Of a DNA stretch of 64,000 bases, positions 1 to 64,000 are shown piece after piece. A program made the translations under genes and the position numbers. Location: the NCBI GenBank assembly GCA_021413945.1, contig JAIOPK010000006.1, forward strand, positions 390,327-454,326, written 5' to 3'. The stretch is from Candidatus Uhrbacteria bacterium. Its GTDB lineage: Bacteria; Patescibacteriota; Patescibacteriia; 2-12-FULL-60-25. The notes below the pieces were generated by a model. It did not search any database and was not told where the DNA came from. It saw nothing but the letters and a program-made list of their open reading frames with translations. The stretch's first letter is position 1, and every line of letters begins with the position of its first letter.

Positions 1-2
1 GA

Positions 3-503
3 GATGCGCGTGCGGAACAAGTTGGTGCTTCTGTGCTTGCTAACGTCCATGGAGGAGATGTAGTGATTAACAACTTCGCCTCTTATGGAACGTACGGTAC
101 TCAACATCTGGGTGCCGGTGAGCGTGCGGGTGTTATTGATAGCTATCTCCGTGTGTATGGTCATGTTCCTCGCTCAGAATGTGATTGGCAGGATGCTTTG
201 CGCATTGCCAAAGGCTTGATGCCGATCGTGCGCGTTCAGGAGCGCGAGGCGGAGGCAAAGACGACGTTCAAGGTGATTTACAAGCGGGAAGCGACGGTTC
301 AGGAACGTGATGAAAAAACCGTTTGGATGATGGCGTATGGACTGCGTCCGGCCGTACGCAGTCTTCCGGCCGAGCGTCGTGCGATTCGCATCTACCGCTC
401 GATCTTTGGACACAACCCGCGTAATTCCGGCGAGTGGGATACGATGCGAGCCATCGCTTATGGCGGCGTACCGGTTCCGGGTTTTGCGATCGTAGGCGAG
501 TAG
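3..503 (+). CDS. hypothetical repeat protein, C-terminal fragment (5' end outside window)
   Basis: The frame is open from the window edge, and the track start at 33 is an internal GTG. It has three tandem ~35-aa repeats: GERAGVIDSYLRVYGHVPRSECDWQDALRIAKG / EAKTTFKVIYKREATVQERDEKTVWMMAYG / ERRAIRIYRSIFGHNPRNSGEWDTMRAIAYG. No family recognised. Confidence 0.5.
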   Translation, partial: DARAEQVGASVLANVHGGDVVINNFASYGTYGTQHLGAGERAGVIDSYLRVYGHVPRSECDWQDALRIAKGLMPIVRVQEREAEAKTTFKVIYKREATVQERDEKTVWMMAYGLRPAVRSLPAERRAIRIYRSIFGHNPRNSGEWDTMRAIAYGGVPVPGFAIVGE

Positions 504-1111
504 GGTTGTAACGGTTTGTAGCTCATTCGGTGAATGGGCGTGGCACCTAGTCGTTTTAATGCGGCTAGGTGCTGTTTTGTTCCGTAGCCCTTGTGGTCGG
601 CAAAACCGTAGCCCGGATATATCCCATCGAGTCTTTCAAGTTCGATATCCCGCTCCACTTTGGCGATGATCGACGCGGCGGCAATCGATTTCACCAGCCG
701 ATCGCCTCCGATGACGCGGCGGCAGGGGATGGCGATATTTGGAATCATGAAGCCGTCGACGAGGATCGTTTGTGGCTGTATCGACAATGACTCGATGGCG
801 CGGCGCATCGCTAAGAATGCGGCTTGGCGGATATTTAATCGATCCACTTCTTCATGCGATGCGGTGCCGACGGCCCAGGCGGTGGCTTTTTCTTTGATAT
901 CGACGATGACGCGTGTGCGCTGGTCGAGGCTTAGTCGCTTGGAGTCGCGTATGAGGCCGATGCGCGAGTCGAGCGGAAGAATGACGGCGGCGGCATAAAC
1001 CGGGCCAGCCCAGCAGCCGCAGCCGGCTTCATCGACGCCGGCGATCAGCGAAAAGCCTTGGGCGATGAGTTCTCGCTCGAGCTTGAAAGTCGGGGTCGGG
1101 ACGGCTACCAT
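458..1111 (-). CDS. rnhB: ribonuclease HII
   Basis: 217-aa ORF with the GVDEAGCGCWAGPV...DSKRLS catalytic region and a C-terminal DHKGYGT motif typical of RNase HII. Confidence 0.9.
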   Translation of the reverse strand: MVAVPTPTFKLERELIAQGFSLIAGVDEAGCGCWAGPVYAAAVILPLDSRIGLIRDSKRLSLDQRTRVIVDIKEKATAWAVGTASHEEVDRLNIRQAAFLAMRRAIESLSIQPQTILVDGFMIPNIAIPCRRVIGGDRLVKSIAAASIIAKVERDIELERLDGIYPGYGFADHKGYGTKQHLAALKRLGATPIHRMSYKPLQPYSPTIAKPGTGTPP

Positions 1112-1117
1112 TCGATT

Positions 1118-1519
1118 ATGAGACTTATTGGATTGGATTATGGGTCGGCCCGCATCGGGATTGCTTTGGGTGATACGGTTACCAAGGTCGCTTCACCGTG
1201 GAAAATCATGATTAATGACTCGTTCGAAGACACGGTACAACGCCTTCAGGAATTGATGAAGCATGAGAAGGCCGAGGCGCTCGTGGTGGGTGTTCCGCGA
1301 CCGTTAGGCGATCAAAGCCGAGTGACGGATCAAGCTCAAGAAATTCTCACGTTTGCCGGAAAACTTCGTGAAGCGGGTTTTGTCGTGCACGAGTGGGACG
1401 AGACACTGACATCGAAAGTTGCCGCGGATCAGCAGAAGGAAATGGGAGCGCGAGGAAAGCGCGATGATTTGGCCGCAGCAGCTATTTTGCAGAATTACTT
1501 GGATGCCTTACCTGCGTGA
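1118..1519 (+). CDS. ruvX: YqgF/RuvX Holliday-junction-resolvase-like nuclease
   Basis: The N-terminus MRLIGLDYGSARIGIALGD is the YqgF signature. I chose the ATG at 1118 over the track start at 1058, which would overlap the rnhB start. Confidence 0.85.
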   Translation: MRLIGLDYGSARIGIALGDTVTKVASPWKIMINDSFEDTVQRLQELMKHEKAEALVVGVPRPLGDQSRVTDQAQEILTFAGKLREAGFVVHEWDETLTSKVAADQQKEMGARGKRDDLAAAAILQNYLDALPA

Positions 1520-2177
1520 CCGCGTTTTTATTTTGAAGAATGAACCGTTCCGCGAGCATGATGCGCGCGTTGTTATGTATGGGCGCGAGCATGGGAAATT
1601 GTCAGCCGTGGCGCGAGGCGTTCGTCGAATGAGTGCAAAGCAACTTGGCCATCTGGAGCCGTTGACGAATGCGGACGTGATGATTGCTGTCGGGCAGTCG
1701 TTCGACAAACTTGCGGTCGCGCAGACGGTTATGCCGCGGACGGGATTGCGCGAAGATTTGGGAGCGATGGCTGTGCTTGGGCCGTTGGCACATCTAGTCG
1801 AGAGTTTGACGCGTCCGGGAGTTGCGGATCTCTCGATTTATGAATTACTCGAGGAGACAGCGGATTTGTGGCAATCGACGGATCGGCTTCCAAGTCCGGA
1901 ACGAGGCCGACTGATTCTCGCCGCGGCATCGCTTCGACTGCTTGATGCACTGGGCGAAGCGCCGGATTTTGACTTGATCGACCATAAGGATTTACCGGAA
2001 GGTGCGATGACATTGCTACGTTTTATGCGTTTGCGGCCGTTGAGGGATTTGCTCGCGGTTACAGCTCCATCGACGCTATTTGTGGCGACGAGTGCGATGG
2101 TAGAAACCGCGCTTGAACGGACGCCGCTCGCGACAAACTTGCATGGACCGGCGACGATTTACGCCTTACTTGCCTGA
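1503..2177 (+). CDS. recO: DNA repair protein RecO
   Basis: MPYLRDRVFILKNEPFREHDARVVMYGREHGKLSAVARGVRR matches the RecO N-terminal OB-fold pattern. The ATG at 1503 overlaps the ruvX end by 17 nt. Confidence 0.8.
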   Translation: MPYLRDRVFILKNEPFREHDARVVMYGREHGKLSAVARGVRRMSAKQLGHLEPLTNADVMIAVGQSFDKLAVAQTVMPRTGLREDLGAMAVLGPLAHLVESLTRPGVADLSIYELLEETADLWQSTDRLPSPERGRLILAAASLRLLDALGEAPDFDLIDHKDLPEGAMTLLRFMRLRPLRDLLAVTAPSTLFVATSAMVETALERTPLATNLHGPATIYALLA

Positions 2178-2250
2178 TAACGGTCCGACTGGTTCAATCG
2201 ATTCGGCTTCTTGCTTTCCGTAACGTGTAAACCACAACCGCAAACCAGGG

Positions 2251-3108
2251 GTGTACATGCAACGAGCGAGTGTCCGTGAGCGATCGAGCCAGTCCGTGCG
2301 TTCGAACCCCGGCAAGCAGCCAAAGACGGTGCTGAGGGTGATCGACGGCGGTACGAGCGTTTTGCCGAACTGGCAAGAGCTTCTTGGGCTCCTTCTCTAC
2401 TTTTTTGCACATCGCAAGAAGAAGCAGGATGTCGCCGCGATTCCGGAGAAGGACGCCGATCCCGCGTTCTTTGACGAGGTTCCCGATACGGGTGTCCATG
2501 AGATTCCTGCGTATCGTCCGGCCGTCGAGGTACTCGACGGCGAGGTCACGGACGAGCGTCTCGACGAGATTCTGCGTGAAGCAGAGCCGATGCCCAAGGT
2601 TCGGTTCCGGGTGTCGGGCGAGAAGCTCAAGCCGGTGCCGAAGGAACGGAAGCCGTTCGTTCCCGAGGAGGAACGCGATGCGTTCCCCAAGCACGTGTCC
2701 TCGCACGCGCTCGGACAGTTCGCGAGAGCCTATCTGAAGGCGCGTGGGAGGCTCGGTGAGTTCATCGACAGGCTCATCGAGGCGAGGCTTGGCCGACGAA
2801 AGGCCGACGCGCTCGATTACCCGGAGCGCCTGACGATGCGGCGTCTCGAACGCCGCGCTATGGCGAACCACCTCCTCCGCATCTCGCGTGACGAGGGCCA
2901 GCGTCTTCGAGACACGCAAGAGCGTCTCGAGGACCACATCGACGTGATCCACATCGCGCGCGGACCGACGAAGTCGTTCTTTCTGCGGTTCGATCCTTCG
3001 ACGGGCGTCGTCTTGAGCTTCCACAGCGCTCAGGGCTTTAACCGCCACAAGGCGTATCGCCACGCTCGGAAGAAGAGCTTCCGGGAGGGCGGACGCCGCT
3101 TCCACTGA
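2251..3108 (+). CDS. hypothetical basic protein with GC3-rich codon usage (foreign-looking)
   Basis: 285-aa ORF. Third codon positions are dominated by G/C (GAG, AAG, CTC, GAC, ATC), unlike neighbouring genes. It has one hydrophobic stretch (LLGLLLYFFA) followed by an Arg/Glu-rich helical region. No family recognised. The equally long antisense ORF lacks the GC3 pattern. Confidence 0.55.
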   Translation: MYMQRASVRERSSQSVRSNPGKQPKTVLRVIDGGTSVLPNWQELLGLLLYFFAHRKKKQDVAAIPEKDADPAFFDEVPDTGVHEIPAYRPAVEVLDGEVTDERLDEILREAEPMPKVRFRVSGEKLKPVPKERKPFVPEEERDAFPKHVSSHALGQFARAYLKARGRLGEFIDRLIEARLGRRKADALDYPERLTMRRLERRAMANHLLRISRDEGQRLRDTQERLEDHIDVIHIARGPTKSFFLRFDPSTGVVLSFHSAQGFNRHKAYRHARKKSFREGGRRFH

Positions 3109-3115
3109 CTACCGG

Positions 3116-3145
3116 CCCCCGTTATCTATCGACAGATAACGGGGG
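3116..3145 (+). terminator. 12-bp perfect hairpin after the GC3-rich ORF and upstream of asnS
   Basis: CCCCCGTTATCT-ATCGAC-AGATAACGGGGG. There is no clear U-tract, so its terminator function is uncertain. Confidence 0.4.
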
Positions 3146-3168
3146 CTTCGCTATTGTGGCGGCTATCT

Positions 3169-4461
3169 ATGAAGGCATTTATCAAGGATTTTTCAACGCT
3201 TGTCGGTCAAGAAGCTACCATCTCCGGATGGGCTTATAACGTTCGATCGAGCGGGTCGATTGCTTTTTTGCAGATCCGCGACGGAAGCGGGTTTACGCAA
3301 GCCGTCGTCGCCAAGAATGGGATCGACGAGGCGAGCTGGACTGCGGCCGTTGAAGCGACGATCGAGTCGTCCGTCATTGTGACCGGTACGGTTTCAAAGC
3401 ATCCGAAGCAGGAAGGAGTTTATGAATTGCAGGCGACGAAAGTAGAACTCGTACAGAAGGCCGAAGAGTTTCCGATTGGAAAGAAAGAACATGGTCCGGA
3501 CTTTTTGCTCGACCAGCGTCATCTTTGGCTGCGCACGCCGACGCAGTGGGCGATTCAGCGCGTTCGCAACGAAATCATTACAGCGACGTACGGCTGGATG
3601 CACGACAACGGCTTTACAAAAATCGACTCGCCGATTTTTACGCCTAGCGCTTGTGAAGGAACGACAGATTTGTTCGAGGTTGATTACTTTGGAGAACGTA
3701 AAGCGTATCTTTCGCAATCGGGACAATTGTATTTGGAAGCGGCAATCGGATCGGTTGGACGCTGTTTCGACTTTGGTCCGGTGTTTCGTGCCGAGAAATC
3801 AAAGACACGTCGTCATTTGACCGAGTTTTGGATGATGGATGCGGAAGCGGCGTTCGTCGATCATGAAGCGAACTTGAAGACGCAGGAAGAATTGGTTTGT
3901 TTTATCGTCGAACGTGTTTTGAAAAACTGCCAACCTGAGTTGAAAATTCTTGAACGCGACCAAGAGCCTTTGAAGAAAGTACAAGCTCCGTTTATTCGAA
4001 TGACTCACGCTGAGGCGATTAATTGGCTTCGTGAGCATGGTTCGGACATTGGAGACATGGACGATCTTGGTGCGGATGATGAGACGTTGATCACGAAAGC
4101 TCACGAGAAGCCGATTTTTGTTGAAAAGTATCCGGCGGCCGTGAAAGCGTTCTACATGAAGCGTGATCCTTCGGATCCGACGCGTGTGTTGAACGCCGAC
4201 CTGCTTGCGCCTGAGGGGTATGGTGAAGTGATCGGAGGATCACAGCGTGAGGATAACCACGATGCTTTGCTCGAACGTATTCGCGAACACAAGCTTCCGG
4301 AGAAGGATTTTCAGTGGTATCTCGACCTTCGTAAATATGGAAGCGTTCCGCATTCGGGATTTGGATACGGTCTTGAGCGTCTGACGACTTGGATTTGCGG
4401 AATTCACCATGTCCGCGAGACGATTCCGTTCCCTCGACTAATGAACCGATTAGAACCGTAA
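3169..4461 (+). CDS. asnS: asparaginyl-tRNA synthetase
   Basis: Class IIb aaRS with an N-terminal OB fold (FLQIRDGSGFTQAVV) and motifs FRAEKSKTRRHLTEFWMMD and GFGYGLERL. The ~430-aa length and sequence are AsnRS-like. ATG at 3169. Confidence 0.9.
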   Translation: MKAFIKDFSTLVGQEATISGWAYNVRSSGSIAFLQIRDGSGFTQAVVAKNGIDEASWTAAVEATIESSVIVTGTVSKHPKQEGVYELQATKVELVQKAEEFPIGKKEHGPDFLLDQRHLWLRTPTQWAIQRVRNEIITATYGWMHDNGFTKIDSPIFTPSACEGTTDLFEVDYFGERKAYLSQSGQLYLEAAIGSVGRCFDFGPVFRAEKSKTRRHLTEFWMMDAEAAFVDHEANLKTQEELVCFIVERVLKNCQPELKILERDQEPLKKVQAPFIRMTHAEAINWLREHGSDIGDMDDLGADDETLITKAHEKPIFVEKYPAAVKAFYMKRDPSDPTRVLNADLLAPEGYGEVIGGSQREDNHDALLERIREHKLPEKDFQWYLDLRKYGSVPHSGFGYGLERLTTWICGIHHVRETIPFPRLMNRLEP

Positions 4462-4464
4462 TTG

Positions 4465-4499
4465 GAAAGGCCCTCGATCAAGTAGATCGAGGGCCTTTC
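4465..4499. terminator. bidirectional hairpin terminator between the convergent asnS and 4504-5148 genes
   Basis: GAAAGGCCCTCGATC-AAGTA-GATCGAGGGCCTTTC, a 15-bp perfect stem with A/T runs on both sides. Confidence 0.75.
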
Positions 4500-4503
4500 A
4501 GTT

Positions 4504-5148
4504 TCAGTGGATGGTCGGCGAGGCGTCGACCTCGAGGGTGAGCAGACGGGGCTGGACGCGGTAGAGCTTGGCGAGATCGCCGAGGATCTTGTCGCGCCGC
4601 TTGCCCTGCGGGGAGGCCATCGCGAGAACACGCTCGACGAACTTCTTCCGTCGGTGACCGCTCAGGTGCGACCAGAACGCGCCCATGATGTGGTTGCGCT
4701 TGGGCAGATGGTCGATCTTGAAGCGCTTCATCAGCTCGTCGCGCTTGGCGAGGAATTCCGCTTCGCCGGTGTGACTCGCGCGCAGGAGCTCGAGCCGAGC
4801 GAGATCGCGATCCTCGGGCGAGATGTGCTCGAGGTTGTTGGGAAGGCCGGCGGAGACCCACTTCTTGTTGCGGCGCGGAAGCTCGCCGGGCTCGACCGGA
4901 CGATGGCTCGGGACGTCCTTCTTCGACTTCACCTTGGTCTTGGGCTGGCGCTTGCGGGCGGGCTTGGGCTTGAGCTTACGAGTCTCGCGGTCGAGCCAGT
5001 CGTAGCCTCGGGCGCCGACGATCGCGTACTTGGCGACGCGGTCGAATGCTTCCCGGAGACCGGGCCGCAAGGCCTTGATGATCGGCCCGAGAAGACTGGC
5101 GCTGGTCTTGAGACGGGCACGATGTGTGGGCTTGTTTTTGACAGACAC
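4504..5148 (-). CDS. hypothetical Lys/Arg-rich protein with GC3-rich codon usage (foreign-looking)
   Basis: 214-aa ORF. GTG start at 5148 is preceded by AAGGAGG. It has the same GC3-rich codon bias as 2251-3108 and the helicase at 63242. No family recognised. Confidence 0.55.
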   Translation of the reverse strand: MSVKNKPTHRARLKTSASLLGPIIKALRPGLREAFDRVAKYAIVGARGYDWLDRETRKLKPKPARKRQPKTKVKSKKDVPSHRPVEPGELPRRNKKWVSAGLPNNLEHISPEDRDLARLELLRASHTGEAEFLAKRDELMKRFKIDHLPKRNHIMGAFWSHLSGHRRKKFVERVLAMASPQGKRRDKILGDLAKLYRVQPRLLTLEVDASPTIH

Positions 5149-5244
5149 CGAGTGACCTCCTTGTTGAGTTGAATAAGCGAAAGAGCGAACGTGTCAACCT
5201 AGCAAAAAACGCAAATATTGTCAACCCTGCTAGAATGGAGGCAT

Positions 5245-6207
5245 ATGTCACGCAGGCGGAGACGCGGATACGAAGAACATGGACGCCCCCCACAGGCCAC
5301 CCATTGGGTTTGGGCGGGGATTTTGGGAGTTCTTGCAGGAGGTGTTTTTTACGCGTTTCAGACAGTTCCTGTTGGGGTGAGTGGAGAGCGGAAGGTGGAA
5401 AGTGGAATCGGAGAGGTGGCGGTAGAACAAACGGTGACGGCGACTTCGTCGATTTTGCTTGGAGTTGCGGCTCCAAAAGCGGATCGAGATCAGGCGTATC
5501 TGCTTGCGTTGCCCGGTAAGACGATCGAACAGCAGGAGATGGGGAAGGGATGGAGGCTTGGGATGTGGAGTCTGGAATCGGCAGGGGATTTGCGTATGGT
5601 ACCGGCTTCACCGGACGGAAAAGCGCCGATTTTGACGGATGGGGCTGAATGGAATGTGTCGATGAGGAGTCCGAATGGCGAGCCATATATCGAGCCGCGT
5701 ATTGTCGGACTAGCCGATGAGACCCATGTGTTTGTGATCGCAACGACGGATGCGAGGAAGTTGCTTCTTGTTTCACGCTCCGGAGAAATACGTTCGATTT
5801 ATGATTTACCGGAGTACGTGAACGCGCTCTCGAGCACGGATGGCCATGCTTGGTTTTCAACATTTGTTCCGGGCGAAGGCATCGAGTCGGAGCCGATGGG
5901 TCCTTCCCGGCTTATTCGCGTTTCTGTTTCCGGTATTCAGGAATCACTGGCGGAAGAGACGCGTTTTATTGTTTCCGTGACGCCGGGGCCGGATGGGGCG
6001 TTGGCCTATCGAACCGATGATGGCGATGTCGTTGTAACGGCGATGGATAAGCGCTGGAGCGGAAATGGTATTCCGCTGTTGTGGCTCGATCAAAATCGAA
6101 TTTTGTTATCGCAGGGACGCAGTGTCTTTGTCTTGGACATGAGAGCCTTGTCTTTGGAGTTGTTGCAACAGCTGCCGGCTGCGCCATCGGCGGCGCATAT
6201 GTTATAA
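5245..6207 (+). CDS. hypothetical membrane-anchored protein, possibly beta-propeller-like
   Basis: ATG at 5245 (MSRRRRRGYEE...), one N-terminal TM helix (WVWAGILGVLAGGVFYAF), then a beta-rich extracytoplasmic region. Confidence 0.55.
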   Translation: MSRRRRRGYEEHGRPPQATHWVWAGILGVLAGGVFYAFQTVPVGVSGERKVESGIGEVAVEQTVTATSSILLGVAAPKADRDQAYLLALPGKTIEQQEMGKGWRLGMWSLESAGDLRMVPASPDGKAPILTDGAEWNVSMRSPNGEPYIEPRIVGLADETHVFVIATTDARKLLLVSRSGEIRSIYDLPEYVNALSSTDGHAWFSTFVPGEGIESEPMGPSRLIRVSVSGIQESLAEETRFIVSVTPGPDGALAYRTDDGDVVVTAMDKRWSGNGIPLLWLDQNRILLSQGRSVFVLDMRALSLELLQQLPAAPSAAHML

Positions 6208-6218
6208 TTTGGCGGAAT

Positions 6219-6491
6219 ATGGCAACACCCTCGCGGCACCTTCAAACCGGCTGGATCAAGGTCTGGATCAGCCTCGGCTTGGTCATAACCCTGATCGGTT
6301 TCGTTGCGTCTGCCGGAATGAAAAATCACGCTCGCGGAGAGGTACAGCGTTATCAGGAATGTGCGGCCGGTCGGAGAGATGATTGCCGAAAGAGCTTGGT
6401 TTGGGTCCTTTACGAGCAAGCACTCAAGCAGGAAGGCGGATCCGGTTTATTGATGGAGAGCATCAAAGCGGAGTCGAGTCTGTACAAATAG
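6219..6491 (+). CDS. small hypothetical membrane protein
   Basis: 90-aa ORF from the ATG at 6219 with one TM helix (WIKVWISLGLVITLIGFVASAG). The longer track ORF would overlap the previous gene. Confidence 0.4.
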   Translation: MATPSRHLQTGWIKVWISLGLVITLIGFVASAGMKNHARGEVQRYQECAAGRRDDCRKSLVWVLYEQALKQEGGSGLLMESIKAESSLYK

Positions 6492-6520
6492 AGAGGTTTT
6501 GCGTCATTTAAGCTTTTCTG

Positions 6521-7936
6521 GTGAGATATTGGCCTATGAAACGGACGATGATATTAGACATGGTCGACAAGGTCGGAGAGGAAGTCTGGCTGAAAGGCTG
6601 GGTCCATAATCGACGCGACATGGGGAAACTGGCGTTTATCGATATGCGCGACCGCAGCGGTTTGGCGCAGGTCGTTTTTGTTCCGGCAGAACTCGACGAT
6701 ACGTCGAAAGACTTGGTCGGGAATCTCCGTCCCGAGTTTTGTATCGCCGTACGCGGGATTGTGAACAAGCGCGGAGCTAAACAGATTAACGAAACGTTGC
6801 CGACGGGAACGGTTGAGGTGCTCGCCAAAGAACTCGTTATTTTGAACGAGTCCAAGACGCCGCCGTTTGGATTGGAGGATACGGCGGGTATTAACGAGGA
6901 ATTGCGTTTGAAGTATCGCTATTTGGATTTGCGATCGCCACGCATGCTCAAGAACCTGATTCTTAGGGACAACGTCAATCGCTTTTTCCGCGAGTATCTC
7001 CATGCACAAGGATTTATCGAGGTAGAAACGCCGATCTTGACCAAGGGTACGCCGGAGGGAGCGCGTGAATTTCTCGTGCCGTCACGTTTGCACGAGGGAC
7101 AGTTTTACGTGTTGCCGCAATCTCCGCAGCAGTTCAAGCAATTGTTGATGGTCGGTGGCGTGGAAAAATATTTCCAAATCGCGCGATGCTTCCGCGATGA
7201 AGACCAACGTGGCGACCGTCAGCCGGAATTTACTCAACTCGATATGGAAATGTCATTCGTCGAGCGCGAGGACGTCATGCAATTGGTCGAGTCGATGATG
7301 ATTGAGCTTGTGAAAGCCGTCGCACCGGAAAAGCGCATTCAACAAGTTCCGTTTCCTCGTTTGAGCTATGCCGAGTCGATGGAGAAGTATGGAAATGACA
7401 AACCGGACTTGCGCGAGGATAAGAATGATCCGAACTTGCTCGCGTTTTGCTGGGTGATCGACTTTCCATTTTTTGAAAAGACCGATGAAGGAGGGTGGAC
7501 ATTTAGCCACAATCCTTTCTCTGCGCCAAAACCGGAGCATATGCCGTGGCTCATGGAGAAAACGAATGTCGGCGAGATTTTGACAACGCAGTATGACATC
7601 GTCCTCAACGGTTTTGAAGCCGGTGGCGGCAGTATTCGAAATCACCAGCCGGAAGCTCTACAAAAAGTATTTGAGGTTCTTGGATTTGGCAATGAGGAAA
7701 TTCAATCGCAATTTGGTCATATGATCGAGGCGTTTGGATTTGGCGCTCCTCCGCACGGAGGTATTGCGCCGGGAATCGACCGTATCGTGATGATTTTGGC
7801 GAATGAACCAAATATCCGTGAAGTGATTCCGATTCCAAAGACGGGCGATGCTCGCGATATGATGATGGGAGCGCCGAGTCCGGTTAGTGAAAAGGCTTTA
7901 GAGGATGCACATATCAGTATACGAAAACCCAAGTAA
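6521..7936 (+). CDS. aspS: aspartyl-tRNA synthetase, short form lacking the bacterial insertion domain
   Basis: OB fold (FIDMRDRSGLAQVVF), motif 2 (FRDEDQRGDRQPEFTQLD) and motif 3 (GGIAPGIDRIVM). The sequence goes directly from KPDLRE to FCWVIDFPFFE, where bacterial AspRS normally carries a ~130-aa insertion. Confidence 0.9.
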   Translation: MRYWPMKRTMILDMVDKVGEEVWLKGWVHNRRDMGKLAFIDMRDRSGLAQVVFVPAELDDTSKDLVGNLRPEFCIAVRGIVNKRGAKQINETLPTGTVEVLAKELVILNESKTPPFGLEDTAGINEELRLKYRYLDLRSPRMLKNLILRDNVNRFFREYLHAQGFIEVETPILTKGTPEGAREFLVPSRLHEGQFYVLPQSPQQFKQLLMVGGVEKYFQIARCFRDEDQRGDRQPEFTQLDMEMSFVEREDVMQLVESMMIELVKAVAPEKRIQQVPFPRLSYAESMEKYGNDKPDLREDKNDPNLLAFCWVIDFPFFEKTDEGGWTFSHNPFSAPKPEHMPWLMEKTNVGEILTTQYDIVLNGFEAGGGSIRNHQPEALQKVFEVLGFGNEEIQSQFGHMIEAFGFGAPPHGGIAPGIDRIVMILANEPNIREVIPIPKTGDARDMMMGAPSPVSEKALEDAHISIRKPK

Positions 7937-7939
7937 TCC

Positions 7940-8656
7940 ATGGCTTACGAAGTTCACATCGAGAAATTCGAGGGTCCGCTGGACCTGCTCTTGCAGCTTG
8001 TCGAGAAGCAAGAGATGGAGATTACGAATATCTCGCTTGTGGCGGTGACGGAACCATTCGTAAAACATATTCGAGAACATCAGGGAAAGATTGCTCCGGA
8101 GGATTTGGCGGATTTTCTTGTTGTTGCGGCGAAGCTCGTGTATTTGAAGTCGAAGGCCTTGCTACCCGATCTGTCGGAAGACCTCGATGAGGGTCCGGAT
8201 CTGGAGACGCAGCTACGCATGTATAAAGCGTTCGCGGAAGCGGCAAAACAGATCGGCGAGCGGTGGTTGGAGGGACGAGAGGCTTTTGCTCGGACACAGC
8301 GTGTCGTGAAGCAGACGGTACCGGTTTTCTCTCCGCCGACGGGTGTGACGCCCGCGTTATTGAAGGAGCTTTACGAACGCGCCGTTAAACGACTTGAACC
8401 GATCTTGAATCTTCCAAAAGCCGCCATCGAACGCGCTATTACGATTGAAGAGAAGATCGAGCATCTGCGCGCGCGTGTTTCATCGATGCTACAGGTATCC
8501 TTTCACCGATTTCTTGCGGATTCGCATGATCGCGGAGAGATGGTTGTGGGTTTTTTGGCCTTGCTAGAACTGATCAAACAGCGCATTGTACGTGTCGAAC
8601 AAGGGAAATTATTCGACGATATCCAACTGAAGCGTGTTGAAACTTCTCAAGTATGA
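7940..8656 (+). CDS. scpA: segregation and condensation protein A
   Basis: FEGPLDLLLQLVEKQEMEITNISLVAVTEPF is the ScpA signature. It is followed by scpB with a 4-nt overlap. Confidence 0.85.
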   Translation: MAYEVHIEKFEGPLDLLLQLVEKQEMEITNISLVAVTEPFVKHIREHQGKIAPEDLADFLVVAAKLVYLKSKALLPDLSEDLDEGPDLETQLRMYKAFAEAAKQIGERWLEGREAFARTQRVVKQTVPVFSPPTGVTPALLKELYERAVKRLEPILNLPKAAIERAITIEEKIEHLRARVSSMLQVSFHRFLADSHDRGEMVVGFLALLELIKQRIVRVEQGKLFDDIQLKRVETSQV

Positions 8657-9231
8657 ACGACCTTTCCGCCGTCATCGAGGCATTGCTATTTGCCTCCGCA
8701 CAACCGATGAACGCCAAACGTTTGGCGGATATTACGAAATCCGGAAAGGATGATGTGAAGCGGGCGTTTTCGGAGTTGAATGGACGCCTTGAGACAAGCG
8801 GATCGGGTTTGATGTTGATTGTTCATGGCGACGAGGCGGAACTCGTGACTCGTCCTGAGATGTCAGAGGTTGTACGGGGCGTTTTGAAAGCCGAGATGCA
8901 AGGCGAGTTATCGAGACCCTCGATGGAGGCTTTGGCGATTCTTGCGTACCGCGGGCCGATGACGCGGCCGGAAGTCGAGCAGATTCGCGGTGTTCAATCG
9001 GCATTAATTTTGCGTAACTTGATGCTGCGCGGTCTGGTTGAGATGAAAGAGGAGATGAAGCTTGGACAACCGATGTATTCCGTTACGATCGATTTTTATA
9101 AGCACTTGGGACTCGGTAAGCCGGATGAATTGCCGGATTACGAGGCGTTACGAGGACACTCGGCCGTCGTACAGGCGCTTGAGGAGCTTGAACCGACGGA
9201 ACCTAAGGACGTTAGCGAACATACCGTCTAG
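8653..9231 (+). CDS. scpB: segregation and condensation protein B
   Basis: IEALLFASAQPMNAKRLADI plus winged-helix repeats (LAILAYRGPMTRPEVEQIRGV). Confidence 0.85.
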   Translation: MNDLSAVIEALLFASAQPMNAKRLADITKSGKDDVKRAFSELNGRLETSGSGLMLIVHGDEAELVTRPEMSEVVRGVLKAEMQGELSRPSMEALAILAYRGPMTRPEVEQIRGVQSALILRNLMLRGLVEMKEEMKLGQPMYSVTIDFYKHLGLGKPDELPDYEALRGHSAVVQALEELEPTEPKDVSEHTV

Positions 9232-9234
9232 CCT

Positions 9235-10173
9235 ATGAATGCCGAAGCGATGATTTTGTTGGTCGGTAGCCTTGCCATGCAGGCTTCCAGACAGATGCCT
9301 ACCGGCAGCCTGAACGGGCTTCCGGTTGCCAAGTATGTTGCGGTCACGAGCGAAGCGCCGACAAAGAAAAATCAGGCGACACTTGGTATCGACGTAGACG
9401 CGAGAGCGGCTGTTGTGATGGATGTCGCGAGCGGTCAGACCTTATTCGAGAAGGACTCGCATGTCGCGTATCCGATTGCTAGTCTAACCAAGATTATTTC
9501 GGCAATGGTTTTTCTTGATGGTAAACCGGACCTCGACGATCAGGTTACGTTTTTAGCGGAGGATGATGCCATTGCCGGGAAGACCGTCATTCCGACGGGA
9601 GAGCGTCTGACAAAGCGGGAGGTGTTATCCGCTTTGCTTATCGGATCGGTAAATGAAGCGGCGAATGTTTTGTCGAGAACAAGCGGAGGACGAGAAGCAT
9701 TTGTCGCGGCAATGAATCGCAAAGCGAGGGCTATCGGCATGGAGCATGCGGTTTTTTATGACCCATCGGGGCTCGATGCGAGGAATAAGGCAAGCGCAAG
9801 AGATGTCGCTCTGGCTCTACGCGCGGCTTTAAGTTATCCGGATCTTCGTAAGACGACGGAACAACCGAATGTGAATCTTGTAGGACGCGCGACCAATCGG
9901 AAGTATCAGATCAAGACGACAAATTTATTACTGTCTTCCGACTTGAATCGAGGTTCGTATCGTATCGTCGCCGCAAAGACGGGAACACTTGCGGAGGCAG
10001 GATTTTGTATGGCTCAGGCGACGCGTGATGCGGAAGGTCATGAAGTGATCGCTGTTGTCTTGGGCGGTGGAACGCATTTTACACGTTTTCAGGACGTGAA
10101 AGCGCTGACGTATTGGAGCTTCCAGAACTTTGTGTGGAATGGCCGGCAAGCTCGGTTGATTAGGGAAAATTAG
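9235..10173 (+). CDS. serine-type D-Ala-D-Ala carboxypeptidase (PBP5/6-like, S11)
   Basis: SxxK (SLTK), SxN (SVN) and KTG (AKTGT) motifs in the correct order, with an N-terminal signal/anchor. Confidence 0.8.
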   Translation: MNAEAMILLVGSLAMQASRQMPTGSLNGLPVAKYVAVTSEAPTKKNQATLGIDVDARAAVVMDVASGQTLFEKDSHVAYPIASLTKIISAMVFLDGKPDLDDQVTFLAEDDAIAGKTVIPTGERLTKREVLSALLIGSVNEAANVLSRTSGGREAFVAAMNRKARAIGMEHAVFYDPSGLDARNKASARDVALALRAALSYPDLRKTTEQPNVNLVGRATNRKYQIKTTNLLLSSDLNRGSYRIVAAKTGTLAEAGFCMAQATRDAEGHEVIAVVLGGGTHFTRFQDVKALTYWSFQNFVWNGRQARLIREN

Positions 10174-10174
10174 C

Positions 10175-11155
10175 ATGAAGCGGCTTGGTATTGATGCGCG
10201 CGGAATCGATACGGGTCCGGGCGCCGGGATTGCGCATGCGACGCGCGAGCTTGTTGATGCGCTACAAGAATCTGCGCCGAGCTTTGGCGTCGAACTTGTC
10301 GTGTATCGCGAGGTGATGAGTGGATCCCAACTGTCGAGTCGGTTGATGCGAGATCGACTCGACCATATTTTTGTGCCCAGCGGTGCCGTATCGCCATTTA
10401 TTGGCGGCTATGTCTATCCATGGGTTCATGATTTGGCGATCTTTAGGCATCCGGAATGGTTCCCGCAATCGTTTTGGAAACGATTGCTTACCACGAGGCT
10501 TTTCTTGAAGGGTTTGCGACGAGCCAAGCACATTTTTGCCGTTAGCGAGGATACGAAGAAGGAAATCGAGTGGATTGCGGGAATCGACGGGCCGCGGGTT
10601 ACGGTGACGCATCAGGGGATTCAAAGATCTTCCGACGTTGCTCGAGACGAGGTTCAGGGCAGCGAAAAATATGCCTTGATTTTAGGAACGGTGGAACCGA
10701 GGAAGAATATTGCCTTCATCGATGAGCTTTGGGGTGACGTTCGGCGTCGATTCCCGAATGCGCGACTCGTTGTCGCGGGAAGAGATGGATGGGGGAATGT
10801 ATCGACGAAGAATGCCGAACGTGTTGAGAATGTTTCGGATGCAGAGCGGGATCGATTGATCGCGAATGCGTCGATGCTATTATTGCCGTCGCTACACGAA
10901 GGGTTTGGTCGAACGGCTTTGGAGGCGATGTCGCATGGAATTCCGGTGATCGCGTCAAACAAGGGCGCTATACCGGAGGTCGTGGGGAAGGCAGGAGTTT
11001 TGCTCCAACCGAGCGATCGCGAAGGTTGGATTAGGGCGATCACCGACGGGTTCGAGGGTCGAATCGACGGACAAGCGGGCAAGGAGCAGGTGAAGCGATT
11101 TTCATGGAAAAACACAGCCCGGATCATTCTTGCTAAAATCGTTGAAACTTGGTAG
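10175..11155 (+). CDS. glycosyltransferase, GT-B fold (family 4-like)
   Basis: C-terminal EGFGRTALEAMSHGIPVIAS motif (the E-x7-E region) typical of GT4 enzymes. Confidence 0.8.
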   Translation: MKRLGIDARGIDTGPGAGIAHATRELVDALQESAPSFGVELVVYREVMSGSQLSSRLMRDRLDHIFVPSGAVSPFIGGYVYPWVHDLAIFRHPEWFPQSFWKRLLTTRLFLKGLRRAKHIFAVSEDTKKEIEWIAGIDGPRVTVTHQGIQRSSDVARDEVQGSEKYALILGTVEPRKNIAFIDELWGDVRRRFPNARLVVAGRDGWGNVSTKNAERVENVSDAERDRLIANASMLLLPSLHEGFGRTALEAMSHGIPVIASNKGAIPEVVGKAGVLLQPSDREGWIRAITDGFEGRIDGQAGKEQVKRFSWKNTARIILAKIVETW

Positions 11156-11174
11156 ATTTTTGCGGCCCCTTTGG

Positions 11175-11251
11175 GGCGGGGTAGCTCAGTTGGTTAGAGC
11201 GTGGGACTCATAAGCCCGAGGTCGGCGGTTCAACTCCGCCCCCCGCTACCA
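11175..11251 (+). tRNA. tRNA with CAU anticodon (elongator Met or lysidine-modified Ile2)
   Basis: GGCGGGG acceptor, GCTCAGTTGGTTAGAGC D-arm, CTCATAA anticodon loop, GGCGGTTCAACTCCGCC T-arm and an encoded CCA. Position 1:72 is a G:U pair, so it is not an initiator. Confidence 0.85.
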
Positions 11252-11254
11252 CGT

Positions 11255-11283
11255 AAAAACCGCGCAAGTTAGCGCGGTTTTTA
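11255..11283 (+). terminator. intrinsic terminator after the tRNA
   Basis: AAAAACCGCGC-AAGTTA-GCGCGGTTTTT. Confidence 0.75.
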
Positions 11284-11322
11284 CTTTATTACGATTTTGT
11301 GATAGTCTGTGTGCGATCGTTT

Positions 11323-11787
11323 ATGTTCATCACGACCCATGCCGTTTTGGGAGCGCTGATTGCTCAACAGGTTCCGGGGAATCCCTTTGCCGCCCTTGTG
11401 CTCGGTATTGCTTCGCATTTCATCAGCGATATTATTCCGCATGGAGATACAAATCTTTACAAGGATTATGTGTCCGGACGACGTGTTAAATCGTCGATTG
11501 CGTATGTGACGATTGATGGAATCCTGACAACGCTTTTTGTTTTGTTTCTTTTTAACCTTGGTTTGGGTGATTCCAAATTAGCCATCACGATGGGAATCGT
11601 CGGAGGAGTGCTGCCGGATTTTCTCGTAGGAATTTACGAGGTTCTACGTATCCCCGGTTTAAAATGGTTTCATCGTTTGCATTTCTTTTTTCATAACATG
11701 GTGAGCGAACGGCATGACATGACGTTCGCTTCCGGATTCGCGATGCAGGTGATGTTCTTAGCCGGCCTGCTTTCACTCATCGTCTAA
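11323..11787 (+). CDS. hypothetical polytopic membrane protein (YdjM-like membrane hydrolase fold possible)
   Basis: MFITTHAVLGALIA...ASHFISDIIPHGD, with about 4-5 TM helices and conserved His/Asp in the loops. The assignment is tentative. Confidence 0.5.
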   Translation: MFITTHAVLGALIAQQVPGNPFAALVLGIASHFISDIIPHGDTNLYKDYVSGRRVKSSIAYVTIDGILTTLFVLFLFNLGLGDSKLAITMGIVGGVLPDFLVGIYEVLRIPGLKWFHRLHFFFHNMVSERHDMTFASGFAMQVMFLAGLLSLIV

Positions 11788-11792
11788 GCGCG

Positions 11793-11820
11793 AAAAAACA
11801 GCCTTGAAGGGCTGTTTTTT
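11793..11820. terminator. bidirectional terminator
   Basis: AAAAAACAGCC-TTGAAG-GGCTGTTTTTT, between a plus-strand CDS and the minus-strand tRNA-Leu. Confidence 0.7.
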
Positions 11821-11822
11821 CA

Positions 11823-11909
11823 TGGTGCCGCGGGAGAGAATCGAACTCTCATGACCTTGCGATCGCGGGATTTTGAGTCCCGTGCGTCTACCAATTCCGC
11901 CACCGCGGC
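11823..11909 (-). tRNA. tRNA-Leu(CAA)
   Basis: The reverse complement gives GCCGCGG acceptor, a CTCAAAA anticodon loop, a long variable arm (class II), GAGAGTTCGATTCTCTC T-arm and CCA. Confidence 0.85.
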
Positions 11910-11990
11910 CTGATCGCGCGTGTAAATGTAGCGATTTCTTGACAAATACGCAAGTCTGGCTTAAAATGCGGGCGCTTAACAAGCGATTGT

Positions 11991-12067
11991 CGCGGGGTAG
12001 AGCAGCCCGGCAGCTCGCATGGCTCATAACCATGAGGTCGTGGGTTCAAATCCCACCCCCGCAACCA
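11991..12067 (+). tRNA. initiator-like tRNA-fMet(CAU)
   Basis: CGCGGGGTAGAGCAGCCCGGCAGCTC...CTCATAA...GGGTTCAAATCCC...CCCCGCAACCA. It has a C1:A72 mismatch and close overall resemblance to the bacterial initiator tRNA. Confidence 0.8.
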
Positions 12068-12072
12068 AGTAC

Positions 12073-12098
12073 ATCCCGCCCCAAAAGGGCGGGATTTG
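12073..12098 (+). terminator. intrinsic terminator after tRNA-fMet
   Basis: ATCCCGCCC-CAAAA-GGGCGGGAT followed by TTT. Confidence 0.7.
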
Positions 12099-12112
12099 CT
12101 ATACTGTTACTT

Positions 12113-13675
12113 GTGAACCTGTTCTTTGAGATCGCCATTTTACTTTCCTTAACGACGGCGGTTGCACTTGTCATGCACAAGTTCAAACAACCGCTGATTT
12201 TGGCGTACCTCGTGAGCGGTATTATCGCCGGCCCGCAGGTTCTTGGGTTGATCCACTCGGAAGATACGTTGGCGTTTTTGTCCAAGCTCGGCATCACCTC
12301 ACTACTCTTCATTGTCGGGTTGAGTCTTTCGCCTACCGTGATACGAGAGGTCGGCAAGGTTTCCGCGGCTGCGGGCATCGGACAGATCGTTTTTACTTCG
12401 GCTTTTGGTTTTTTGATCGCGTTCCTTTTTGGATATAGCTGGACTTCCGCTCTTTATATCGCTATCGCGCTGACATTCAGTAGTACGATTATCGCGCTGA
12501 AGTTTCTTCAGGATCGAAGGGAGCTTGGGTCGATTTATGGAAAAATCTCGATTGGAATATTACTCGTACAGGATGTTGCGGCAACGGTCGTACTGGTTGT
12601 TATTACCGCACTGAGCGCCGGCGCAACAAATTGGCAGGCGTTTGCCGTAGTGCTTTTGAAAGCCGTTCTTCTTGGTTTGGGGTTGGCGATCGTTTCAAAA
12701 GTGATTTTGCCATCGCTTACCAAGATTTTTGCGACCTCACAGGAGTTCTTGCTGATGTTTTCCGTGGCTTGGGGTACAGGCGTTGCGGCGCTGTTCCAGT
12801 ATTCCGGATTCTCGATCGAGATCGGTGCGCTGGCAGCCGGCGTCGCTCTATCAACGTCCGCGTATCATTACGAAATTAGTTCCAAGATGAAAATTTTGCG
12901 CGACTTTTTGGTCGCTATCTTTTTTATCGTCCTTGGTTCGGAGCTACATTTTGTCGGGGCACAGCAATTAATTGTCCCGACCATCGTCTTTTCCGGCTTT
13001 GTCCTTATCGGTAATCCGTTGATTCTGACGATTATTCTCGGAGCGATGGGGTATGGCAGAAATGTTTCGTTCCGTACCGGCTTGGCAATGGCGCAGATCA
13101 GCGAATTCTCTCTCGTGCTTGTCGCGTTGGCGTATCAGCTCGGCCATATCGATGATCGGGTTGTATTACTTATCACGATGGTTGGAATGACGACCTTTGC
13201 CTTGTCGAGCTACTTGCAGGCGAGCTCCGATTGGCTGACGGAGAAACTTTGGAATCGGTTGGCCTTATTTGAACGCCCGCATCCCAAGAAAGAATTGAAA
13301 CCCATGTATGGAGACGCGGACGACAACGAATTTCTTGATGAGATGGACTTGAAGCGCGTCAAACTTGTCATATCGACGTTGCCGGATGTGGAGACGAACC
13401 TCTTTTTGTTGAACAAGGTGAGGCGTCAAAGCGAGATGGCAATCGTGATCTTAATGGCGCACTCAGCGGAGGAGGCGCTTCTTCTCTATAAAAACGGCGC
13501 AAACTACGTGGTATTGCCACATTTTCTCGGAGGGAGCTATGCAACGCTGTTGCTCGATAAATACGGCTTGGATGTCGAGCAATTTGCCGAGGAGCGCGAT
13601 AAACATTTGAAGCATTTGAAGGCCCGTGTCGGCATGTCGGATGGACGCTTGCCAGCCAAGAGAACGGGAGCGTAA
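12113..13675 (+). CDS. monovalent cation:proton antiporter (CPA2/Kef-type) with a C-terminal RCK-like domain
   Basis: About 12 TM helices and an N-terminus (LAYLVSGIIAGPQVLGLI) typical of Na+/H+ exchanger family proteins. I chose the GTG at 12113 because the longer track ORF runs through two tRNA genes. Confidence 0.8.
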   Translation: MNLFFEIAILLSLTTAVALVMHKFKQPLILAYLVSGIIAGPQVLGLIHSEDTLAFLSKLGITSLLFIVGLSLSPTVIREVGKVSAAAGIGQIVFTSAFGFLIAFLFGYSWTSALYIAIALTFSSTIIALKFLQDRRELGSIYGKISIGILLVQDVAATVVLVVITALSAGATNWQAFAVVLLKAVLLGLGLAIVSKVILPSLTKIFATSQEFLLMFSVAWGTGVAALFQYSGFSIEIGALAAGVALSTSAYHYEISSKMKILRDFLVAIFFIVLGSELHFVGAQQLIVPTIVFSGFVLIGNPLILTIILGAMGYGRNVSFRTGLAMAQISEFSLVLVALAYQLGHIDDRVVLLITMVGMTTFALSSYLQASSDWLTEKLWNRLALFERPHPKKELKPMYGDADDNEFLDEMDLKRVKLVISTLPDVETNLFLLNKVRRQSEMAIVILMAHSAEEALLLYKNGANYVVLPHFLGGSYATLLLDKYGLDVEQFAEERDKHLKHLKARVGMSDGRLPAKRTGA

Positions 13676-13689
13676 GATGAGCCCGTTCT

Positions 13690-14478
13690 ATGGCTCGAAT
13701 CATTTCAATCGTCAACCAAAAAGGAGGGGTTGGAAAGACGACGACCGCCATCAATTTGGGCGCCTATCTTGCCGACCAGGGGAAGTTTGTCCTCATTGTC
13801 GATTTGGATCCGCAGGCCAATGCGACTTCCGGTATCGGGATCGACCATCGCGGGCTTGAGAAAGGAGTTTATGAGGCGATTCTTGGAGAGGTAAAGATCG
13901 GGGATATCGTACAACCGACCGCTCATGTCGGACTTCATGTTGCACCGGCAACGACGGCTCTTGCCGGTTTAAACGTTGAGCTGGTCGGCATGGAAAATCG
14001 AGAATTCAAACTACGACATGCACTCCTCGAAATTCGAAACGACTATGACTTTATTCTCATCGACTGCCCGCCGACGCTCGGATTAATTACCCTGAACGGT
14101 ATTGTCGCCGGAGATGAAATTCTGATTCCGGTTCAAGCGGAGTACTATGCACTAGAAGGTCTCGGTCAGCTGCTTGAAACCGTTCAGCTCGTAAAGCAGA
14201 ATATTCGTCCGGATATCGACGTGCTCGGAGCCGTCATCACCATGTACGACCCTCGAACGAAACTTTCCGACGACGTATTGCACGAGCTGTACAAATACTT
14301 TCCGAATAATATTTTTCGTTCCGTTATTCCGCGTAATGTCCGACTAGCCGAAGCGCCAAGCTTTGGGAGAACCATTGTTCATTTTGACTCCTCATCGAAG
14401 GGAGCCAAGGCTTACGAGAGACTCGCGCAAGAAATTATCGAGCGCGAGACGATCGGCCTTGAAATTACGAACGTATGA
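13690..14478 (+). CDS. parA: chromosome partitioning ATPase ParA/Soj
   Basis: Deviant Walker A (NQKGGVGKTTTAINL). Confidence 0.9.
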   Translation: MARIISIVNQKGGVGKTTTAINLGAYLADQGKFVLIVDLDPQANATSGIGIDHRGLEKGVYEAILGEVKIGDIVQPTAHVGLHVAPATTALAGLNVELVGMENREFKLRHALLEIRNDYDFILIDCPPTLGLITLNGIVAGDEILIPVQAEYYALEGLGQLLETVQLVKQNIRPDIDVLGAVITMYDPRTKLSDDVLHELYKYFPNNIFRSVIPRNVRLAEAPSFGRTIVHFDSSSKGAKAYERLAQEIIERETIGLEITNV

Positions 14479-15359
14479 TCATTCAACAACGTCAAAGCGG
14501 TTTAGGACGCGGGCTCGGTGCGCTGATTCCGCCAAAGCCGGTTCGACAGGAATCGAGCAACGCGCCGACGCACTCGGAGCATGGTGAATTGAGCGAGGAA
14601 GTCGGACAGCGTATTTTGGAAGTCCCGATCGATAAGATTGCGCGTAATCCGCATCAGCCGCGTTTGACGTTTGATCATGCGGAGTTGGAGGATCTTATTT
14701 CGAGTATTCGAGAGCATGGCGTTATCCAGCCGTTGATCGTGACGCCGCAGCCGGATGGTACATATCAACTGATCGCCGGCGAGCGCCGTTTGCGTGCGTC
14801 GACCATTGCGGGGCTTAAAACGGTTCCGGCCGTTGTCCGTGATGCGACGGAATTGCAAAAGCTTGAACTCGCTATCATCGAGAACGTCCAGAGAGCGGAC
14901 TTGAACGCCATCGAGGAAGCCAAGGCCTATCAGCGGCTGATCGACGAGTTTGGGATGACACAGGACGATGTAGGACGCAAAATGGGTAAGAGCCGGCCGC
15001 AAGTCGGAAATACGATCCGCTTGCTTCAGCTGCCGCAGGAAATCCAGCAAGCGCTGATTGAGAAAAAGATCTCCGCGTCGAATGGCAGAACATTGTTGTC
15101 GTTACCGACGGACGAGGAACGCATGCAGTTGTTTCATGCGATGATCGCCGGCAACTTTACGGTACGACAAACGGAAGAACGCGTCGGAGTCAGACGCTTG
15201 CCGCATACGCTTGATCCGAATATTTCCGCCGCCGAAGATCGATTACGCACCAAACTACACGCCAAGGTCACAATCAAACGCAACGCGAGAGGCGTTGGCG
15301 AGATTCGGGTGCATTTTGGATCGGACGAAGAATTGGGTTCGCTGTTGGAACGTTTGTAA
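14475..15359 (+). CDS. parB: chromosome partitioning protein ParB/Spo0J
   Basis: ParB box (IQPLIV...LIAGERRLRA) and an HTH region. It overlaps parA by 4 nt. Confidence 0.9.
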   Translation: MIIQQRQSGLGRGLGALIPPKPVRQESSNAPTHSEHGELSEEVGQRILEVPIDKIARNPHQPRLTFDHAELEDLISSIREHGVIQPLIVTPQPDGTYQLIAGERRLRASTIAGLKTVPAVVRDATELQKLELAIIENVQRADLNAIEEAKAYQRLIDEFGMTQDDVGRKMGKSRPQVGNTIRLLQLPQEIQQALIEKKISASNGRTLLSLPTDEERMQLFHAMIAGNFTVRQTEERVGVRRLPHTLDPNISAAEDRLRTKLHAKVTIKRNARGVGEIRVHFGSDEELGSLLERL

Positions 15360-15363
15360 TCGA

Positions 15364-16872
15364 TTATTTTCCGCCCGGCATCATTCCCTTGATCCACGAG
15401 GCGATTCTGGATTTGGCAAATTGTTTGACTTTGGATTTTGCCTGACGCGTTTTGACGAATGAAGCCCAGTCGGGATTGGGGCCTTTGCGGGATTTATCGA
15501 CGAGAATATCCACCATGTCGCCGTTTTTGAGTACACGATTGAGCTGAGCGACTTCCTCGTTTACTTTTGCGCCCGTACACGTGTTGCCGATGTCGGTGTG
15601 AATCGCGTAGGCAAAATCAACGCAGGTACTATCTTCCGGCAGGTCGATGACATCGCCTTTGGGGGTGAAGACGAAGATACGGTCGCGGAAGACGTCGATT
15701 TTAAGCTCTTCCAATGACTGGAGATACAATTTCTTGTCTTCCATTTCTTTCTGAATGTCCGCGAGCTCATGCACCCATTCAGGCGTGCGGGATTTGGTGC
15801 CGACGAGTGCGATTTTGCCGTGTTCGTCGTAGGCCCAGTGCGCGGCGATACCAAACTCGTTCATCGCATGCATTTCCTTGGTGCGGATTTGGAACTCGAC
15901 AATCTCGCCGTCCTCACAAAACACCGTCGTGTGTAGCGAGCGGTAGCCGTTTGGTTTTGGCTGAGCGATGTAATCTTTAATTCTGCCCTTGAGCGGCGTC
16001 CACTTGCTGTGGATGATGCCGAGCGCGGCGTAACAGTCGGCGACGTTGTCGACAATGATGCGGAGGGCAATGAGATCGTAAATGCGCGCGATGTTGCGTT
16101 CATTCTTTAAAAGCTTGCGGTAAAGCGAGTAGAGGTGTTTGGCGCGGCCTTGTACCAGCACGTTCCCAAGCCCGGCATCCGTCAAAAGATGATCCGTCTG
16201 GACGATGAGTTTGTCGACATATTCCTGTTTTCCTTCACGACCGGAACGAGAAATTTCTTTCACCCAGGCATACTCCTTGGGATACACGTACTTGAATGAG
16301 GCGTCTTCCAGACGGCCTTTCATCTCACCCATACCGAGTCGGTTGGCAATCGGGGCAAAGATTTCAAGAGACTCGAGCGCGATGCGGAATTGTTTTTTGG
16401 GCGGAATGTTTTCTAGCGTCTCAAGGTTGTGTAATCGATCGGCGAATTTGATGAAGACGACACGGACATCGGCGGCCATCGTTAAAAACATTTTGCGCAG
16501 GTTCTCGATGTAACGTTCGATACCGCGATATTTAATTTTACCGAGCTTGGTAATACCGGCGACCATGTCGGCGACATCCTCGCCAAATTCGTTGCGGATG
16601 TCCTCGATGGTCTTTTGGGTGTCTTCCGGGACGTCGTGCAATAGGCCTGCAATGATAATCGGGGCCGGGAGACGCATCTCCGCCAAGTTCAGGGCTGCGG
16701 CAAGCGGGTGGATGATATAGGGCTCGCCGGATGCGCGCTTCTGACCCTCGTGGGCGGCTTTAGCAAATTCATAGGCGCGAGTAATCTCTTTACTGTCGGC
16801 TTTTGGATCATAAGCAGCGACGAGGCCGCAGAGCGCCTCGATGGTTTGAGTCTTGCTTGTTGCGCCTTCCAT
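15364..16872 (-). CDS. rel: bifunctional (p)ppGpp synthetase/hydrolase, short RelA/SpoT homolog
   Basis: HD domain (HPLAAA...LLHDVPEDT), synthetase motif (DYIAQPKPNGYRSLHTTV) and a TGS domain at the C-terminus. The ATG at 16872 (MEGATSK) was chosen because the 153-aa upstream extension in the track has no homology and overlaps the divergent gene. Confidence 0.85.
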   Translation of the reverse strand: MEGATSKTQTIEALCGLVAAYDPKADSKEITRAYEFAKAAHEGQKRASGEPYIIHPLAAALNLAEMRLPAPIIIAGLLHDVPEDTQKTIEDIRNEFGEDVADMVAGITKLGKIKYRGIERYIENLRKMFLTMAADVRVVFIKFADRLHNLETLENIPPKKQFRIALESLEIFAPIANRLGMGEMKGRLEDASFKYVYPKEYAWVKEISRSGREGKQEYVDKLIVQTDHLLTDAGLGNVLVQGRAKHLYSLYRKLLKNERNIARIYDLIALRIIVDNVADCYAALGIIHSKWTPLKGRIKDYIAQPKPNGYRSLHTTVFCEDGEIVEFQIRTKEMHAMNEFGIAAHWAYDEHGKIALVGTKSRTPEWVHELADIQKEMEDKKLYLQSLEELKIDVFRDRIFVFTPKGDVIDLPEDSTCVDFAYAIHTDIGNTCTGAKVNEEVAQLNRVLKNGDMVDILVDKSRKGPNPDWASFVKTRQAKSKVKQFAKSRIASWIKGMMPGGK

Positions 16873-16953
16873 AGATTTACCCACATTGTAGCAAGTTTTA
16901 CGGTGCGTCAATGCGTTGCCCCTTATAGCTGGAACGGGTAACATGGGGTCGAT

Positions 16954-18015
16954 ATGAGTAACGCAGCCGCAGCTGTCGCGGAAATCCCGGCCAAGGCGGG
17001 GGAATCGGCTATTGAAAAACCAAAGGGCGAGGTCAGAAGCAAGGTTGAATCCGGAGATATTTCGGGTGTTTATCGAATTGCGCAAAGCGAAGTTGATGAC
17101 GAACTTGCCCGCGGGCTCGGACTTTCCAAGTTCGATGATGCTGGCACGGCTGCCGTTGCCGGGCCGGAGATTGTCGCGTTGAAACAGGCTGACGCGGAGT
17201 TTGAGAACAAGGCAAAGACGGCTTTGGGGGGATTGAAGGGGACATTGGATGCCGTTAACAAGCCGGAGGCTCCGATTGTAGAAGCGAAGCATGAGTCGCC
17301 TGCCGTTGTTTTGCCTGTCATTGAGGAGCAAAAGCCTGTCGAAACAAAGTCGATGCCCGTAGAGGTTCCGGTTGTTACAGAAATCCCGGTCGTGGAGACG
17401 GTTGTCGCGCCTGTCGTCGAAGTAAAATTAGAAGCCCCGGTTGCGGAGGAGGTCGAAGTAAAACAGGAGGTGACTCAGGACGCGATGCTGCAAAAACTAG
17501 ATGCGGAACTTATAGCGGAGAAAAAGGCTTTGGAGGAATTTCAGGGGACGCATGGCAAGGCTCACACGCCTCTCGAACAGGCGTATCTCGACGCGTTAAC
17601 CGGCCGCATCACTTCTTTGGAATTTGAGAAGAAGGCACATACAAATGGAGACACGGGATTTGAAGCTCTTGCGAAGGCGGCAGAACTCAAACAAAAGGCC
17701 GACAAGGCGGAAGCGGCTTATCAGTCGATGTACGATGGATTCATGAATCAGCCGGTCGAGGCTCATCCGGAGCAGGTGGCCGTACCGGAAACCAGTAAAG
17801 AAGATGAAGAGGATGAAGATGATCACGTGAGTGCTTTTGGTTCGGGCACGTACCAGCCGACCTCTGGCGGGGGATCGTCTGAGCGTCAACAAGCCGCGAG
17901 ACCGAGTTTTGAGTCTTCCCCGATGAGTATGGGGACGCCGCAAAAACCAAAGGGACGCATGGGGAAGTTCGTCGACAGTCTCAAGTTCTGGAAGTATTTT
18001 ACCGGGAAACAGTAG
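16954..18015 (+). CDS. hypothetical acidic low-complexity protein (Pro/Val/Glu-rich)
   Basis: 353-aa ORF with PVVE/EVPVV repeats, a coiled-coil-like middle and a basic C-terminal tail (KFVDSLKFWKYF). No family recognised. Confidence 0.5.
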   Translation: MSNAAAAVAEIPAKAGESAIEKPKGEVRSKVESGDISGVYRIAQSEVDDELARGLGLSKFDDAGTAAVAGPEIVALKQADAEFENKAKTALGGLKGTLDAVNKPEAPIVEAKHESPAVVLPVIEEQKPVETKSMPVEVPVVTEIPVVETVVAPVVEVKLEAPVAEEVEVKQEVTQDAMLQKLDAELIAEKKALEEFQGTHGKAHTPLEQAYLDALTGRITSLEFEKKAHTNGDTGFEALAKAAELKQKADKAEAAYQSMYDGFMNQPVEAHPEQVAVPETSKEDEEDEDDHVSAFGSGTYQPTSGGGSSERQQAARPSFESSPMSMGTPQKPKGRMGKFVDSLKFWKYFTGKQ

Positions 18016-18019
18016 TAAG

Positions 18020-18047
18020 AAAACTCCCGCTACTCGGCGGGAGTTTT
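18020..18047. terminator. bidirectional terminator shared by the convergent genes (overlaps the last topA codons)
   Basis: AAAACTCCCGC-TACTCG-GCGGGAGTTTT. Confidence 0.7.
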
Positions 18048-20612
18048 CTTTTTGCGCGGTGCGCGTTTGGCTTTTGGTTTGGTGGTCGTTCCTTTTGCAC
18101 TGCGTTCGGCGATGAGCTCGACGGCCTTGGCGAGCGTCACGTCTTCCGGCTTCATGTCCTTTGGAATCGTGGCATTCACTTTTCCGTGTTTTACATAGTT
18201 GCCAAATTTTCCGCTGTGCAGTGTGACGGGCTTGTTATCGTCCGGATGTTTGCCGATTTCTTTGCCGACTCCGCCGCCTCGCGTGCCTTTTGGCTGGGCG
18301 AGCATTTCAAGGGCGCGTTCGAGGCTGATGGTCAGAACATCGTCAGGCTCCTTAATCGACCGGAAGTCGCCGTCATGGACGATATAGGGCCCGAAACGGC
18401 CTAGTCCTGCGCGGATATCCTTGCCTGAATCCTCTTTAACGCCGAGTAATCGAGGAAGCGCGAGAATCGAGAGAGCTTTGTTGAAGTCGAGCGTCTCGAG
18501 AGGGATCGTCTTTGGGATGCTGGCGCGCTTTGGTTTTTTCTTTGAACCTTCCTCTTCTTCGCCAAGCTGCAAATAAGGACCGTAGGATCCCGTTCGTAGG
18601 AAGATTGCCAAACCCGTTTCCGGATCGATTCCGAGCGAGGTTGGTCCTTGCTGAGCGCTCTTCAATACGGTGTCGATCGCATCCTTGGTGACTTCTCCCG
18701 GGAACATGTCAGCCGGAAGCGAGGCTTTGACGGCGGCACCCGTGATCGGCAGAGTCGACTCGACGTAAGGGCCAAATTTTCCGACTTTGATTGTGTAACC
18801 GTCGAGGTCGGGAAGATGGATAAGCTTTGCATCATCCGGAACGGTGCTTTCCATCTCGACTTTGATGCGATTCTGTAAACCTTTCTCGCCAAGGTAGAAC
18901 CCGCGGAGATAGGGAAGCCATTCCTGTGTGCCTTCCGCGATCTTGTCGAGAGATTTTTCCATGGTCGACGTGAACGTGACGTCGACAAGATCGGAAAGAT
19001 ACTTCTCGAGAAGTTGGGTGACGGCAAAAGCGGTGAAGGTTGGGATGAGAGCGCTGCCTTGTTTGGCAACGTAGCCGCGGTCGAGCAATGTCGAAATCGT
19101 TGCGGCGTATGTACTTGGTCGGCCAATACCTTCTTTTTCCATGAACTGAATGATGGAGGCTTCTGTGAAGCGTGCAGGGGGCTTTGTCTCGTGCGGAAGC
19201 GGCTTTGTGTCGACGCAAGATGGTTTGTCGCCTGTCTTTAATTCCGGAAGCGCTTTCTCGCGATCCTCAATGGCTTGCTCGACATCGTCGGCTCCTTCGA
19301 CGTAGGCGCGCAGGAATCCCGGGAATAGGATTTTCATTCCGGTTGCCTGGAATTCATTCGTGCCGGCCGAGAGGCGGGCGGAGATCTGCAATTGTTTTGC
19401 ATCCTTCATCTGCGATGCCATCGCGCGCATCCAGATCAATTCGTAGACGTCGTGCTCGCTTCCGGAAAGACCGGTTTCTTGCGGGGCGGTGAATGTCAGA
19501 CTCGGTCGAATAGCTTCGTGAGCTTCTTGTGCGCCGGCGGCGGCTTTGTCGGAGCGGGCTTCACCGATATATTCTTCGCCAAAACGAGAAGTGACTACCG
19601 AGCGAATACCTTTTAACGCTTCCGCCGACAAGTTTGTCGAGTCGGTACGCATGTAGGTGATGAAACCTTTTTCGTAGAGTGACTGAGCCGTTCGCATCGT
19701 GTCACGAGAAGACAAACCGATTTTGCGGTTGGATTCCTGCTGTAATGTCGACGTTGTGAAAGGCGGGGGAGCTTTGCGGTGCGTTTCCTTTTGCGTGACG
19801 TCCGTTACCTTCCATTCCGCTTTGAGCGAAGCATCGGCGATCGTTTTGGATGCGGCTTCATCGAGTAATAAAATATCCTTCGCATCGGCCTTGATCGCGC
19901 CAGTGGATTCATCAAAATCTTTTCCGTTGGCGATGCGCTTGCCGTCGACGAGAACGAGTTTGGCTTCGAATTTTGTCTTATCTTTTTCAAGTTCGGCAAC
20001 AACGTCCCAGTAGGAGCCTTTTCTAAATGCCATTCGTAAGCGCTCGCGGTCGACAATCGCTTTGAGGGAAGGGGATTGGACGCGGCCGGCGGAGAGGCCA
20101 AAGGCGATCTTTTTCCAGATGACGGGAGAAACGGTGTAGCCGACGAGACGATCGAGAATGCGGCGCGTCTCTTGGGCGCGCACAAGCTTCTCGTCGATAT
20201 CACGAGGATGCGCGAGCGCTTCATCGATTGCACCCTTAGTGATTTCATGAAAAACCATGCGCTTCACGGGAACTTTGGGTTTCAAAAGCTCGAGCAGGTG
20301 CCAGGAGATACTCTCTCCTTCTCGGTCTTCGTCAGTCGCCAGATAGATGTCATCGGCGTCTTTAAGTAAGCGCTTCAGTTCAGAAACGGTTTTGGCTTTC
20401 TTGGGGCTGATGACGTAAAGCGGTTCAAAATCATTCGCGACATCGACGCCAAGGCGGCCGAAATCGGTTTTTTTGTATTTTTCCGGGACCTCGTCTTGTG
20501 ACGAAGGCAAATCGCGAACATGCCCCATCGATGCAACGACCGCGTAGTCTTTGCCTAGGAACTTGCGAATTGTTTTGGCTTTCGTCGGAGACTCAACGAT
20601 TACTAAATGCAT
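18030..20612 (-). CDS. topA: DNA topoisomerase I
   Basis: TOPRIM (LVIVESPTKAKTI, DEDREGE), a type IA core, C-terminal repeat domains and a Lys-rich tail. Confidence 0.92.
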   Translation of the reverse strand: MHLVIVESPTKAKTIRKFLGKDYAVVASMGHVRDLPSSQDEVPEKYKKTDFGRLGVDVANDFEPLYVISPKKAKTVSELKRLLKDADDIYLATDEDREGESISWHLLELLKPKVPVKRMVFHEITKGAIDEALAHPRDIDEKLVRAQETRRILDRLVGYTVSPVIWKKIAFGLSAGRVQSPSLKAIVDRERLRMAFRKGSYWDVVAELEKDKTKFEAKLVLVDGKRIANGKDFDESTGAIKADAKDILLLDEAASKTIADASLKAEWKVTDVTQKETHRKAPPPFTTSTLQQESNRKIGLSSRDTMRTAQSLYEKGFITYMRTDSTNLSAEALKGIRSVVTSRFGEEYIGEARSDKAAAGAQEAHEAIRPSLTFTAPQETGLSGSEHDVYELIWMRAMASQMKDAKQLQISARLSAGTNEFQATGMKILFPGFLRAYVEGADDVEQAIEDREKALPELKTGDKPSCVDTKPLPHETKPPARFTEASIIQFMEKEGIGRPSTYAATISTLLDRGYVAKQGSALIPTFTAFAVTQLLEKYLSDLVDVTFTSTMEKSLDKIAEGTQEWLPYLRGFYLGEKGLQNRIKVEMESTVPDDAKLIHLPDLDGYTIKVGKFGPYVESTLPITGAAVKASLPADMFPGEVTKDAIDTVLKSAQQGPTSLGIDPETGLAIFLRTGSYGPYLQLGEEEEGSKKKPKRASIPKTIPLETLDFNKALSILALPRLLGVKEDSGKDIRAGLGRFGPYIVHDGDFRSIKEPDDVLTISLERALEMLAQPKGTRGGGVGKEIGKHPDDNKPVTLHSGKFGNYVKHGKVNATIPKDMKPEDVTLAKAVELIAERSAKGTTTKPKAKRAPRKKKTPAE

Positions 20613-20629
20613 AGGGCAGGTTTCAGTGG

Positions 20630-21049
20630 TCAGTGGTCAGGTTTTAGGGATGATATGAGACCGTTGAGCATCTTGGAGATTTCGTTGATGTCTTGTAGTA
20701 GAGCATTAACATCTGCGGAGTACAAATCTTTTAGGATCAAGATTTGCGTTTCAATCTCTGCAAGTGAGCCCTGCGCGGTTCTAACGAAGTGCAGATAATC
20801 TTTTCTCGTACCGCGCTTGGAGCCTTCAGCGATGTTGCTTGGAACTGATATGGCTGATCGTCTTAACTGGCTTTTTAGTACCGTCTCTTCCCTGAGCGGT
20901 AATCGCTCTAGAAGTGAATAGACGTTTTTGACAAGTAGCATGCTCTTCTGCCAAACAATCAAATCTTTATAGTTTTTGATTGGCTTGTTAGCAATTGACG
21001 ACTTGTTTGCTGAAACCTGATCACTAACAACTGAAAACTGTGTAGACAT
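20630..21049 (-). CDS. four-helix-bundle protein (23S rRNA intervening-sequence protein family)
   Basis: LVWQKSMLLVKNVY...SQLRRSAISVPSNIAEGSKRGTRKDYLHFVRTAQGSLAEIETQ matches the family signature. The gene is visibly more AT-rich than its flanks. Confidence 0.75.
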   Translation of the reverse strand: MSTQFSVVSDQVSANKSSIANKPIKNYKDLIVWQKSMLLVKNVYSLLERLPLREETVLKSQLRRSAISVPSNIAEGSKRGTRKDYLHFVRTAQGSLAEIETQILILKDLYSADVNALLQDINEISKMLNGLISSLKPDH

Positions 21050-21065
21050 ATATATAGGCTAAAGG

Positions 21066-21953
21066 TCATTTACGCAAACGTGACGAGGTGCGAGACCAGA
21101 ATTGTCCGCCAAGTTGAGCCACATATCCTTTCATTTCGAGAAGCGAGAGGTGGGCGCTTGTCGTCGCCGCATCGAGGCCGGCTTGGGTGGAGAGATCGTC
21201 GACGTGGATATGGCCCGTAATGAGGCCGAGGATCGTGCTTTCCTCCGCTGTCAGCGGCATTGATGCGCGGACTTGCGAGACCAATTCCGGTCGATCGAGC
21301 TGTAATACGTCAAGCACGTCCGTCGCATTCGTACAGACTTTTGCGCCGAGCGTAAGCAGGCGATTCGACCCTTGTGAAACCTCGGACCAGATGGAACCGG
21401 GCACGGCTAGCACTTCGCGATTGTCGTCGAGGGCAAGTTTTGCCGTGATGAGCGAGCCGCTTCCGATGCTGGCTTCGACGACGATTGTCGCAGGCGTCCA
21501 GCCGGCGATCAGGCGATTGCGTCTCGGGAACACGTGTTTAAATGAACCGGAACCCGGAGGAAACTCGGAAACGAGTGCGCCTCCGCTTTCCAGGATGTCA
21601 TGGGCGAGCTTGAGATGTTCGCGAGGGTAAATCGTCGCTTCGTCAATTCCGGTTCCGAGAATGGCAACCGTGTAGCCTCCCGCTTCGAGCGCGGCTTTAT
21701 GTGCTTCTCCGTCGATACCGAGCGCGAGTCCGGAGACGACGCCGAGACCTGCGACGACGAGATCGGCTACGATTTCATGCGTGGCTCGCCGGCCATACGG
21801 CGTACATCGGCGCGTGCCGACGATCGAGACGCATGGCGTATCTTGCAGGTTGCCTCGAACATACAATCCTTTTGGCGGATCGCTGATTTGGCGAAGCAGC
21901 GGCGGATAGCGCGCGTCGTCGATGGGAATGAATTCGATGGAATCAGGAAGCAC
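21066..21953 (-). CDS. dprA: DNA-processing protein DprA (Smf)
   Basis: Rossmann-like core (VSIVGTRRCTPYGRRAT...GLALGIDGEAHKAAL) and a C-terminal winged helix. Confidence 0.85.
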   Translation of the reverse strand: MLPDSIEFIPIDDARYPPLLRQISDPPKGLYVRGNLQDTPCVSIVGTRRCTPYGRRATHEIVADLVVAGLGVVSGLALGIDGEAHKAALEAGGYTVAILGTGIDEATIYPREHLKLAHDILESGGALVSEFPPGSGSFKHVFPRRNRLIAGWTPATIVVEASIGSGSLITAKLALDDNREVLAVPGSIWSEVSQGSNRLLTLGAKVCTNATDVLDVLQLDRPELVSQVRASMPLTAEESTILGLITGHIHVDDLSTQAGLDAATTSAHLSLLEMKGYVAQLGGQFWSRTSSRLRK

Positions 21954-22147
21954 TCTCTACTCCGTTGTATGAAAACGATATTTTCGTCAAGGGGATAACC
22001 CCTCTAAATCTCCCCTTCGTTAAAAAAATACTTCCTAGATTAACAAAACGCCCGCTTGTGGCGGGGTTTTGTTCTGGCGACATTCGTAGGATTGGTACCC
22101 TGGTAGTTCGAGTATAATTGTTTTCTACGACATGCGTCAATTCCTCT

Positions 22148-22223
22148 GCGGAGCCGATGCGGGGAATCGAACCCCGTCTCCCAGGGTACCAATCCTGAGA
22201 TAGTCACCAGACCATCGGCCCGC
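22148..22223 (-). ncRNA. tRNA-like minihelix element directly 3' of pth (not a canonical tRNA)
   Basis: The minus-strand RNA has a perfect T-arm (CGGGG-TTCGATT-CCCCG) stacked on an acceptor-like stem (GCCGATG/CATCGGC), extended to 11 bp with one bulge. The rest is too short for normal D and anticodon arms. Its 16-nt arm AGGATTGGTACCCTGG is repeated in inverted orientation at 22088-22103. A hairpin plus U-tract follows at about 22047-22074. Confidence 0.35.
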
Positions 22224-22224
22224 T

Positions 22225-22794
22225 CTATACTCCGTTCCACACATTCATGGTCTTTGTCAAGCCCTGCGTCACCCAGTCTTGAATTGCTTTGTTGATATTT
22301 TTGGCTTGCGACTTGAGTAATTTCTTTTCAGCGGCAGAAAACTTGCCCAAGACGTAATCTTCTCTTGCGATGTGGCGATCCGGTTTGCCGACTCCGATTC
22401 GGAGACGCGCAATCTCTCTTGAGCCAGTGGCTTGCTGTATCGAAAGGATGCCGTTATGACCTGCAGGACCGGAGCCTGTGGAAAACTTGAATGTGCCGAC
22501 AGGAAAATCCATTTCATCTTGGACGATGAGGATGTCAGCGTTATCTATTTTGAAGAAGGATTTGAATGTTTGGACGGAGTTGCCGGAGAGGTTCATGAAG
22601 GTGAGAGGGTGGGCGAACAAGACTTTCTTTCCGCCGATTGTCGCTTCTGAAACCTCGGCATGGAAGGCAGCTTTCTTTGAAAAAGGAGTTGCCTCGGCAG
22701 CTTCTGCCGCCAACGTAACCGCATCCCAACCAATATTGTGGCGGGTTCCGTCGTATTCCTTCCCCGGGTTTCCGAGTCCGACAATGAGTTTCAT
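22225..22794 (-). CDS. pth: peptidyl-tRNA hydrolase
   Basis: MKLIVGLGNPGKEYDGTRHNIGW and GHNG motifs. Confidence 0.9.
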   Translation of the reverse strand: MKLIVGLGNPGKEYDGTRHNIGWDAVTLAAEAAEATPFSKKAAFHAEVSEATIGGKKVLFAHPLTFMNLSGNSVQTFKSFFKIDNADILIVQDEMDFPVGTFKFSTGSGPAGHNGILSIQQATGSREIARLRIGVGKPDRHIAREDYVLGKFSAAEKKLLKSQAKNINKAIQDWVTQGLTKTMNVWNGV

Positions 22795-22824
22795 GAGAGA
22801 ATGATATGCTATGATGAGTTATCT

Positions 22825-23229
22825 ATGCAAAAAAGTAGTAGATATTGGGAATCTGTCGTCGGTTACACGTTGATGTATTCCGTAGCTACTTACTTTCTTA
22901 CAAGTATTATATTCGGATTGCTGCTCGGAGGAGGAGGTTTGGCAGGAGCATTCGCAACCGCATACATGTTGATCGGATTCTCATTTTTCATTCCTTTCAT
23001 AGCGACGCTCCTCACGGAGCACTCTGTAAGACAGCTAACGCCGACTGACTTCAGTGTTCGAAAAACTTTTTTTGCTATTTTCTGTATTGCGTTTATTTGG
23101 GAACTTATTTTTTTATCATATGTGTGGCTACAACTCTACTCATCTGATCAAAAGCTGAAGGAGGTGAACAGAGAACGAACACGAGTCGTCGAGCCTTATA
23201 TTCAAGGAGGTTCCGTGTTCATCAAATAA
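22825..23229 (+). CDS. hypothetical membrane protein
   Basis: AT-rich ORF with 3-4 TM helices. Start is at ATG 22825, or possibly 22801. No family recognised. Confidence 0.45.
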   Translation: MQKSSRYWESVVGYTLMYSVATYFLTSIIFGLLLGGGGLAGAFATAYMLIGFSFFIPFIATLLTEHSVRQLTPTDFSVRKTFFAIFCIAFIWELIFLSYVWLQLYSSDQKLKEVNRERTRVVEPYIQGGSVFIK

Positions 23230-23230
23230 C

Positions 23231-23262
23231 AAAATTCCCCCGCAGTACTGCGGGGGAATTTT
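23231..23262. terminator. bidirectional terminator
   Basis: AAAATTCCCCCGCAGTACTGCGGGGGAATTTT. Confidence 0.75.
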
Positions 23263-23264
23263 GT

Positions 23265-24746
23265 TTAGTAGCGGCGTCCGCCGTGTTTCTGACGGCGCAT
23301 GGTCTGGTTGACCAGCTTTTTCTTGTGGCGGACTTTTCCGACGGCGGCTTCCATACCCGGGCCGTTGACGTTGTGCTTCTTGAGCGTCTTGGCCATTGGC
23401 AAGTGGCGTACTTTCACGAGAATCGGCGTGCCGGTGAAAGCGAATTTGTCGCGGAGACGCTTTTGGAAGAACTTGAGCCAGTTTGGATGCAAGTTGTCCT
23501 TATCTCCGTGAACGGTGACCAAAAATGTCGGCGGCGCGTGGCCGGTTTGGGCGACGTCGTAGATGCGCGGTGACTTAGGTCCGTAGCTTGCGAGCGGCTT
23601 CATGCGCTGGATACACCACTTGAGAACGCGGTTCACGGCGTTATAGTCGATGTGACGCATGCGCTCTTCCTGAACCTTCACAGCCATCTCGATAAGCTTT
23701 CCGGCACGTTGCCCATCCTTGGCGCTCACGAAAATCATCGGAGCCCAAGAGAGGAAGGGGAACAGCTGGCGAATGAGGGCTTCGTATTCATTTGTCGATC
23801 CGGTTTCTTTGTTCTCGACGAGATCCCACTTGTTGGCGACGAGAATCAAGCCCTTTGCAGATTCCTCAAGCATGCCGGCCAAGTGACGATCTTGCGAGCG
23901 CGGATCTTCCGTAGCGTCGAATACAAGCAAAGCGACATCGGCGCCATCAACAGACATGCGATTACGCTCGATGGATGCTTCCTCGATGCCTTTTTCGACA
24001 CGAGAACGCTTGCGCATTCCGGCGGTATCGACAATGACGACTTCACGGCCTTCATATTTCAAATACGTGTCCTGTGGTTCACGTGTGGTGTGGGGGATTG
24101 GCGAAACAATCGAACGCTCCTCGCCGAGGATCGCGTTCACGAGAGAAGACTTGCCGACGTTCGGTCGACCGACGAGGACGATCTTCAACGGACGTGCTTC
24201 CGGAATAACTTGCGGAGGTTTTCCGAGGCGGTTCAGTTCGACAAAGATTTCATCAAGCAAATCACCCGAACCGAGGGAGGTCGCGGCGCTCACGATATGC
24301 GGAATGCCAAAGCCGAGGGATTGCCATTCTTGAGCAAAGGCATCGTTGAACTCGCGAAGGGTATCGACCTTGTTGGCGACGAGCCAGACATTCTTGTGGA
24401 GCTTTCTGACGGACTTGGCGAGTTCGATATCTTGCGGGAGTAGACCGGAACGCGCATCGACCACAAATAATACGATATCCGCTTCTTTGATGGCGAATTC
24501 CGCTTGCGTTTTGATTCCGGCGCCGATCACGTCTTTCTCTACATCCATACCGCCGGTGTCGACCAACTCAAAAGATGCACCTCCCCAAATAACGGGGGCG
24601 TAGTTACGATCGCGAGTTGTGTGCGGACTGGCGCTTACGATGGCACGACCGGACTCGGTCAAGCGATTCCACAGTGTGGATTTACCGACGTTTGTACGAC
24701 CGACCAAGGCAACACGCGGCAAGTCACGGCCGAGTTTGTGTCGCAT
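23265..24746 (-). CDS. der: ribosome-associated GTPase Der/EngA
   Basis: Two tandem GTPase domains (GRTNVGKST and GRPNVGKSS P-loops), a KH-like C-terminal domain and a basic tail. Confidence 0.9.
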   Translation of the reverse strand: MRHKLGRDLPRVALVGRTNVGKSTLWNRLTESGRAIVSASPHTTRDRNYAPVIWGGASFELVDTGGMDVEKDVIGAGIKTQAEFAIKEADIVLFVVDARSGLLPQDIELAKSVRKLHKNVWLVANKVDTLREFNDAFAQEWQSLGFGIPHIVSAATSLGSGDLLDEIFVELNRLGKPPQVIPEARPLKIVLVGRPNVGKSSLVNAILGEERSIVSPIPHTTREPQDTYLKYEGREVVIVDTAGMRKRSRVEKGIEEASIERNRMSVDGADVALLVFDATEDPRSQDRHLAGMLEESAKGLILVANKWDLVENKETGSTNEYEALIRQLFPFLSWAPMIFVSAKDGQRAGKLIEMAVKVQEERMRHIDYNAVNRVLKWCIQRMKPLASYGPKSPRIYDVAQTGHAPPTFLVTVHGDKDNLHPNWLKFFQKRLRDKFAFTGTPILVKVRHLPMAKTLKKHNVNGPGMEAAVGKVRHKKKLVNQTMRRQKHGGRRY

Positions 24747-26211
24747 ATGGACTAGCTACCAGTGCATACGAGCTCTCGCCTAGGAGGACGAGAAAATCCG
24801 TATCGTCGTTGTAGATGATTTCCATTGCGTTCGCGGCGGTATAAACCGCGCGGCGTTTGATCCCGTCATTTCCGACCGTAGTCGTAACAACAGAAAGGGA
24901 GACATCTGCGGCGAGCTGGCGGCGAAGTTTGGCTAGTTCATCGGATTTTTTGCCATCTGTCAAGTCTACAAGGAGGGTCCGTGTGTAGTTCCGGCGGGCG
25001 GCATTGCCCATGTTTTGAGCGGAAAAGCCCTCTAGGTTGAGGTTATTGCTGATTTGGAAGGCTAAACCGGTGTGCAGTGTGCCGTTTTTTACCTCTACTT
25101 TGGAGAAAATTGGCGCATTTTTATCGCGCTCTTCTTGGCTGGCAAATGGGTTTTTTACCAAGTCCTTAATACGCGTCCAGTCGTTTCCGCGTGGGAACAA
25201 AAGGAAGTTTCCATTCACGTTGGCGGCGACAAGCTCACCGCCTTCCGCATCGGTTAGAACATGCGAGGTGATTTTCTCCGTTGAAAAATCCTGCACTAAC
25301 GGCGCGAGTTTGATGGCGTCCCAAGGAGATAAGTCCGACTGAACATGGGTCGTGACAGCTTGATAGAGTTTGGCGAGTTTTCCCGGATCCGCGAGCGTGT
25401 TAAGCGACAACAACTTCTGTCGAACGGCGAGCATCACGAGTTGCTGACGTCGAGCACGGGCAAAGTCGGAGCCTTCACCATTGGAGCCGTGTCGCGAGCG
25501 CACATAGATCAGAGCGGTTTTTCCGTCCATTTCCTGCTTGCCTTTTTTAAAGGAGATGGTTTGCCAGAGATCGTCGGTGGTCGGGTACTCGTTGTCGGCG
25601 AAGGAGCGCTCGACATCGATCGTGACTCCACCGATCGCGTCGATGAAGGCGGCGAAACCGCGGAAATCGATACGGACGACGTGGTCGATATTGATGCCGA
25701 GGAAGTCGGAGAACATGCGGGCGGTGCGGACGGCGCCTTCACCCGGATGAGCCTGTTCTTCCCATGCGTGCACGGCGTTGATCTTTTCAAAGTTTCCGTT
25801 TCCAAGCGGATAAGCCATGTCGCGCGGGATCGAGACGATGCCGACTTTCTTTGTATCGAGGTCGACGGTGGCGAGCATGATGCTGTCTGTCAGTAGTGAA
25901 CCGTCATGTCCTGCTCCGCCAATGCCGAGGACGAGGACGCGCATGAGATTCGGTTCATTGTCCGCTTGGCCCGTGAGCGTATCAACGTCGCTCGGTGCCG
26001 CACCAAAGACGAGCTGGCGCGCGTCGCTGATAACGGGAAGACGTCCAAATTCCGTGAAGACATCCGTACCGCGCTCGACGGAACGATACGATGCGGCACC
26101 TCCGGCAAATGCGACGAGCGCGACAAACAGCGTAAAAACGCCGGCGAGCGCAAGGGTTTTGCGACGGGCGACGGCGTCATGGTCTACGTTCAAAAAATTC
26201 ACTGACGTCAT
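24724..26211 (-). CDS. LytR-CpsA-Psr (LCP) family cell-envelope phosphotransferase
   Basis: N-terminal TM anchor, LCP core (LVLGIGGAGHDGSLLTDSIMLATVD...RSRH) and a LytR_C-like C-terminal domain. Confidence 0.8.
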   Translation of the reverse strand: MTSVNFLNVDHDAVARRKTLALAGVFTLFVALVAFAGGAASYRSVERGTDVFTEFGRLPVISDARQLVFGAAPSDVDTLTGQADNEPNLMRVLVLGIGGAGHDGSLLTDSIMLATVDLDTKKVGIVSIPRDMAYPLGNGNFEKINAVHAWEEQAHPGEGAVRTARMFSDFLGINIDHVVRIDFRGFAAFIDAIGGVTIDVERSFADNEYPTTDDLWQTISFKKGKQEMDGKTALIYVRSRHGSNGEGSDFARARRQQLVMLAVRQKLLSLNTLADPGKLAKLYQAVTTHVQSDLSPWDAIKLAPLVQDFSTEKITSHVLTDAEGGELVAANVNGNFLLFPRGNDWTRIKDLVKNPFASQEERDKNAPIFSKVEVKNGTLHTGLAFQISNNLNLEGFSAQNMGNAARRNYTRTLLVDLTDGKKSDELAKLRRQLAADVSLSVVTTTVGNDGIKRRAVYTAANAMEIIYNDDTDFLVLLGESSYALVASPYATQTRP

Positions 26212-26357
26212 GTCGTGTGGGAAGCGAAATCGTTTTCAAGGTTAGCATAAATCGATGACGCTAGCAATGCGCGGAACGACGTGAATAGCTGGGGGTAAGT
26301 ACGCCCAGACGCTCCATGTTCTTAGCTAACTGCTCTATGTTATACTGTCTCCGAGTT

Positions 26358-29318
26358 ATGCCTTTGCGTTCATTCGCGAGTTGGAAGAACCTGTTTGTTG
26401 TTTGTGCTGTCGCACTTTTTTCGACTGTTGGTATTCTAAACTTTGGACAAACGACATATGCTGCAGGCCCAAATGAATCCTGCAACCAGGATACGGATTG
26501 TACTGCTGGCGCGTGTGCAGTGGCAGGAGATTGTGAATGTACCGGAGAGATAGAGACGCTAGGTACTCCTGGTCTGTGCCAGGGCACAACTGCGGGGATT
26601 GCGCGAGCAAGGGCAGCAGACAGTGCAGCGGCAGCAGCATCCGCCGACTCTTGCGGACCGCCTGGAAATTTCGGCACCTATATCTGTCAGGGCGTCACGA
26701 TGGTGTTAGGTTGGATCGTTACACTGCTTGGTTGGATCGTTTCATTGATTCTGACCGTCCTTCTAGCGTTTGCAAAATATAATAGCTTTTCAAGTGCGGC
26801 ACCTGTGGAAGTTGGTTGGCCGATCGTGAGAGACATTTGCAACATGTTTTTCATTGTCATTCTTCTTATTTCTGCATTTTCGACCATCATCGACTACGGA
26901 GGAGGAGAACTTCATTACACCAAGGTTTTACCGCGACTACTCATGATGGCGGTACTGATCAATTTTTCCAAAACGTTGATTCAGCTTCTGATCGACTTCT
27001 CGCAGGTTGTGATGCTGACGTTCGTGAATGCCTTTGCTTCCGCGGCTCAGGGAAATTTTGTGAATGCTCTTGGCTTGGCGCGGATCATGCAATTGTCAGC
27101 CGATGCGCCTGCGGGTGCTGCTAACGGGACAAACATTATCATCGCCTACATGCTGGCGATTTTTATGCTGGGTATCATGATTTCCGTCGTTACGATCATG
27201 ACAGGATTCCTTATTTTCCGCATTGTCGGTTTGTGGATCGCGTTAATCATGTCGCCATTGGCATTTTTTGTAACGGCGATTCCCGGCAAGCTATCTAAAC
27301 ATTTAGGAAGTATCGCGAACGACTATTGGTCGCGATTAGGAACATTGCTGACGGGAGGTCCGGTGATGGCATTCTTTTTGTGGCTGACGCTGGCGGTCGT
27401 GCAGGGAGCTAATTCGGGCGGTGGCGGGCTTGCCTCAGCATTATCTTTTGATGTTCCAGAAGGAGCGGCAACTTTTATTACTTCTATCGGTGACGCGCAG
27501 TCCATCGCTTCCTTCATCGTCGGCATCACTTTGCTCATGATGGGGTTGGATCAGGCGGTGAAGTCGGCGAGTGCCATTAGTAAGACGCTTGGAGGTTTTG
27601 CGGAGAAGGCAAAGGGAGCAGGTATGTCGCTTGGACGATTGGGTGCTACGGCTCCGTTTTTGGCTGCGGGGTATGGGGCGGCTTATGGAGCAAGAGGCGC
27701 GGCCCGCTATGCCGACAAGCGTTTGGATCTCACGCGTAAGGTTTCTGCAGCGGGTTTGCAGACATTGGGTCGAGTTCCCGTTGTCGGTTCAGCTTTGCGT
27801 CCGACCTTAGCCAAAGGTTTGACAATGCGGCGTGATGAAGCGGCAAAGCAGGCGAAGGAAGCGGCAGACTTGATGGCGGGTGTCGGCAAAACTGGTACCG
27901 ATGCGGAGCTACGAATGGTTGGCAAGACGTTTGGTATGGGTACGAGCGCGTTCCGTACACTTGGAGCTCGCGCAGGATCGGCGAAGGTTGCCGAAATTCT
28001 TTCTTCCGATGATTTGCGTGACCGTGAAGCAAAACGTAACAAGACCGCATTTATCGATGATATAAAAAAGAGGAATCCCGGGATCTCAGAAGACGAGGCC
28101 AAGGCGGGCTCGGACGTCATGTCTAAGGAGGCGGCAAATCGCGAGCAAGCTAAGTATGTTCGCTCACAATTAGCTCTTGCAAAAACAGCGGGAGACACAG
28201 GTAAGGTAGAGTCACTTGAGAAGTATATGAAGACCAATCCGCATTTGGCGGATCCGGAAGCACCGTATATTGGCAAGGATGGTAAGCCTGTCGAAGGAAA
28301 AAATGGTAGAGACAAATATATCGAGGACTTGGCTACAGATCCGGATCTGTACAAGGAAGTCGGCAAGCTTGATGCGATGAATGGCGAGGTTGCCACGGGC
28401 TTCATGTTGAAGCATGGCTGGGCGGAGGTTGATAAAGAACGCAAAGATGCCGATGGCAATGTTATTAAGTACAAATCGCTGGAGCAGAAGGACAAGGCGG
28501 CATGGGATCGTGTTAAAGGATCAGTGCAAAAGTCAGGTAACAAGGATCTGCTCAATGGCTTGAACGCCCATGAGGGGCTCGTTACGGAATCGCCGACGAC
28601 GGATTATCGCGATCTGAAGAAGGTACAGCATCGCTTCAATGCGGGAGATGGCATGACTCATGCATATAGCGTCGATCCCGCGGCCGTTCCGGGGAAGGGC
28701 GGGGCGCGTATCCGTAATGAAGGCGAGCGTGAATCGATTTCTAAGCTTCAGGAAGCCGCCAAACAGGGTGCGGGCTATACGGTTCCTGTGGAAGCAGCAC
28801 GAACCGCCTTGCGTTCCGGAGCTTCGTTCGCGGAGGTTGCAAAGATTACGGAAAGCGGCAAGGACAACGTTTCATCCATTGTCGATTCTGTCGTGAAAGA
28901 ATCAGTCGGCCAGGCTGCGCAGACAACCAACGAAGCAGACTTTAACGATGAGATCAAGAACATGAACAGTGTTTTCCGACAGATCGACGCGCAAGGCGTT
29001 ACGTCGGACCACCAGATAAAAATTGTTCACGCGGCTCTTACCGGTGGAATCGGTCAACTACTATCAAAGGAAAATTATCCCAGGATTGCAAGCGACCAGC
29101 GTGCGCATGTCGTTAAATTACTCGCCGTTGCAAAACAGCGCGTTAATGATCTGAAACAGCAAGACATAAGCAAGATGAAAGCGGAGGATCAAAAGATTGC
29201 CAAGGAGATTATCGACTCGATGGCCGCGCTTGAACGCGAGGCCGCCAAGAACAAGGACAGCAATATTCCTAGCGGAGCTGTCAAACAGATTTTGAGAAAG
29301 GACGTAGTTGTCGAGTAA
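26358..29318 (+). CDS. large polytopic membrane protein, VirB6/TrbL-like candidate of the T4SS-like cluster
   Basis: Signal peptide, a Cys-rich module (CNQDTDCTAGACAVAGDCECTG), about 7-8 TM helices and a ~550-aa hydrophilic Lys/Asp-rich C-terminal region. Its position is upstream of the PrgI/VirB4 genes. The VirB6-like call rests on topology and context only. Confidence 0.5.
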   Translation: MPLRSFASWKNLFVVCAVALFSTVGILNFGQTTYAAGPNESCNQDTDCTAGACAVAGDCECTGEIETLGTPGLCQGTTAGIARARAADSAAAAASADSCGPPGNFGTYICQGVTMVLGWIVTLLGWIVSLILTVLLAFAKYNSFSSAAPVEVGWPIVRDICNMFFIVILLISAFSTIIDYGGGELHYTKVLPRLLMMAVLINFSKTLIQLLIDFSQVVMLTFVNAFASAAQGNFVNALGLARIMQLSADAPAGAANGTNIIIAYMLAIFMLGIMISVVTIMTGFLIFRIVGLWIALIMSPLAFFVTAIPGKLSKHLGSIANDYWSRLGTLLTGGPVMAFFLWLTLAVVQGANSGGGGLASALSFDVPEGAATFITSIGDAQSIASFIVGITLLMMGLDQAVKSASAISKTLGGFAEKAKGAGMSLGRLGATAPFLAAGYGAAYGARGAARYADKRLDLTRKVSAAGLQTLGRVPVVGSALRPTLAKGLTMRRDEAAKQAKEAADLMAGVGKTGTDAELRMVGKTFGMGTSAFRTLGARAGSAKVAEILSSDDLRDREAKRNKTAFIDDIKKRNPGISEDEAKAGSDVMSKEAANREQAKYVRSQLALAKTAGDTGKVESLEKYMKTNPHLADPEAPYIGKDGKPVEGKNGRDKYIEDLATDPDLYKEVGKLDAMNGEVATGFMLKHGWAEVDKERKDADGNVIKYKSLEQKDKAAWDRVKGSVQKSGNKDLLNGLNAHEGLVTESPTTDYRDLKKVQHRFNAGDGMTHAYSVDPAAVPGKGGARIRNEGERESISKLQEAAKQGAGYTVPVEAARTALRSGASFAEVAKITESGKDNVSSIVDSVVKESVGQAAQTTNEADFNDEIKNMNSVFRQIDAQGVTSDHQIKIVHAALTGGIGQLLSKENYPRIASDQRAHVVKLLAVAKQRVNDLKQQDISKMKAEDQKIAKEIIDSMAALEREAAKNKDSNIPSGAVKQILRKDVVVE

Positions 29319-29324
29319 AGGCCT

Positions 29325-30899
29325 ATGACACGCGATGAATGGCTGAAAGGCTTCAATGCCGCTCCTGAAGCCGTTCAGGATTATTTGCTGGACCCTGTTT
29401 CCGGAACACAGGAGGACACGGCTCAGACGAAGCTCGCCTACGATAACGACGCATGGGATCGTGTCATGGATGTTGTTTGGGAATTACTGTTCAAGCGTTT
29501 GACTCGCTCGGAATTCGAGTTGAAGTGTCAAGCGATTGCGGGGAATCGGAAGCCGCAGGATGTGGAACGCGCGCTATTACAATGGCTCATTTTACCGTTA
29601 GCCGATCTCGTAACCTGGGATGTCGAGGGGCGTTTGCATGAGCTCGGCGTACCGTTGGCAGATGTACAGGGGTCGGTGCGCGTTTCTTTACGGCCCGTAT
29701 CTTATGGCGCAGCTGTCAGACGTATCGCCTCCACGGCGAAGATTAGTTTGCTGAACGAAGATATCGTTCGGAAAGTACGAGATGTCATGGTCTCCAATAT
29801 CAAGGGAGTGCGGTCAAAAGACCAAGTTATCGAAATCTTACAGCGTTCCCAATCGGAAGGAGGATTAGGGTTTGCCGCACAACAGGCACAAGCATTTTTT
29901 ACGGAGATGGAGAAGTTTTTGGCATCGACTCAAGTCTTGTCGGAACAGGAGTATGCGGAGTGGTATCGGAATTTTCAGCAGCAGGGGGACGAACAAGCGG
30001 AAGCCGCAAGCAAGAAGGCGGCGGTCGCAAGCGACGAGGTAACGGGGGCGGGGATGCCGAGGGCAGCGGCGGCCATTGATCCTGTGCTCGAAGCTGCTAT
30101 TGATGGTGCGATCACCCAGATTGGTGATTTGAAGTTGGATGAATATACGGCAAAACGCTTGCGAAATGTGGTGTCGACACGTTTGCGCGACGTCAGAAAT
30201 GCCCAGCAGACAAGGGCAATGTTGGAACGTGAGACGCATGTGGGAGGCGTCGGACTTGCGCCGGAAATTGCCGACAAAGTCGCGGGGATTATTGAGTCGA
30301 CGTACACAGCACAACACGCATCCATCGATGAGGAGCAACGCAAGATGATCGAGAGTACGCAGGATGAACAACGCAAAAAAATTGATGAACGGAAACAGCG
30401 GGAAAGCGAGGAACATGCCGCTTGGTATAAGCAGAAGGTTGCCGGCGCAAAAGGGGATACGGCCGTCGAGCAATTGCGCGCGGCCATGCAGGGGAAGCCG
30501 CTGCCTATTGAGGCGAGCGGAGAGCAGCGCGCGGCTCCGAAACCGTCGATGGTCGACATTGTGCCCCCGATGAGGCTTTCCGGACTTGGCGATGAGTTGA
30601 AATCGATGGATATTGAAACATTCCGCAGACAGGCTAAGACGCCGGAACAGGCTGCAGAGAAGATTTATCAAAAACTCGAAACGCTGAAGCGCGAGAACTT
30701 TGAACGCTGGACGGATGGCGTTACCGCATGGAGATCGTCGCCTCTTCAGCAACAATATTTGAAATTGGTTACGGAAAGCTTTGCCTCGGCGAAACCGGTA
30801 GCACAGCTTGTTGAAGAAAAGCGAAAAATCGACCCAAATTTACCCACAGCCGAGGAGTTAGGAGCGATCATTGCGCTCAATGCACGTATTCAGTTTTAG
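29325..30899 (+). CDS. hypothetical coiled-coil protein (T4SS-cluster associated)
   Basis: 524-aa ORF separated from the preceding gene by a 6-nt gap. Helical with Gln/Glu-rich segments. No family recognised. Confidence 0.55.
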   Translation: MTRDEWLKGFNAAPEAVQDYLLDPVSGTQEDTAQTKLAYDNDAWDRVMDVVWELLFKRLTRSEFELKCQAIAGNRKPQDVERALLQWLILPLADLVTWDVEGRLHELGVPLADVQGSVRVSLRPVSYGAAVRRIASTAKISLLNEDIVRKVRDVMVSNIKGVRSKDQVIEILQRSQSEGGLGFAAQQAQAFFTEMEKFLASTQVLSEQEYAEWYRNFQQQGDEQAEAASKKAAVASDEVTGAGMPRAAAAIDPVLEAAIDGAITQIGDLKLDEYTAKRLRNVVSTRLRDVRNAQQTRAMLERETHVGGVGLAPEIADKVAGIIESTYTAQHASIDEEQRKMIESTQDEQRKKIDERKQRESEEHAAWYKQKVAGAKGDTAVEQLRAAMQGKPLPIEASGEQRAAPKPSMVDIVPPMRLSGLGDELKSMDIETFRRQAKTPEQAAEKIYQKLETLKRENFERWTDGVTAWRSSPLQQQYLKLVTESFASAKPVAQLVEEKRKIDPNLPTAEELGAIIALNARIQF

Positions 30900-30900
30900 C

Positions 30901-30995
30901 CTGTCATCCCAGCGAACGCTGGGATCCAGCTGAGTAAATCGACAGCTTTATAACCTTTCATCCAAGCTGGATTCCTGCCTTCGCAGGAATGACAG
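30901..30995. repeat. 95-bp nested-palindrome (MITE-like) element
   Basis: The left arm CTGTCATCCCAGCGAACGCTGGGATCCAGCT and the reverse complement of the right arm CTGTCATTCCTGCGAAGGCAGGAATCCAGCT are imperfect terminal inverted repeats. Each arm is itself a hairpin, and the differences between arms are compensatory. Confidence 0.6.
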
Positions 30996-31017
30996 TGATT
31001 ATGCTATACTAAGGCAA

Positions 31018-31464
31018 ATGCCAGAGAAATTCGTTGTACCCCAATTCATTGATAACGAAGATAAAATTCTTGGCCCGATTACGGTCAGACAGTTCTTGTT
31101 GTCGCTGGGTGGTACCTTTGCTCTTTTTCTTGAATACAAGATCTTCCAGCTGCCGATTTTTATCGTCCTGGCGATTCTTACGGCCGCTTTCGTCGGCGTG
31201 TTTGGATTCTTGAAAATCAACGGACAGCCGTTTCACTTGTTTTTCGTCAACGTATTGCAGACCATGATGCGTCCGCGATTGCGCGTTTGGCACAAAGATC
31301 TCAATGACGCTGAACTAAGGGTTTTGGCCATCAAGCCGCCTGATATCAAGGATCTAAAATCGGCCGTTGTAGCCAAGAGCCGGCCGGAGTCCACACGACT
31401 GCGTGATTTAGCCCTCACGGTAAACACGGGAGGGGTGTACAATCCTGACGAGGAACCGACCTGA
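31018..31464 (+). CDS. PrgI-family (VirB3-like) small membrane protein
   Basis: The N-terminus VPQFIDNEDKILGPITVRQFLLSLGG followed by two TM helices is the characteristic PrgI-family pattern of Gram-positive conjugation systems. It lies upstream of virB4. Confidence 0.7.
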   Translation: MPEKFVVPQFIDNEDKILGPITVRQFLLSLGGTFALFLEYKIFQLPIFIVLAILTAAFVGVFGFLKINGQPFHLFFVNVLQTMMRPRLRVWHKDLNDAELRVLAIKPPDIKDLKSAVVAKSRPESTRLRDLALTVNTGGVYNPDEEPT

Positions 31465-31465
31465 T

Positions 31466-32152
31466 ATGCAGAGCAAACAACTTTCGGGACCCAAACCTGG
31501 CGTTCCTTCACAGAGATTCCTCGACGTTGCGGAAATACGCGACGATATTGTGATTATGCGCGACGGAACCTTGCGCTCCGTGCTTTTGGTTTCCAGCATT
31601 AACTTTTCTTTGAAATCGGTGGATGAACAGAATGCGATCGTGCAGGCGTACATGCAGTTTTTGAACGGGTTGGATTATCCGATCCAAGTTGTGATCCAGT
31701 CGCGCCGCATGAATATCGACAATTACATGCGTCAGCTTGATGAAAGCGAGAAAACGCTGACCAGCGATCTCTTGAAGCGCCAGATTCACGATTATAAAGA
31801 TTTCGTCGTCCAGCTCGTCAAGCTTGGCGACATCATGCAGAAACGTTTTTATGTGGTTGTCCCGCTTAACCCGGCGACGGATAAAGGCACGGTGCAAAAA
31901 GGATTTACCCAGCGTTTGTCGGAGATCTTTTCTCCAACCATCGTCGGAAAGCTGACGGAAGAACGTTTTCAGAAGTTACAGTTTGATTTGAGTCTGCGTG
32001 TCAACCAGATCATCGGCGGGCTCTCGAGTATGTCGCTTAACGCGGTGGCCCTCGACACCCAGAGCTTGATTGAAATGCTGTACACCGTTTACAACCCGGA
32101 GCTGTTTGAGACACAGCGCATGACGGATATCTCCAAGCTGCAACTCGAATAA
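31466..32152 (+). CDS. hypothetical T4SS-associated protein
   Basis: 228-aa ORF separated from the PrgI-like gene by a 1-nt gap (31464/31466). FLDVAEIRDDIVIMRDGTLRSVLLVSSINFSLKS...IVQAYMQFLN resembles the N-terminal region of long VirB4/TraC ATPases. That resemblance is my impression and is not verified. Confidence 0.5.
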   Translation: MQSKQLSGPKPGVPSQRFLDVAEIRDDIVIMRDGTLRSVLLVSSINFSLKSVDEQNAIVQAYMQFLNGLDYPIQVVIQSRRMNIDNYMRQLDESEKTLTSDLLKRQIHDYKDFVVQLVKLGDIMQKRFYVVVPLNPATDKGTVQKGFTQRLSEIFSPTIVGKLTEERFQKLQFDLSLRVNQIIGGLSSMSLNAVALDTQSLIEMLYTVYNPELFETQRMTDISKLQLE

Positions 32153-32155
32153 TAT

Positions 32156-34054
32156 ATGGCCTTTACCCCGGAACAAAAACCAGCGTTTGACCCTTCGCTT
32201 ATCACGAAGGGGGGGGTTGGATTCCAGAAAGGTCCTACCAAGGAAGAAGCGAAGCTTCAATCGCAAGAGCAAAAGATTGCGCTTGAGGAAGAACGCATTT
32301 ATCGAAAGGGCGTCGCGTCGATCAAGGACTTGATCGCACCAGCCTCGATGGTCGTGGAACCGTCGTTTGTCAGACTGGGCGACGTGTATTGCCGTACGCT
32401 GTTTGTCGTCACATACCCTCGCTATGTCACCGTCGGTTGGGCCTCGCCGATTATCAACCTGTCCGCACAGCTCGATATCGCGATGTTTTTCTATCCGATC
32501 AAAGCCGATGTCGTTCTGAAACAGCTGAAGCGCAAGGTTGGTGTTCTCGAGGCACAGATTTCGTCGGACGCAGAGTCCGGAAAACCTCGCGATCCGATTA
32601 ACGAGACGGCTTTGCGCGATATCGAGCAGTTGCGCGATGACTTGACGCAGGGCATCGAACACTTTTTCCAATTCGCATTTTACTGCACGTTCTACTCGAA
32701 AGATAAGGACGAGCTAGAGCGCGTAACATCGAGCGTTGAAAGCACATTCGCCGCGATGTTGATATATACGCGCCGCTCCTATTTCCAAGCGGAGCAGGGT
32801 TTCAACTCGACATTGCCTGTCGGCAACGACGAATTGCAGATTACGTTTAACATGAGCACGTCGCCGATTGCGTCGTCGTTTCCGTTTACATCAGCCGAGC
32901 TGACGAGCGATAACGGAATTTTGTACGGAGTAAATCGACATAACAACTCGCTGATCATTTTCGATCGATTCTCATTGCAGAATGCGAACGCTGTCGTGTT
33001 TGCCACTTCCGGTGCGGGAAAATCGTATGCTGTTAAGCTTGAGATTATTCGTTCACTCATGTTGGGCGTCGATGTCATCGTTATCGATCCGGAATCGGAA
33101 TATAAGCATTTGTCGGATGCGGTCGGAGGAACGTATATCAATATTTCGCTGGCTTCTCGTTCGAAGATCAATCCGTTCGACTTGCCGCGACCGGCAGGGG
33201 AGGCGTTTTCCGTCGAGGACATCATTCGAAGCGCCGTTATTACGATTAAGGGTTTGCTTCGATTGATGCTTGGCAAGATCACGACGGCGGAAGACTCGAT
33301 TCTCGACCGTGCGTTGCTCGAAACATACGCGAAGAAAGATATTATGCCGGGAGCGGATCTTGCAACTGTTGAGGTTCCTATTTTGCAGGATTTTCAGAGC
33401 ATTCTCGAAGGTATGGAGGGGACGGCCGAACTGATCGTGAAACTTAAGAAGTTTACGGAGGGTACATTCTCCGGATTGCTCAACTCGCCGACAACGGTGC
33501 AGATGAACAACCAGCTCGTGGTGTTCTCGGTTCGCGATTTGGAAGACGAATTGCGCGCGATGTCGATCTATACGATTATCAACTACATCTGGAATGTCGT
33601 TCGTTCGGAACGCAAGAAGCGTATTCTGATTATCGACGAGGCATGGTGGCTGATGCAGTCGGAAGACTCGGCTAAGTTCGTCTTTGCACTCGTGAAGCGC
33701 TGCCGTAAGTATTTCCTCGGCATCTCGACGATTACGCAGGATGTGAACGACTTCTTGACCTCGCCGTATGGTCAGGCGATTGTAACGAACAGCTCGATGC
33801 AGTTGCTGATGAAGCAGTCGCCGGCGGCTATCGACCTGATTGCACGCACATTTTTGCTCACGCAGTCGGAAAAGTATTTGCTGCTCGAGTCCGGTGTGGG
33901 AGAAGGGATCTTCTTTGCAGGATCAAAACATGCCGCCATCCAAATCGTGGCTTCGTATACGGAGGACCAGATCGTTACGACCAATCCGCAGCAGCTGCTC
34001 AAGATTGAGGCGGCTAAGAAAGAGTTTGAAGAATCACAAAATCCAGCCGCCTAA
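32156..34054 (+). CDS. virB4: VirB4-family T4SS ATPase
   Basis: Walker A (FATSGAGKSYAVK), Walker B (RILIIDEAWWLM) and an N-terminal domain pattern (YCRTLFVVTYPRYVTVGWASPII) typical of Gram-positive VirB4/PrgJ/TraE-like proteins. Confidence 0.85.
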   Translation: MAFTPEQKPAFDPSLITKGGVGFQKGPTKEEAKLQSQEQKIALEEERIYRKGVASIKDLIAPASMVVEPSFVRLGDVYCRTLFVVTYPRYVTVGWASPIINLSAQLDIAMFFYPIKADVVLKQLKRKVGVLEAQISSDAESGKPRDPINETALRDIEQLRDDLTQGIEHFFQFAFYCTFYSKDKDELERVTSSVESTFAAMLIYTRRSYFQAEQGFNSTLPVGNDELQITFNMSTSPIASSFPFTSAELTSDNGILYGVNRHNNSLIIFDRFSLQNANAVVFATSGAGKSYAVKLEIIRSLMLGVDVIVIDPESEYKHLSDAVGGTYINISLASRSKINPFDLPRPAGEAFSVEDIIRSAVITIKGLLRLMLGKITTAEDSILDRALLETYAKKDIMPGADLATVEVPILQDFQSILEGMEGTAELIVKLKKFTEGTFSGLLNSPTTVQMNNQLVVFSVRDLEDELRAMSIYTIINYIWNVVRSERKKRILIIDEAWWLMQSEDSAKFVFALVKRCRKYFLGISTITQDVNDFLTSPYGQAIVTNSSMQLLMKQSPAAIDLIARTFLLTQSEKYLLLESGVGEGIFFAGSKHAAIQIVASYTEDQIVTTNPQQLLKIEAAKKEFEESQNPAA

Positions 34055-34064
34055 CCTTTGATCT

Positions 34065-34685
34065 ATGAGAAATCGCATCCTGCTCATCCTGCTTGTCCTT
34101 GCCGCCATCATTGGCATTGGGGCCGTTGTCTGGTTCATCTTACGACCGGCTTTGCCGGGAAACCTTTCTCCACAGCCGCCGGCATCGACACAAAATCCGT
34201 CGGACAAGCCGTTTAACCCGACGCCGGCTTTGCCACAGCCCACGACATCGACAGGGGTAGATGCTAATTCGCCCGCAGAACGCGAACGTCAGGCTCAAGA
34301 AGTCTTGAAGCGTGCGTCGCTTGATATGGCGGCACGCTTGAACACGTATTCCAATGCCGATGGATATGACGCATTACGCGTCATCCAGGCAAGCGTTGAT
34401 CCCGTGCTTGCCGCGAAGCTTGAGACGACACGCTTGACCCTGCGCCGCGATCACCCGAGTTTTGGAGCTTCATGGGGCCAGACCGTTCAAGCTCTTTCCG
34501 CCGTCATCAACAGCCCTCCGCCGATTCTATCGGCCACACAAGCTTCCGTAACCGTACAGGCGCAGACGACGGTCGAGAGTGCGGGTAAAGCAAATGTGGT
34601 CAGCCAAAATAGAATTGATCTGACATTGAAACGCAATGGAAACACTTGGCTCGTCTTCGACATGGTTATCAGCGCTGGCGAGTAA
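34065..34685 (+). CDS. bitopic membrane protein, possible VirB8-like component
   Basis: N-terminal TM helix, a Pro/Thr-rich linker and a ~130-aa alpha+beta C-terminal domain, immediately after virB4. The VirB8-like idea rests on architecture and context only. Confidence 0.45.
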   Translation: MRNRILLILLVLAAIIGIGAVVWFILRPALPGNLSPQPPASTQNPSDKPFNPTPALPQPTTSTGVDANSPAERERQAQEVLKRASLDMAARLNTYSNADGYDALRVIQASVDPVLAAKLETTRLTLRRDHPSFGASWGQTVQALSAVINSPPPILSATQASVTVQAQTTVESAGKANVVSQNRIDLTLKRNGNTWLVFDMVISAGE

Positions 34686-35307
34686 TACCCTCGACAGCCT
34701 GTTCCCGCCCGCTTGTATCGGTTGTGGTACAAGCGGGTTTTGGTGCTGCGATGATTGTTTCCAATCGATTGATTTTGACGTTGAAGCGCCTAAGATCGAC
34801 CATGTCGACAGAACTTGGATTATCGGATCCTATGCTCATCCCTTTCTACGAAAACTTCTAACGAGCTATAAGTATCGTTCAGCGACATGTCTGGAACCGA
34901 TCTTAAGGCGCTTGCTTGTTCGATGGGAGCATTCGACCGGCGCGAGATTCGATGGCGAGTGGACGATTGTCGCAACGCCCACGGATGAAAAACACGTGCT
35001 CGAGAGAGGATTCGACCATACGGAACGTTTGGCGGAGATCGTCAGGGAATGCCTGCTACCGGCCGCCAAGGTCGAAAGGATGTTACGACGCAATCGAAAA
35101 ACAGAAGCGAATGCGAATTTGCATGATCCGGATATGCGAAAGGGGAATCTTCGGGGCTCCATTGAAGTGATCAAACCGGTGCGAGGGAATATCCTTTTGG
35201 TTGATGATGTGGTGACAAGCGGAGCAACAATGGGGGAATGCGCAAAAGTAATCCGGCATGCCGGAGCGGACAGGATCGAGGGGATGGCGTTTGCGCTGGG
35301 CGGCTAA
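34636..35307 (+). CDS. comFC: ComF-family phosphoribosyltransferase (ComFC)
   Basis: N-terminal Cys4 zinc finger (CIGCG...CCDDC) and a PRTase motif (LLVDDVVTSGAT). The exact start is uncertain, as the track start overlaps the previous gene by 50 nt. Confidence 0.75.
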   Translation: METLGSSSTWLSALASNTLDSLFPPACIGCGTSGFWCCDDCFQSIDFDVEAPKIDHVDRTWIIGSYAHPFLRKLLTSYKYRSATCLEPILRRLLVRWEHSTGARFDGEWTIVATPTDEKHVLERGFDHTERLAEIVRECLLPAAKVERMLRRNRKTEANANLHDPDMRKGNLRGSIEVIKPVRGNILLVDDVVTSGATMGECAKVIRHAGADRIEGMAFALGG

Positions 35308-35520
35308 TTATAGATTGCTCAATTCCTTCAGGTCGTGGTCGGGCAAATATAAGATAACTAATCCGAGAATAACTCCTCCGATGGCTGTAAAGGCATGACC
35401 GCCTTGGAACAGATAGAGGTCTATCGCATCCAATAAGTACCAAAGACCTCTCCAAATAAGGACGATGCCCAAAACCACCGAAAAATTTTGGATGAGTTTT
35501 TTGAGCTTGTTCTTGGTCAT
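35308..35520 (-). CDS. small hypothetical membrane protein
   Basis: 70-aa ORF with two TM helices. Confidence 0.4.
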   Translation of the reverse strand: MTKNKLKKLIQNFSVVLGIVLIWRGLWYLLDAIDLYLFQGGHAFTAIGGVILGLVILYLPDHDLKELSNL

Positions 35521-35568
35521 AGTTATAGAACATGCTACCAGCTTCGCTTGAAGAACAAAACGACTCGC

Positions 35569-36417
35569 TTATTTCTCCTTACGCGTATCCATGTATTTTT
35601 TAGCAACTTTGACGGCGATGCTTCCTCCCGGGACAAACATGCCGACAGCATCGGCGCCGACGTCAAAGAGAAAGTTTTGGTCGAGGATTTTGCCCATGTA
35701 TTCTTTAAAGACACGGCTGCCTGTGCGAATTTCTCCGGTTAGGCCATCGACTTCCAAGATCGCTTCCTTTTGCTTAGAAGCCCATGCGTATTTGAAGGCG
35801 TAGACGGGACGATAATAGAGATCAACGCGCGCGACTTCTACTTCCTCTGCCAGAATCGTGTCGGCGTGGATTCCTTTGATCATTTTAGCGAGGGCATCGC
35901 GCATGATGGCAGAAACACGAGCTTGTGGAGGGACAAAAATCGCGCCTTCCTCGACCTCGTCTTTTAACAGACCCGTCACTTCAAACGGCGCCATCGAAAG
36001 ATATTTTTGAAGTTCTGCGGAAGGCTTGGCTGTGATTCCATCGACAATTAAATCTTCATGCTCTTCTTGAAAACAATGCTCTTGGACAGGGATGTGGATG
36101 TGATCATTCTGGACCTCGTACTTTACATCGTGGACCGTAACCGTTTTGACTTCTTTGCCGCTCGTTTCGACTTGATAGTTGGCGGAACGGATGTATTCGT
36201 AACGTGCATTGGCCACGACATGCCAAAAAGGCTCATAGCGATGCTCGCTATAAACGAGGGTGAAGTCTTCATCCTTTGGTTTGCTTAATAGGCTGGTGAC
36301 TTTACTGAACGCATCAAAAGCGGTCACCTTTTTCTGCCAAGCGCGTTCCTTGGCGATCTCCGGTGTTACCTGGTCTTTCAGAAGGAGAATTCTTTGGGTC
36401 GCGATGTTGATTTCCAT
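35569..36417 (-). CDS. hypothetical protein
   Basis: Start chosen at ATG 36417 (MEINIATQ). No family recognised. Confidence 0.55.
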   Translation of the reverse strand: MEINIATQRILLLKDQVTPEIAKERAWQKKVTAFDAFSKVTSLLSKPKDEDFTLVYSEHRYEPFWHVVANARYEYIRSANYQVETSGKEVKTVTVHDVKYEVQNDHIHIPVQEHCFQEEHEDLIVDGITAKPSAELQKYLSMAPFEVTGLLKDEVEEGAIFVPPQARVSAIMRDALAKMIKGIHADTILAEEVEVARVDLYYRPVYAFKYAWASKQKEAILEVDGLTGEIRTGSRVFKEYMGKILDQNFLFDVGADAVGMFVPGGSIAVKVAKKYMDTRKEK

Positions 36418-36486
36418 AGACGTAGTGGAGAGTATCACGGAAAGCGGTAATTTCCGCAAAAGCGACCCTTGCGGGTCGCTTTTGTA

Positions 36487-36575
36487 TGGCGGAGAGGGTG
36501 AGATTCGAACTCACGGTACCTTTTGGATACGGCAGATTTCAAGTCTGCTGCTTTAGACCACTCAGCCACCTCTCC
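36487..36575 (-). tRNA. tRNA-Ser(UGA)
   Basis: The reverse complement gives GGAGAGG acceptor, a CTTGAAA anticodon loop, a long variable arm, GTGAGTTCGAATCTCAC T-arm and CCA. Confidence 0.85.
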
Positions 36576-36683
36576 GTGTATCTGGCGGGGATAAAATACG
36601 TCATTTGAGGCCTTTTGTCGAGTAGACTGATCTACTTGCCCCAAAGGCTTAATATAGGTAGAGTAAAGCGGCTTTTAGCCTAA

Positions 36684-36772
36684 GGAGAGGTACCCAAGAG
36701 GCTGAAGGGGGGAGATTGCTAATCTCCTAGGGTCGAAAGGCCGCGAGGGTTCGAATCCCTCCCTCTCCGCCA
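36684..36772 (+). tRNA. tRNA-Ser(GCU)
   Basis: GGAGAGG acceptor, GGAGA-TTGCTAA-TCTCC anticodon arm, a long variable arm, GAGGGTTCGAATCCCTC T-arm and CCA. Confidence 0.85.
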
Positions 36773-36775
36773 TGT

Positions 36776-36803
36776 AAAATATCCCGTTCACGCGGGATAT
36801 TTT
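36776..36803 (+). terminator. intrinsic terminator after tRNA-Ser
   Basis: AAAATATCCCG-TTCACG-CGGGATATTTT. Confidence 0.75.
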
Positions 36804-36889
36804 GATATCTTCCGTGACCCTTGACGTGATTTTATAAACCGTTATAGTGGGTCAAGCTTAGTTGTTATTCTTTTATTAGGCCGTCATGT

Positions 36890-37111
36890 ATGAACAAAGC
36901 CCCGAAATATAACCTTTCCAAGCTCGCGTCCAAGGTCAAGACTCTCCGCACCAAACAAGAGATGACCCGCGAACAGCTCTCCAAGAAAGCCAAGGTGAAC
37001 TACAACACCATCATCAAGCTTGAGAGCGGTGCCAACAAGAACCCAACCGTTACGACACTCATCGGAATCGCCATGGTGTTCAAGTGTAAGGTTGAGGATC
37101 TTATCGCCTAA
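36890..37111 (+). CDS. XRE-family helix-turn-helix transcriptional regulator
   Basis: 73 aa. LRTKQEMTREQLSKKAKVNYNTIIKLESGANKNPTVTTLIGIA matches the Cro/C1 HTH pattern. Confidence 0.75.
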   Translation: MNKAPKYNLSKLASKVKTLRTKQEMTREQLSKKAKVNYNTIIKLESGANKNPTVTTLIGIAMVFKCKVEDLIA

Positions 37112-37119
37112 GAACGATC

Positions 37120-37143
37120 AAAACCCGCGATGAGCGGGTTTTG
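37120..37143 (+). terminator. intrinsic terminator
   Basis: AAAACCCGC-GATGA-GCGGGTTTT. Confidence 0.75.
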
Positions 37144-37167
37144 TGTTTACGGGATATAATCGACCAT

Positions 37168-37632
37168 ATGCTTAAACAAGGAGCTAAGGCACCGGATTTC
37201 ACCTTGCCTGATCAGGATGGGAACATGCATTCCTTGAAGGAGCAGAAAGGTAAGTGGACATTGGTTTATTTCTATCCCAAGGACGATACACCGGGGTGCA
37301 CCGTCGAGGCTTGCACGATTCGCGACAATTACGGAGCGTTCAAGAAAATGGGTATCACGGTTTGGGGAATCAGCGCCGACCCTGTAAAGAAACATGCCAA
37401 GTTTGCTGTTAAGTACGATTTACCATTTACCTTGCTTGCCGATGAGGAAAAGAAGGTTATCAAAGCGTTTGGCGTTTGGGGGAAGAAAAAGTTTATGGGA
37501 CGCGAGTATATGGGAATCTTTCGCGTGAGTTTTCTTATTGACGATAAGGGAAAGATTGCAAAGGTCTACGAAGAGGTGAAGCCGGCTAAGCATGCGGAGG
37601 AAGTGCTCGCAGACGCCAAGGAGATGAAGTGA
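37168..37632 (+). CDS. bcp: thiol peroxidase / peroxiredoxin Bcp
   Basis: YFYPKDDTPGCTVEAC contains the peroxidatic Cys motif. ATG at 37168, with TATAAT at 37155-37160. Confidence 0.85.
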   Translation: MLKQGAKAPDFTLPDQDGNMHSLKEQKGKWTLVYFYPKDDTPGCTVEACTIRDNYGAFKKMGITVWGISADPVKKHAKFAVKYDLPFTLLADEEKKVIKAFGVWGKKKFMGREYMGIFRVSFLIDDKGKIAKVYEEVKPAKHAEEVLADAKEMK

Positions 37633-37634
37633 AG

Positions 37635-37660
37635 AAAAAACTCCCACATGGGAGTTTTTT
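37635..37660. terminator. bidirectional terminator
   Basis: AAAAAACTCCCACATGGGAGTTTTTT. Confidence 0.75.
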
Positions 37661-37664
37661 CTTA

Positions 37665-37741
37665 TGGTGCGGCCAAATCGATTCGAACGATTGACCTCTT
37701 CCTTCGCAGGGAAGCGCTCTATCCAGCTGAGCTATGGCCGC
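37665..37741 (-). tRNA. tRNA-Arg(GCG)
   Basis: The reverse complement gives GCGGCCA acceptor, GCTCAGCTGGATAGAGC D-arm, CTTCC-CTGCGAA-GGAAG anticodon arm, a TTCGAAT T-loop and CCA. Confidence 0.85.
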
Positions 37742-37763
37742 AAACTAAGCCTCTCTGTTGCAA

Positions 37764-38291
37764 CTAAATGCGTAATAGCCGCCCGACTATATCAGAAAGA
37801 TGCTCTCCTTGCAAGTCTAGATCCTCCTGCAGATATTGCCTCAAATGACTGCGTAATTCTACCGGATCCTGGTCCATTAACTCGAGACGCATGCGTTGTG
37901 AGAGGGTCGATTTTGGCTCCACGTAAAGCACTTTTGCAATCGGCGGCTGATACACGATGCCGAAGCTGCCGATGTCCTGATAGAGATGGAGTTTACCGTC
38001 TACCACAATGCCGTTATCGCCGATTTGGACGAGGACATGGCGCGGTTCTTGGCTTCCGACGAGAAGCAGGATGATCGCTGCGAGGAAGATGATGAAGGCA
38101 AACAGGAAGTTTGCCGTCCAGACGGCGTAGGCGATAAGAAGAACGGATAATACGGCGAGACCAAAATACCAAGTCTTGCCGCGTTCGTGTCGATAAAAAG
38201 CCGGCATTTCCCAAACAAAACGGTCTTGGGAGCCGATCATGGCGGTTTCTACTTCCGTCGGGAAGGATCGCATATGGCTGGATTGTAGCAT
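37764..38291 (-). CDS. hypothetical membrane protein
   Basis: Two central TM helices (WYFGLAVLSVLLIAYAVW, FLFAFIIFLAAIILLLV) followed by a small soluble domain. No family recognised. Confidence 0.5.
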   Translation of the reverse strand: MLQSSHMRSFPTEVETAMIGSQDRFVWEMPAFYRHERGKTWYFGLAVLSVLLIAYAVWTANFLFAFIIFLAAIILLLVGSQEPRHVLVQIGDNGIVVDGKLHLYQDIGSFGIVYQPPIAKVLYVEPKSTLSQRMRLELMDQDPVELRSHLRQYLQEDLDLQGEHLSDIVGRLLRI

Positions 38292-38305
38292 GAAAAGAGC
38301 CTAGG

Positions 38306-40390
38306 ATGGAGATCATGTTGCATTGGGAAGAACCCGTCTCTTTTGTGAAAGGGGCGACGGCACCGGTCCGTAAGGCTTGGGAGAGTTTGGGTATCCGAAC
38401 TATTGGAGATCTGTTACTGACACTGCCACGAAGATACGACGACTTTTCTCGGATTACGAAGATCGCGGAAGCGCAGAATGGGGACTTTGTAACGCTCGAA
38501 GGGACTGTTGTGAAGTGCATCAAGCTAAACTCATTCCGAAAACGCTTTGCCATCTTTCGGCTGATGTTTGAAGACGAGACTGGGAAGCTGAATGCGAACT
38601 TTTTTAATCAGCCTTGGGTACTTGAGGAATTCAAACCGGGACGGAAGATTTTCTTGTCCGGTAAAATTGCGATCAAGGCTCCATATGGAAAGACGCTCGT
38701 GAGTCCGATTTGGGAACCGGCGGAAGCTCGGACGCTGGCCGCGGGGAAAGTTGCACCGGTTTATGGATTGGCGGGGACGTTGATACAGAAGACGTATCGG
38801 CGATTGATGCAGTATGTTCTCGAGAATGTTGAGTGGCCGGAAGATGCGGTCGCTGCCGGTGAGCTCGAACGGATGAAGCTGCTGCCGTTGCAGGAAGCGA
38901 TCCGTGCCGTTCATGAACCGAATTCGAGCAACCATGCGGAGCAGGGGCGAAGGCGGCTCGCATTCGACGAAGTTCTTGGATATCAATTGGCACTTGGAGC
39001 CGAACGGAAGCGATCGACGGAAGCTGGAGCGCCGGCGATACCATTCGACCAGAACTTCGCGAAGAAATTTGTCGAAAGTTTGCCGTATCCGTTGACGGGT
39101 GATCAGAAGAAATCGGTTTGGGCGGCGTTGCAGGATATGGAGCGCGATCAGCCGATGCGACGATTGATTCAGGGCGACGTAGGCTCCGGAAAGACTGTCG
39201 TCGCGGCTTTCTTGGCGGCGCATGTGCATCGACATGGATATTCTGTCGCACTGCTTGCACCGACGGATATTCTTGCGAGACAGCATGCGATTACGTTCCA
39301 ACGATTATTTGCGATGCACAATATTCCGTTTGCGTTGGTGACTCGAACGGATAAGCGGCTGTATCAAGGTCGCGAAGAAGAAGTCCTGAAAAACGAGCAG
39401 GTCGAATCGCTAGCCGCGCAGGGGAATGTGGTGCTCGTCGGAACGCATGCGCTGCTTGAGAATGGAAGATTGCCGAAAGATTTGGCGCTCGCGATTGTGG
39501 ACGAACAGCATCGATTTGGCGTTGGTCAGCGCGAGGCTTTATTGCTCGGATCGAGAGATGACGGCCATGTTCCGCATCTCTTATCGATGACGGCGACGCC
39601 GATTCCTCGAACATTGGCGTTGACGTTGTATGGAGATTTGGACATTTCGCTCATCGTCGAAAAGCCCGCTGGTCGATTACCGATAACGACGAAGGTTTGT
39701 CATGGAGAACAACGCGAGAAAGCCTATCAAGCGATTCGTGACGCGATCGGACGCAAAGAGAAAGCGTATATTGTTTGTCCGCTCATCGATCCGTCGGATG
39801 CACTTGGCGTGACATCGGTGACGGAGGAGTGGAAGAGCTTGTCGAAGGGACCGCTTGAAGGGATCAAGTTGGGATTACTGCATGGTCGACTCAAACCGAA
39901 AGAGAAGGAAGAGACGATGGAGGCTTTTAAGAATGGAGATGTCGACGTGCTTATCGCGACCAGCGTAATTGAAGTTGGCGTTGATGTTCCGCAAGCGACG
40001 GTGATTGCGATTGAAGGCGCGGAACGATTTGGGTTGGCACAGTTGCACCAGCTACGCGGCCGCGTCGGACGTTCGACGATGCCGAGCTCATGCTATTTAC
40101 TTACCGACACCGAGGGCCCCGGACTCGAACGATTGATGACGATGGAGCGCGTGCAGGATGGGTTCAGGCTAGCCGAAGAGGATTTGAAATTGCGAGGGAG
40201 CGGACAACTGCTTGGGACACAGCAGAGCGGACATGAGGCGCTCACAATCGCGAGGATTACCGACGGGGATATTATTTCTCAAGCACGCGACGAAGCACGA
40301 CGTATACTCGACACGGATCCGGATTTAACGAAACACCCGCTTTGGAAGCGGGCGGTTGAAGGGATGCGGGATGCGGCTCACTTGGAATAG
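38306..40390 (+). CDS. recG: ATP-dependent DNA helicase RecG
   Basis: Wedge/OB N-domain, helicase motifs (GDVGSGKTVVA, VDEQHRFGV, MTATPIPRT) and a C-terminal TRG-like region. Confidence 0.9.
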   Translation: MEIMLHWEEPVSFVKGATAPVRKAWESLGIRTIGDLLLTLPRRYDDFSRITKIAEAQNGDFVTLEGTVVKCIKLNSFRKRFAIFRLMFEDETGKLNANFFNQPWVLEEFKPGRKIFLSGKIAIKAPYGKTLVSPIWEPAEARTLAAGKVAPVYGLAGTLIQKTYRRLMQYVLENVEWPEDAVAAGELERMKLLPLQEAIRAVHEPNSSNHAEQGRRRLAFDEVLGYQLALGAERKRSTEAGAPAIPFDQNFAKKFVESLPYPLTGDQKKSVWAALQDMERDQPMRRLIQGDVGSGKTVVAAFLAAHVHRHGYSVALLAPTDILARQHAITFQRLFAMHNIPFALVTRTDKRLYQGREEEVLKNEQVESLAAQGNVVLVGTHALLENGRLPKDLALAIVDEQHRFGVGQREALLLGSRDDGHVPHLLSMTATPIPRTLALTLYGDLDISLIVEKPAGRLPITTKVCHGEQREKAYQAIRDAIGRKEKAYIVCPLIDPSDALGVTSVTEEWKSLSKGPLEGIKLGLLHGRLKPKEKEETMEAFKNGDVDVLIATSVIEVGVDVPQATVIAIEGAERFGLAQLHQLRGRVGRSTMPSSCYLLTDTEGPGLERLMTMERVQDGFRLAEEDLKLRGSGQLLGTQQSGHEALTIARITDGDIISQARDEARRILDTDPDLTKHPLWKRAVEGMRDAAHLE

Positions 40391-41694
40391 AGCGCGATCG
40401 CTTCTTTGAGGTGTTTACACTCGGCAGGCGTAATGAATCGAGTGAAGCCGAGTCGTTTTGCTTCCTTGAGGCGCATATCCATGCGAGCGACAGGTCGAAT
40501 TTCACCGGTGAGTCCGATTTCTCCCCAGACGGCGAGGTCATCGGGCAGTGGTTTGTCGAGCTTGGCGGACGCGGCGGCTAGACAGATCGCGAGGTCGACG
40601 GCGGTTTCTTTTGCTTCGATGCCGCCGACGGCGTTAGCAAAGACGTCTTGATCGCCAAAACCGACACCGGCGCGGCGGCCCATGACGGCGAGGAGAAGAC
40701 TAAGTCGATTGAGGTCGATGCCGGAGGCGCGGCGCAGGGGAGTGCCGTAGCCGGCTGGGGTTACGAGGGCTTGGAGTTCGACGAGAATCGGGCGCTGGCC
40801 TTCGAGCAGACACGTTACAACGGTTCCTGGGGCTTGCTTGGGTCGATCTGCGAGAAGTGCAGAGCTCGGGTCTTCTACGACGGAGAGGCCGGACTCGTTC
40901 ATCGAGAGGAGGGCGGAGGCGTCGGTGGTGCCAAAGCGGTGTTTGGTGACGCGCATTAATCGAAACGCGTGACTGCGGTCGCCTTCCATCATGATGACGG
41001 TGTCGACAAGGTGCTCGAGTAGACGCGGTCCGGCGAGGTCGCCTTCTTTGTTGACTTGGCCGACAAGAATCACGGACGCGCCGGATTTTTTTGCGGTTTC
41101 CGCGATCCAACCGGCGCTTGCGCGCACTTGCGACATGTTTCCGGGTTCGCCGGGGACTTCCGGGGCACGCATCGATTGGATCGAATCGACGATGGTGAGA
41201 GCGGGTTTGGTTTCGGCGATCGTCGAGGCGACGATGTCGGCGGAGGTTTCGTCGAGGAACAAAAGAGTCGACGGGAGAGTCGAGGAGAGACGCTTCAAAC
41301 GTAAAGAGACTTGTGAAGGGGATTCTTCGCCGGTGACGTACAGAACGGTTTTTCCTTGAGATGCGACGGAGAGAGCGAGTTGGGCGAGTAATGTCGACTT
41401 GCCGATGCCAGGTTCACCGCCAAGAAGCGTGACCGATCCAGCGACAACGCCACCTGACAAAATTTCGTCCCAGACGGCGAGGCCAGTTTTATTGCGAGGG
41501 ATTTCGCCGGCAGCAGCGAGATCGACAAAGGAGGCGGTTTTACCGGGCTTAGTCGAAGGGCGGGCGGCGAGGGCAGGGGATGTGGATTCTTCTGCAACCG
41601 TTCCCCATTTTCCGCATTCGGAACAGCGCCCGGCCCATTTCTGGTACTGGGCGCCGCAATTGGTGCAAGTAAACAATGTCTGGGGCGCTTTCAT
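40378..41694 (-). CDS. radA: DNA repair protein RadA/Sms
   Basis: N-terminal C4 zinc finger (CTNCGAQ...CSECGKW), Walker A (GEPGIGKST), a KHRFG motif (KNRFG-type) and a Lon-like C-terminal domain. ATG at 41694. Confidence 0.9.
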   Translation of the reverse strand: MKAPQTLFTCTNCGAQYQKWAGRCSECGKWGTVAEESTSPALAARPSTKPGKTASFVDLAAAGEIPRNKTGLAVWDEILSGGVVAGSVTLLGGEPGIGKSTLLAQLALSVASQGKTVLYVTGEESPSQVSLRLKRLSSTLPSTLLFLDETSADIVASTIAETKPALTIVDSIQSMRAPEVPGEPGNMSQVRASAGWIAETAKKSGASVILVGQVNKEGDLAGPRLLEHLVDTVIMMEGDRSHAFRLMRVTKHRFGTTDASALLSMNESGLSVVEDPSSALLADRPKQAPGTVVTCLLEGQRPILVELQALVTPAGYGTPLRRASGIDLNRLSLLLAVMGRRAGVGFGDQDVFANAVGGIEAKETAVDLAICLAAASAKLDKPLPDDLAVWGEIGLTGEIRPVARMDMRLKEAKRLGFTRFITPAECKHLKEAIALYSK

Positions 41695-41696
41695 GA

Positions 41697-43457
41697 CTAA
41701 TAGAAGGAGACGTGTATATGTGAGTTTGTACCGCCGCTGTAATGTCCGCAAACGGCATCCAAACCGACTCCTACCATGCGGTCGGGTGTACCACAGTTTC
41801 CGTCCACGCAATAGGCACCCGTTCGTATGCGGCCTGTGCGTGTCGAACAGCTGATCGTTCCTTCATGCGGTTCCACATTTCCTCCAAAGACATCATCAAA
41901 TACCGCTCGACCGCCGTTTTCCTCCTTATAACGCGGTGCGAGTACGTTTACGGTGTAGCGCTGGACACTTTCATTGTTGACCATGTCGAATGCCTGTCCG
42001 GTCCAGTGACTTGACTGACCATCATCACCGCCGGACAACACGCTTCGTACGCATGCCATGCATTCCTCACGGCCATGAGCCAATGTCGAGCAGTTATTAT
42101 TGCTCTCCGCAGACCGAAAGAACCAAGCACCGTTCGCACAGCGATGGTGTCTTCCGACGATCTTAGCGCTTACCGTTCCGCTAATCGTTCCATTGGTTTT
42201 GGCGATAGCGAGGTCCAGCAAATATCGGCAGATCATCGGGTGAATCGGGACACCGTCGGCCGAGTCGTCAAACGTAGCGGCTCTTCCGGTTGTGATCGCA
42301 TCAAATTGCGCTCTTGTTGGAAGGCTTGGACAACTTGGATCCGACGATCGTGAAAGAAGCTGGCACCATTCGGATCCGCTTGGCCGTTGAATAAATCCGG
42401 TACCGCCCAAGATACCCTCACGATCTTGAGCCTGCTGGAGAACAATCGTCCCATTATCGAGATACTGTCTTAGCTGACCGCACATATCGAGACTTGCCAG
42501 TTCCGTGGGTGCGTACGGTACGCCGGGCTCGTGAGCGGGTCCCATGCCTACTGCTGTGCCGAAATCCACATCGGCTTCACCCGAAGCCCATACGTCTGTT
42601 TCAACAAAAGGAATATTCAAAACTTTTAGGTTTGTTGTTGCCGGATTTACGGTATTTAAAATGGCAAAAGCGGCGAGGGTGATCACCATGCCCATGATGG
42701 CGTCAGTGATGATTTGTTTACCTCTCTGAATACTACCGACACCCGCCGATCCCACGAGATAGAGGAAACCACCGTAAACCACCATGACAATCGCGATAAC
42801 GAGGATGATGCCCGTGAGATATCGATAAACGGAGTTGATGTACTGTGCCAAGAACGACACGACGACGACACCGCCTTCACGCGTCGGTGCCGTTAAACTT
42901 TCCGCGCCCGGGATCGGAACGCCGAGGTTGGGAGTGATTGGAGTGAAGGGAACTTCTGCGGGGGCTTCGGCGGCGGCCGCAGAGTCAGGCACGCCGCTGC
43001 AGGTCATTCCGCTGATCCGGTCGCCGACACATGTCGTTCCGGTATTGCAATCCGCGCTCGTCGTACATCTGCCACCCATCGGCTGTCGGCAGGTTCCGGA
43101 GACACAGGATCGGCCTGAAGGGCATGGGCGTGCATCGTTACACGTCGTTGCCGTGTCGATGCTCCCAATACCTCCCACTGGGACGGCACCGGTTAAATCG
43201 ACGCAAACTTCACGATCATAACCCGTACCCGATGGCGGGAGGCAGGATTGGGTCGTGGGACATTCTGCAGATGCTCCGAATACGTCCGTCGATATGCAGG
43301 GAATGAAACAGAAACGAGAGCCGACGGCTCCCCGACAGATTTGGCCCACGACGGCACAGGAATCGCCGGCCCCACAAGGGCCAACTTGTGCAAGAGCGGG
43401 CAGGGTCGACGAGAGCAGGCCTATGACCCCAATGAACGAGACGATAAGAACGCGCAT
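41697..43457 (-). CDS. secreted Cys-rich / T4SS-pilin-like N-terminal module fused to a LAS-type zinc peptidase-like domain
   Basis: Signal peptide, Cys-rich region (GPCGAGDSCAVVGQICRG...) and a two-TM pilin-like module (YRYLTGIILVIAIVMVVYGGFLYLVGSAGVGSIQRGKQIITDAIMGMVITLAAFAILNTVNP). The C-terminal domain has SSHWTGQAFD (SxHxxGxAxD) and a terminal SHIHVS motif. Confidence 0.6.
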   Translation of the reverse strand: MRVLIVSFIGVIGLLSSTLPALAQVGPCGAGDSCAVVGQICRGAVGSRFCFIPCISTDVFGASAECPTTQSCLPPSGTGYDREVCVDLTGAVPVGGIGSIDTATTCNDARPCPSGRSCVSGTCRQPMGGRCTTSADCNTGTTCVGDRISGMTCSGVPDSAAAAEAPAEVPFTPITPNLGVPIPGAESLTAPTREGGVVVVSFLAQYINSVYRYLTGIILVIAIVMVVYGGFLYLVGSAGVGSIQRGKQIITDAIMGMVITLAAFAILNTVNPATTNLKVLNIPFVETDVWASGEADVDFGTAVGMGPAHEPGVPYAPTELASLDMCGQLRQYLDNGTIVLQQAQDREGILGGTGFIQRPSGSEWCQLLSRSSDPSCPSLPTRAQFDAITTGRAATFDDSADGVPIHPMICRYLLDLAIAKTNGTISGTVSAKIVGRHHRCANGAWFFRSAESNNNCSTLAHGREECMACVRSVLSGGDDGQSSHWTGQAFDMVNNESVQRYTVNVLAPRYKEENGGRAVFDDVFGGNVEPHEGTISCSTRTGRIRTGAYCVDGNCGTPDRMVGVGLDAVCGHYSGGTNSHIHVSFY

Positions 43458-43493
43458 ATGCCGATTTTACCGCAAAAAATCAGTTCCTCCAAC

Positions 43494-44954
43494 CTAGTGA
43501 CAGGCCTCGGTTCCGGCGCGGGCGCGTGAGAAGGAATAAAAACGTGTGCATGATCGATAATCAACTTCACGAGCGGCTCCTTCACCAAGCGGAATTGATG
43601 CCGTTCCGATGGTCCAACTCGGGTTACAGGCGCGAGACGGATGATTGCTCGCAAGTTCAAAGTGCCACCATTCATTTGGAATACGGCAGAAACCCGATTC
43701 TTTCATGGCTTGTTCAAGCAAGAGCTGACATGGAACAAATGCATCGCTTTGATTTCTGGATACGCCTCCACAGTACAAGTCCATCGCCAAACCACGCGCA
43801 TGGCCGGAATAACTCGGCGCGCCGGCTTGCGGGAGCAGCCGATCATACAGCGGCTGGATCTGCGCATCCGAGTACGGAGCGGTTTGCGGCGGGGGAATGA
43901 GCGCCCGCAATGCCGGGTCGGAAAACGACCAAGGGGTCGTGGCGCTATGCGTTGTCACTCCGGGTCGGAGCGGAGCGCCCGTGCCCGTTGTACAGTTGAT
44001 GCGCCCAACACATCGTTTCAGCCAAAGGCGAAGTGAAAGAGCGGGAGATCGGAAGCCTCCGCCGACGATACGCCAGTCAGAGTGACTGCCGCGCAGTTCA
44101 CAAAAACGATTTGCCGCACGACGTAACGGCTCAATCACGGATGGATCGACGGGGGTGTTCAAGTGCACGCAGGTTTCATCGAGCCGTTCCATGGCACTTT
44201 CATCGACCGTGATAAAATCGCCTCCTCCTCCCGACGTACCGGCCGCGATAGCAGGGTCCGCAAGTTCCGCTTCTAGGGATTCCATGTCCTCATCGTTCAT
44301 CGGCTGTACAAAAGCCAACTCCAGCGTTTTTAAATTTACGGTTTGCGGATTAATGATATTCAGGATCGAGTACGCGCCTAAAATAATCAGCATGCCAATG
44401 ATCGCATCCGTAATAATCTTTTTCCCTCTGGCGATTTGCCCGATACCGGCGGATGCACCCAAATAAAGGAAACCGCCGTATACGCACATGACAATGGCGA
44501 TAACGAGAGCGATGGATGAAATATAGCGGTAGATAGCGTTGATATATTCGGCCAAGAACGACACGCGGACAACGCCGTTATCGCGCGTTGGCGCACTTAA
44601 ACTTCCGCCGGGAATCGGTACGCCGAGGACGGGTGTGATCGGGACAAATGGGACTTCCGCGGGAGGCTCAGATCCCGTGCTCGGGGAACCTGATGCGCCG
44701 CCGGCTGCAACAACGCATACTGTTCGATCAAGACCCGAAGGCGTTTCGCACGTTTCCGTTGCCGAACATTCCGTTGCGGAACCTGACGCAGCGGGCGTGC
44801 AGGTTTTATAACAAAGTCGAGACCCAGCGGCCCCGCGACAAATTTGTCCTGCGACAGGACAGGCGTCGCCGCTTCCGCATGGGCCGGTCTGGGCAAAGAC
44901 GGATAACGGAAATACGATCGCCGTGATACAGATCGCGATACGAAGGATCCGCAT
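43494..44954 (-). CDS. secreted Cys-rich / T4SS-pilin-like N-terminal module fused to a VanY/M15-type D-Ala-D-Ala carboxypeptidase-like domain
   Basis: Paralogous N-terminus (GPCGSGDACPVAGQICRG...; YRYISSIALVIAIVMCVYGGFLYLGASAGIGQIARGKKIITDAIIGMLIILGAYSILNIINP). The C-terminus has SGHARGLAMD (SxHxxGxAxD) and EWWHFE (ExxH), both M15 motifs. Confidence 0.65.
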   Translation of the reverse strand: MRILRIAICITAIVFPLSVFAQTGPCGSGDACPVAGQICRGAAGSRLCYKTCTPAASGSATECSATETCETPSGLDRTVCVVAAGGASGSPSTGSEPPAEVPFVPITPVLGVPIPGGSLSAPTRDNGVVRVSFLAEYINAIYRYISSIALVIAIVMCVYGGFLYLGASAGIGQIARGKKIITDAIIGMLIILGAYSILNIINPQTVNLKTLELAFVQPMNDEDMESLEAELADPAIAAGTSGGGGDFITVDESAMERLDETCVHLNTPVDPSVIEPLRRAANRFCELRGSHSDWRIVGGGFRSPALSLRLWLKRCVGRINCTTGTGAPLRPGVTTHSATTPWSFSDPALRALIPPPQTAPYSDAQIQPLYDRLLPQAGAPSYSGHARGLAMDLYCGGVSRNQSDAFVPCQLLLEQAMKESGFCRIPNEWWHFELASNHPSRACNPSWTIGTASIPLGEGAAREVDYRSCTRFYSFSRARAGTEACH

Positions 44955-44958
44955 ACGT

Positions 44959-45630
44959 TTAAAAAATACGCGCCTTCAGCAATGTCCACTGAAATTCTCC
45001 CGCCTTCACGTATCCCGACAGTATCTGGTCGCCAATAAAAAAGGTCGGAGCGCCGGTGAGGCCGTGGTCTTTTGCGAGCTGGATGTCGTTTTGGATATCG
45101 ACGATATGCCGGCCGGACTGCACACAGGTGTTAAACGAGGGAACATCGAGGCGTAACGATGTGGCCGTATCTTGCAATGTGGTGAGATCGATGGTGCCGA
45201 GTTTGAGAAGCTCATCGTGCATTTCCCAGAACCTGCCCTGATCGTTAGCGCATCGACCTGCGGAGGCGGCGAGGATGGCGTCGGGTCTATCGCTGGCCAC
45301 CGGCATATCGCGCCACACATGGCGGACACCGGCCGGGTTCGCGGCCAATACCGCGGCTAATTCCGGCTCGGATGCGCGACAATAGGTGCAAGTGTAGTCG
45401 GCGAATTCGACAATCACAACCGCGTTGGTCGATGTTGAACCGCGTGTGGGGTCGGTACTGCGGAGGGGAGGAAGGATTGGTTTAGACAATTCAGATGTCG
45501 GAGTGTAGGCGGGGCGAGTACCGGCCTGAAATGTCGACACGTTGCGGTAAATCATGCTCCAAGCCAACAATAAACTGACAACAGCAAAGACACCGAGGAA
45601 TAGCCAGAGAAGGCGATGTCTATCGTCCAT
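44959..45630 (-). CDS. DsbA-family thiol:disulfide oxidoreductase
   Basis: N-terminal TM anchor, a thioredoxin fold with a CxxC active site (FADYTCTYCRASEPEL) and a C-terminal GAPTFFIG motif. Confidence 0.75.
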   Translation of the reverse strand: MDDRHRLLWLFLGVFAVVSLLLAWSMIYRNVSTFQAGTRPAYTPTSELSKPILPPLRSTDPTRGSTSTNAVVIVEFADYTCTYCRASEPELAAVLAANPAGVRHVWRDMPVASDRPDAILAASAGRCANDQGRFWEMHDELLKLGTIDLTTLQDTATSLRLDVPSFNTCVQSGRHIVDIQNDIQLAKDHGLTGAPTFFIGDQILSGYVKAGEFQWTLLKARIF

Positions 45631-45633
45631 ACA

Positions 45634-46869
45634 TTACAAGTCAAAACGGATCAGACGGCCGCTGATTTGATCCGTAAAGATGGCGGAACGACCATCCGGC
45701 GTAACGCTCATGTCTTTTACGGCTGCACCGCCTTGTGGTTGACCAAGATTAATTTTCTCCCCGGTTTGCAGGTTAATTTTCCAAATCTCATCGGGATTGT
45801 TTTCAAACATGGAACGCTGCAGACCCGCGCCCTGTCCGAGCGTGGTCGGTACACCGCAAATAAGCGTCTGCTCGCCCTGCCACGTGCATTTATCGGCCCA
45901 AGTGTTGATTTGGAGATTGACGCGGTTGGCATTCACGGAATCGCCGGCTGCACCGCTCACCCAAAGCGTCGGGAGATAGTTCGTGGCGCTGTTATGAACG
46001 GAATAGAGGAGGTTCTGACCGGATGGAGCCCACTTGGGAATAAATCCGCGTCCTTCCACGACCAAGCCTTTAAAATTTTCCTGGTTTTGTCCGAGCATGA
46101 TGATTTGCTGGCGATCTAAGCCGAGCGGTTCGCCGGTAAACGAATAGGCGACCATTTGGTTATTTGGCGACCAGCTTGTATGCACTTTGTTCTGGTTGCT
46201 TCCGAGGCTTTCAATCGGCTTGGCATTGGTTCCGTCTGGATTGGAAACGACAAGAAAACGATTGTCCTCGTTGTTGCCGATGCTCTTTGCGACGAGGCGA
46301 TCATCGTCGGGAGAGAAATTGAAGTCTTCCCAGTGCTTTGGCAAGGTAACCTGCTTGTCTGTCGAAAAATCGTAAAGAATATTTGAACCGTCCGGATAAT
46401 TGATGACGGCTTTGTCGGTGGAGTTACCCCAGGCGACGCTATCGACGTTGAAAAAAGTTTGATTAGACATCGGTACGGATTCGCCGTCGACAGAAACGCG
46501 ATAAAAGCGTCCGTCATCCGGATTGTAGCCGCGGATTTGTCCATTGGAGGCCATGGATACGGAACGAGTCGGCGTCGAGCGCAGAACACGCGTACGCGGT
46601 GTTGCCGGAATTCCGGTCGGAACGGTGGGTACAAACACTTGGCCGGGCTGTATCGGTAAACCGCCGGGACCTCCAGGAGTCGTCGTGGCACCCTGCGGAC
46701 CTCCGGTACCGGCCGAAGGCAATGTTCCGCCGGGTACTACCGTTCCCGGAGGCGTTACGATCGGCACTCCCGTTGGGCGGAAGAACACCCAATAGATACC
46801 GAAGGCTATTCCAACGACAACAAGAAGAAAGCCGACGATTAAAAGGACACGTTTTAAGCGTTCGTTCAT
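45634..46869 (-). CDS. membrane-anchored TolB-like beta-propeller protein
   Basis: ATG at 46869 (MNERLKRVLLIVGF...), a Pro/Gly/Thr-rich linker, then repeated PD40-like blades (SPDD.RLV, SWSPNNQMVAY, VTPDGRSAIF). Confidence 0.6.
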   Translation of the reverse strand: MNERLKRVLLIVGFLLVVVGIAFGIYWVFFRPTGVPIVTPPGTVVPGGTLPSAGTGGPQGATTTPGGPGGLPIQPGQVFVPTVPTGIPATPRTRVLRSTPTRSVSMASNGQIRGYNPDDGRFYRVSVDGESVPMSNQTFFNVDSVAWGNSTDKAVINYPDGSNILYDFSTDKQVTLPKHWEDFNFSPDDDRLVAKSIGNNEDNRFLVVSNPDGTNAKPIESLGSNQNKVHTSWSPNNQMVAYSFTGEPLGLDRQQIIMLGQNQENFKGLVVEGRGFIPKWAPSGQNLLYSVHNSATNYLPTLWVSGAAGDSVNANRVNLQINTWADKCTWQGEQTLICGVPTTLGQGAGLQRSMFENNPDEIWKINLQTGEKINLGQPQGGAAVKDMSVTPDGRSAIFTDQISGRLIRFDL

Positions 46870-46888
46870 GTGGGGATTATAACACAAT

Positions 46889-49168
46889 CTAGAACAAGTC
46901 GAGCCAACCGCCGATCACATCCGATAGCCCAAAGGTCGCACTACTTATAGCGGCGATGATGGCGGCGAGCAAAATAACCGGACCCAACATGGTCATCATG
47001 GCGCTTAGGCACATTGCAAGATCGAGGCAGGCGATCGCTGAACATTCGTATGGAAATCCGGCTTGTGGGAAAAACGGCAGATCTTTTTTGAAGAACGTCA
47101 GAACCAAGCGACCATTCAAATGAGCGATCGTCATGAGGATACCGATCACATCAAATGCGCCGTGCGCGGTATCGAATGCGTCAATAAGGTTGGAGATGGT
47201 TTTCTTTGCGGCGCGTATCTTCTCCATCTGGCTCTCCGATTGTCCGGCCTCGCTTGTGGCAGCCTTCTGCTGACCTTGTCGCTGCACCGCTTGCGCCGTC
47301 GCTTGTTGTAAGGCCGATGCACGCGCGAGCTCTTGCGGCGTCGGACCGGTCGGCGCCTGATCTTGATTCTGGCCCGATACCTGGTCGGATCCTGGGCGAC
47401 CAGCCATTTCCGGAGGACGTTGCCCGGACTGCATTTGGCCTTCAGCACTGCCGCCGTGAATACGCTTCATTTCCGCGCGACCCGCTTCTTCTTTGGCACC
47501 GTAGATATCTGCAGGCTCCGGTTCTTCATCGCCGGCGCCGGCGGCATAGGTTTGCGGTTTACGTTCCGGAAGATCGAGCGGTCCCGAGTAACCGCCTTGT
47601 CCGCCCTCTGTCGCAAAAGCATCTTCATACGAGTCCCGTTCCATCGTGTCTTCCGATCCCGCGCCGGTGTAGCCGTTTCGAGCTCCCCGATCGTAAGACT
47701 GAGCGGCGCCAAGTTCGACGGCGCGCTGAGCTTGGCCGCCGATGGACGAGAGACTGCCGCCAAGCGGACGAATCGGTTTTGGCGTACGAACGGACGGGCT
47801 CGCCGTTGCGGAGGCTCTACGCGAGGGGATGCCGGGTGCGTAGGCACGAGGGGCGGCGGTTGACGTTGGTCTCGGCAGAGCCGCGGCGGCCGAAGCTACC
47901 TCTCTCTGCGCTGATGTCGGAGCGGCGATCGAAGGCAACAACTTTTGTACTGCCGCGACTTTGTCGTCGGGAACAACTCCGCTTGCGTCAGGCTCGAGCC
48001 GCTGCACCGCTTGGACGATTTGATCGGCTTTATTATCTTCATTGATTCGCGCGACCTGTAAGTCCGTCTGCTGATGAAGCAGAGAGTCGCGGTCGGCTTG
48101 CGACTGGACGATTTGTTGTTTCAATTGCGACGCTTGCGCGCTATTCCCGCCGGCAGATGCGGTACGAGAGCGCTGCTGTAAATCGTTGATTCGATTTGAT
48201 ACCTCGGAAATCTGGCCGGATAATTGCTGGATCTGACCCTCTCGTGCGGATGCGGAAGCTCCGTAGGCCGCGAGAACATTTTGGGCCGCGGCAATGATGG
48301 CAGCCGCGCCCGTGTCGGAGGCGGGAATGGCTGCGGCGACGGACGCAACAGCGGCGATAGCACTTTGCGGTGTTGTGGCACCGGCGCTAGCCGCGCGTTC
48401 CGACTGTAACTCGATACGTGTTTCACGAATGGATGCAGATGCGGGGCTCGTCGATACCGATGCAGATGCTGATGTCGATGTCGAAGCGGAAGCCGACGTC
48501 GTCGCTTTCAAAGGCGCGGTGATCTCCGGATTTGACGGTTGAATCGAGGTGCCGCTCACCTCGACTTGGCGCACGGCCTTTCCGGAAGCGTCGTCGGAGA
48601 AATCGACTTTCGTGCCTTGATCTCGTACAACGCGCGACGATTGTTTAGATGTTTTTGTCGATCGAGCGGTTGGGAGTGGTGCGCTCGACGAGACTGTTTG
48701 CGTACCGCGGAGCATTTCCCCGGACTTCATCCATCGGCGACCGGCGCCATCGTTCACGAGTACTTCATCGTTCTGCGCATCGTAACCAATGACTTGGGCG
48801 GTTTTACCTTCGAGGGAAACATTTTTTCCAAAAAAGCCACGGACGGCGCCGGAAAGATTCTTTTTTGTTGTTCTTCCGGTGGCCTTGTCGCTTTCTTTTT
48901 GCGCCTCGATGATCGTTTTGTATTGCTCGTAGGGGATTTGGATGTTTTCGACGGAATCACCGGAACGACGAACTGCACGGACGGTATCGCGCAGACTGTC
49001 GTAACCGACAATGGTGACATTGCGCGTCTCTTTTGGGCCAACGGTTAAAAACGTCCCAAAGGAGACGTCTTTACCGGAATCGTCGGCGGCCGCGGAATCG
49101 TCGCTTTGCGGCGCTTCTTGAGCCGGCTCCTCCTCCGGAAGCGGTAGTACTTCTGCAGCATCCGCCAT
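46889..49168 (-). CDS. large hypothetical protein with low-complexity Ala/Ser/Gln regions and a C-terminal membrane domain
   Basis: 759-aa ORF. It has two N-terminal repeats sharing a (V/I)(I/V)GYD(S/A) motif, long Ala/Ser-rich and coiled-coil stretches, and C-terminal TM helices containing Cys. No family recognised. Confidence 0.55.
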   Translation of the reverse strand: MADAAEVLPLPEEEPAQEAPQSDDSAAADDSGKDVSFGTFLTVGPKETRNVTIVGYDSLRDTVRAVRRSGDSVENIQIPYEQYKTIIEAQKESDKATGRTTKKNLSGAVRGFFGKNVSLEGKTAQVIGYDAQNDEVLVNDGAGRRWMKSGEMLRGTQTVSSSAPLPTARSTKTSKQSSRVVRDQGTKVDFSDDASGKAVRQVEVSGTSIQPSNPEITAPLKATTSASASTSTSASASVSTSPASASIRETRIELQSERAASAGATTPQSAIAAVASVAAAIPASDTGAAAIIAAAQNVLAAYGASASAREGQIQQLSGQISEVSNRINDLQQRSRTASAGGNSAQASQLKQQIVQSQADRDSLLHQQTDLQVARINEDNKADQIVQAVQRLEPDASGVVPDDKVAAVQKLLPSIAAPTSAQREVASAAAALPRPTSTAAPRAYAPGIPSRRASATASPSVRTPKPIRPLGGSLSSIGGQAQRAVELGAAQSYDRGARNGYTGAGSEDTMERDSYEDAFATEGGQGGYSGPLDLPERKPQTYAAGAGDEEPEPADIYGAKEEAGRAEMKRIHGGSAEGQMQSGQRPPEMAGRPGSDQVSGQNQDQAPTGPTPQELARASALQQATAQAVQRQGQQKAATSEAGQSESQMEKIRAAKKTISNLIDAFDTAHGAFDVIGILMTIAHLNGRLVLTFFKKDLPFFPQAGFPYECSAIACLDLAMCLSAMMTMLGPVILLAAIIAAISSATFGLSDVIGGWLDLF

Positions 49169-49180
49169 GTGCGGATTCTA

Positions 49181-51697
49181 TCACGCGACCTTGATCCTGT
49201 CTTTTGTAACTTTCAGCGTCCCTTTCTTTTTATTTGGTTGTTCGACAAGCATTTCCGATAAAAGCGACATGATCTCTCGTTCGACAACACGGCGAGCCGA
49301 GCGGGCGCCTTCTTCCGATGGGAAGTCGCGCTTCATGAGCCAGTCGAGGACGTCGTCGCCGGCCGAGAGGGCGACGTCTTGGGCTTCCTTCACTCGTCCG
49401 AGGACGACATCGAGTTCGCGGCGGACAATATCGCGCAGTGTTTCCGACTCGAGCGGCTTGAAGACGATGATGCGGTCGAGGCGGTTCAGTAACTCCGGAC
49501 GGAAGCGTTCTTTGAGCTGGGCTCTAACGAGAGAGTCGAATCCGTCGGTGGATTCTCCAAAGCCGAGGGCGGAACTCTTCAGATATTCCGCGCCAACATT
49601 CGATGTCAAAATAATATACGCGTGTCGGAACGGGATGTGGCGGCCGGAGCCGTCGGTGATGCGGCCGTCCTCAAGCGCTTGCAGGAGCAAGTGCTGAACG
49701 TCGGGATGGGCTTTTTCGAACTCGTCGAAGAGGAGAACGGCGTGCGGATGTTTGCGAATGGTGTCGGCGAGGCGATTGCCTTCACGGAAGCCGACGTAGC
49801 CGGCAGGGGAGCCGAGCAATTTCGAGACGGAGTGACCTTCGGCGAATTCCGACATGTCGAGTTTCACGAGGGCGTCTTCGCGGCCGAACAATTCGTGAGC
49901 GAGTGCTTTCGCGAGCTCGGTCTTGCCTGTTCCCGACGGACCGACGAAGAGGAAGCTCGCACGGGGTCGCTTTGGATCGGAAAGTCCGAGACGCGCTTTG
50001 CGAACGGTTTCCGCGACTTCACGGACGACATGCGCTTGGCCAAAAATTCTTTTCGCAAGATTGCCTTCCAATCCGCGCAATTGTTCCCGCTCCGCTCGAA
50101 TAACGGACTCATACGGAACACGGGCAAGACGGGAGACGATGCGGGCGATATGGTCGACCGTGACCGGAAGTCGGTCTTGTTTGCGCGCTTCAATCATCGA
50201 TTCCTCAATGCGCTTTTTCTCCGCGATCAAACGCTCCTCATCTTCAAGAGCGCTGGAAGCTTCCGGAAGGGAGCCGCCGTCGACAGCGGCTTCTTTTGTC
50301 TCGCGCATTGCATCAAGAGCGATTTCAAGTGCGCGAAGTCGCTCAACGGATTCACGCGAGCGTCGGCGGGCGTTGACATAGGCGGCGGCTTCATCGAGAA
50401 CGTCGATGGCTTTGTCCGGGAAGAAACGGTCGGTGAGATAGCGTTCGCTTAATCGAATAGCCGCTTCGAGAGCGTCTGGGGCGTAGCGAACGTTATGATG
50501 TTCTTCATAACGTGTTTTCAGGCCTTGAAGCATTTGACCCGCAAGCTCGGCTGTCGGCTCCGGTACATCGATGGGCTGGAAACGGCGCTCGAGAGCGGCG
50601 TCGGGCTCGAGATGCTTTTTGAATTCGTTCCACGTTGTTGCGCCAATGCATCGAATTTCTCCGCGAGCGAGAGCGGGTTTTAAAATGTTGGCGGCATCGA
50701 GAGAGCCTGAAGTCGAACCGGCGCCGACAAGGTTATGGATTTCATCGATAAAAAGGATGGCGGTCGGGTCGAGACGGACTTCTTCGACGAGCTGCTTCAA
50801 ACGCGCTTCGAACTCTCCGCGATACATCGTGCCGGCGACCATGAGGGCCAAGTCGATCGCGTAAATGCGTTTGCCCTGGAGAACGTCCGGAACATCACCG
50901 GCGGCAAGGCGTTGAGCGAGGCCTTCGACAATGGCCGTCTTACCCACGCCCGGCTCCCCGAGTAATATCGGATTATTTTTGGAGCGGCGGCACAAAATCT
51001 CGATGACGCGATCGGTTTCCGCGTCGCGGCCGATCACGGGGTCGAGTTTGGAAACGGTTTCCGGAGCGGTGAGCTCACGGGCAAAGACCTCGACAGCTCG
51101 CGGACGTTTGTCGCGGGTGACGCGGCCGTGCTGTGGTTGATTTGCGTTGCCGGGCATCGCGGGCGATGGGGGAGCGACTTCCGGATTTCCTTCTTGCGGC
51201 GGAAGAACGCCGGCTTCTTCCCGCGGCAGCATGTCGGGAAAGCGGGAAGTGTTGCGTAAAATATGCGCGAGCTGTTCCTTGGCCAAATCCAAGTTCATGC
51301 CTTGCGACTCGAGGAACGTATGGACATCGGGAAGCGAACTTTCGAGAAGCGCGAGCAATAAATGCTCGGTGCCGACATAGCGATGCTCGTGGACATGCGC
51401 CATCAGTACGCATTTTTCTAGCGCGCGACGGACGGCCGGCGAGAGGTCGGGCGCAATCGCACCGCCCGATTCGTGCGGTTTTGGAAAACCGCGGAAAGCC
51501 TCTTCCGCTTTCTTTACATCGACCGAAGACTTGGAAAGAATTTCCGCGGCAATCGAGCCCTGCTGTTGAAGCAAACCGACGAGAAGATCGCCAGGGTCGA
51601 CTGCGTCGCGGCCGCTGCCAATCGCAAAAGCTAGCGCGTGCTGAAGCGCTTCCCGCAGATGGCCCGTGAAACGGGAGAGAAATTCATTTCCTAACAT
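49181..51697 (-). CDS. clpC: AAA+ chaperone ClpC-type (Clp/Hsp100, two NBDs)
   Basis: Clp_N repeats, NBD1 ([15 protein letters not shown]), a short middle domain, NBD2 ([15 protein letters not shown]) and an LGF loop (SSALGFGES) that may be the ClpP-docking tripeptide. Confidence 0.85.
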
Positions 51698-51706
51698 AGT
51701 TTTATA

Positions 51707-52594
51707 TTAACGCGCGTCTGCCATGAGGCGTAATTTATTGACTCGATCTTCTACGGGTGGATGTGTTGAGAACCAGGACATCGTTCGACGGCTTGAGCCA
51801 AACGGGCTTGCGATCCAGAGATGTGCCGTTGCTTGAGATGCTCGCTGCATCGGCTGGCCGTAAGCGGAAATTTTCTCGAGGGCGCGGGCCAAGCCTTCCG
51901 GATAGCGCGTCATGAGGGCGCCGGAGGCATCAGCCAAATATTCTCGCGAGCGGCTGACGGCGAGCTTGATCAATTCTCCGATAAGAGGCGATAAAATCAG
52001 AAACGCGATACCGACAAGCGCGAGAACGCCTCCGCTATTGCGGTTGCCTCTTCCTCGTCCGAGGAAGCCAAAACGGAAAAAGGAATCGCCGAGAATCGTG
52101 AGGGCGCCGACGAGGACGGCGACGAGCATCATGAAGCGCATGTCATAATTTTTTACATGCGAGAGCTCGTGCGCCAGAACTCCTTCGAGCTCCTCGTTCT
52201 CGAGCAACGAGACGATTCCCGTTGTCACAGCAATCGACGCGCGAGCCGGATCGCGACCAGTGGCGAATGCATTAGGCGCCGGATCATCGACAATGAAGAG
52301 CTTGGGCATCGGCACGCCCGCCGTGATCGACAAATTCTCGACCATGTTCCAGAGATACGTATTTTGATCGCGCGACTCGATGCGCTTGGCACCTGTCGAC
52401 ATGAGGACGATTTTATCGCCCCAAAACCAGGAGACAGCCGTCATACCGAGTGAAACGACCAGCGCGAATATTAGGCCCGTATAACCGGAACCGTTCAGAT
52501 AGCCGAAAACGTAGCCTGCCGCCGCCAGGATTCCGACGAATAACGCGACAAGAAGGATGCTTTTACGGCTATTGGATGCTATGTGTGAGTACAT
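51707..52594 (-). CDS. htpX: zinc metalloprotease HtpX (M48)
   Basis: HELSHV zinc motif and 4 TM helices. Confidence 0.9.
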   Translation of the reverse strand: MYSHIASNSRKSILLVALFVGILAAAGYVFGYLNGSGYTGLIFALVVSLGMTAVSWFWGDKIVLMSTGAKRIESRDQNTYLWNMVENLSITAGVPMPKLFIVDDPAPNAFATGRDPARASIAVTTGIVSLLENEELEGVLAHELSHVKNYDMRFMMLVAVLVGALTILGDSFFRFGFLGRGRGNRNSGGVLALVGIAFLILSPLIGELIKLAVSRSREYLADASGALMTRYPEGLARALEKISAYGQPMQRASQATAHLWIASPFGSSRRTMSWFSTHPPVEDRVNKLRLMADAR

Positions 52595-52597
52595 CGA

Positions 52598-53149
52598 TTA
52601 AAACTTCACTTCTGGGACATTACGTTCTGCATCATTACCGATTTCGAAGAATTCACGCTTGATGAAGCCGAGCATGCCGGCGATCATGTTGGTTGGGAAA
52701 ACCTGAAGCTTGGTGTTGAAGTCGCGGACATTGCCGTTGTAGAAGCGGCGGGAAGCTTGGACTTTGTTTTCCGTGTCGGAAAGTTCATCCTGCAGTTTTA
52801 AGAAGTTGGTGTTGGCTTTCAAATCCGGGTAGGCCTCGGACAATGCAAAGATCGACTTCAGCGTACTCGACAATGCATTTTCCGCAACAGCTTTGTCATG
52901 CGGGCTCGTGGCGGCCATGGCGGCGGTGCGAGCGGCTGTGACTTTTTCGAATGTTCCGGATTCATGCGACGCGTATCCTTTCACCGTCGCAATCAGGTTC
53001 GGAATCAAGTCGTAACGGCGCTTCAACTGAACATCGATGTCGGACCAAGCCTCGTCGGTTTGGTTCTTGAGTGTGATAAGACCGTTATATGTGGCGACAA
53101 GCCAAATGGCGATGACCGCGAGTACGGCAATGAGTATCCAGAGATACAT
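52598..53149 (-). CDS. lemA: LemA family protein
   Basis: N-terminal TM helix plus NGLITLKNQTDEAWSDIDVQLKRRYDLIPN, the LemA signature. Confidence 0.85.
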   Translation of the reverse strand: MYLWILIAVLAVIAIWLVATYNGLITLKNQTDEAWSDIDVQLKRRYDLIPNLIATVKGYASHESGTFEKVTAARTAAMAATSPHDKAVAENALSSTLKSIFALSEAYPDLKANTNFLKLQDELSDTENKVQASRRFYNGNVRDFNTKLQVFPTNMIAGMLGFIKREFFEIGNDAERNVPEVKF

Positions 53150-53278
53150 ATAAAATATCGATTGATTAGCTAAATTATGTGGCCTTTTGGCCCTAGTACA
53201 AGCATAGCAGAAGCTAACACGGGGTCAATTGCTTCCGTTTGACCGTTCTCGACGATCGTCGCATGCTGTTACGCATCT

Positions 53279-54646
53279 ATGAATGCGTCCATCTTCAAAG
53301 CTTACGATATACGCGGTCTCTCCCCGGGAGAACTCGGCGCGGCAGAGGCCGGACGCATCGGCGTGTCATTAGCGAAGCTACATCGACCAAAGAAAGTCGT
53401 GGTTGGTCATGACATGAGGTTGACGTCGACAGAATTGGAGCAAACGCTCATCGACGGATTGAATTCGCAGGGCGTTGATGTCGTGCGCATCGGGCTTTGC
53501 ACGACGCCGATGTTTAATTTTGCGGTTGCGGAGTCGAATGGCGGTTATGACATGGGCATCATGGTTACGGCTTCGCATAATCCGGCCAGGTACAACGGTT
53601 TGAAAATCACGAAAGGCGACAACACATCGATCGGGCAGGGGAGCGGGATGGAAGAGTTACGCGATCTTGCTTGTGGCGGTGAACCGATTCCGCAGTCGAA
53701 CACGCGGGGCGCGGTAAGCGATGACGAGGGACTGCTCGAACGTTACGTCGAAGCGATTTGGTCGCGGAGTAAACTTGAAGGCGGTTTGTCGAATTGGAAA
53801 ATTTCGATCGATGCGGGAAATGGGATGGAAGGAATCGTGTTACCAAAGTTGTCGAAGAAGATCGGCGCGGATGTGCAGGAGCTTTATTGGAAGCTCGATG
53901 GAAATTTTCCAAATCATGAGGCGAATCCGGTAAAGGTTGAGACGCTTGGCGATTTGCAGGATGAAGTGAAATCAAAAGGCTGTGCGTTCGGTGCTGCGTT
54001 CGACGGAGATGGCGATCGAGTTGGATTCGTCGACGAGCACGGCGAGGCGATTCCCGGGGATATCCTGACCGCTTTGTTTGCGAAGGCGATTCTTGCCGAA
54101 CAAAGGGGCGCGACGGTGCTTTATGATCTGCGTTCGTCCAAGAGCGTGAAGGAAGTGATTGAGGAGGCCGGCGGCAAAGCAGAAATGTGCAAAGTTGGTC
54201 ATGCGGGAATCAAACGACAGATGCGGGAGACGGGCGCCGTCTTTGCGGGCGAGCTCTCGATGCATTTCTATTTTTCCGAGTTCGCGAATTGCGAAGCTTC
54301 GGATTATGCGATGCTGCTCCTTATTCGACTCATGCTTCGTGAGGGCAAGCCATTGTCGGAGATTTGGAAACCGCTTGTACGCTACTCGCATTCTGGTGAA
54401 ATCAATTTCGAAGTGAAAGACACAAAAGCCGCGTTAGCACTGGTCGAAGAGCGGTATTCGACCGGATCTGTCGAGGTCTCACATCTTGATGGCGTACGTA
54501 TCGACAGGGGGGATTGGTGGTTCTCACTGCGTGCGTCGAATACGGAGCCGCTGATCCGATTGAACCTTGAGGCGAATGATGCAGCGACGATGAAGTCTAA
54601 AGTCGAGGAGATTCGTGTATGCTTGGCATCTTTGATTCAGGCGTAG
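53279..54646 (+). CDS. phosphomannomutase/phosphoglucomutase family enzyme
   Basis: Active-site loop TASHNPARYNGLK, metal-binding FDGDGDR and a sugar-binding GELSMH motif. Confidence 0.85.
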   Translation: MNASIFKAYDIRGLSPGELGAAEAGRIGVSLAKLHRPKKVVVGHDMRLTSTELEQTLIDGLNSQGVDVVRIGLCTTPMFNFAVAESNGGYDMGIMVTASHNPARYNGLKITKGDNTSIGQGSGMEELRDLACGGEPIPQSNTRGAVSDDEGLLERYVEAIWSRSKLEGGLSNWKISIDAGNGMEGIVLPKLSKKIGADVQELYWKLDGNFPNHEANPVKVETLGDLQDEVKSKGCAFGAAFDGDGDRVGFVDEHGEAIPGDILTALFAKAILAEQRGATVLYDLRSSKSVKEVIEEAGGKAEMCKVGHAGIKRQMRETGAVFAGELSMHFYFSEFANCEASDYAMLLLIRLMLREGKPLSEIWKPLVRYSHSGEINFEVKDTKAALALVEERYSTGSVEVSHLDGVRIDRGDWWFSLRASNTEPLIRLNLEANDAATMKSKVEEIRVCLASLIQA

Positions 54647-55377
54647 GAGGACTTACCGTCGTCAAAGAATTATTGCGACGACATCCGTCGTCCGGATTTA
54701 TTTATTTGGGCGATACGGCCAGAACTCCGTACGGAAACAAATCCGCCGAGACGATTCGACGTTATGCGGTAGAAGATGCGAGATTTTTGGTCGATAAGGG
54801 AGCGACAACGATTCTCGTTGCCTGTAACTCGGTCAGCGCCGTGGCGATGGACGAATTACGGAAAGAGTTTCCGACGATCAAATTCTTTGAGGTGATCACG
54901 CCGGCGGTTTTGTCGGCGACGGGGAAAAAGATTGGAGTAATTGGAACGCGTGCGACGATTGGGTCGGGAGTTTATGAACGTAGACTGAAGGAGCGCGATC
55001 CGAACGTCGAGGTCATTTCGCAAGCGTGCCCACTGTTTGTGCCGCTGGTAGAAGAGAACTGGATCAATAAGCCGGAGACGAAACGCATTGTGCGAACGTA
55101 TCTTGAGCCGATTCGCCGTCAGCAAGTCGATGCGCTGATTCTTGGGTGTACGCATTATCCGCTGCTGACCAAAGTTATTCGTGTATCGCTGCAAAAACGC
55201 GTAAAGATCATTGACTCGCCGTCGGCGCTGATGGATACCGTTGAACGGGAGGCTGCGAGCGAGCTCGTCGATGGAACGCAGAAATATTATTTTACCGATC
55301 CCTCCGCGGCTACGGATGCTATTGCGACGAAGTGGCTTGGGACGATGATCAAAGGAGTGCGCGCAGAACTCGCGTAA
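54619..55377 (+). CDS. murI: glutamate racemase
   Basis: MLGIFDSGVGGLTV, with catalytic Cys motifs (VACNSVS, LGCTHYP). Confidence 0.9.
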   Translation: MLGIFDSGVGGLTVVKELLRRHPSSGFIYLGDTARTPYGNKSAETIRRYAVEDARFLVDKGATTILVACNSVSAVAMDELRKEFPTIKFFEVITPAVLSATGKKIGVIGTRATIGSGVYERRLKERDPNVEVISQACPLFVPLVEENWINKPETKRIVRTYLEPIRRQQVDALILGCTHYPLLTKVIRVSLQKRVKIIDSPSALMDTVEREAASELVDGTQKYYFTDPSAATDAIATKWLGTMIKGVRAELA

Positions 55378-55382
55378 AGAAA

Positions 55383-55418
55383 GCGCCCCGACGAAGTCTT
55401 GATGACTTGTCGGGGCGC
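55383..55418 (-). terminator. intrinsic terminator oriented for the minus strand (ends the candidate ncRNA)
   Basis: GCGCCCCGAC...GTCGGGGCGC is a 10-bp outer stem with an inner AAGTC/GACTT stem. On the minus strand it is followed by TTTCTTTA. On the plus strand no U-tract follows. Confidence 0.65.
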
Positions 55419-55427
55419 GGAGTAGAC

Positions 55428-55783
55428 GGTTCTTCGGATACGGTCAGGCTGTTGGCGCACGGCGCGAGGGATTTCGCACGTCGTGTTGTTCGCCGTTCTC
55501 AAACTGGGGATTTGCGGGACATTCGGATGGCCTGGGATCGGATCGTAGTTACGCTCAACCTCGAATCGCTCCAGCAGCCTCGTGGGGGGGCAGAGGCCGC
55601 GAGAACGAGAGTGTGTTGCCACGTTTTCCGACATGATCACAAACGAGCCTTCTGTCCTGCACGGGGCTCCCCTCGACGGGTTATGAGCCCAATGTCGACT
55701 TAGTCCCCGTCAACCGGCCAGTACAGGGTGGAGGCCCTGGCTTGGCTTTTCCAATCTGCAGCACAAACCGTACCCGAAGAACC
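55428..55783 (-). ncRNA. candidate ~356-nt structured RNA of unassigned class
   Basis: A 16-bp terminal helix pairs the 5' end (GGTTCTTCGGGTACGG, 55783-55768) with the 3' end (CCGTATCCGAAGAACC, 55443-55428). Its single G:U would be a C:A mismatch on the other strand. A promoter is correctly spaced upstream and a terminator lies downstream. Several internal helices and C-rich loops are present. The ORFs in both strands run into murI or the terminator. Confidence 0.5.
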
Positions 55784-55789
55784 AATGAG

Positions 55790-55817
55790 AGTTTACACAA
55801 AGCGCAAAAAGCGTCAA
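55790..55817 (-). promoter_or_regulatory. sigma70-like promoter for the candidate ncRNA
   Basis: On the minus strand: TTGACG (55817-55812), a 16-nt spacer, then TAAACT (55795-55790). The predicted start, about 7 nt downstream, coincides with the first G of the terminal helix at 55783. Confidence 0.5.
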
Positions 55818-55828
55818 TATATGACCCA

Positions 55829-56992
55829 ATGCTTCAAGTCCTGATCTTCCTGCTTGTTTTGTCGGTTCTGGTTCTCGTTCACGAGGCCGGACATTACATT
55901 GCCGCACGCATTTTTGGCGTAAAAGCCGAGGAATTTGGTTATGGCTTCCCTCCGCGCGCCTTGGGCTTCGTCAAGACGGAGCATGGCTGGAAAAAGGTTG
56001 CTGGGCGTGATCGAACGGCATACAAGAACACGGTTTGGTCCTTGAATTGGCTGCCGTTGGGAGGATTTGTTCGATTGAAGGGTGAGTCCGGAGATGGTGT
56101 CGGGGATGCGGATTCGTTCCTGACAAAAACCGGCTGGCAGAAGTTTATTATTCTCTCGGCGGGAGTTGCCATGAACTGGCTGCTTGCGGCGGTTATTTTT
56201 TCCGTAGGTTTTTCCTTCGGCGTACCGGCAGAGGTCGACGGTTTGCCGGCTTCGGCGATCGTGAGCGGTGCACATGTCGAGATTGTGGAAGTTGTCGCCA
56301 AGAGCGCGGCGGAAAGCGCGGGCCTCAAGCAGGGCGATCATGTGGTTACGGTCAACGGACAGGTCGTGAATACCGCGGAGGCGACACGTAGCGCGCTTTC
56401 CGATCAGACCGGAAAAGGACTTGAGCTGACGCTTGAAATCGAACGGGATGGCGCCATGCAAACCCTGCAAGCAAAACCGATCTTTATCGAGGCATTGGGC
56501 AAGCCCGGGCTTGGAGTCGCTTTGGCCAACATCGGCGTCGTCCGATTTCCCGTTCATCTTGCCGTCGTGCAAGGCGTTACGATCACGGCGCAGTACACGT
56601 GGCTCATCATGAACGGATTTGTGAGTTTAGTTGCGGATCTCTTTGGCGATCGCAAGCTTGCGGCGGAAGTTTCCGGCCCGATCGGGATTGCCGTATTGAC
56701 CGGAAGGATCGCAAGCCAAGGTTTTTGGGCACTCATGCAATTCGCGGCTTTACTTTCCCTCAACCTGGCCGTGATCAACTTTCTCCCCATTCCGGCACTC
56801 GATGGTGGACGAGCCGTCTTTGTCATGGTGGAATCGTTGAGACGAAAGCGAAACAATCCGCGCTTTGAAGCGGCGATTCATCAGGCCGGATTTGTCGCGC
56901 TCCTCATCCTTATCTTGCTTGTCACGGCCCAGGATCTGAACCGCTACGGCGGTACGATCTGGAACGGGCTCAAGGGTATTATCGGATTATAA
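55829..56992 (+). CDS. rseP: RIP metalloprotease RseP (site-2 protease, M50)
   Basis: HEAGHY zinc motif in TM1, a PDZ domain and NLAVINFLPIPALDGG. The ATG at 55829 (MLQVLIF) was chosen because the upstream extension overlaps the ncRNA promoter region. Confidence 0.85.
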   Translation: MLQVLIFLLVLSVLVLVHEAGHYIAARIFGVKAEEFGYGFPPRALGFVKTEHGWKKVAGRDRTAYKNTVWSLNWLPLGGFVRLKGESGDGVGDADSFLTKTGWQKFIILSAGVAMNWLLAAVIFSVGFSFGVPAEVDGLPASAIVSGAHVEIVEVVAKSAAESAGLKQGDHVVTVNGQVVNTAEATRSALSDQTGKGLELTLEIERDGAMQTLQAKPIFIEALGKPGLGVALANIGVVRFPVHLAVVQGVTITAQYTWLIMNGFVSLVADLFGDRKLAAEVSGPIGIAVLTGRIASQGFWALMQFAALLSLNLAVINFLPIPALDGGRAVFVMVESLRRKRNNPRFEAAIHQAGFVALLILILLVTAQDLNRYGGTIWNGLKGIIGL

Positions 56993-57000
56993 TAATTTCT

Positions 57001-58035
57001 ATGGACCTCGAACCAACACTACGCGCCATCGGTAATCAGGCACAACAGGCCATCGAATCGGCCAAGACGCTTGAGCAGCTCGAAGAAATCGAGGTGCGTT
57101 TCCTTGGACGAAAAGGGGAGCTGGCCGGTCTCATGAAAGAGATGGCGAGCGTGTCGGCCGAGGATCGGCCAAAGATCGGCGCTTTTGCAAACGAGGTGAA
57201 GATGGATATCGAGAAGGCGATGGAGAAGAAGCGATCGTCGCTCGGTAGCGCGGCCATCAATGCGAAGCTGTCGAATGAACAGGAAGATGTGACGGAACTT
57301 GGAACGCGTCCGCCGGAGGGGCATCTGCATGTTGTAACGCAGGCGATTCGAGAGTTTACGGATATATTCGAGCGCGCGGGATTTCAGCGAGTCCGACCGC
57401 CGGAGGTCGATTGGGATTGGTATGCCTTCGAGTCGTTAAACATGCCAAAGGAGCACCCTGCTCGCGATGATTGGGAAACATTTTTCATGAATGCGCTGTC
57501 GAGCGAGAAGCCGCGGGAAGGACGCATGCTGCTCACTCCGCACACGACGAATGGAACCGCGCATCTCTTAAAAGATCAGAAACCGCCGATCCGCGCCATC
57601 AGCATCGGTAAGACGTATCGCCGACAAATCGACCTCACGCATTTGCCAATGTTCCACCAGTTCGATGGCATGTACGTTGATAAGGGAGTAAACCTGACGC
57701 ACTTGCTCGGGATTATCGAGTACTTCGTAAAAGAATTCTTTGGTCCGGATCGAAAAGTTCGAATTCGCCCGTATCATTTCCGATTTACCGAGCCTTCGTT
57801 TGAAATCGATATTTCGACAGACTCGCGCATGGGAAAGAACGGCTGGCTCGAGCTGGGTGGCGCGGGAATGCTGCATCCGAATGTGATCAAAGCCGCGGGG
57901 CTTGATCCGGAAGAGTATTCGGGTTTAGCTTTTGGATGGGGCGTGGAGCGTACCTATATGATGAAGGAAGGCCTGCAGTTAGACGATATTCGTACCTTGT
58001 ATAAGAACGATTTGCGATTCTTGCAGCAGTTCTAA
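57001..58035 (+). CDS. pheS: phenylalanyl-tRNA synthetase alpha subunit
   Basis: Class II motifs (HPARD, FRFTEPSFE, GWGVERT). Confidence 0.92.
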   Translation: MDLEPTLRAIGNQAQQAIESAKTLEQLEEIEVRFLGRKGELAGLMKEMASVSAEDRPKIGAFANEVKMDIEKAMEKKRSSLGSAAINAKLSNEQEDVTELGTRPPEGHLHVVTQAIREFTDIFERAGFQRVRPPEVDWDWYAFESLNMPKEHPARDDWETFFMNALSSEKPREGRMLLTPHTTNGTAHLLKDQKPPIRAISIGKTYRRQIDLTHLPMFHQFDGMYVDKGVNLTHLLGIIEYFVKEFFGPDRKVRIRPYHFRFTEPSFEIDISTDSRMGKNGWLELGGAGMLHPNVIKAAGLDPEEYSGLAFGWGVERTYMMKEGLQLDDIRTLYKNDLRFLQQF

Positions 58036-58053
58036 TCAAGTTAGCGAAACTTT

Positions 58054-58491
58054 ATGGATCTTCTTGAAAAACAACTCGCGGAACAGCCAAAGACCAATAT
58101 TCCGGTACAGGCGATTAAAAACGACCATGCCGCGCTTGAGCATGAGGTCTCACAGCTCAAACAACGCTACAAGTGGATGGCGGTGCTCTGGTGCATCATG
58201 TTTATCCTGCTCGTGGTCGGCGCATTGGCACTTGTGTCGATGAATATGTGGGATACGTGGAAGCTTCGCGAAGAGTCGATGAGCTATGGAGCGCGTGTGG
58301 AGAAGCGTATCGACGATACGGCAGTGAACTCACGACGTGATTTGCAGGATCGATCGCTTACGGTCGAACAACGTCTCGATAACTTGATGCGCGACTTTGC
58401 GGACCTAAAATCCGAGATGACGGCGCTGGAGATTAATTTTGAACGTGCCGAGCAGATTTGTACGAATGCGTGTAACGCGGCCCAGAAATAA
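58054..58491 (+). CDS. hypothetical membrane-anchored coiled-coil protein
   Basis: 145 aa with one TM helix (WMAVLWCIMFILLVVGALALV), inserted between pheS and pheT. Confidence 0.5.
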   Translation: MDLLEKQLAEQPKTNIPVQAIKNDHAALEHEVSQLKQRYKWMAVLWCIMFILLVVGALALVSMNMWDTWKLREESMSYGARVEKRIDDTAVNSRRDLQDRSLTVEQRLDNLMRDFADLKSEMTALEINFERAEQICTNACNAAQK

Positions 58492-58506
58492 ATATCACAA
58501 ATCTTT

Positions 58507-60897
58507 ATGAACATCCTCGCTTCCTACGACTGGCTGAAAGAATACGTCGATCTGGACAAGATCGATCCGCAATCGTTTGCGAGCCGCGTTTCTCTTTCCG
58601 GTCCGGGAGTCGAGCGATTGTATCCGCAGGGCGTTGAGCTCGACGGAATCGTTGTTGGGCATGTCGTCGAAGTGAAGCCGCATCCGAATGCGGATAAGTT
58701 GCGAATCGCGACGGTAGATATTGGTTCGAAGAAGGCGACGATTGTTTGCGGAGGTTCGAACTTAGTCGAAGACCAGTGGGTTGCGGTTGCAAAAGTCGGA
58801 TCGAAAGTGCGATGGCATGGGGAGGGTGAGCCGATTGAACTGAAGCCGATCGAAATTCGTGGGGAGAAGAGCGAAGGAATGATTTGTGCCGCGAACGAGA
58901 TTGGTTTGTATGATGCGTTTCCGCATCAAGAGCGGGAGATTGTTGATCTTGGAAAGTCGTTGCCGGATTTGAAGGTGAAGGCGGGGACGCCGCTTGCCGA
59001 TGCGCTTGGGCTTTCCGGCGACATGGTGCTCGATATCGAAATTACGACGAATCGACCGGATGCGGCGGGAATGGTTGGTTTGGCTCGCGAGGCGGCAGCG
59101 ATCTTGAAACGTAAACTTATTTGGAAGGCGTCGAAAATGCCCAAGGCAAAGACGATTTCTTCAATCAAAGTTGCTGAAAAGAAATTGTGTCCGCGCTATA
59201 TCGGCGTTCATATCGGTGACGTCACCATCGGACATTCTCCGTGGTGGTTGAAGCGTCGTTTGTTGTCGGCTGGTTTGCGTCCGATTAATACAGCCGTCGA
59301 CATTACGAATTTCGTGATGCTCGAACTGGGTCAGCCGATGCATGCGTTTGATGCGGACAAGCTTTCGGAAGATACGCTTGTTGTTCGAACCGCGAAAAAA
59401 GGGGAGAAGATGCAGGCGCTCGATGGGAAGACCTATTCCTTGGAGGATGGGATGCTTGTGATTGCCGATGCGGATCAGCCGCAAGCGATCGCCGGTATCA
59501 TGGGGTCGGAAACGTCTGCTGTAACGAGCGGGACGACGTCGATCGTGCTTGAGGCGGCTACGTTCGACTCGGTATCGGTTCGACGTACGGCGCGCAAACT
59601 CAATCTCTACTCGGATGCGCAGCTTAGGTTTGAGAAAGGCTTGTCGATGATGGCTCCACCGGAAGCGATGGCGCGTGCGGTCGAGCTGATTCTCGAACTT
59701 TGCGGAGGAAAGGTCACGGGTATGAGCGATATTGTCGGTCATGCGTACAAAGCACCGAGCTATTCCATCTCGTTCGCGAAGATCGACGAGCTGATTGGTA
59801 TTCCGATGAAGAAGACGGATTGCGTCGATACGTTGAAGCGACTGGGTTTCGAGGTTAAGGCAGACGCAACGAAACTTACGGCAACGGTGCCGTGGTGGAG
59901 AGATCATGATATCGAGAGCGGACGAGACTTGGTCGAAGAAATTGCCCGCGTATACGGTTATGCGAATTTGCCGGCCGTGTTTCCGCCGGGAATTGCGCCG
60001 GATGCGCCGGTTCGAACATTAGCACTCGAAGATCGAGCGAAGGAGTTAGCGAAACAGGCAGGATACACGGAAACGTTTACGTATTCTTTTACATCTCGTG
60101 AGACGCAGGAAATGGCAGGATATGACTCGAGCAAGTTGCTCTCGATTGCGAATCCGTTGTCTGCTGATTTTGAATTGATGCGCACGTCGCTTCTTCCATC
60201 GCTCTTACAAGTCGCGATGCAGAATCAGGAACGGTTCCGAAGTCAGAAACTATTCGAACTCGCAAACGTATACTACCCTCGCAAAGGAAAGCTCCCCGAC
60301 GAACAAGCGGAGTTTGGTGCGCTCGTGCTTGGCGATGAGAATGCTTGGCGCGAGGCAAAAGGATTAGTCGAGCATGTGCTTGCGGGACTTGGCGTGACCG
60401 ACATTGTTTGGAAGCGTCTCGCAAGCGATTCATTCTGGCATCCGGGACGCACGGTGCAGGCGATGGTCGGCGAGGATCTTGTTGCGACCGTCGGAGAATT
60501 GCATCCGACTCTCGCGGAGAAGTATAAATTCGAAGGACGCGTAGCGCTTGTTGATTTGCCGTTACGGCACGTGTTCCATCGTGCGACGGACGCAAAACGT
60601 TATCGACCGATTCCTATTTATCCGGTTTCTAAGCGCGATCTTGCGATTCTGGTCGACAAGAGCGTGGAAGTACAGGATGTCGTTTCAAAACTCTCCAAAG
60701 TCGATAAATTAATCCGTTCGGTCGAATGGTTTGATACGTACAAAGGAAAGGGGATGCCGGAGGGAAAAAAGTCGCTTGCATTTCATATCGAGATTGGGGC
60801 AGATGACCGTACGCTTGAGACCGCCGATGTCGATATGGTGATGGAACAGGTGATCGAGGAAGCGCAGAACAAATTTAGGGCCGATGTGAGAGAATAG
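58507..60897 (+). CDS. pheT: phenylalanyl-tRNA synthetase beta subunit
   Basis: N-terminal tRNA-binding OB domain (HPNADKLRIATVDIG), B3/4 and B5 domains, and a C-terminal FDX-ACB-like domain. Confidence 0.92.
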   Translation: MNILASYDWLKEYVDLDKIDPQSFASRVSLSGPGVERLYPQGVELDGIVVGHVVEVKPHPNADKLRIATVDIGSKKATIVCGGSNLVEDQWVAVAKVGSKVRWHGEGEPIELKPIEIRGEKSEGMICAANEIGLYDAFPHQEREIVDLGKSLPDLKVKAGTPLADALGLSGDMVLDIEITTNRPDAAGMVGLAREAAAILKRKLIWKASKMPKAKTISSIKVAEKKLCPRYIGVHIGDVTIGHSPWWLKRRLLSAGLRPINTAVDITNFVMLELGQPMHAFDADKLSEDTLVVRTAKKGEKMQALDGKTYSLEDGMLVIADADQPQAIAGIMGSETSAVTSGTTSIVLEAATFDSVSVRRTARKLNLYSDAQLRFEKGLSMMAPPEAMARAVELILELCGGKVTGMSDIVGHAYKAPSYSISFAKIDELIGIPMKKTDCVDTLKRLGFEVKADATKLTATVPWWRDHDIESGRDLVEEIARVYGYANLPAVFPPGIAPDAPVRTLALEDRAKELAKQAGYTETFTYSFTSRETQEMAGYDSSKLLSIANPLSADFELMRTSLLPSLLQVAMQNQERFRSQKLFELANVYYPRKGKLPDEQAEFGALVLGDENAWREAKGLVEHVLAGLGVTDIVWKRLASDSFWHPGRTVQAMVGEDLVATVGELHPTLAEKYKFEGRVALVDLPLRHVFHRATDAKRYRPIPIYPVSKRDLAILVDKSVEVQDVVSKLSKVDKLIRSVEWFDTYKGKGMPEGKKSLAFHIEIGADDRTLETADVDMVMEQVIEEAQNKFRADVRE

Positions 60898-60923
60898 GTC
60901 GGGTCGTGCTATACTTGTTGTAT

Positions 60924-61265
60924 ATGTTTCTTACAACATCCTCCGATCTGATCCTACTTGTCGGATCGATCTGTTTATTGCTCGTTACCGGCTTTACTTG
61001 CTGGCTTTTGTATGAGGCTGCGAGATTACTGCATCAGACAAATCAATTAGTCGAGGAGACACGCGAGAAAATTAGTGCGGTCGAGCTACTCGTGAAGACG
61101 GTGGGGGAGAAGATCATGAACTTGTCGCAGTATGCGGGAATTTTTGCGGAAGGCGGCAAGAAACTGTTGGGGTATTTTGAGCATAAAAATGATGACGATG
61201 AGAAGCCGATGAAGAGGAAGAAGGGGAAGGAGCCGACTCTGGACGAGATTGAAGAAGGGGAGTAA
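60924..61265 (+). CDS. small hypothetical membrane protein with an acidic/basic tail
   Basis: One TM helix (LILLVGSICLLLVTGFTCWLL), then a helical segment and a KKGKEPTLDEIEEGE tail. Start is ATG 60924, or possibly GTG 60906. Confidence 0.45.
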   Translation: MFLTTSSDLILLVGSICLLLVTGFTCWLLYEAARLLHQTNQLVEETREKISAVELLVKTVGEKIMNLSQYAGIFAEGGKKLLGYFEHKNDDDEKPMKRKKGKEPTLDEIEEGE

Positions 61266-61344
61266 GAGAGAAGCGCTCCTGTCCGGTCATGTTAAGCCAC
61301 GCGATGCATTGTTCACTTGAGCTCCCCAGACTCATCCCAGCTAC

Positions 61345-63033
61345 CGAGCCCCGCCGATTCGAAAGAATCGGCGGGGCTGTTCTATTGACAGATTACAAAA
61401 AATACCGTTGGATGTGGGTATTCCGCCATGCATCGCGTCCCTGTGTCCAGCCACCTGCTGTATCGTGACCAGTCCTGCCCTCCCGAGCCCTCCGACCACA
61501 AATCGGAGGGCTGCTCTATTCTTCCTGAGCTTGCCGAAGGATTGACAAAGTTGTTATTTTAATATCTACTAGGTTTTACATTTAGCGCTACGCGGCGCAG
61601 CGTGCCGTCCAGCATCCTATCCTATCGTGGAGCGGAGCGTCCTTACCTCTCGAGCCCCGGCATCGCAAGATGACCGGGGCTGTTCTATTGACAAACATGG
61701 TCATTTCATCCATTGTCGTTGTCGAGTTGCCCCGTCATGCAACGTACTCAGTAGTTACGAGTCGAGTCGCGCAGCCCACTGTCCTCCCGAGCCCTCCGAC
61801 CTAAAATTCGGAGGGCTGTTCTATTCCGGGATTGACACAACCGATGAATGGTCCTAAGTTGATGTCTTCCGCGGACCACGCATACGCGTTGCCACGACCT
61901 GTAATGTTCGGTCCAGTTCCGTCATCTCAGCTATCGAGCCCTCCGACCACAAGTCGGAGGGCTGTTCTATTTGTTGACAATGACGTAATATAATGTTTAA
62001 ATATTTACTCGTGCACCCTATTGCTTTGTTTTGTTCAGCACTCCCAAGTGTTGCGCCCCGTCCTCACGAGCCCCGTCGATTCGCAAGAGTCGGCGGGGCT
62101 GTTCTATTGACAAATAATGAAATTCGATTACTGTCGCTAGGTTGGCGTCAACCTCGGCATTGTGGCCTGGTCCCTTCTGTCGCATCCTCGTCCTGCCTGC
62201 CGTGTCCAGATCCCATCTACCGAGCCCCGGCATCGCAAGATGACCGGGGCTGTTCTATTGACAAAAATATATACAATGTATAAGGATAAGATCCTCGACC
62301 TTGCGTATTGTACTGCAATTCTTTCCATCGTGATTCTTCCTGCCGAGCCCTCCGACCCAAAAAGTCGGAGGGCTGTTCTATTGACGAAGGAGGGGATTTG
62401 TACAATATTCAAATACGCCCTTGGGTCACGCAACGCCAAGTGTCGCACCGTCTTGCGATCCTTCCTACCGAGCCCCGCCGATTCTCACGACTCGGCGGGG
62501 CTGTTTCATTGACAAATATCACTTTTTCTATATCCTTGCCCAAGTACAGCCGTGCTACGCCCCGTACAGTTATGTAGTCCCCCTCTACCGAGCCCCGTTC
62601 ATCTGAAAGGATGACCGGGGCTGTTCTATTGACAAAACCAAAATTCTTGGCTAAGCAGATGATGCTGTAACGCGGTGCTTCGCGTCCTGGACAGCGGCGC
62701 TCTTATGCTCCCCGCCGAGCCCCGTCATTCCGAAAGGAGTGGCGGGGCTGTTCTATTGACATTTGAATATTTCATCTGTAGCTTGGCAACCTAGTGATGC
62801 CACGCGTCGTTCGGCTCTGCCAAGCTCCCCGATGCGCACCTCCGCCACCAGAACTCACCCGTCCTATCGAGCCCTCCGACCAAAAATTGGAGGGCTGTTC
62901 TATTGACAAAATATTATTTCTTGCTAGTCTCAACTGACTCCTGCAATGCTAAGTGGTGCAAACTTGAGCTGTGTAGGCTAACCTCGCGAGCCCCGTCATT
63001 CCGAAAAGGAGTGGCGGGGCTGTTCTATTGACA
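61345..63033 (+). repeat. array of 13 tandem hairpin-terminator + TTGACA modules separating 74-108 nt unique segments (putative small-RNA gene array)
   Basis: The module is CGAGCCC-[stem-loop]-GGGCTGTTCTATTGACA. CGAGCCC starts at 61345, 61484, 61651, 61788, 61935, 62067, 62221, 62344, 62469, 62589, 62716, 62868 and 62987. TTGACA (TTGACG in copy 8) starts at 61385, 61542, 61688, 61832, 61974, 62107, 62258, 62381, 62509, 62629, 62756, 62903 and 63028. There are two stem classes, GAGCCCCG... (8 copies) and GAGCCCTCCGA... (5 copies), with compensatory or wobble changes. No credible ORF is present. Confidence 0.8.
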
Positions 63034-63117
63034 GTAAGCTTTTTTTTGCGCAAGTTAGCAATGGCTGTTGAGTAGTCAACCGCTTCGTACAGCGCACACG
63101 CGCAGCCCACTCTTTCG

Positions 63118-63150
63118 GGCCCCGTGATCGATTTGATCGATTGCGGGGCC
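63118..63150 (+). terminator. distinct intrinsic terminator closing the last array unit
   Basis: GGCCCCG-TG-ATCGAT-TTG-ATCGAT-TG-CGGGGCC followed by GTTTAATTATT. Confidence 0.65.
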
Positions 63151-63165
63151 GTTTAATTATTAGGC

Positions 63166-63194
63166 TTGACAAAGCCAATAATTTATGGTTATTT
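63166..63194 (+). promoter_or_regulatory. candidate promoter of the helicase gene
   Basis: TTGACA (63166-63171), a 17-nt spacer, then TTATTT (63189-63194). The downstream RBS-like AAAGGAAA precedes the ATG at 63242. Confidence 0.4.
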
Positions 63195-63241
63195 GGCGGG
63201 TCCGTCCGACTTTGGGCGGGGCACATTTGAAAGGAAACGAG

Positions 63242-64000
63242 ATGGAAAACCAGACTCTGGAAGCCAGCTTTCCGCATGACGAGATCCGCGGCGTCCAGGG
63301 GAAGGCCCTGGAGTTCATCGCCAAGCATCCGGAAGGATGCATCCTAGAGATTCCAACGGGAACGGGGAAGACGGCCATCGCTTGGGCTGCGCTCCGTGCC
63401 GCCGAGGCCGAGGGCCAGAAGGGCCTCGTCTACGTCACGCCGACCAAGATGCAGGCCGAGCAGATCATGCAGGGGTACGCCAAGCGCGGCAACAAGGTCG
63501 CGCTCACCGTGCTCGGACGAGCCGAGTACGAGTGCCTCTACTACACCGATCTCGGTCAGGAAGTGAACGCGGAGCAGTCACCCTGCTACGTGCTCGACTG
63601 CGATCATCGCGTCGATCAGGAGACAGGGGAGACCGAGGATCCGGAAGAGGATCCCTGCCCCTACTACCTCGCCAAGTTCAAGGCCAAGCAGTCGCTCATG
63701 AGCGGCGGGATCGTGGTCACAACCACGGCCTTCTACATCATGAACCGCATGCTGGTCTCCGGCTGGCGCGACGCGGAAGTCTCTCTGGTAGTGATCGACG
63801 AGGCGCATCGCATGGCGCCGATCGCTCGGAGCGTGTTCGACCAGACCGTGACGGACTGGCATCTGAAGCGCATCGCCGAGATCGTCCGCGACATCAGCGA
63901 GAAGGACGCGGACGCGCTCCTCGAGTTCTACAAGGCGTTCATGCGCATGGTCCTCCCCAAGGCATCGCAGGAGGCCAAGCTCCTCAAGGACGAGGAGCTG
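63242..64000 (+). CDS. XPD/Rad3/DinG-family Fe-S helicase, N-terminal 253 codons (3' end outside window)
   Basis: I translated this myself, as it is not in the ORF track and is open to the window end. MENQTLEASFPHDEIRGVQGKALEF...EIPTGTGKTA (Walker A)...four Cys spaced as in the XPD Fe-S domain (YECLYY, SPCYVLDC, DPCPYY)...VVIDEAHR (DEAH box). Codon usage is strongly GC3-rich. Confidence 0.75.
   Translation, partial: MENQTLEASFPHDEIRGVQGKALEFIAKHPEGCILEIPTGTGKTAIAWAALRAAEAEGQKGLVYVTPTKMQAEQIMQGYAKRGNKVALTVLGRAEYECLYYTDLGQEVNAEQSPCYVLDCDHRVDQETGETEDPEEDPCPYYLAKFKAKQSLMSGGIVVTTTAFYIMNRMLVSGWRDAEVSLVVIDEAHRMAPIARSVFDQTVTDWHLKRIAEIVRDISEKDADALLEFYKAFMRMVLPKASQEAKLLKDEEL

What the first reader, a model, noticed from the sequence alone, without database searches (positions are those of the whole stretch)
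63242..64000. GC3-rich XPD/DinG-like Fe-S helicase abutting the RNA array, truncated by the window edge
The ORF starting at 63242 carries a Walker A motif (PTGTGKT), a four-Cys cluster spaced as in XPD/DinG Fe-S domains (C..C-x4-C..CPYY) and a DEAH box (VIDEAH). Its codon usage (GAG, AAG, CTC, GAC, ATC, GCC) is strikingly GC3-rich compared with pheST and the rest of the window. The compositional change begins around 63.1 kb, at the distinct terminator/promoter that closes the array. DinG-family helicases recur in defence and mobile-element contexts, for example the accessory helicase of type IV CRISPR-Cas. Its placement next to an array of individually transcribed short RNAs is therefore suggestive. 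The remainder of the locus lies outside the window, so the system cannot be defined here.
Basis: partly seen in the sequence, partly recalled or inferred. Interest (0 to 1): 0.6.

Follow-up and report, generated by a model that had tools for sequence, protein, structure and literature searches.

The report
Helicase partner of VIPR RNA-guided system
The gene cut off by the window edge encodes an XPD/DinG-type iron-sulfur DNA helicase that is not a housekeeping repair enzyme; it is the constant genomic partner of a Cas7-like 'Vipr' protein and about 26 short guide-RNA genes, forming a chromosomal VIPR system (a CRISPR-like system first described in 2026 preprints) in an ultrasmall CPR bacterium.

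Summary
Window 63242-64000 is the first 253 codons of a 606-aa XPD/DinG-family helicase with Walker A, DEAH and four conserved cysteines, and its GC3 is 0.86 against a genome mean of 0.62.

Extending the contig shows that the RNA array does not end at the helicase. The layout is 13 units, the helicase, 6 units, a 273-aa gene, then 7 units. That second gene folds as a Cas7-type RAMP, and its best AlphaFold-DB match is X1U2U4, the reference Vipr protein.

The RNA bodies carry a strict 5-nt periodicity (non-G, G/C, C/T, N, N) for about 12 repeats ahead of a constant hairpin. This is the vrRNA architecture of VIPR systems (bioRxiv 10.64898/2026.04.26.720920) with a non-canonical repeat.

Helicase and Vipr co-occur in exactly the same 5 of 41 related genomes. 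Across Patescibacteria, 70 of 76 helicase loci have a Vipr gene within 5 kb. The genome has no other XPD/DinG paralogue and no Cas1.

The helicase is therefore most likely the accessory ('vap'-type) helicase of a VIPR system. Its mechanism is inferred by analogy with CasDinG. No natural targets and no RNA data were found.

This scan had already called the adjoining array on this same window VIPR (note e1-3941365); I tested that reading independently.

The parts
61281..63033 (+). First block of 13 vrRNA-like genes. Each has a TTGACA promoter, a 50-90 nt body of about 12 five-nt (non-G)(G/C)(C/T)NN repeats, a CYACC motif and a GC-rich terminator hairpin.
63029..63150 (+). Possible 14th unit with a variant hairpin tail (hairpin 63118-63150), directly upstream of the helicase promoter. 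Its periodicity was not analysed.
63166..63171 (+). TTGACA -35-like hexamer of the presumed helicase promoter
   Evidence: promoter function is inferred from sequence only
63242..64000 (+). First 253 of 606 codons of the XPD/DinG-family Fe-S helicase. The gene runs on to G000:C2:455388, outside the window.
63353..63373 (+). Walker A motif PTGTGKT (residues 38-44)
63533..63658 (+). Four-cysteine cluster C98, C115, C120, C139 (predicted 4Fe-4S domain)
63791..63808 (+). DEAH box VIDEAH (residues 184-189)

Best explanation
The ORF is the N-terminal part of a 606-aa XPD/DinG-family helicase (superfamily 2) predicted to bind a 4Fe-4S cluster. It is the dedicated accessory ('vap'-type) helicase of a chromosomal VIPR system in a Candidatus Uhrbacteria-like bacterium.

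The locus holds about 26 short guide-RNA (vrRNA) genes, each with its own promoter and terminator, flanking two protein genes: this helicase and a Cas7-like Vipr protein.

By analogy with characterised VIPR systems, Vipr protomers would polymerise on the 5-nt repeats of each vrRNA, and the exposed NN dinucleotides would read double-stranded DNA through a gapped code. This step is inferred here.

The helicase's role is also inferred. Most likely (about 50%) it is recruited to the R-loop-like target complex, loads on displaced single-stranded DNA and translocates 5' to 3'. That would extend silencing or block replication of the invader, as CasDinG does in type IV-A CRISPR-Cas.

Shown here: family membership, the conserved catalytic and cysteine motifs, the genomic linkage and the vrRNA code. 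Not shown: transcription, targets, or any biochemical activity.
For: **Helicase identity**
- Pfam finds DEAD plus Helicase_C_2, with a near-threshold DEAD_2 match.
- The AF2 model (pLDDT 90.5) matches full-length archaeal XPD (TM 0.71), E. coli DinG (0.69), TFIIH XPD and CasDinG (0.62-0.64).
- Walker A, DEAH, motif VI and the four cysteines are conserved in 42 homologues.

**Partner protein**
- The AF2 model of the 273-aa neighbour has pLDDT 88.6.
- All 50 top PDB hits are Cas7-family RAMPs, and Csm3 gives Z 11.6.
- Its top hit among AlphaFold-DB clusters is X1U2U4 (E 2e-12, TM 0.83), the reference Vipr named in 10.64898/2026.10.21.760802.

**Guide RNAs**
- 72 unit bodies aligned at the hairpin show a 5-nt period. 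G/C is at 92%, C/T at 88% and non-G at 92% of the fixed positions, while the NN positions have near-uniform composition.
- In one orthologous vrRNA pair from two strains, NN is identical in 14 of 16 repeats. The fixed triplets differ in 10 of 17 repeats but stay within class.

**Linkage**
- Helicase and Vipr occur in the same 5 of 41 relatives and in none of the other 36.
- All six distant loci sampled have both genes.
- 70 of 76 loci across Patescibacteria have Vipr within 5 kb; four of the six exceptions have little or no sequence upstream of the helicase, three of them cut by the contig end.
- Periodic tracts number 193 on the helicase strand against 16 on the opposite strand.

**Not housekeeping, not CRISPR**
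- NCBIfam DinG and YoaA score 56 and 55 bits against cut-offs of 598-789.
- The genome has no second XPD/DinG paralogue and no Cas1.

**Literature**
- VIPR loci consist of vipr, vap and vrRNAs, and some types carry predicted helicases.
Against: - No transcript data exist for these RNAs. No public RNA run holds the region.
- No natural target was found in the organism's own genome, in IMG/VR, in the metagenome collection, or in 401 genomes of the class. DNA targeting and the 1-nt skip rule are therefore untested for this type.
- The repeat is not the canonical GGY/NN.
- The preprint text available to me does not say which helicase family its helicase-bearing types carry. Identity with a published 'vap' family is therefore unverified.
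- The helicase's role is an argument by analogy only.
- Two loci with full flanks (L102, L106) lack a detectable Vipr at E<=1e-5.
Confidence: 0.8

Rival explanations
1. It is a housekeeping DNA-repair helicase (a DinG, YoaA or XPD orthologue) that merely lies beside an unrelated small-RNA array.
For: It has the fold and motifs of XPD/DinG. It is the only XPD/DinG-family helicase in this reduced genome.
Against: It was found in only 5 of 41 relatives, and was not found in 4 of 5 congeners, including near-complete genomes. It co-occurs perfectly with Vipr. Its NCBIfam scores are more than tenfold below the equivalog cut-offs.
Confidence: 0.03
2. The locus is a degenerate or minimal type IV CRISPR-Cas system, with CasDinG plus Csf2, whose array has been reshaped.
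For: The pairing of a Cas7-like protein with a DinG-like helicase mirrors type IV-A. The RAMP model matches Csf2 at Z 9.0. The PADLOC typeIV_DinG profile matches over the full length.
Against: - That PADLOC profile matches in all 14 control genomes, so it is not specific.
- The RAMP is closer to Vipr X1U2U4 and to Csm3 than to Csf2.
- The helicase is structurally nearer to XPD and DinG than to CasDinG.
- The RNAs carry a 5-nt gapped code, not contiguous spacers.
- The genome has no Cas1, and the locus has no third protein gene that could be Cas5, Cas8 or Cas6.
Confidence: 0.04
3. The helicase belongs to the VIPR system but acts on the ribonucleoprotein rather than on target DNA. It might load or strip Vipr from vrRNA, or remove RNA-DNA hybrids to recycle complexes.
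For: XPD/DinG relatives can unwind RNA-DNA hybrids (own knowledge of DinG and CasDinG, not tested here). The linkage data fit any role within the system.
Against: There is no direct evidence either way. Characterised VIPR RNPs assemble without a helicase (type II systems). The preprints group the predicted helicase and nuclease vap genes together as predicted enzymes among DNA-interacting accessories.
Confidence: 0.12

Closest known systems
VIPR systems (Viral Interference Programmable Repeat; bioRxiv 10.64898/2026.04.26.720920 and 10.64898/2026.04.26.720927), characterised for the type II systems of phage SUSP1 and a Pseudomonas fulva prophage
   Same: A single small RAMP protein (Vipr), one adjacent accessory gene, and flanking ~100-nt RNAs built of 5-nt repeats with two hypervariable positions and a constant 3' tail. 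There is no CRISPR array and no Cas1.
   Different: - The accessory gene is a 606-aa Fe-S XPD/DinG-type helicase rather than a small DNA-binding Vap1.
- The repeat consensus is (non-G)(G/C)(C/T)NN rather than GGYNN.
- The tail is a plain terminator hairpin, not a pseudoknot.
- There are about 26 vrRNA genes against 3-4.
- The locus is chromosomal in a CPR bacterium rather than in a phage or prophage.
- Helicase-bearing VIPR types are only mentioned as predictions in the preprints.
CasDinG (Csf4) of type IV-A CRISPR-Cas
   Same: An XPD/DinG-family helicase paired with a Cas7-type RNA-guided filament and no nuclease in the locus. The fold match has TM 0.62-0.64.
   Different: This helicase keeps all four Fe-S cysteines. 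CasDinG has only a vestigial Fe-S domain (own knowledge, not checked here). Structurally this helicase is nearer to XPD and DinG. The guide RNAs and the RAMP are of VIPR type, not CRISPR type.
Archaeal XPD (Thermoplasma acidophilum Ta0057) and bacterial DinG
   Same: The best structural matches (TM 0.71 and 0.69), with the same motif set and a four-cysteine cluster.
   Different: Sequence similarity is low (15-18% identity). NCBIfam DinG, YoaA and rad3 scores are far below their cut-offs. The distribution is patchy and tied to Vipr, unlike a core repair gene.

Membership tests
VIPR system | Vipr protein: a minimal RAMP with an RRM core and a glycine-rich loop | tested here: met
   AF2 model with pLDDT 88.6. 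The top AlphaFold-DB cluster hit is X1U2U4, the reference Vipr (E 2e-12, TM 0.83). PDB hits are all Cas7-family proteins. The GPFGRF loop is invariant.
VIPR system | vrRNA: tandem 5-nt repeats with a conserved trinucleotide and a hypervariable NN | tested here: met
   A 5-nt period runs over about 12 repeats in 72 units, and the NN positions have near-uniform composition. The consensus is non-canonical (HSY, not GGY). Non-canonical motifs are reported in 10.64898/2026.10.21.760802.
VIPR system | Invariant structured 3' tail after the repeat tract | tested here: met
   A CYACC motif followed by a GAGCC...GGCT hairpin is present in all 26 units. Stems vary in a compensatory way.
VIPR system | Adjacent accessory (vap) gene, and no CRISPR array or adaptation genes | tested here: met
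   The locus has only two protein genes. No Cas1 is present in the genome.
VIPR system | vrRNAs are expressed and bound by Vipr | not testable with these tools
   No public RNA run holds the region.
VIPR system | Gapped (1-nt skip) recognition of foreign DNA targets | tested here: inconclusive
   There are no self-hits above the shuffled control, as the preprint also reports for its systems. No exact or near-exact targets were found in the collections I could scan. Those scans tolerate few mismatches.
XPD/DinG family (SF2 Fe-S helicases) | Walker A, DEAH and motif VI, plus a Helicase_C_2 C-terminal domain | tested here: met
XPD/DinG family (SF2 Fe-S helicases) | Four-cysteine Fe-S domain inserted in helicase domain 1 | tested here: met
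   C98, C115, C120 and C139 are conserved in 42 sequences. Actual cluster binding was not tested.
XPD/DinG family (SF2 Fe-S helicases) | Four-domain fold (HD1, Fe-S, Arch, HD2) | tested here: met
   Full-length Foldseek matches to XPD, DinG and TFIIH XPD at TM 0.63-0.71.
Housekeeping DinG / YoaA (NCBIfam equivalogs) | Score above the curated equivalog cut-off | tested here: not met
   56, 55 and 46 bits against cut-offs of 789, 680 and 598.
Type IV CRISPR-Cas | A CRISPR array with contiguous spacers, plus Csf1, Csf3 and Cas6 partners | tested here: not met
   The RNAs are separate promoter-terminator units with a 5-nt code. The locus has no further protein genes. The PADLOC typeIV_DinG match is unspecific.

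The most novel reading that the evidence does not exclude
The pairing of Vipr with an Fe-S XPD-like helicase, found across Patescibacteria, may be an ancestral or independently evolved counterpart of the Cas7-CasDinG pairing of type IV CRISPR-Cas. On this reading, an RNA-guided filament whose only effector is a 5'-3' helicase could be the evolutionary bridge between VIPR and CRISPR class 1. Its chromosomal repertoire of 26 guides would act as a Cas1-less heritable immune memory that turns over by gain and loss of whole promoter-guide-terminator units.
Probability: 0.12. Interest if true: 0.8.

Novelty: new member of a known kind. Interest (0 to 1): 0.5.

Why it matters
VIPR systems were described only in 2026, and only types with small DNA-binding accessories have been studied. 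The helicase-bearing types are named only as predictions.

This locus and its 70 or more relatives define a concrete, conserved helicase partner with intact Fe-S and ATPase motifs, a non-canonical repeat code, and unusually large guide repertoires in host chromosomes of ultrasmall CPR bacteria. That gives a clear test case for how a helicase is coupled to gapped RNA-guided DNA recognition. It also allows a direct comparison with CasDinG in type IV CRISPR-Cas.

For genome annotation, it means 'Rad3-related helicase' genes in Patescibacteria should not be read as repair genes.

Tried and rejected
**Known RNA families.** The RNA units are not tRNAs and match no Rfam family.

**Phage origin.** tblastn of the helicase and of the RAMP against 50,697 phage records found nothing. 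Only weak PHROG profile hits exist.

**PADLOC typeIV_DinG.** The hit looked like support for type IV, but the profile matches in all 14 control genomes, so I discarded it as evidence.

**Contiguous antisense targets.** BLAST of the RNA bodies against the organism's own genome gave only chance 13-15-mers.

**Gapped NNx targets.**
- Hits in the own genome equal the shuffled control for skips of 0-3.
- Exact-pattern scans of viral contigs and of metagenome contigs found nothing.
- A scan allowing up to 3 mismatches in 401 genomes of the class found nothing.

**Codon bias of highly expressed genes as the cause of high GC3.** The other top-GC3 genes are accessory-type (FHA, GGDEF/PAS, cNMP-binding, orphans), not translation genes. 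This explanation is therefore unsupported, though not excluded.

**Recent horizontal transfer as the sole cause of high GC3.** This is unlikely. GC3 follows the order vipr, then helicase, then the neighbour mean in 10 of 11 loci (in L039 the helicase equals the neighbour mean), across genomes of 42-56% GC.

**Transcript evidence.** The one RNA run from the source sample is tiny and holds nothing from this region.

Full report
**Observation.** The window is G000:C2:390327-454326 of a 1.05-Mb, 100%-complete genome. Its closest named relatives are Candidatus Uhrbacteria and other Patescibacteria.

An ORF open to the window end begins at 63185, and the likely start is ATG 63242. The translation carries PTGTGKT (residues 38-44), VIDEAH (184-189) and cysteines at 98, 115, 120 and 139.

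GC rises from about 0.52 to 0.63 at the gene. The gene's GC3 of 0.85 ranks 5th of 702 ORFs, against a mean of 0.616 and sd of 0.075.

**The full gene and its family.** On the contig the gene is 606 codons long.

- Pfam gives DEAD, ResIII and Helicase_C_2, with DEAD_2 just under threshold.
- NCBIfam models for DinG, YoaA and rad3 match only partly, at 45-56 bits against cut-offs of 247-789.
- The AF2 model (pLDDT 90.5) aligns over its full length to archaeal XPD (TM 0.71), E. coli DinG (0.69), TFIIH XPD (0.71) and CasDinG (0.62-0.64).
- In 42 homologues the Walker A, DEAH and motif VI residues and the four cysteines are invariant or nearly so.

It is therefore an intact XPD/DinG-family helicase with a predicted Fe-S cluster. 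The PADLOC typeIV_DinG match carries no weight, because that profile matches in all 14 control genomes. The same search shows that the genome has no second XPD/DinG paralogue.

**The locus beyond the window.** The repeated terminator-plus-TTGACA motif occurs 19 times on the plus strand between C2:451700 and 458166. Reading the sequence gives 26 units: 13 before the helicase, 6 between it and a second GC-rich gene, and 7 after that gene. Terminator-like hairpins are enriched, with 24 found against 6.6 +/- 3.0 in shuffles.

The second gene (273 aa, GC3 0.96) has no Pfam, NCBIfam or PADLOC hit. Its AF2 model (pLDDT 88.6) matches only Cas7-family RAMPs in the PDB (Csm3 at Z 11.6, Cmr4, gRAMP, Csf2). 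Its best AlphaFold-DB cluster hit is X1U2U4 (E 2e-12, TM 0.83). That entry is the reference Vipr protein used in 10.64898/2026.10.21.760802. The family is large, with 7,620 cluster representatives.

**The RNAs.** I read the preprints. VIPR loci consist of a Vipr RAMP, an accessory vap gene, and ~100-nt vrRNAs made of 9-16 five-nt repeats (GGY/NN) followed by an invariant tail.

I then tested this reading directly. I aligned 72 unit bodies from four genomes at the hairpin. They show a strict 5-nt period out to about -65.

| Position in repeat | Allowed bases | Share of positions |
|---|---|---|
| Fixed 1 | non-G | 92% |
| Fixed 2 | G or C | 92% |
| Fixed 3 | C or T | 88% |
| N, N | any | near-uniform composition |

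The consensus is non-canonical, and non-canonical motifs have been reported.

Close strains with helicases 96% identical to this one carry 5 or 6 upstream units instead of 13, and share only one unit body with this genome. In that orthologous pair the NN dinucleotides are identical in 14 of 16 repeats. The fixed triplets differ in 10 of 17 repeats but stay within their class (Fisher p = 0.027). This is the pattern expected if NN carries the specificity.

**Linkage of the helicase to the system.**

- Among 41 related genomes the helicase is found in 5, and the Vipr profile is found in exactly the same 5.
- In one other genus the order pheT, DUF948, array, helicase, array, vipr, array is preserved at 47% helicase identity.
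- Six more distant homologues (39-49% identity) all have Vipr within 3 kb.
- A scan of one genome per species recovered 76 loci across many Patescibacteria lineages. Of these, 70 have a Vipr ORF within 5 kb, usually upstream on the same strand with a median gap of 1.1 kb. Four of the six exceptions have little or no sequence upstream of the helicase, three of them cut by the contig end.
- Periodic tracts are 12-fold enriched on the helicase strand, 193 against 16.
- The genome has no Cas1.

The helicase is thus a dedicated partner of Vipr and not a repair gene.

**Composition.** GC3 follows the order vipr, then helicase, then the neighbour mean in 10 of the 11 loci examined (in L039 the helicase equals the neighbour mean), in genomes of 42-56% GC. 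It is therefore a maintained trait, not only a mark of recent transfer. The other top-GC3 genes of this genome are accessory-type, so the cause stays open.

**Mechanism.** The steps shown are family, motifs, linkage and the RNA code. The mechanism itself is inferred.

Vipr filaments on each vrRNA would recognise double-stranded DNA by the gapped code described for type II VIPR. The helicase would load on displaced DNA and translocate, as CasDinG does in type IV-A.

I found no targets. Self-hits equal the shuffled control. Scans of viral, metagenome and class-level genome collections were empty. These scans allow few or no mismatches, so this is weak negative evidence. No RNA run covers the locus.

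**Comparison and novelty.** This is a member of the VIPR kind. The preprints mention predicted helicase accessories without detail.

What is added here:
- the identity of the helicase (Fe-S XPD/DinG type) and its conserved motifs;
- its near-obligate pairing with Vipr across Patescibacteria;
- the non-canonical repeat;
- the promoter-and-terminator organisation of each guide gene;
- the large, fast-turning-over chromosomal repertoire.

Neither protein is specifically closer to its type IV CRISPR counterpart. A direct evolutionary bridge to type IV therefore remains a low-probability reading.

Noticed in passing
L009:8122-17327 (G000:C2:458448-467653, outside the window): Directly after the last vrRNA unit lies a block of genes: a ResIII/Helicase_C helicase, an HrpA-like DEAH/HA2 helicase, a DnaA_C-HTH protein, RNase III and two sigma-70-like genes. 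The ResIII helicase has no orthologue in 24 relatives but has a 48% paralogue about 8 kb further on. The helicase genes at least look strain-specific; only the ResIII helicase was searched in relatives. This block does not travel with VIPR in the other genomes.
   Followed up: partly
L021 (G002:C45) about 6800-6965, next to pheT-DUF948: A congeneric genome (88% complete) has two hairpin-plus-promoter units at the same chromosomal site, but no helicase or Vipr was detected. These may be 'solo' vrRNAs like those reported for VIPR-null phages.
   Followed up: partly
G000:C10:602; C12:199512(+); C12:179315(-); C20:44445: Isolated copies of the terminator-plus-TTGACA motif occur elsewhere in the genome. 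I did not check whether periodic guide bodies precede them.
   Followed up: no
L017/L018 (G020:C111 and C8): This relative carries two Vipr-like genes and at least 26 units. The array breaks the assembly at contig ends.
   Followed up: partly
L009:2610-3139, laid against run X2: A wood-decay metagenome holds contigs nearly identical to four of this genome's vrRNA units (0-1 differences). Its helicase fragments differ by about 8%. This could mean exchange of units between strains, or a mixture of strains.
   Followed up: no
L068, L079, L092: Three helicase loci come from bins labelled as DPANN archaea (Woesearchaeota, Aenigmatarchaeota), and several from bins labelled Gammaproteobacteria. These are probably mislabelled bins, but transfer of the system beyond Patescibacteria was not excluded.
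   Followed up: no
L106 and L102: Two loci with full flanks lack a detectable Vipr at E<=1e-5. One of them (L106) nonetheless has 19 periodic tracts, which suggests a divergent Vipr there.
   Followed up: no
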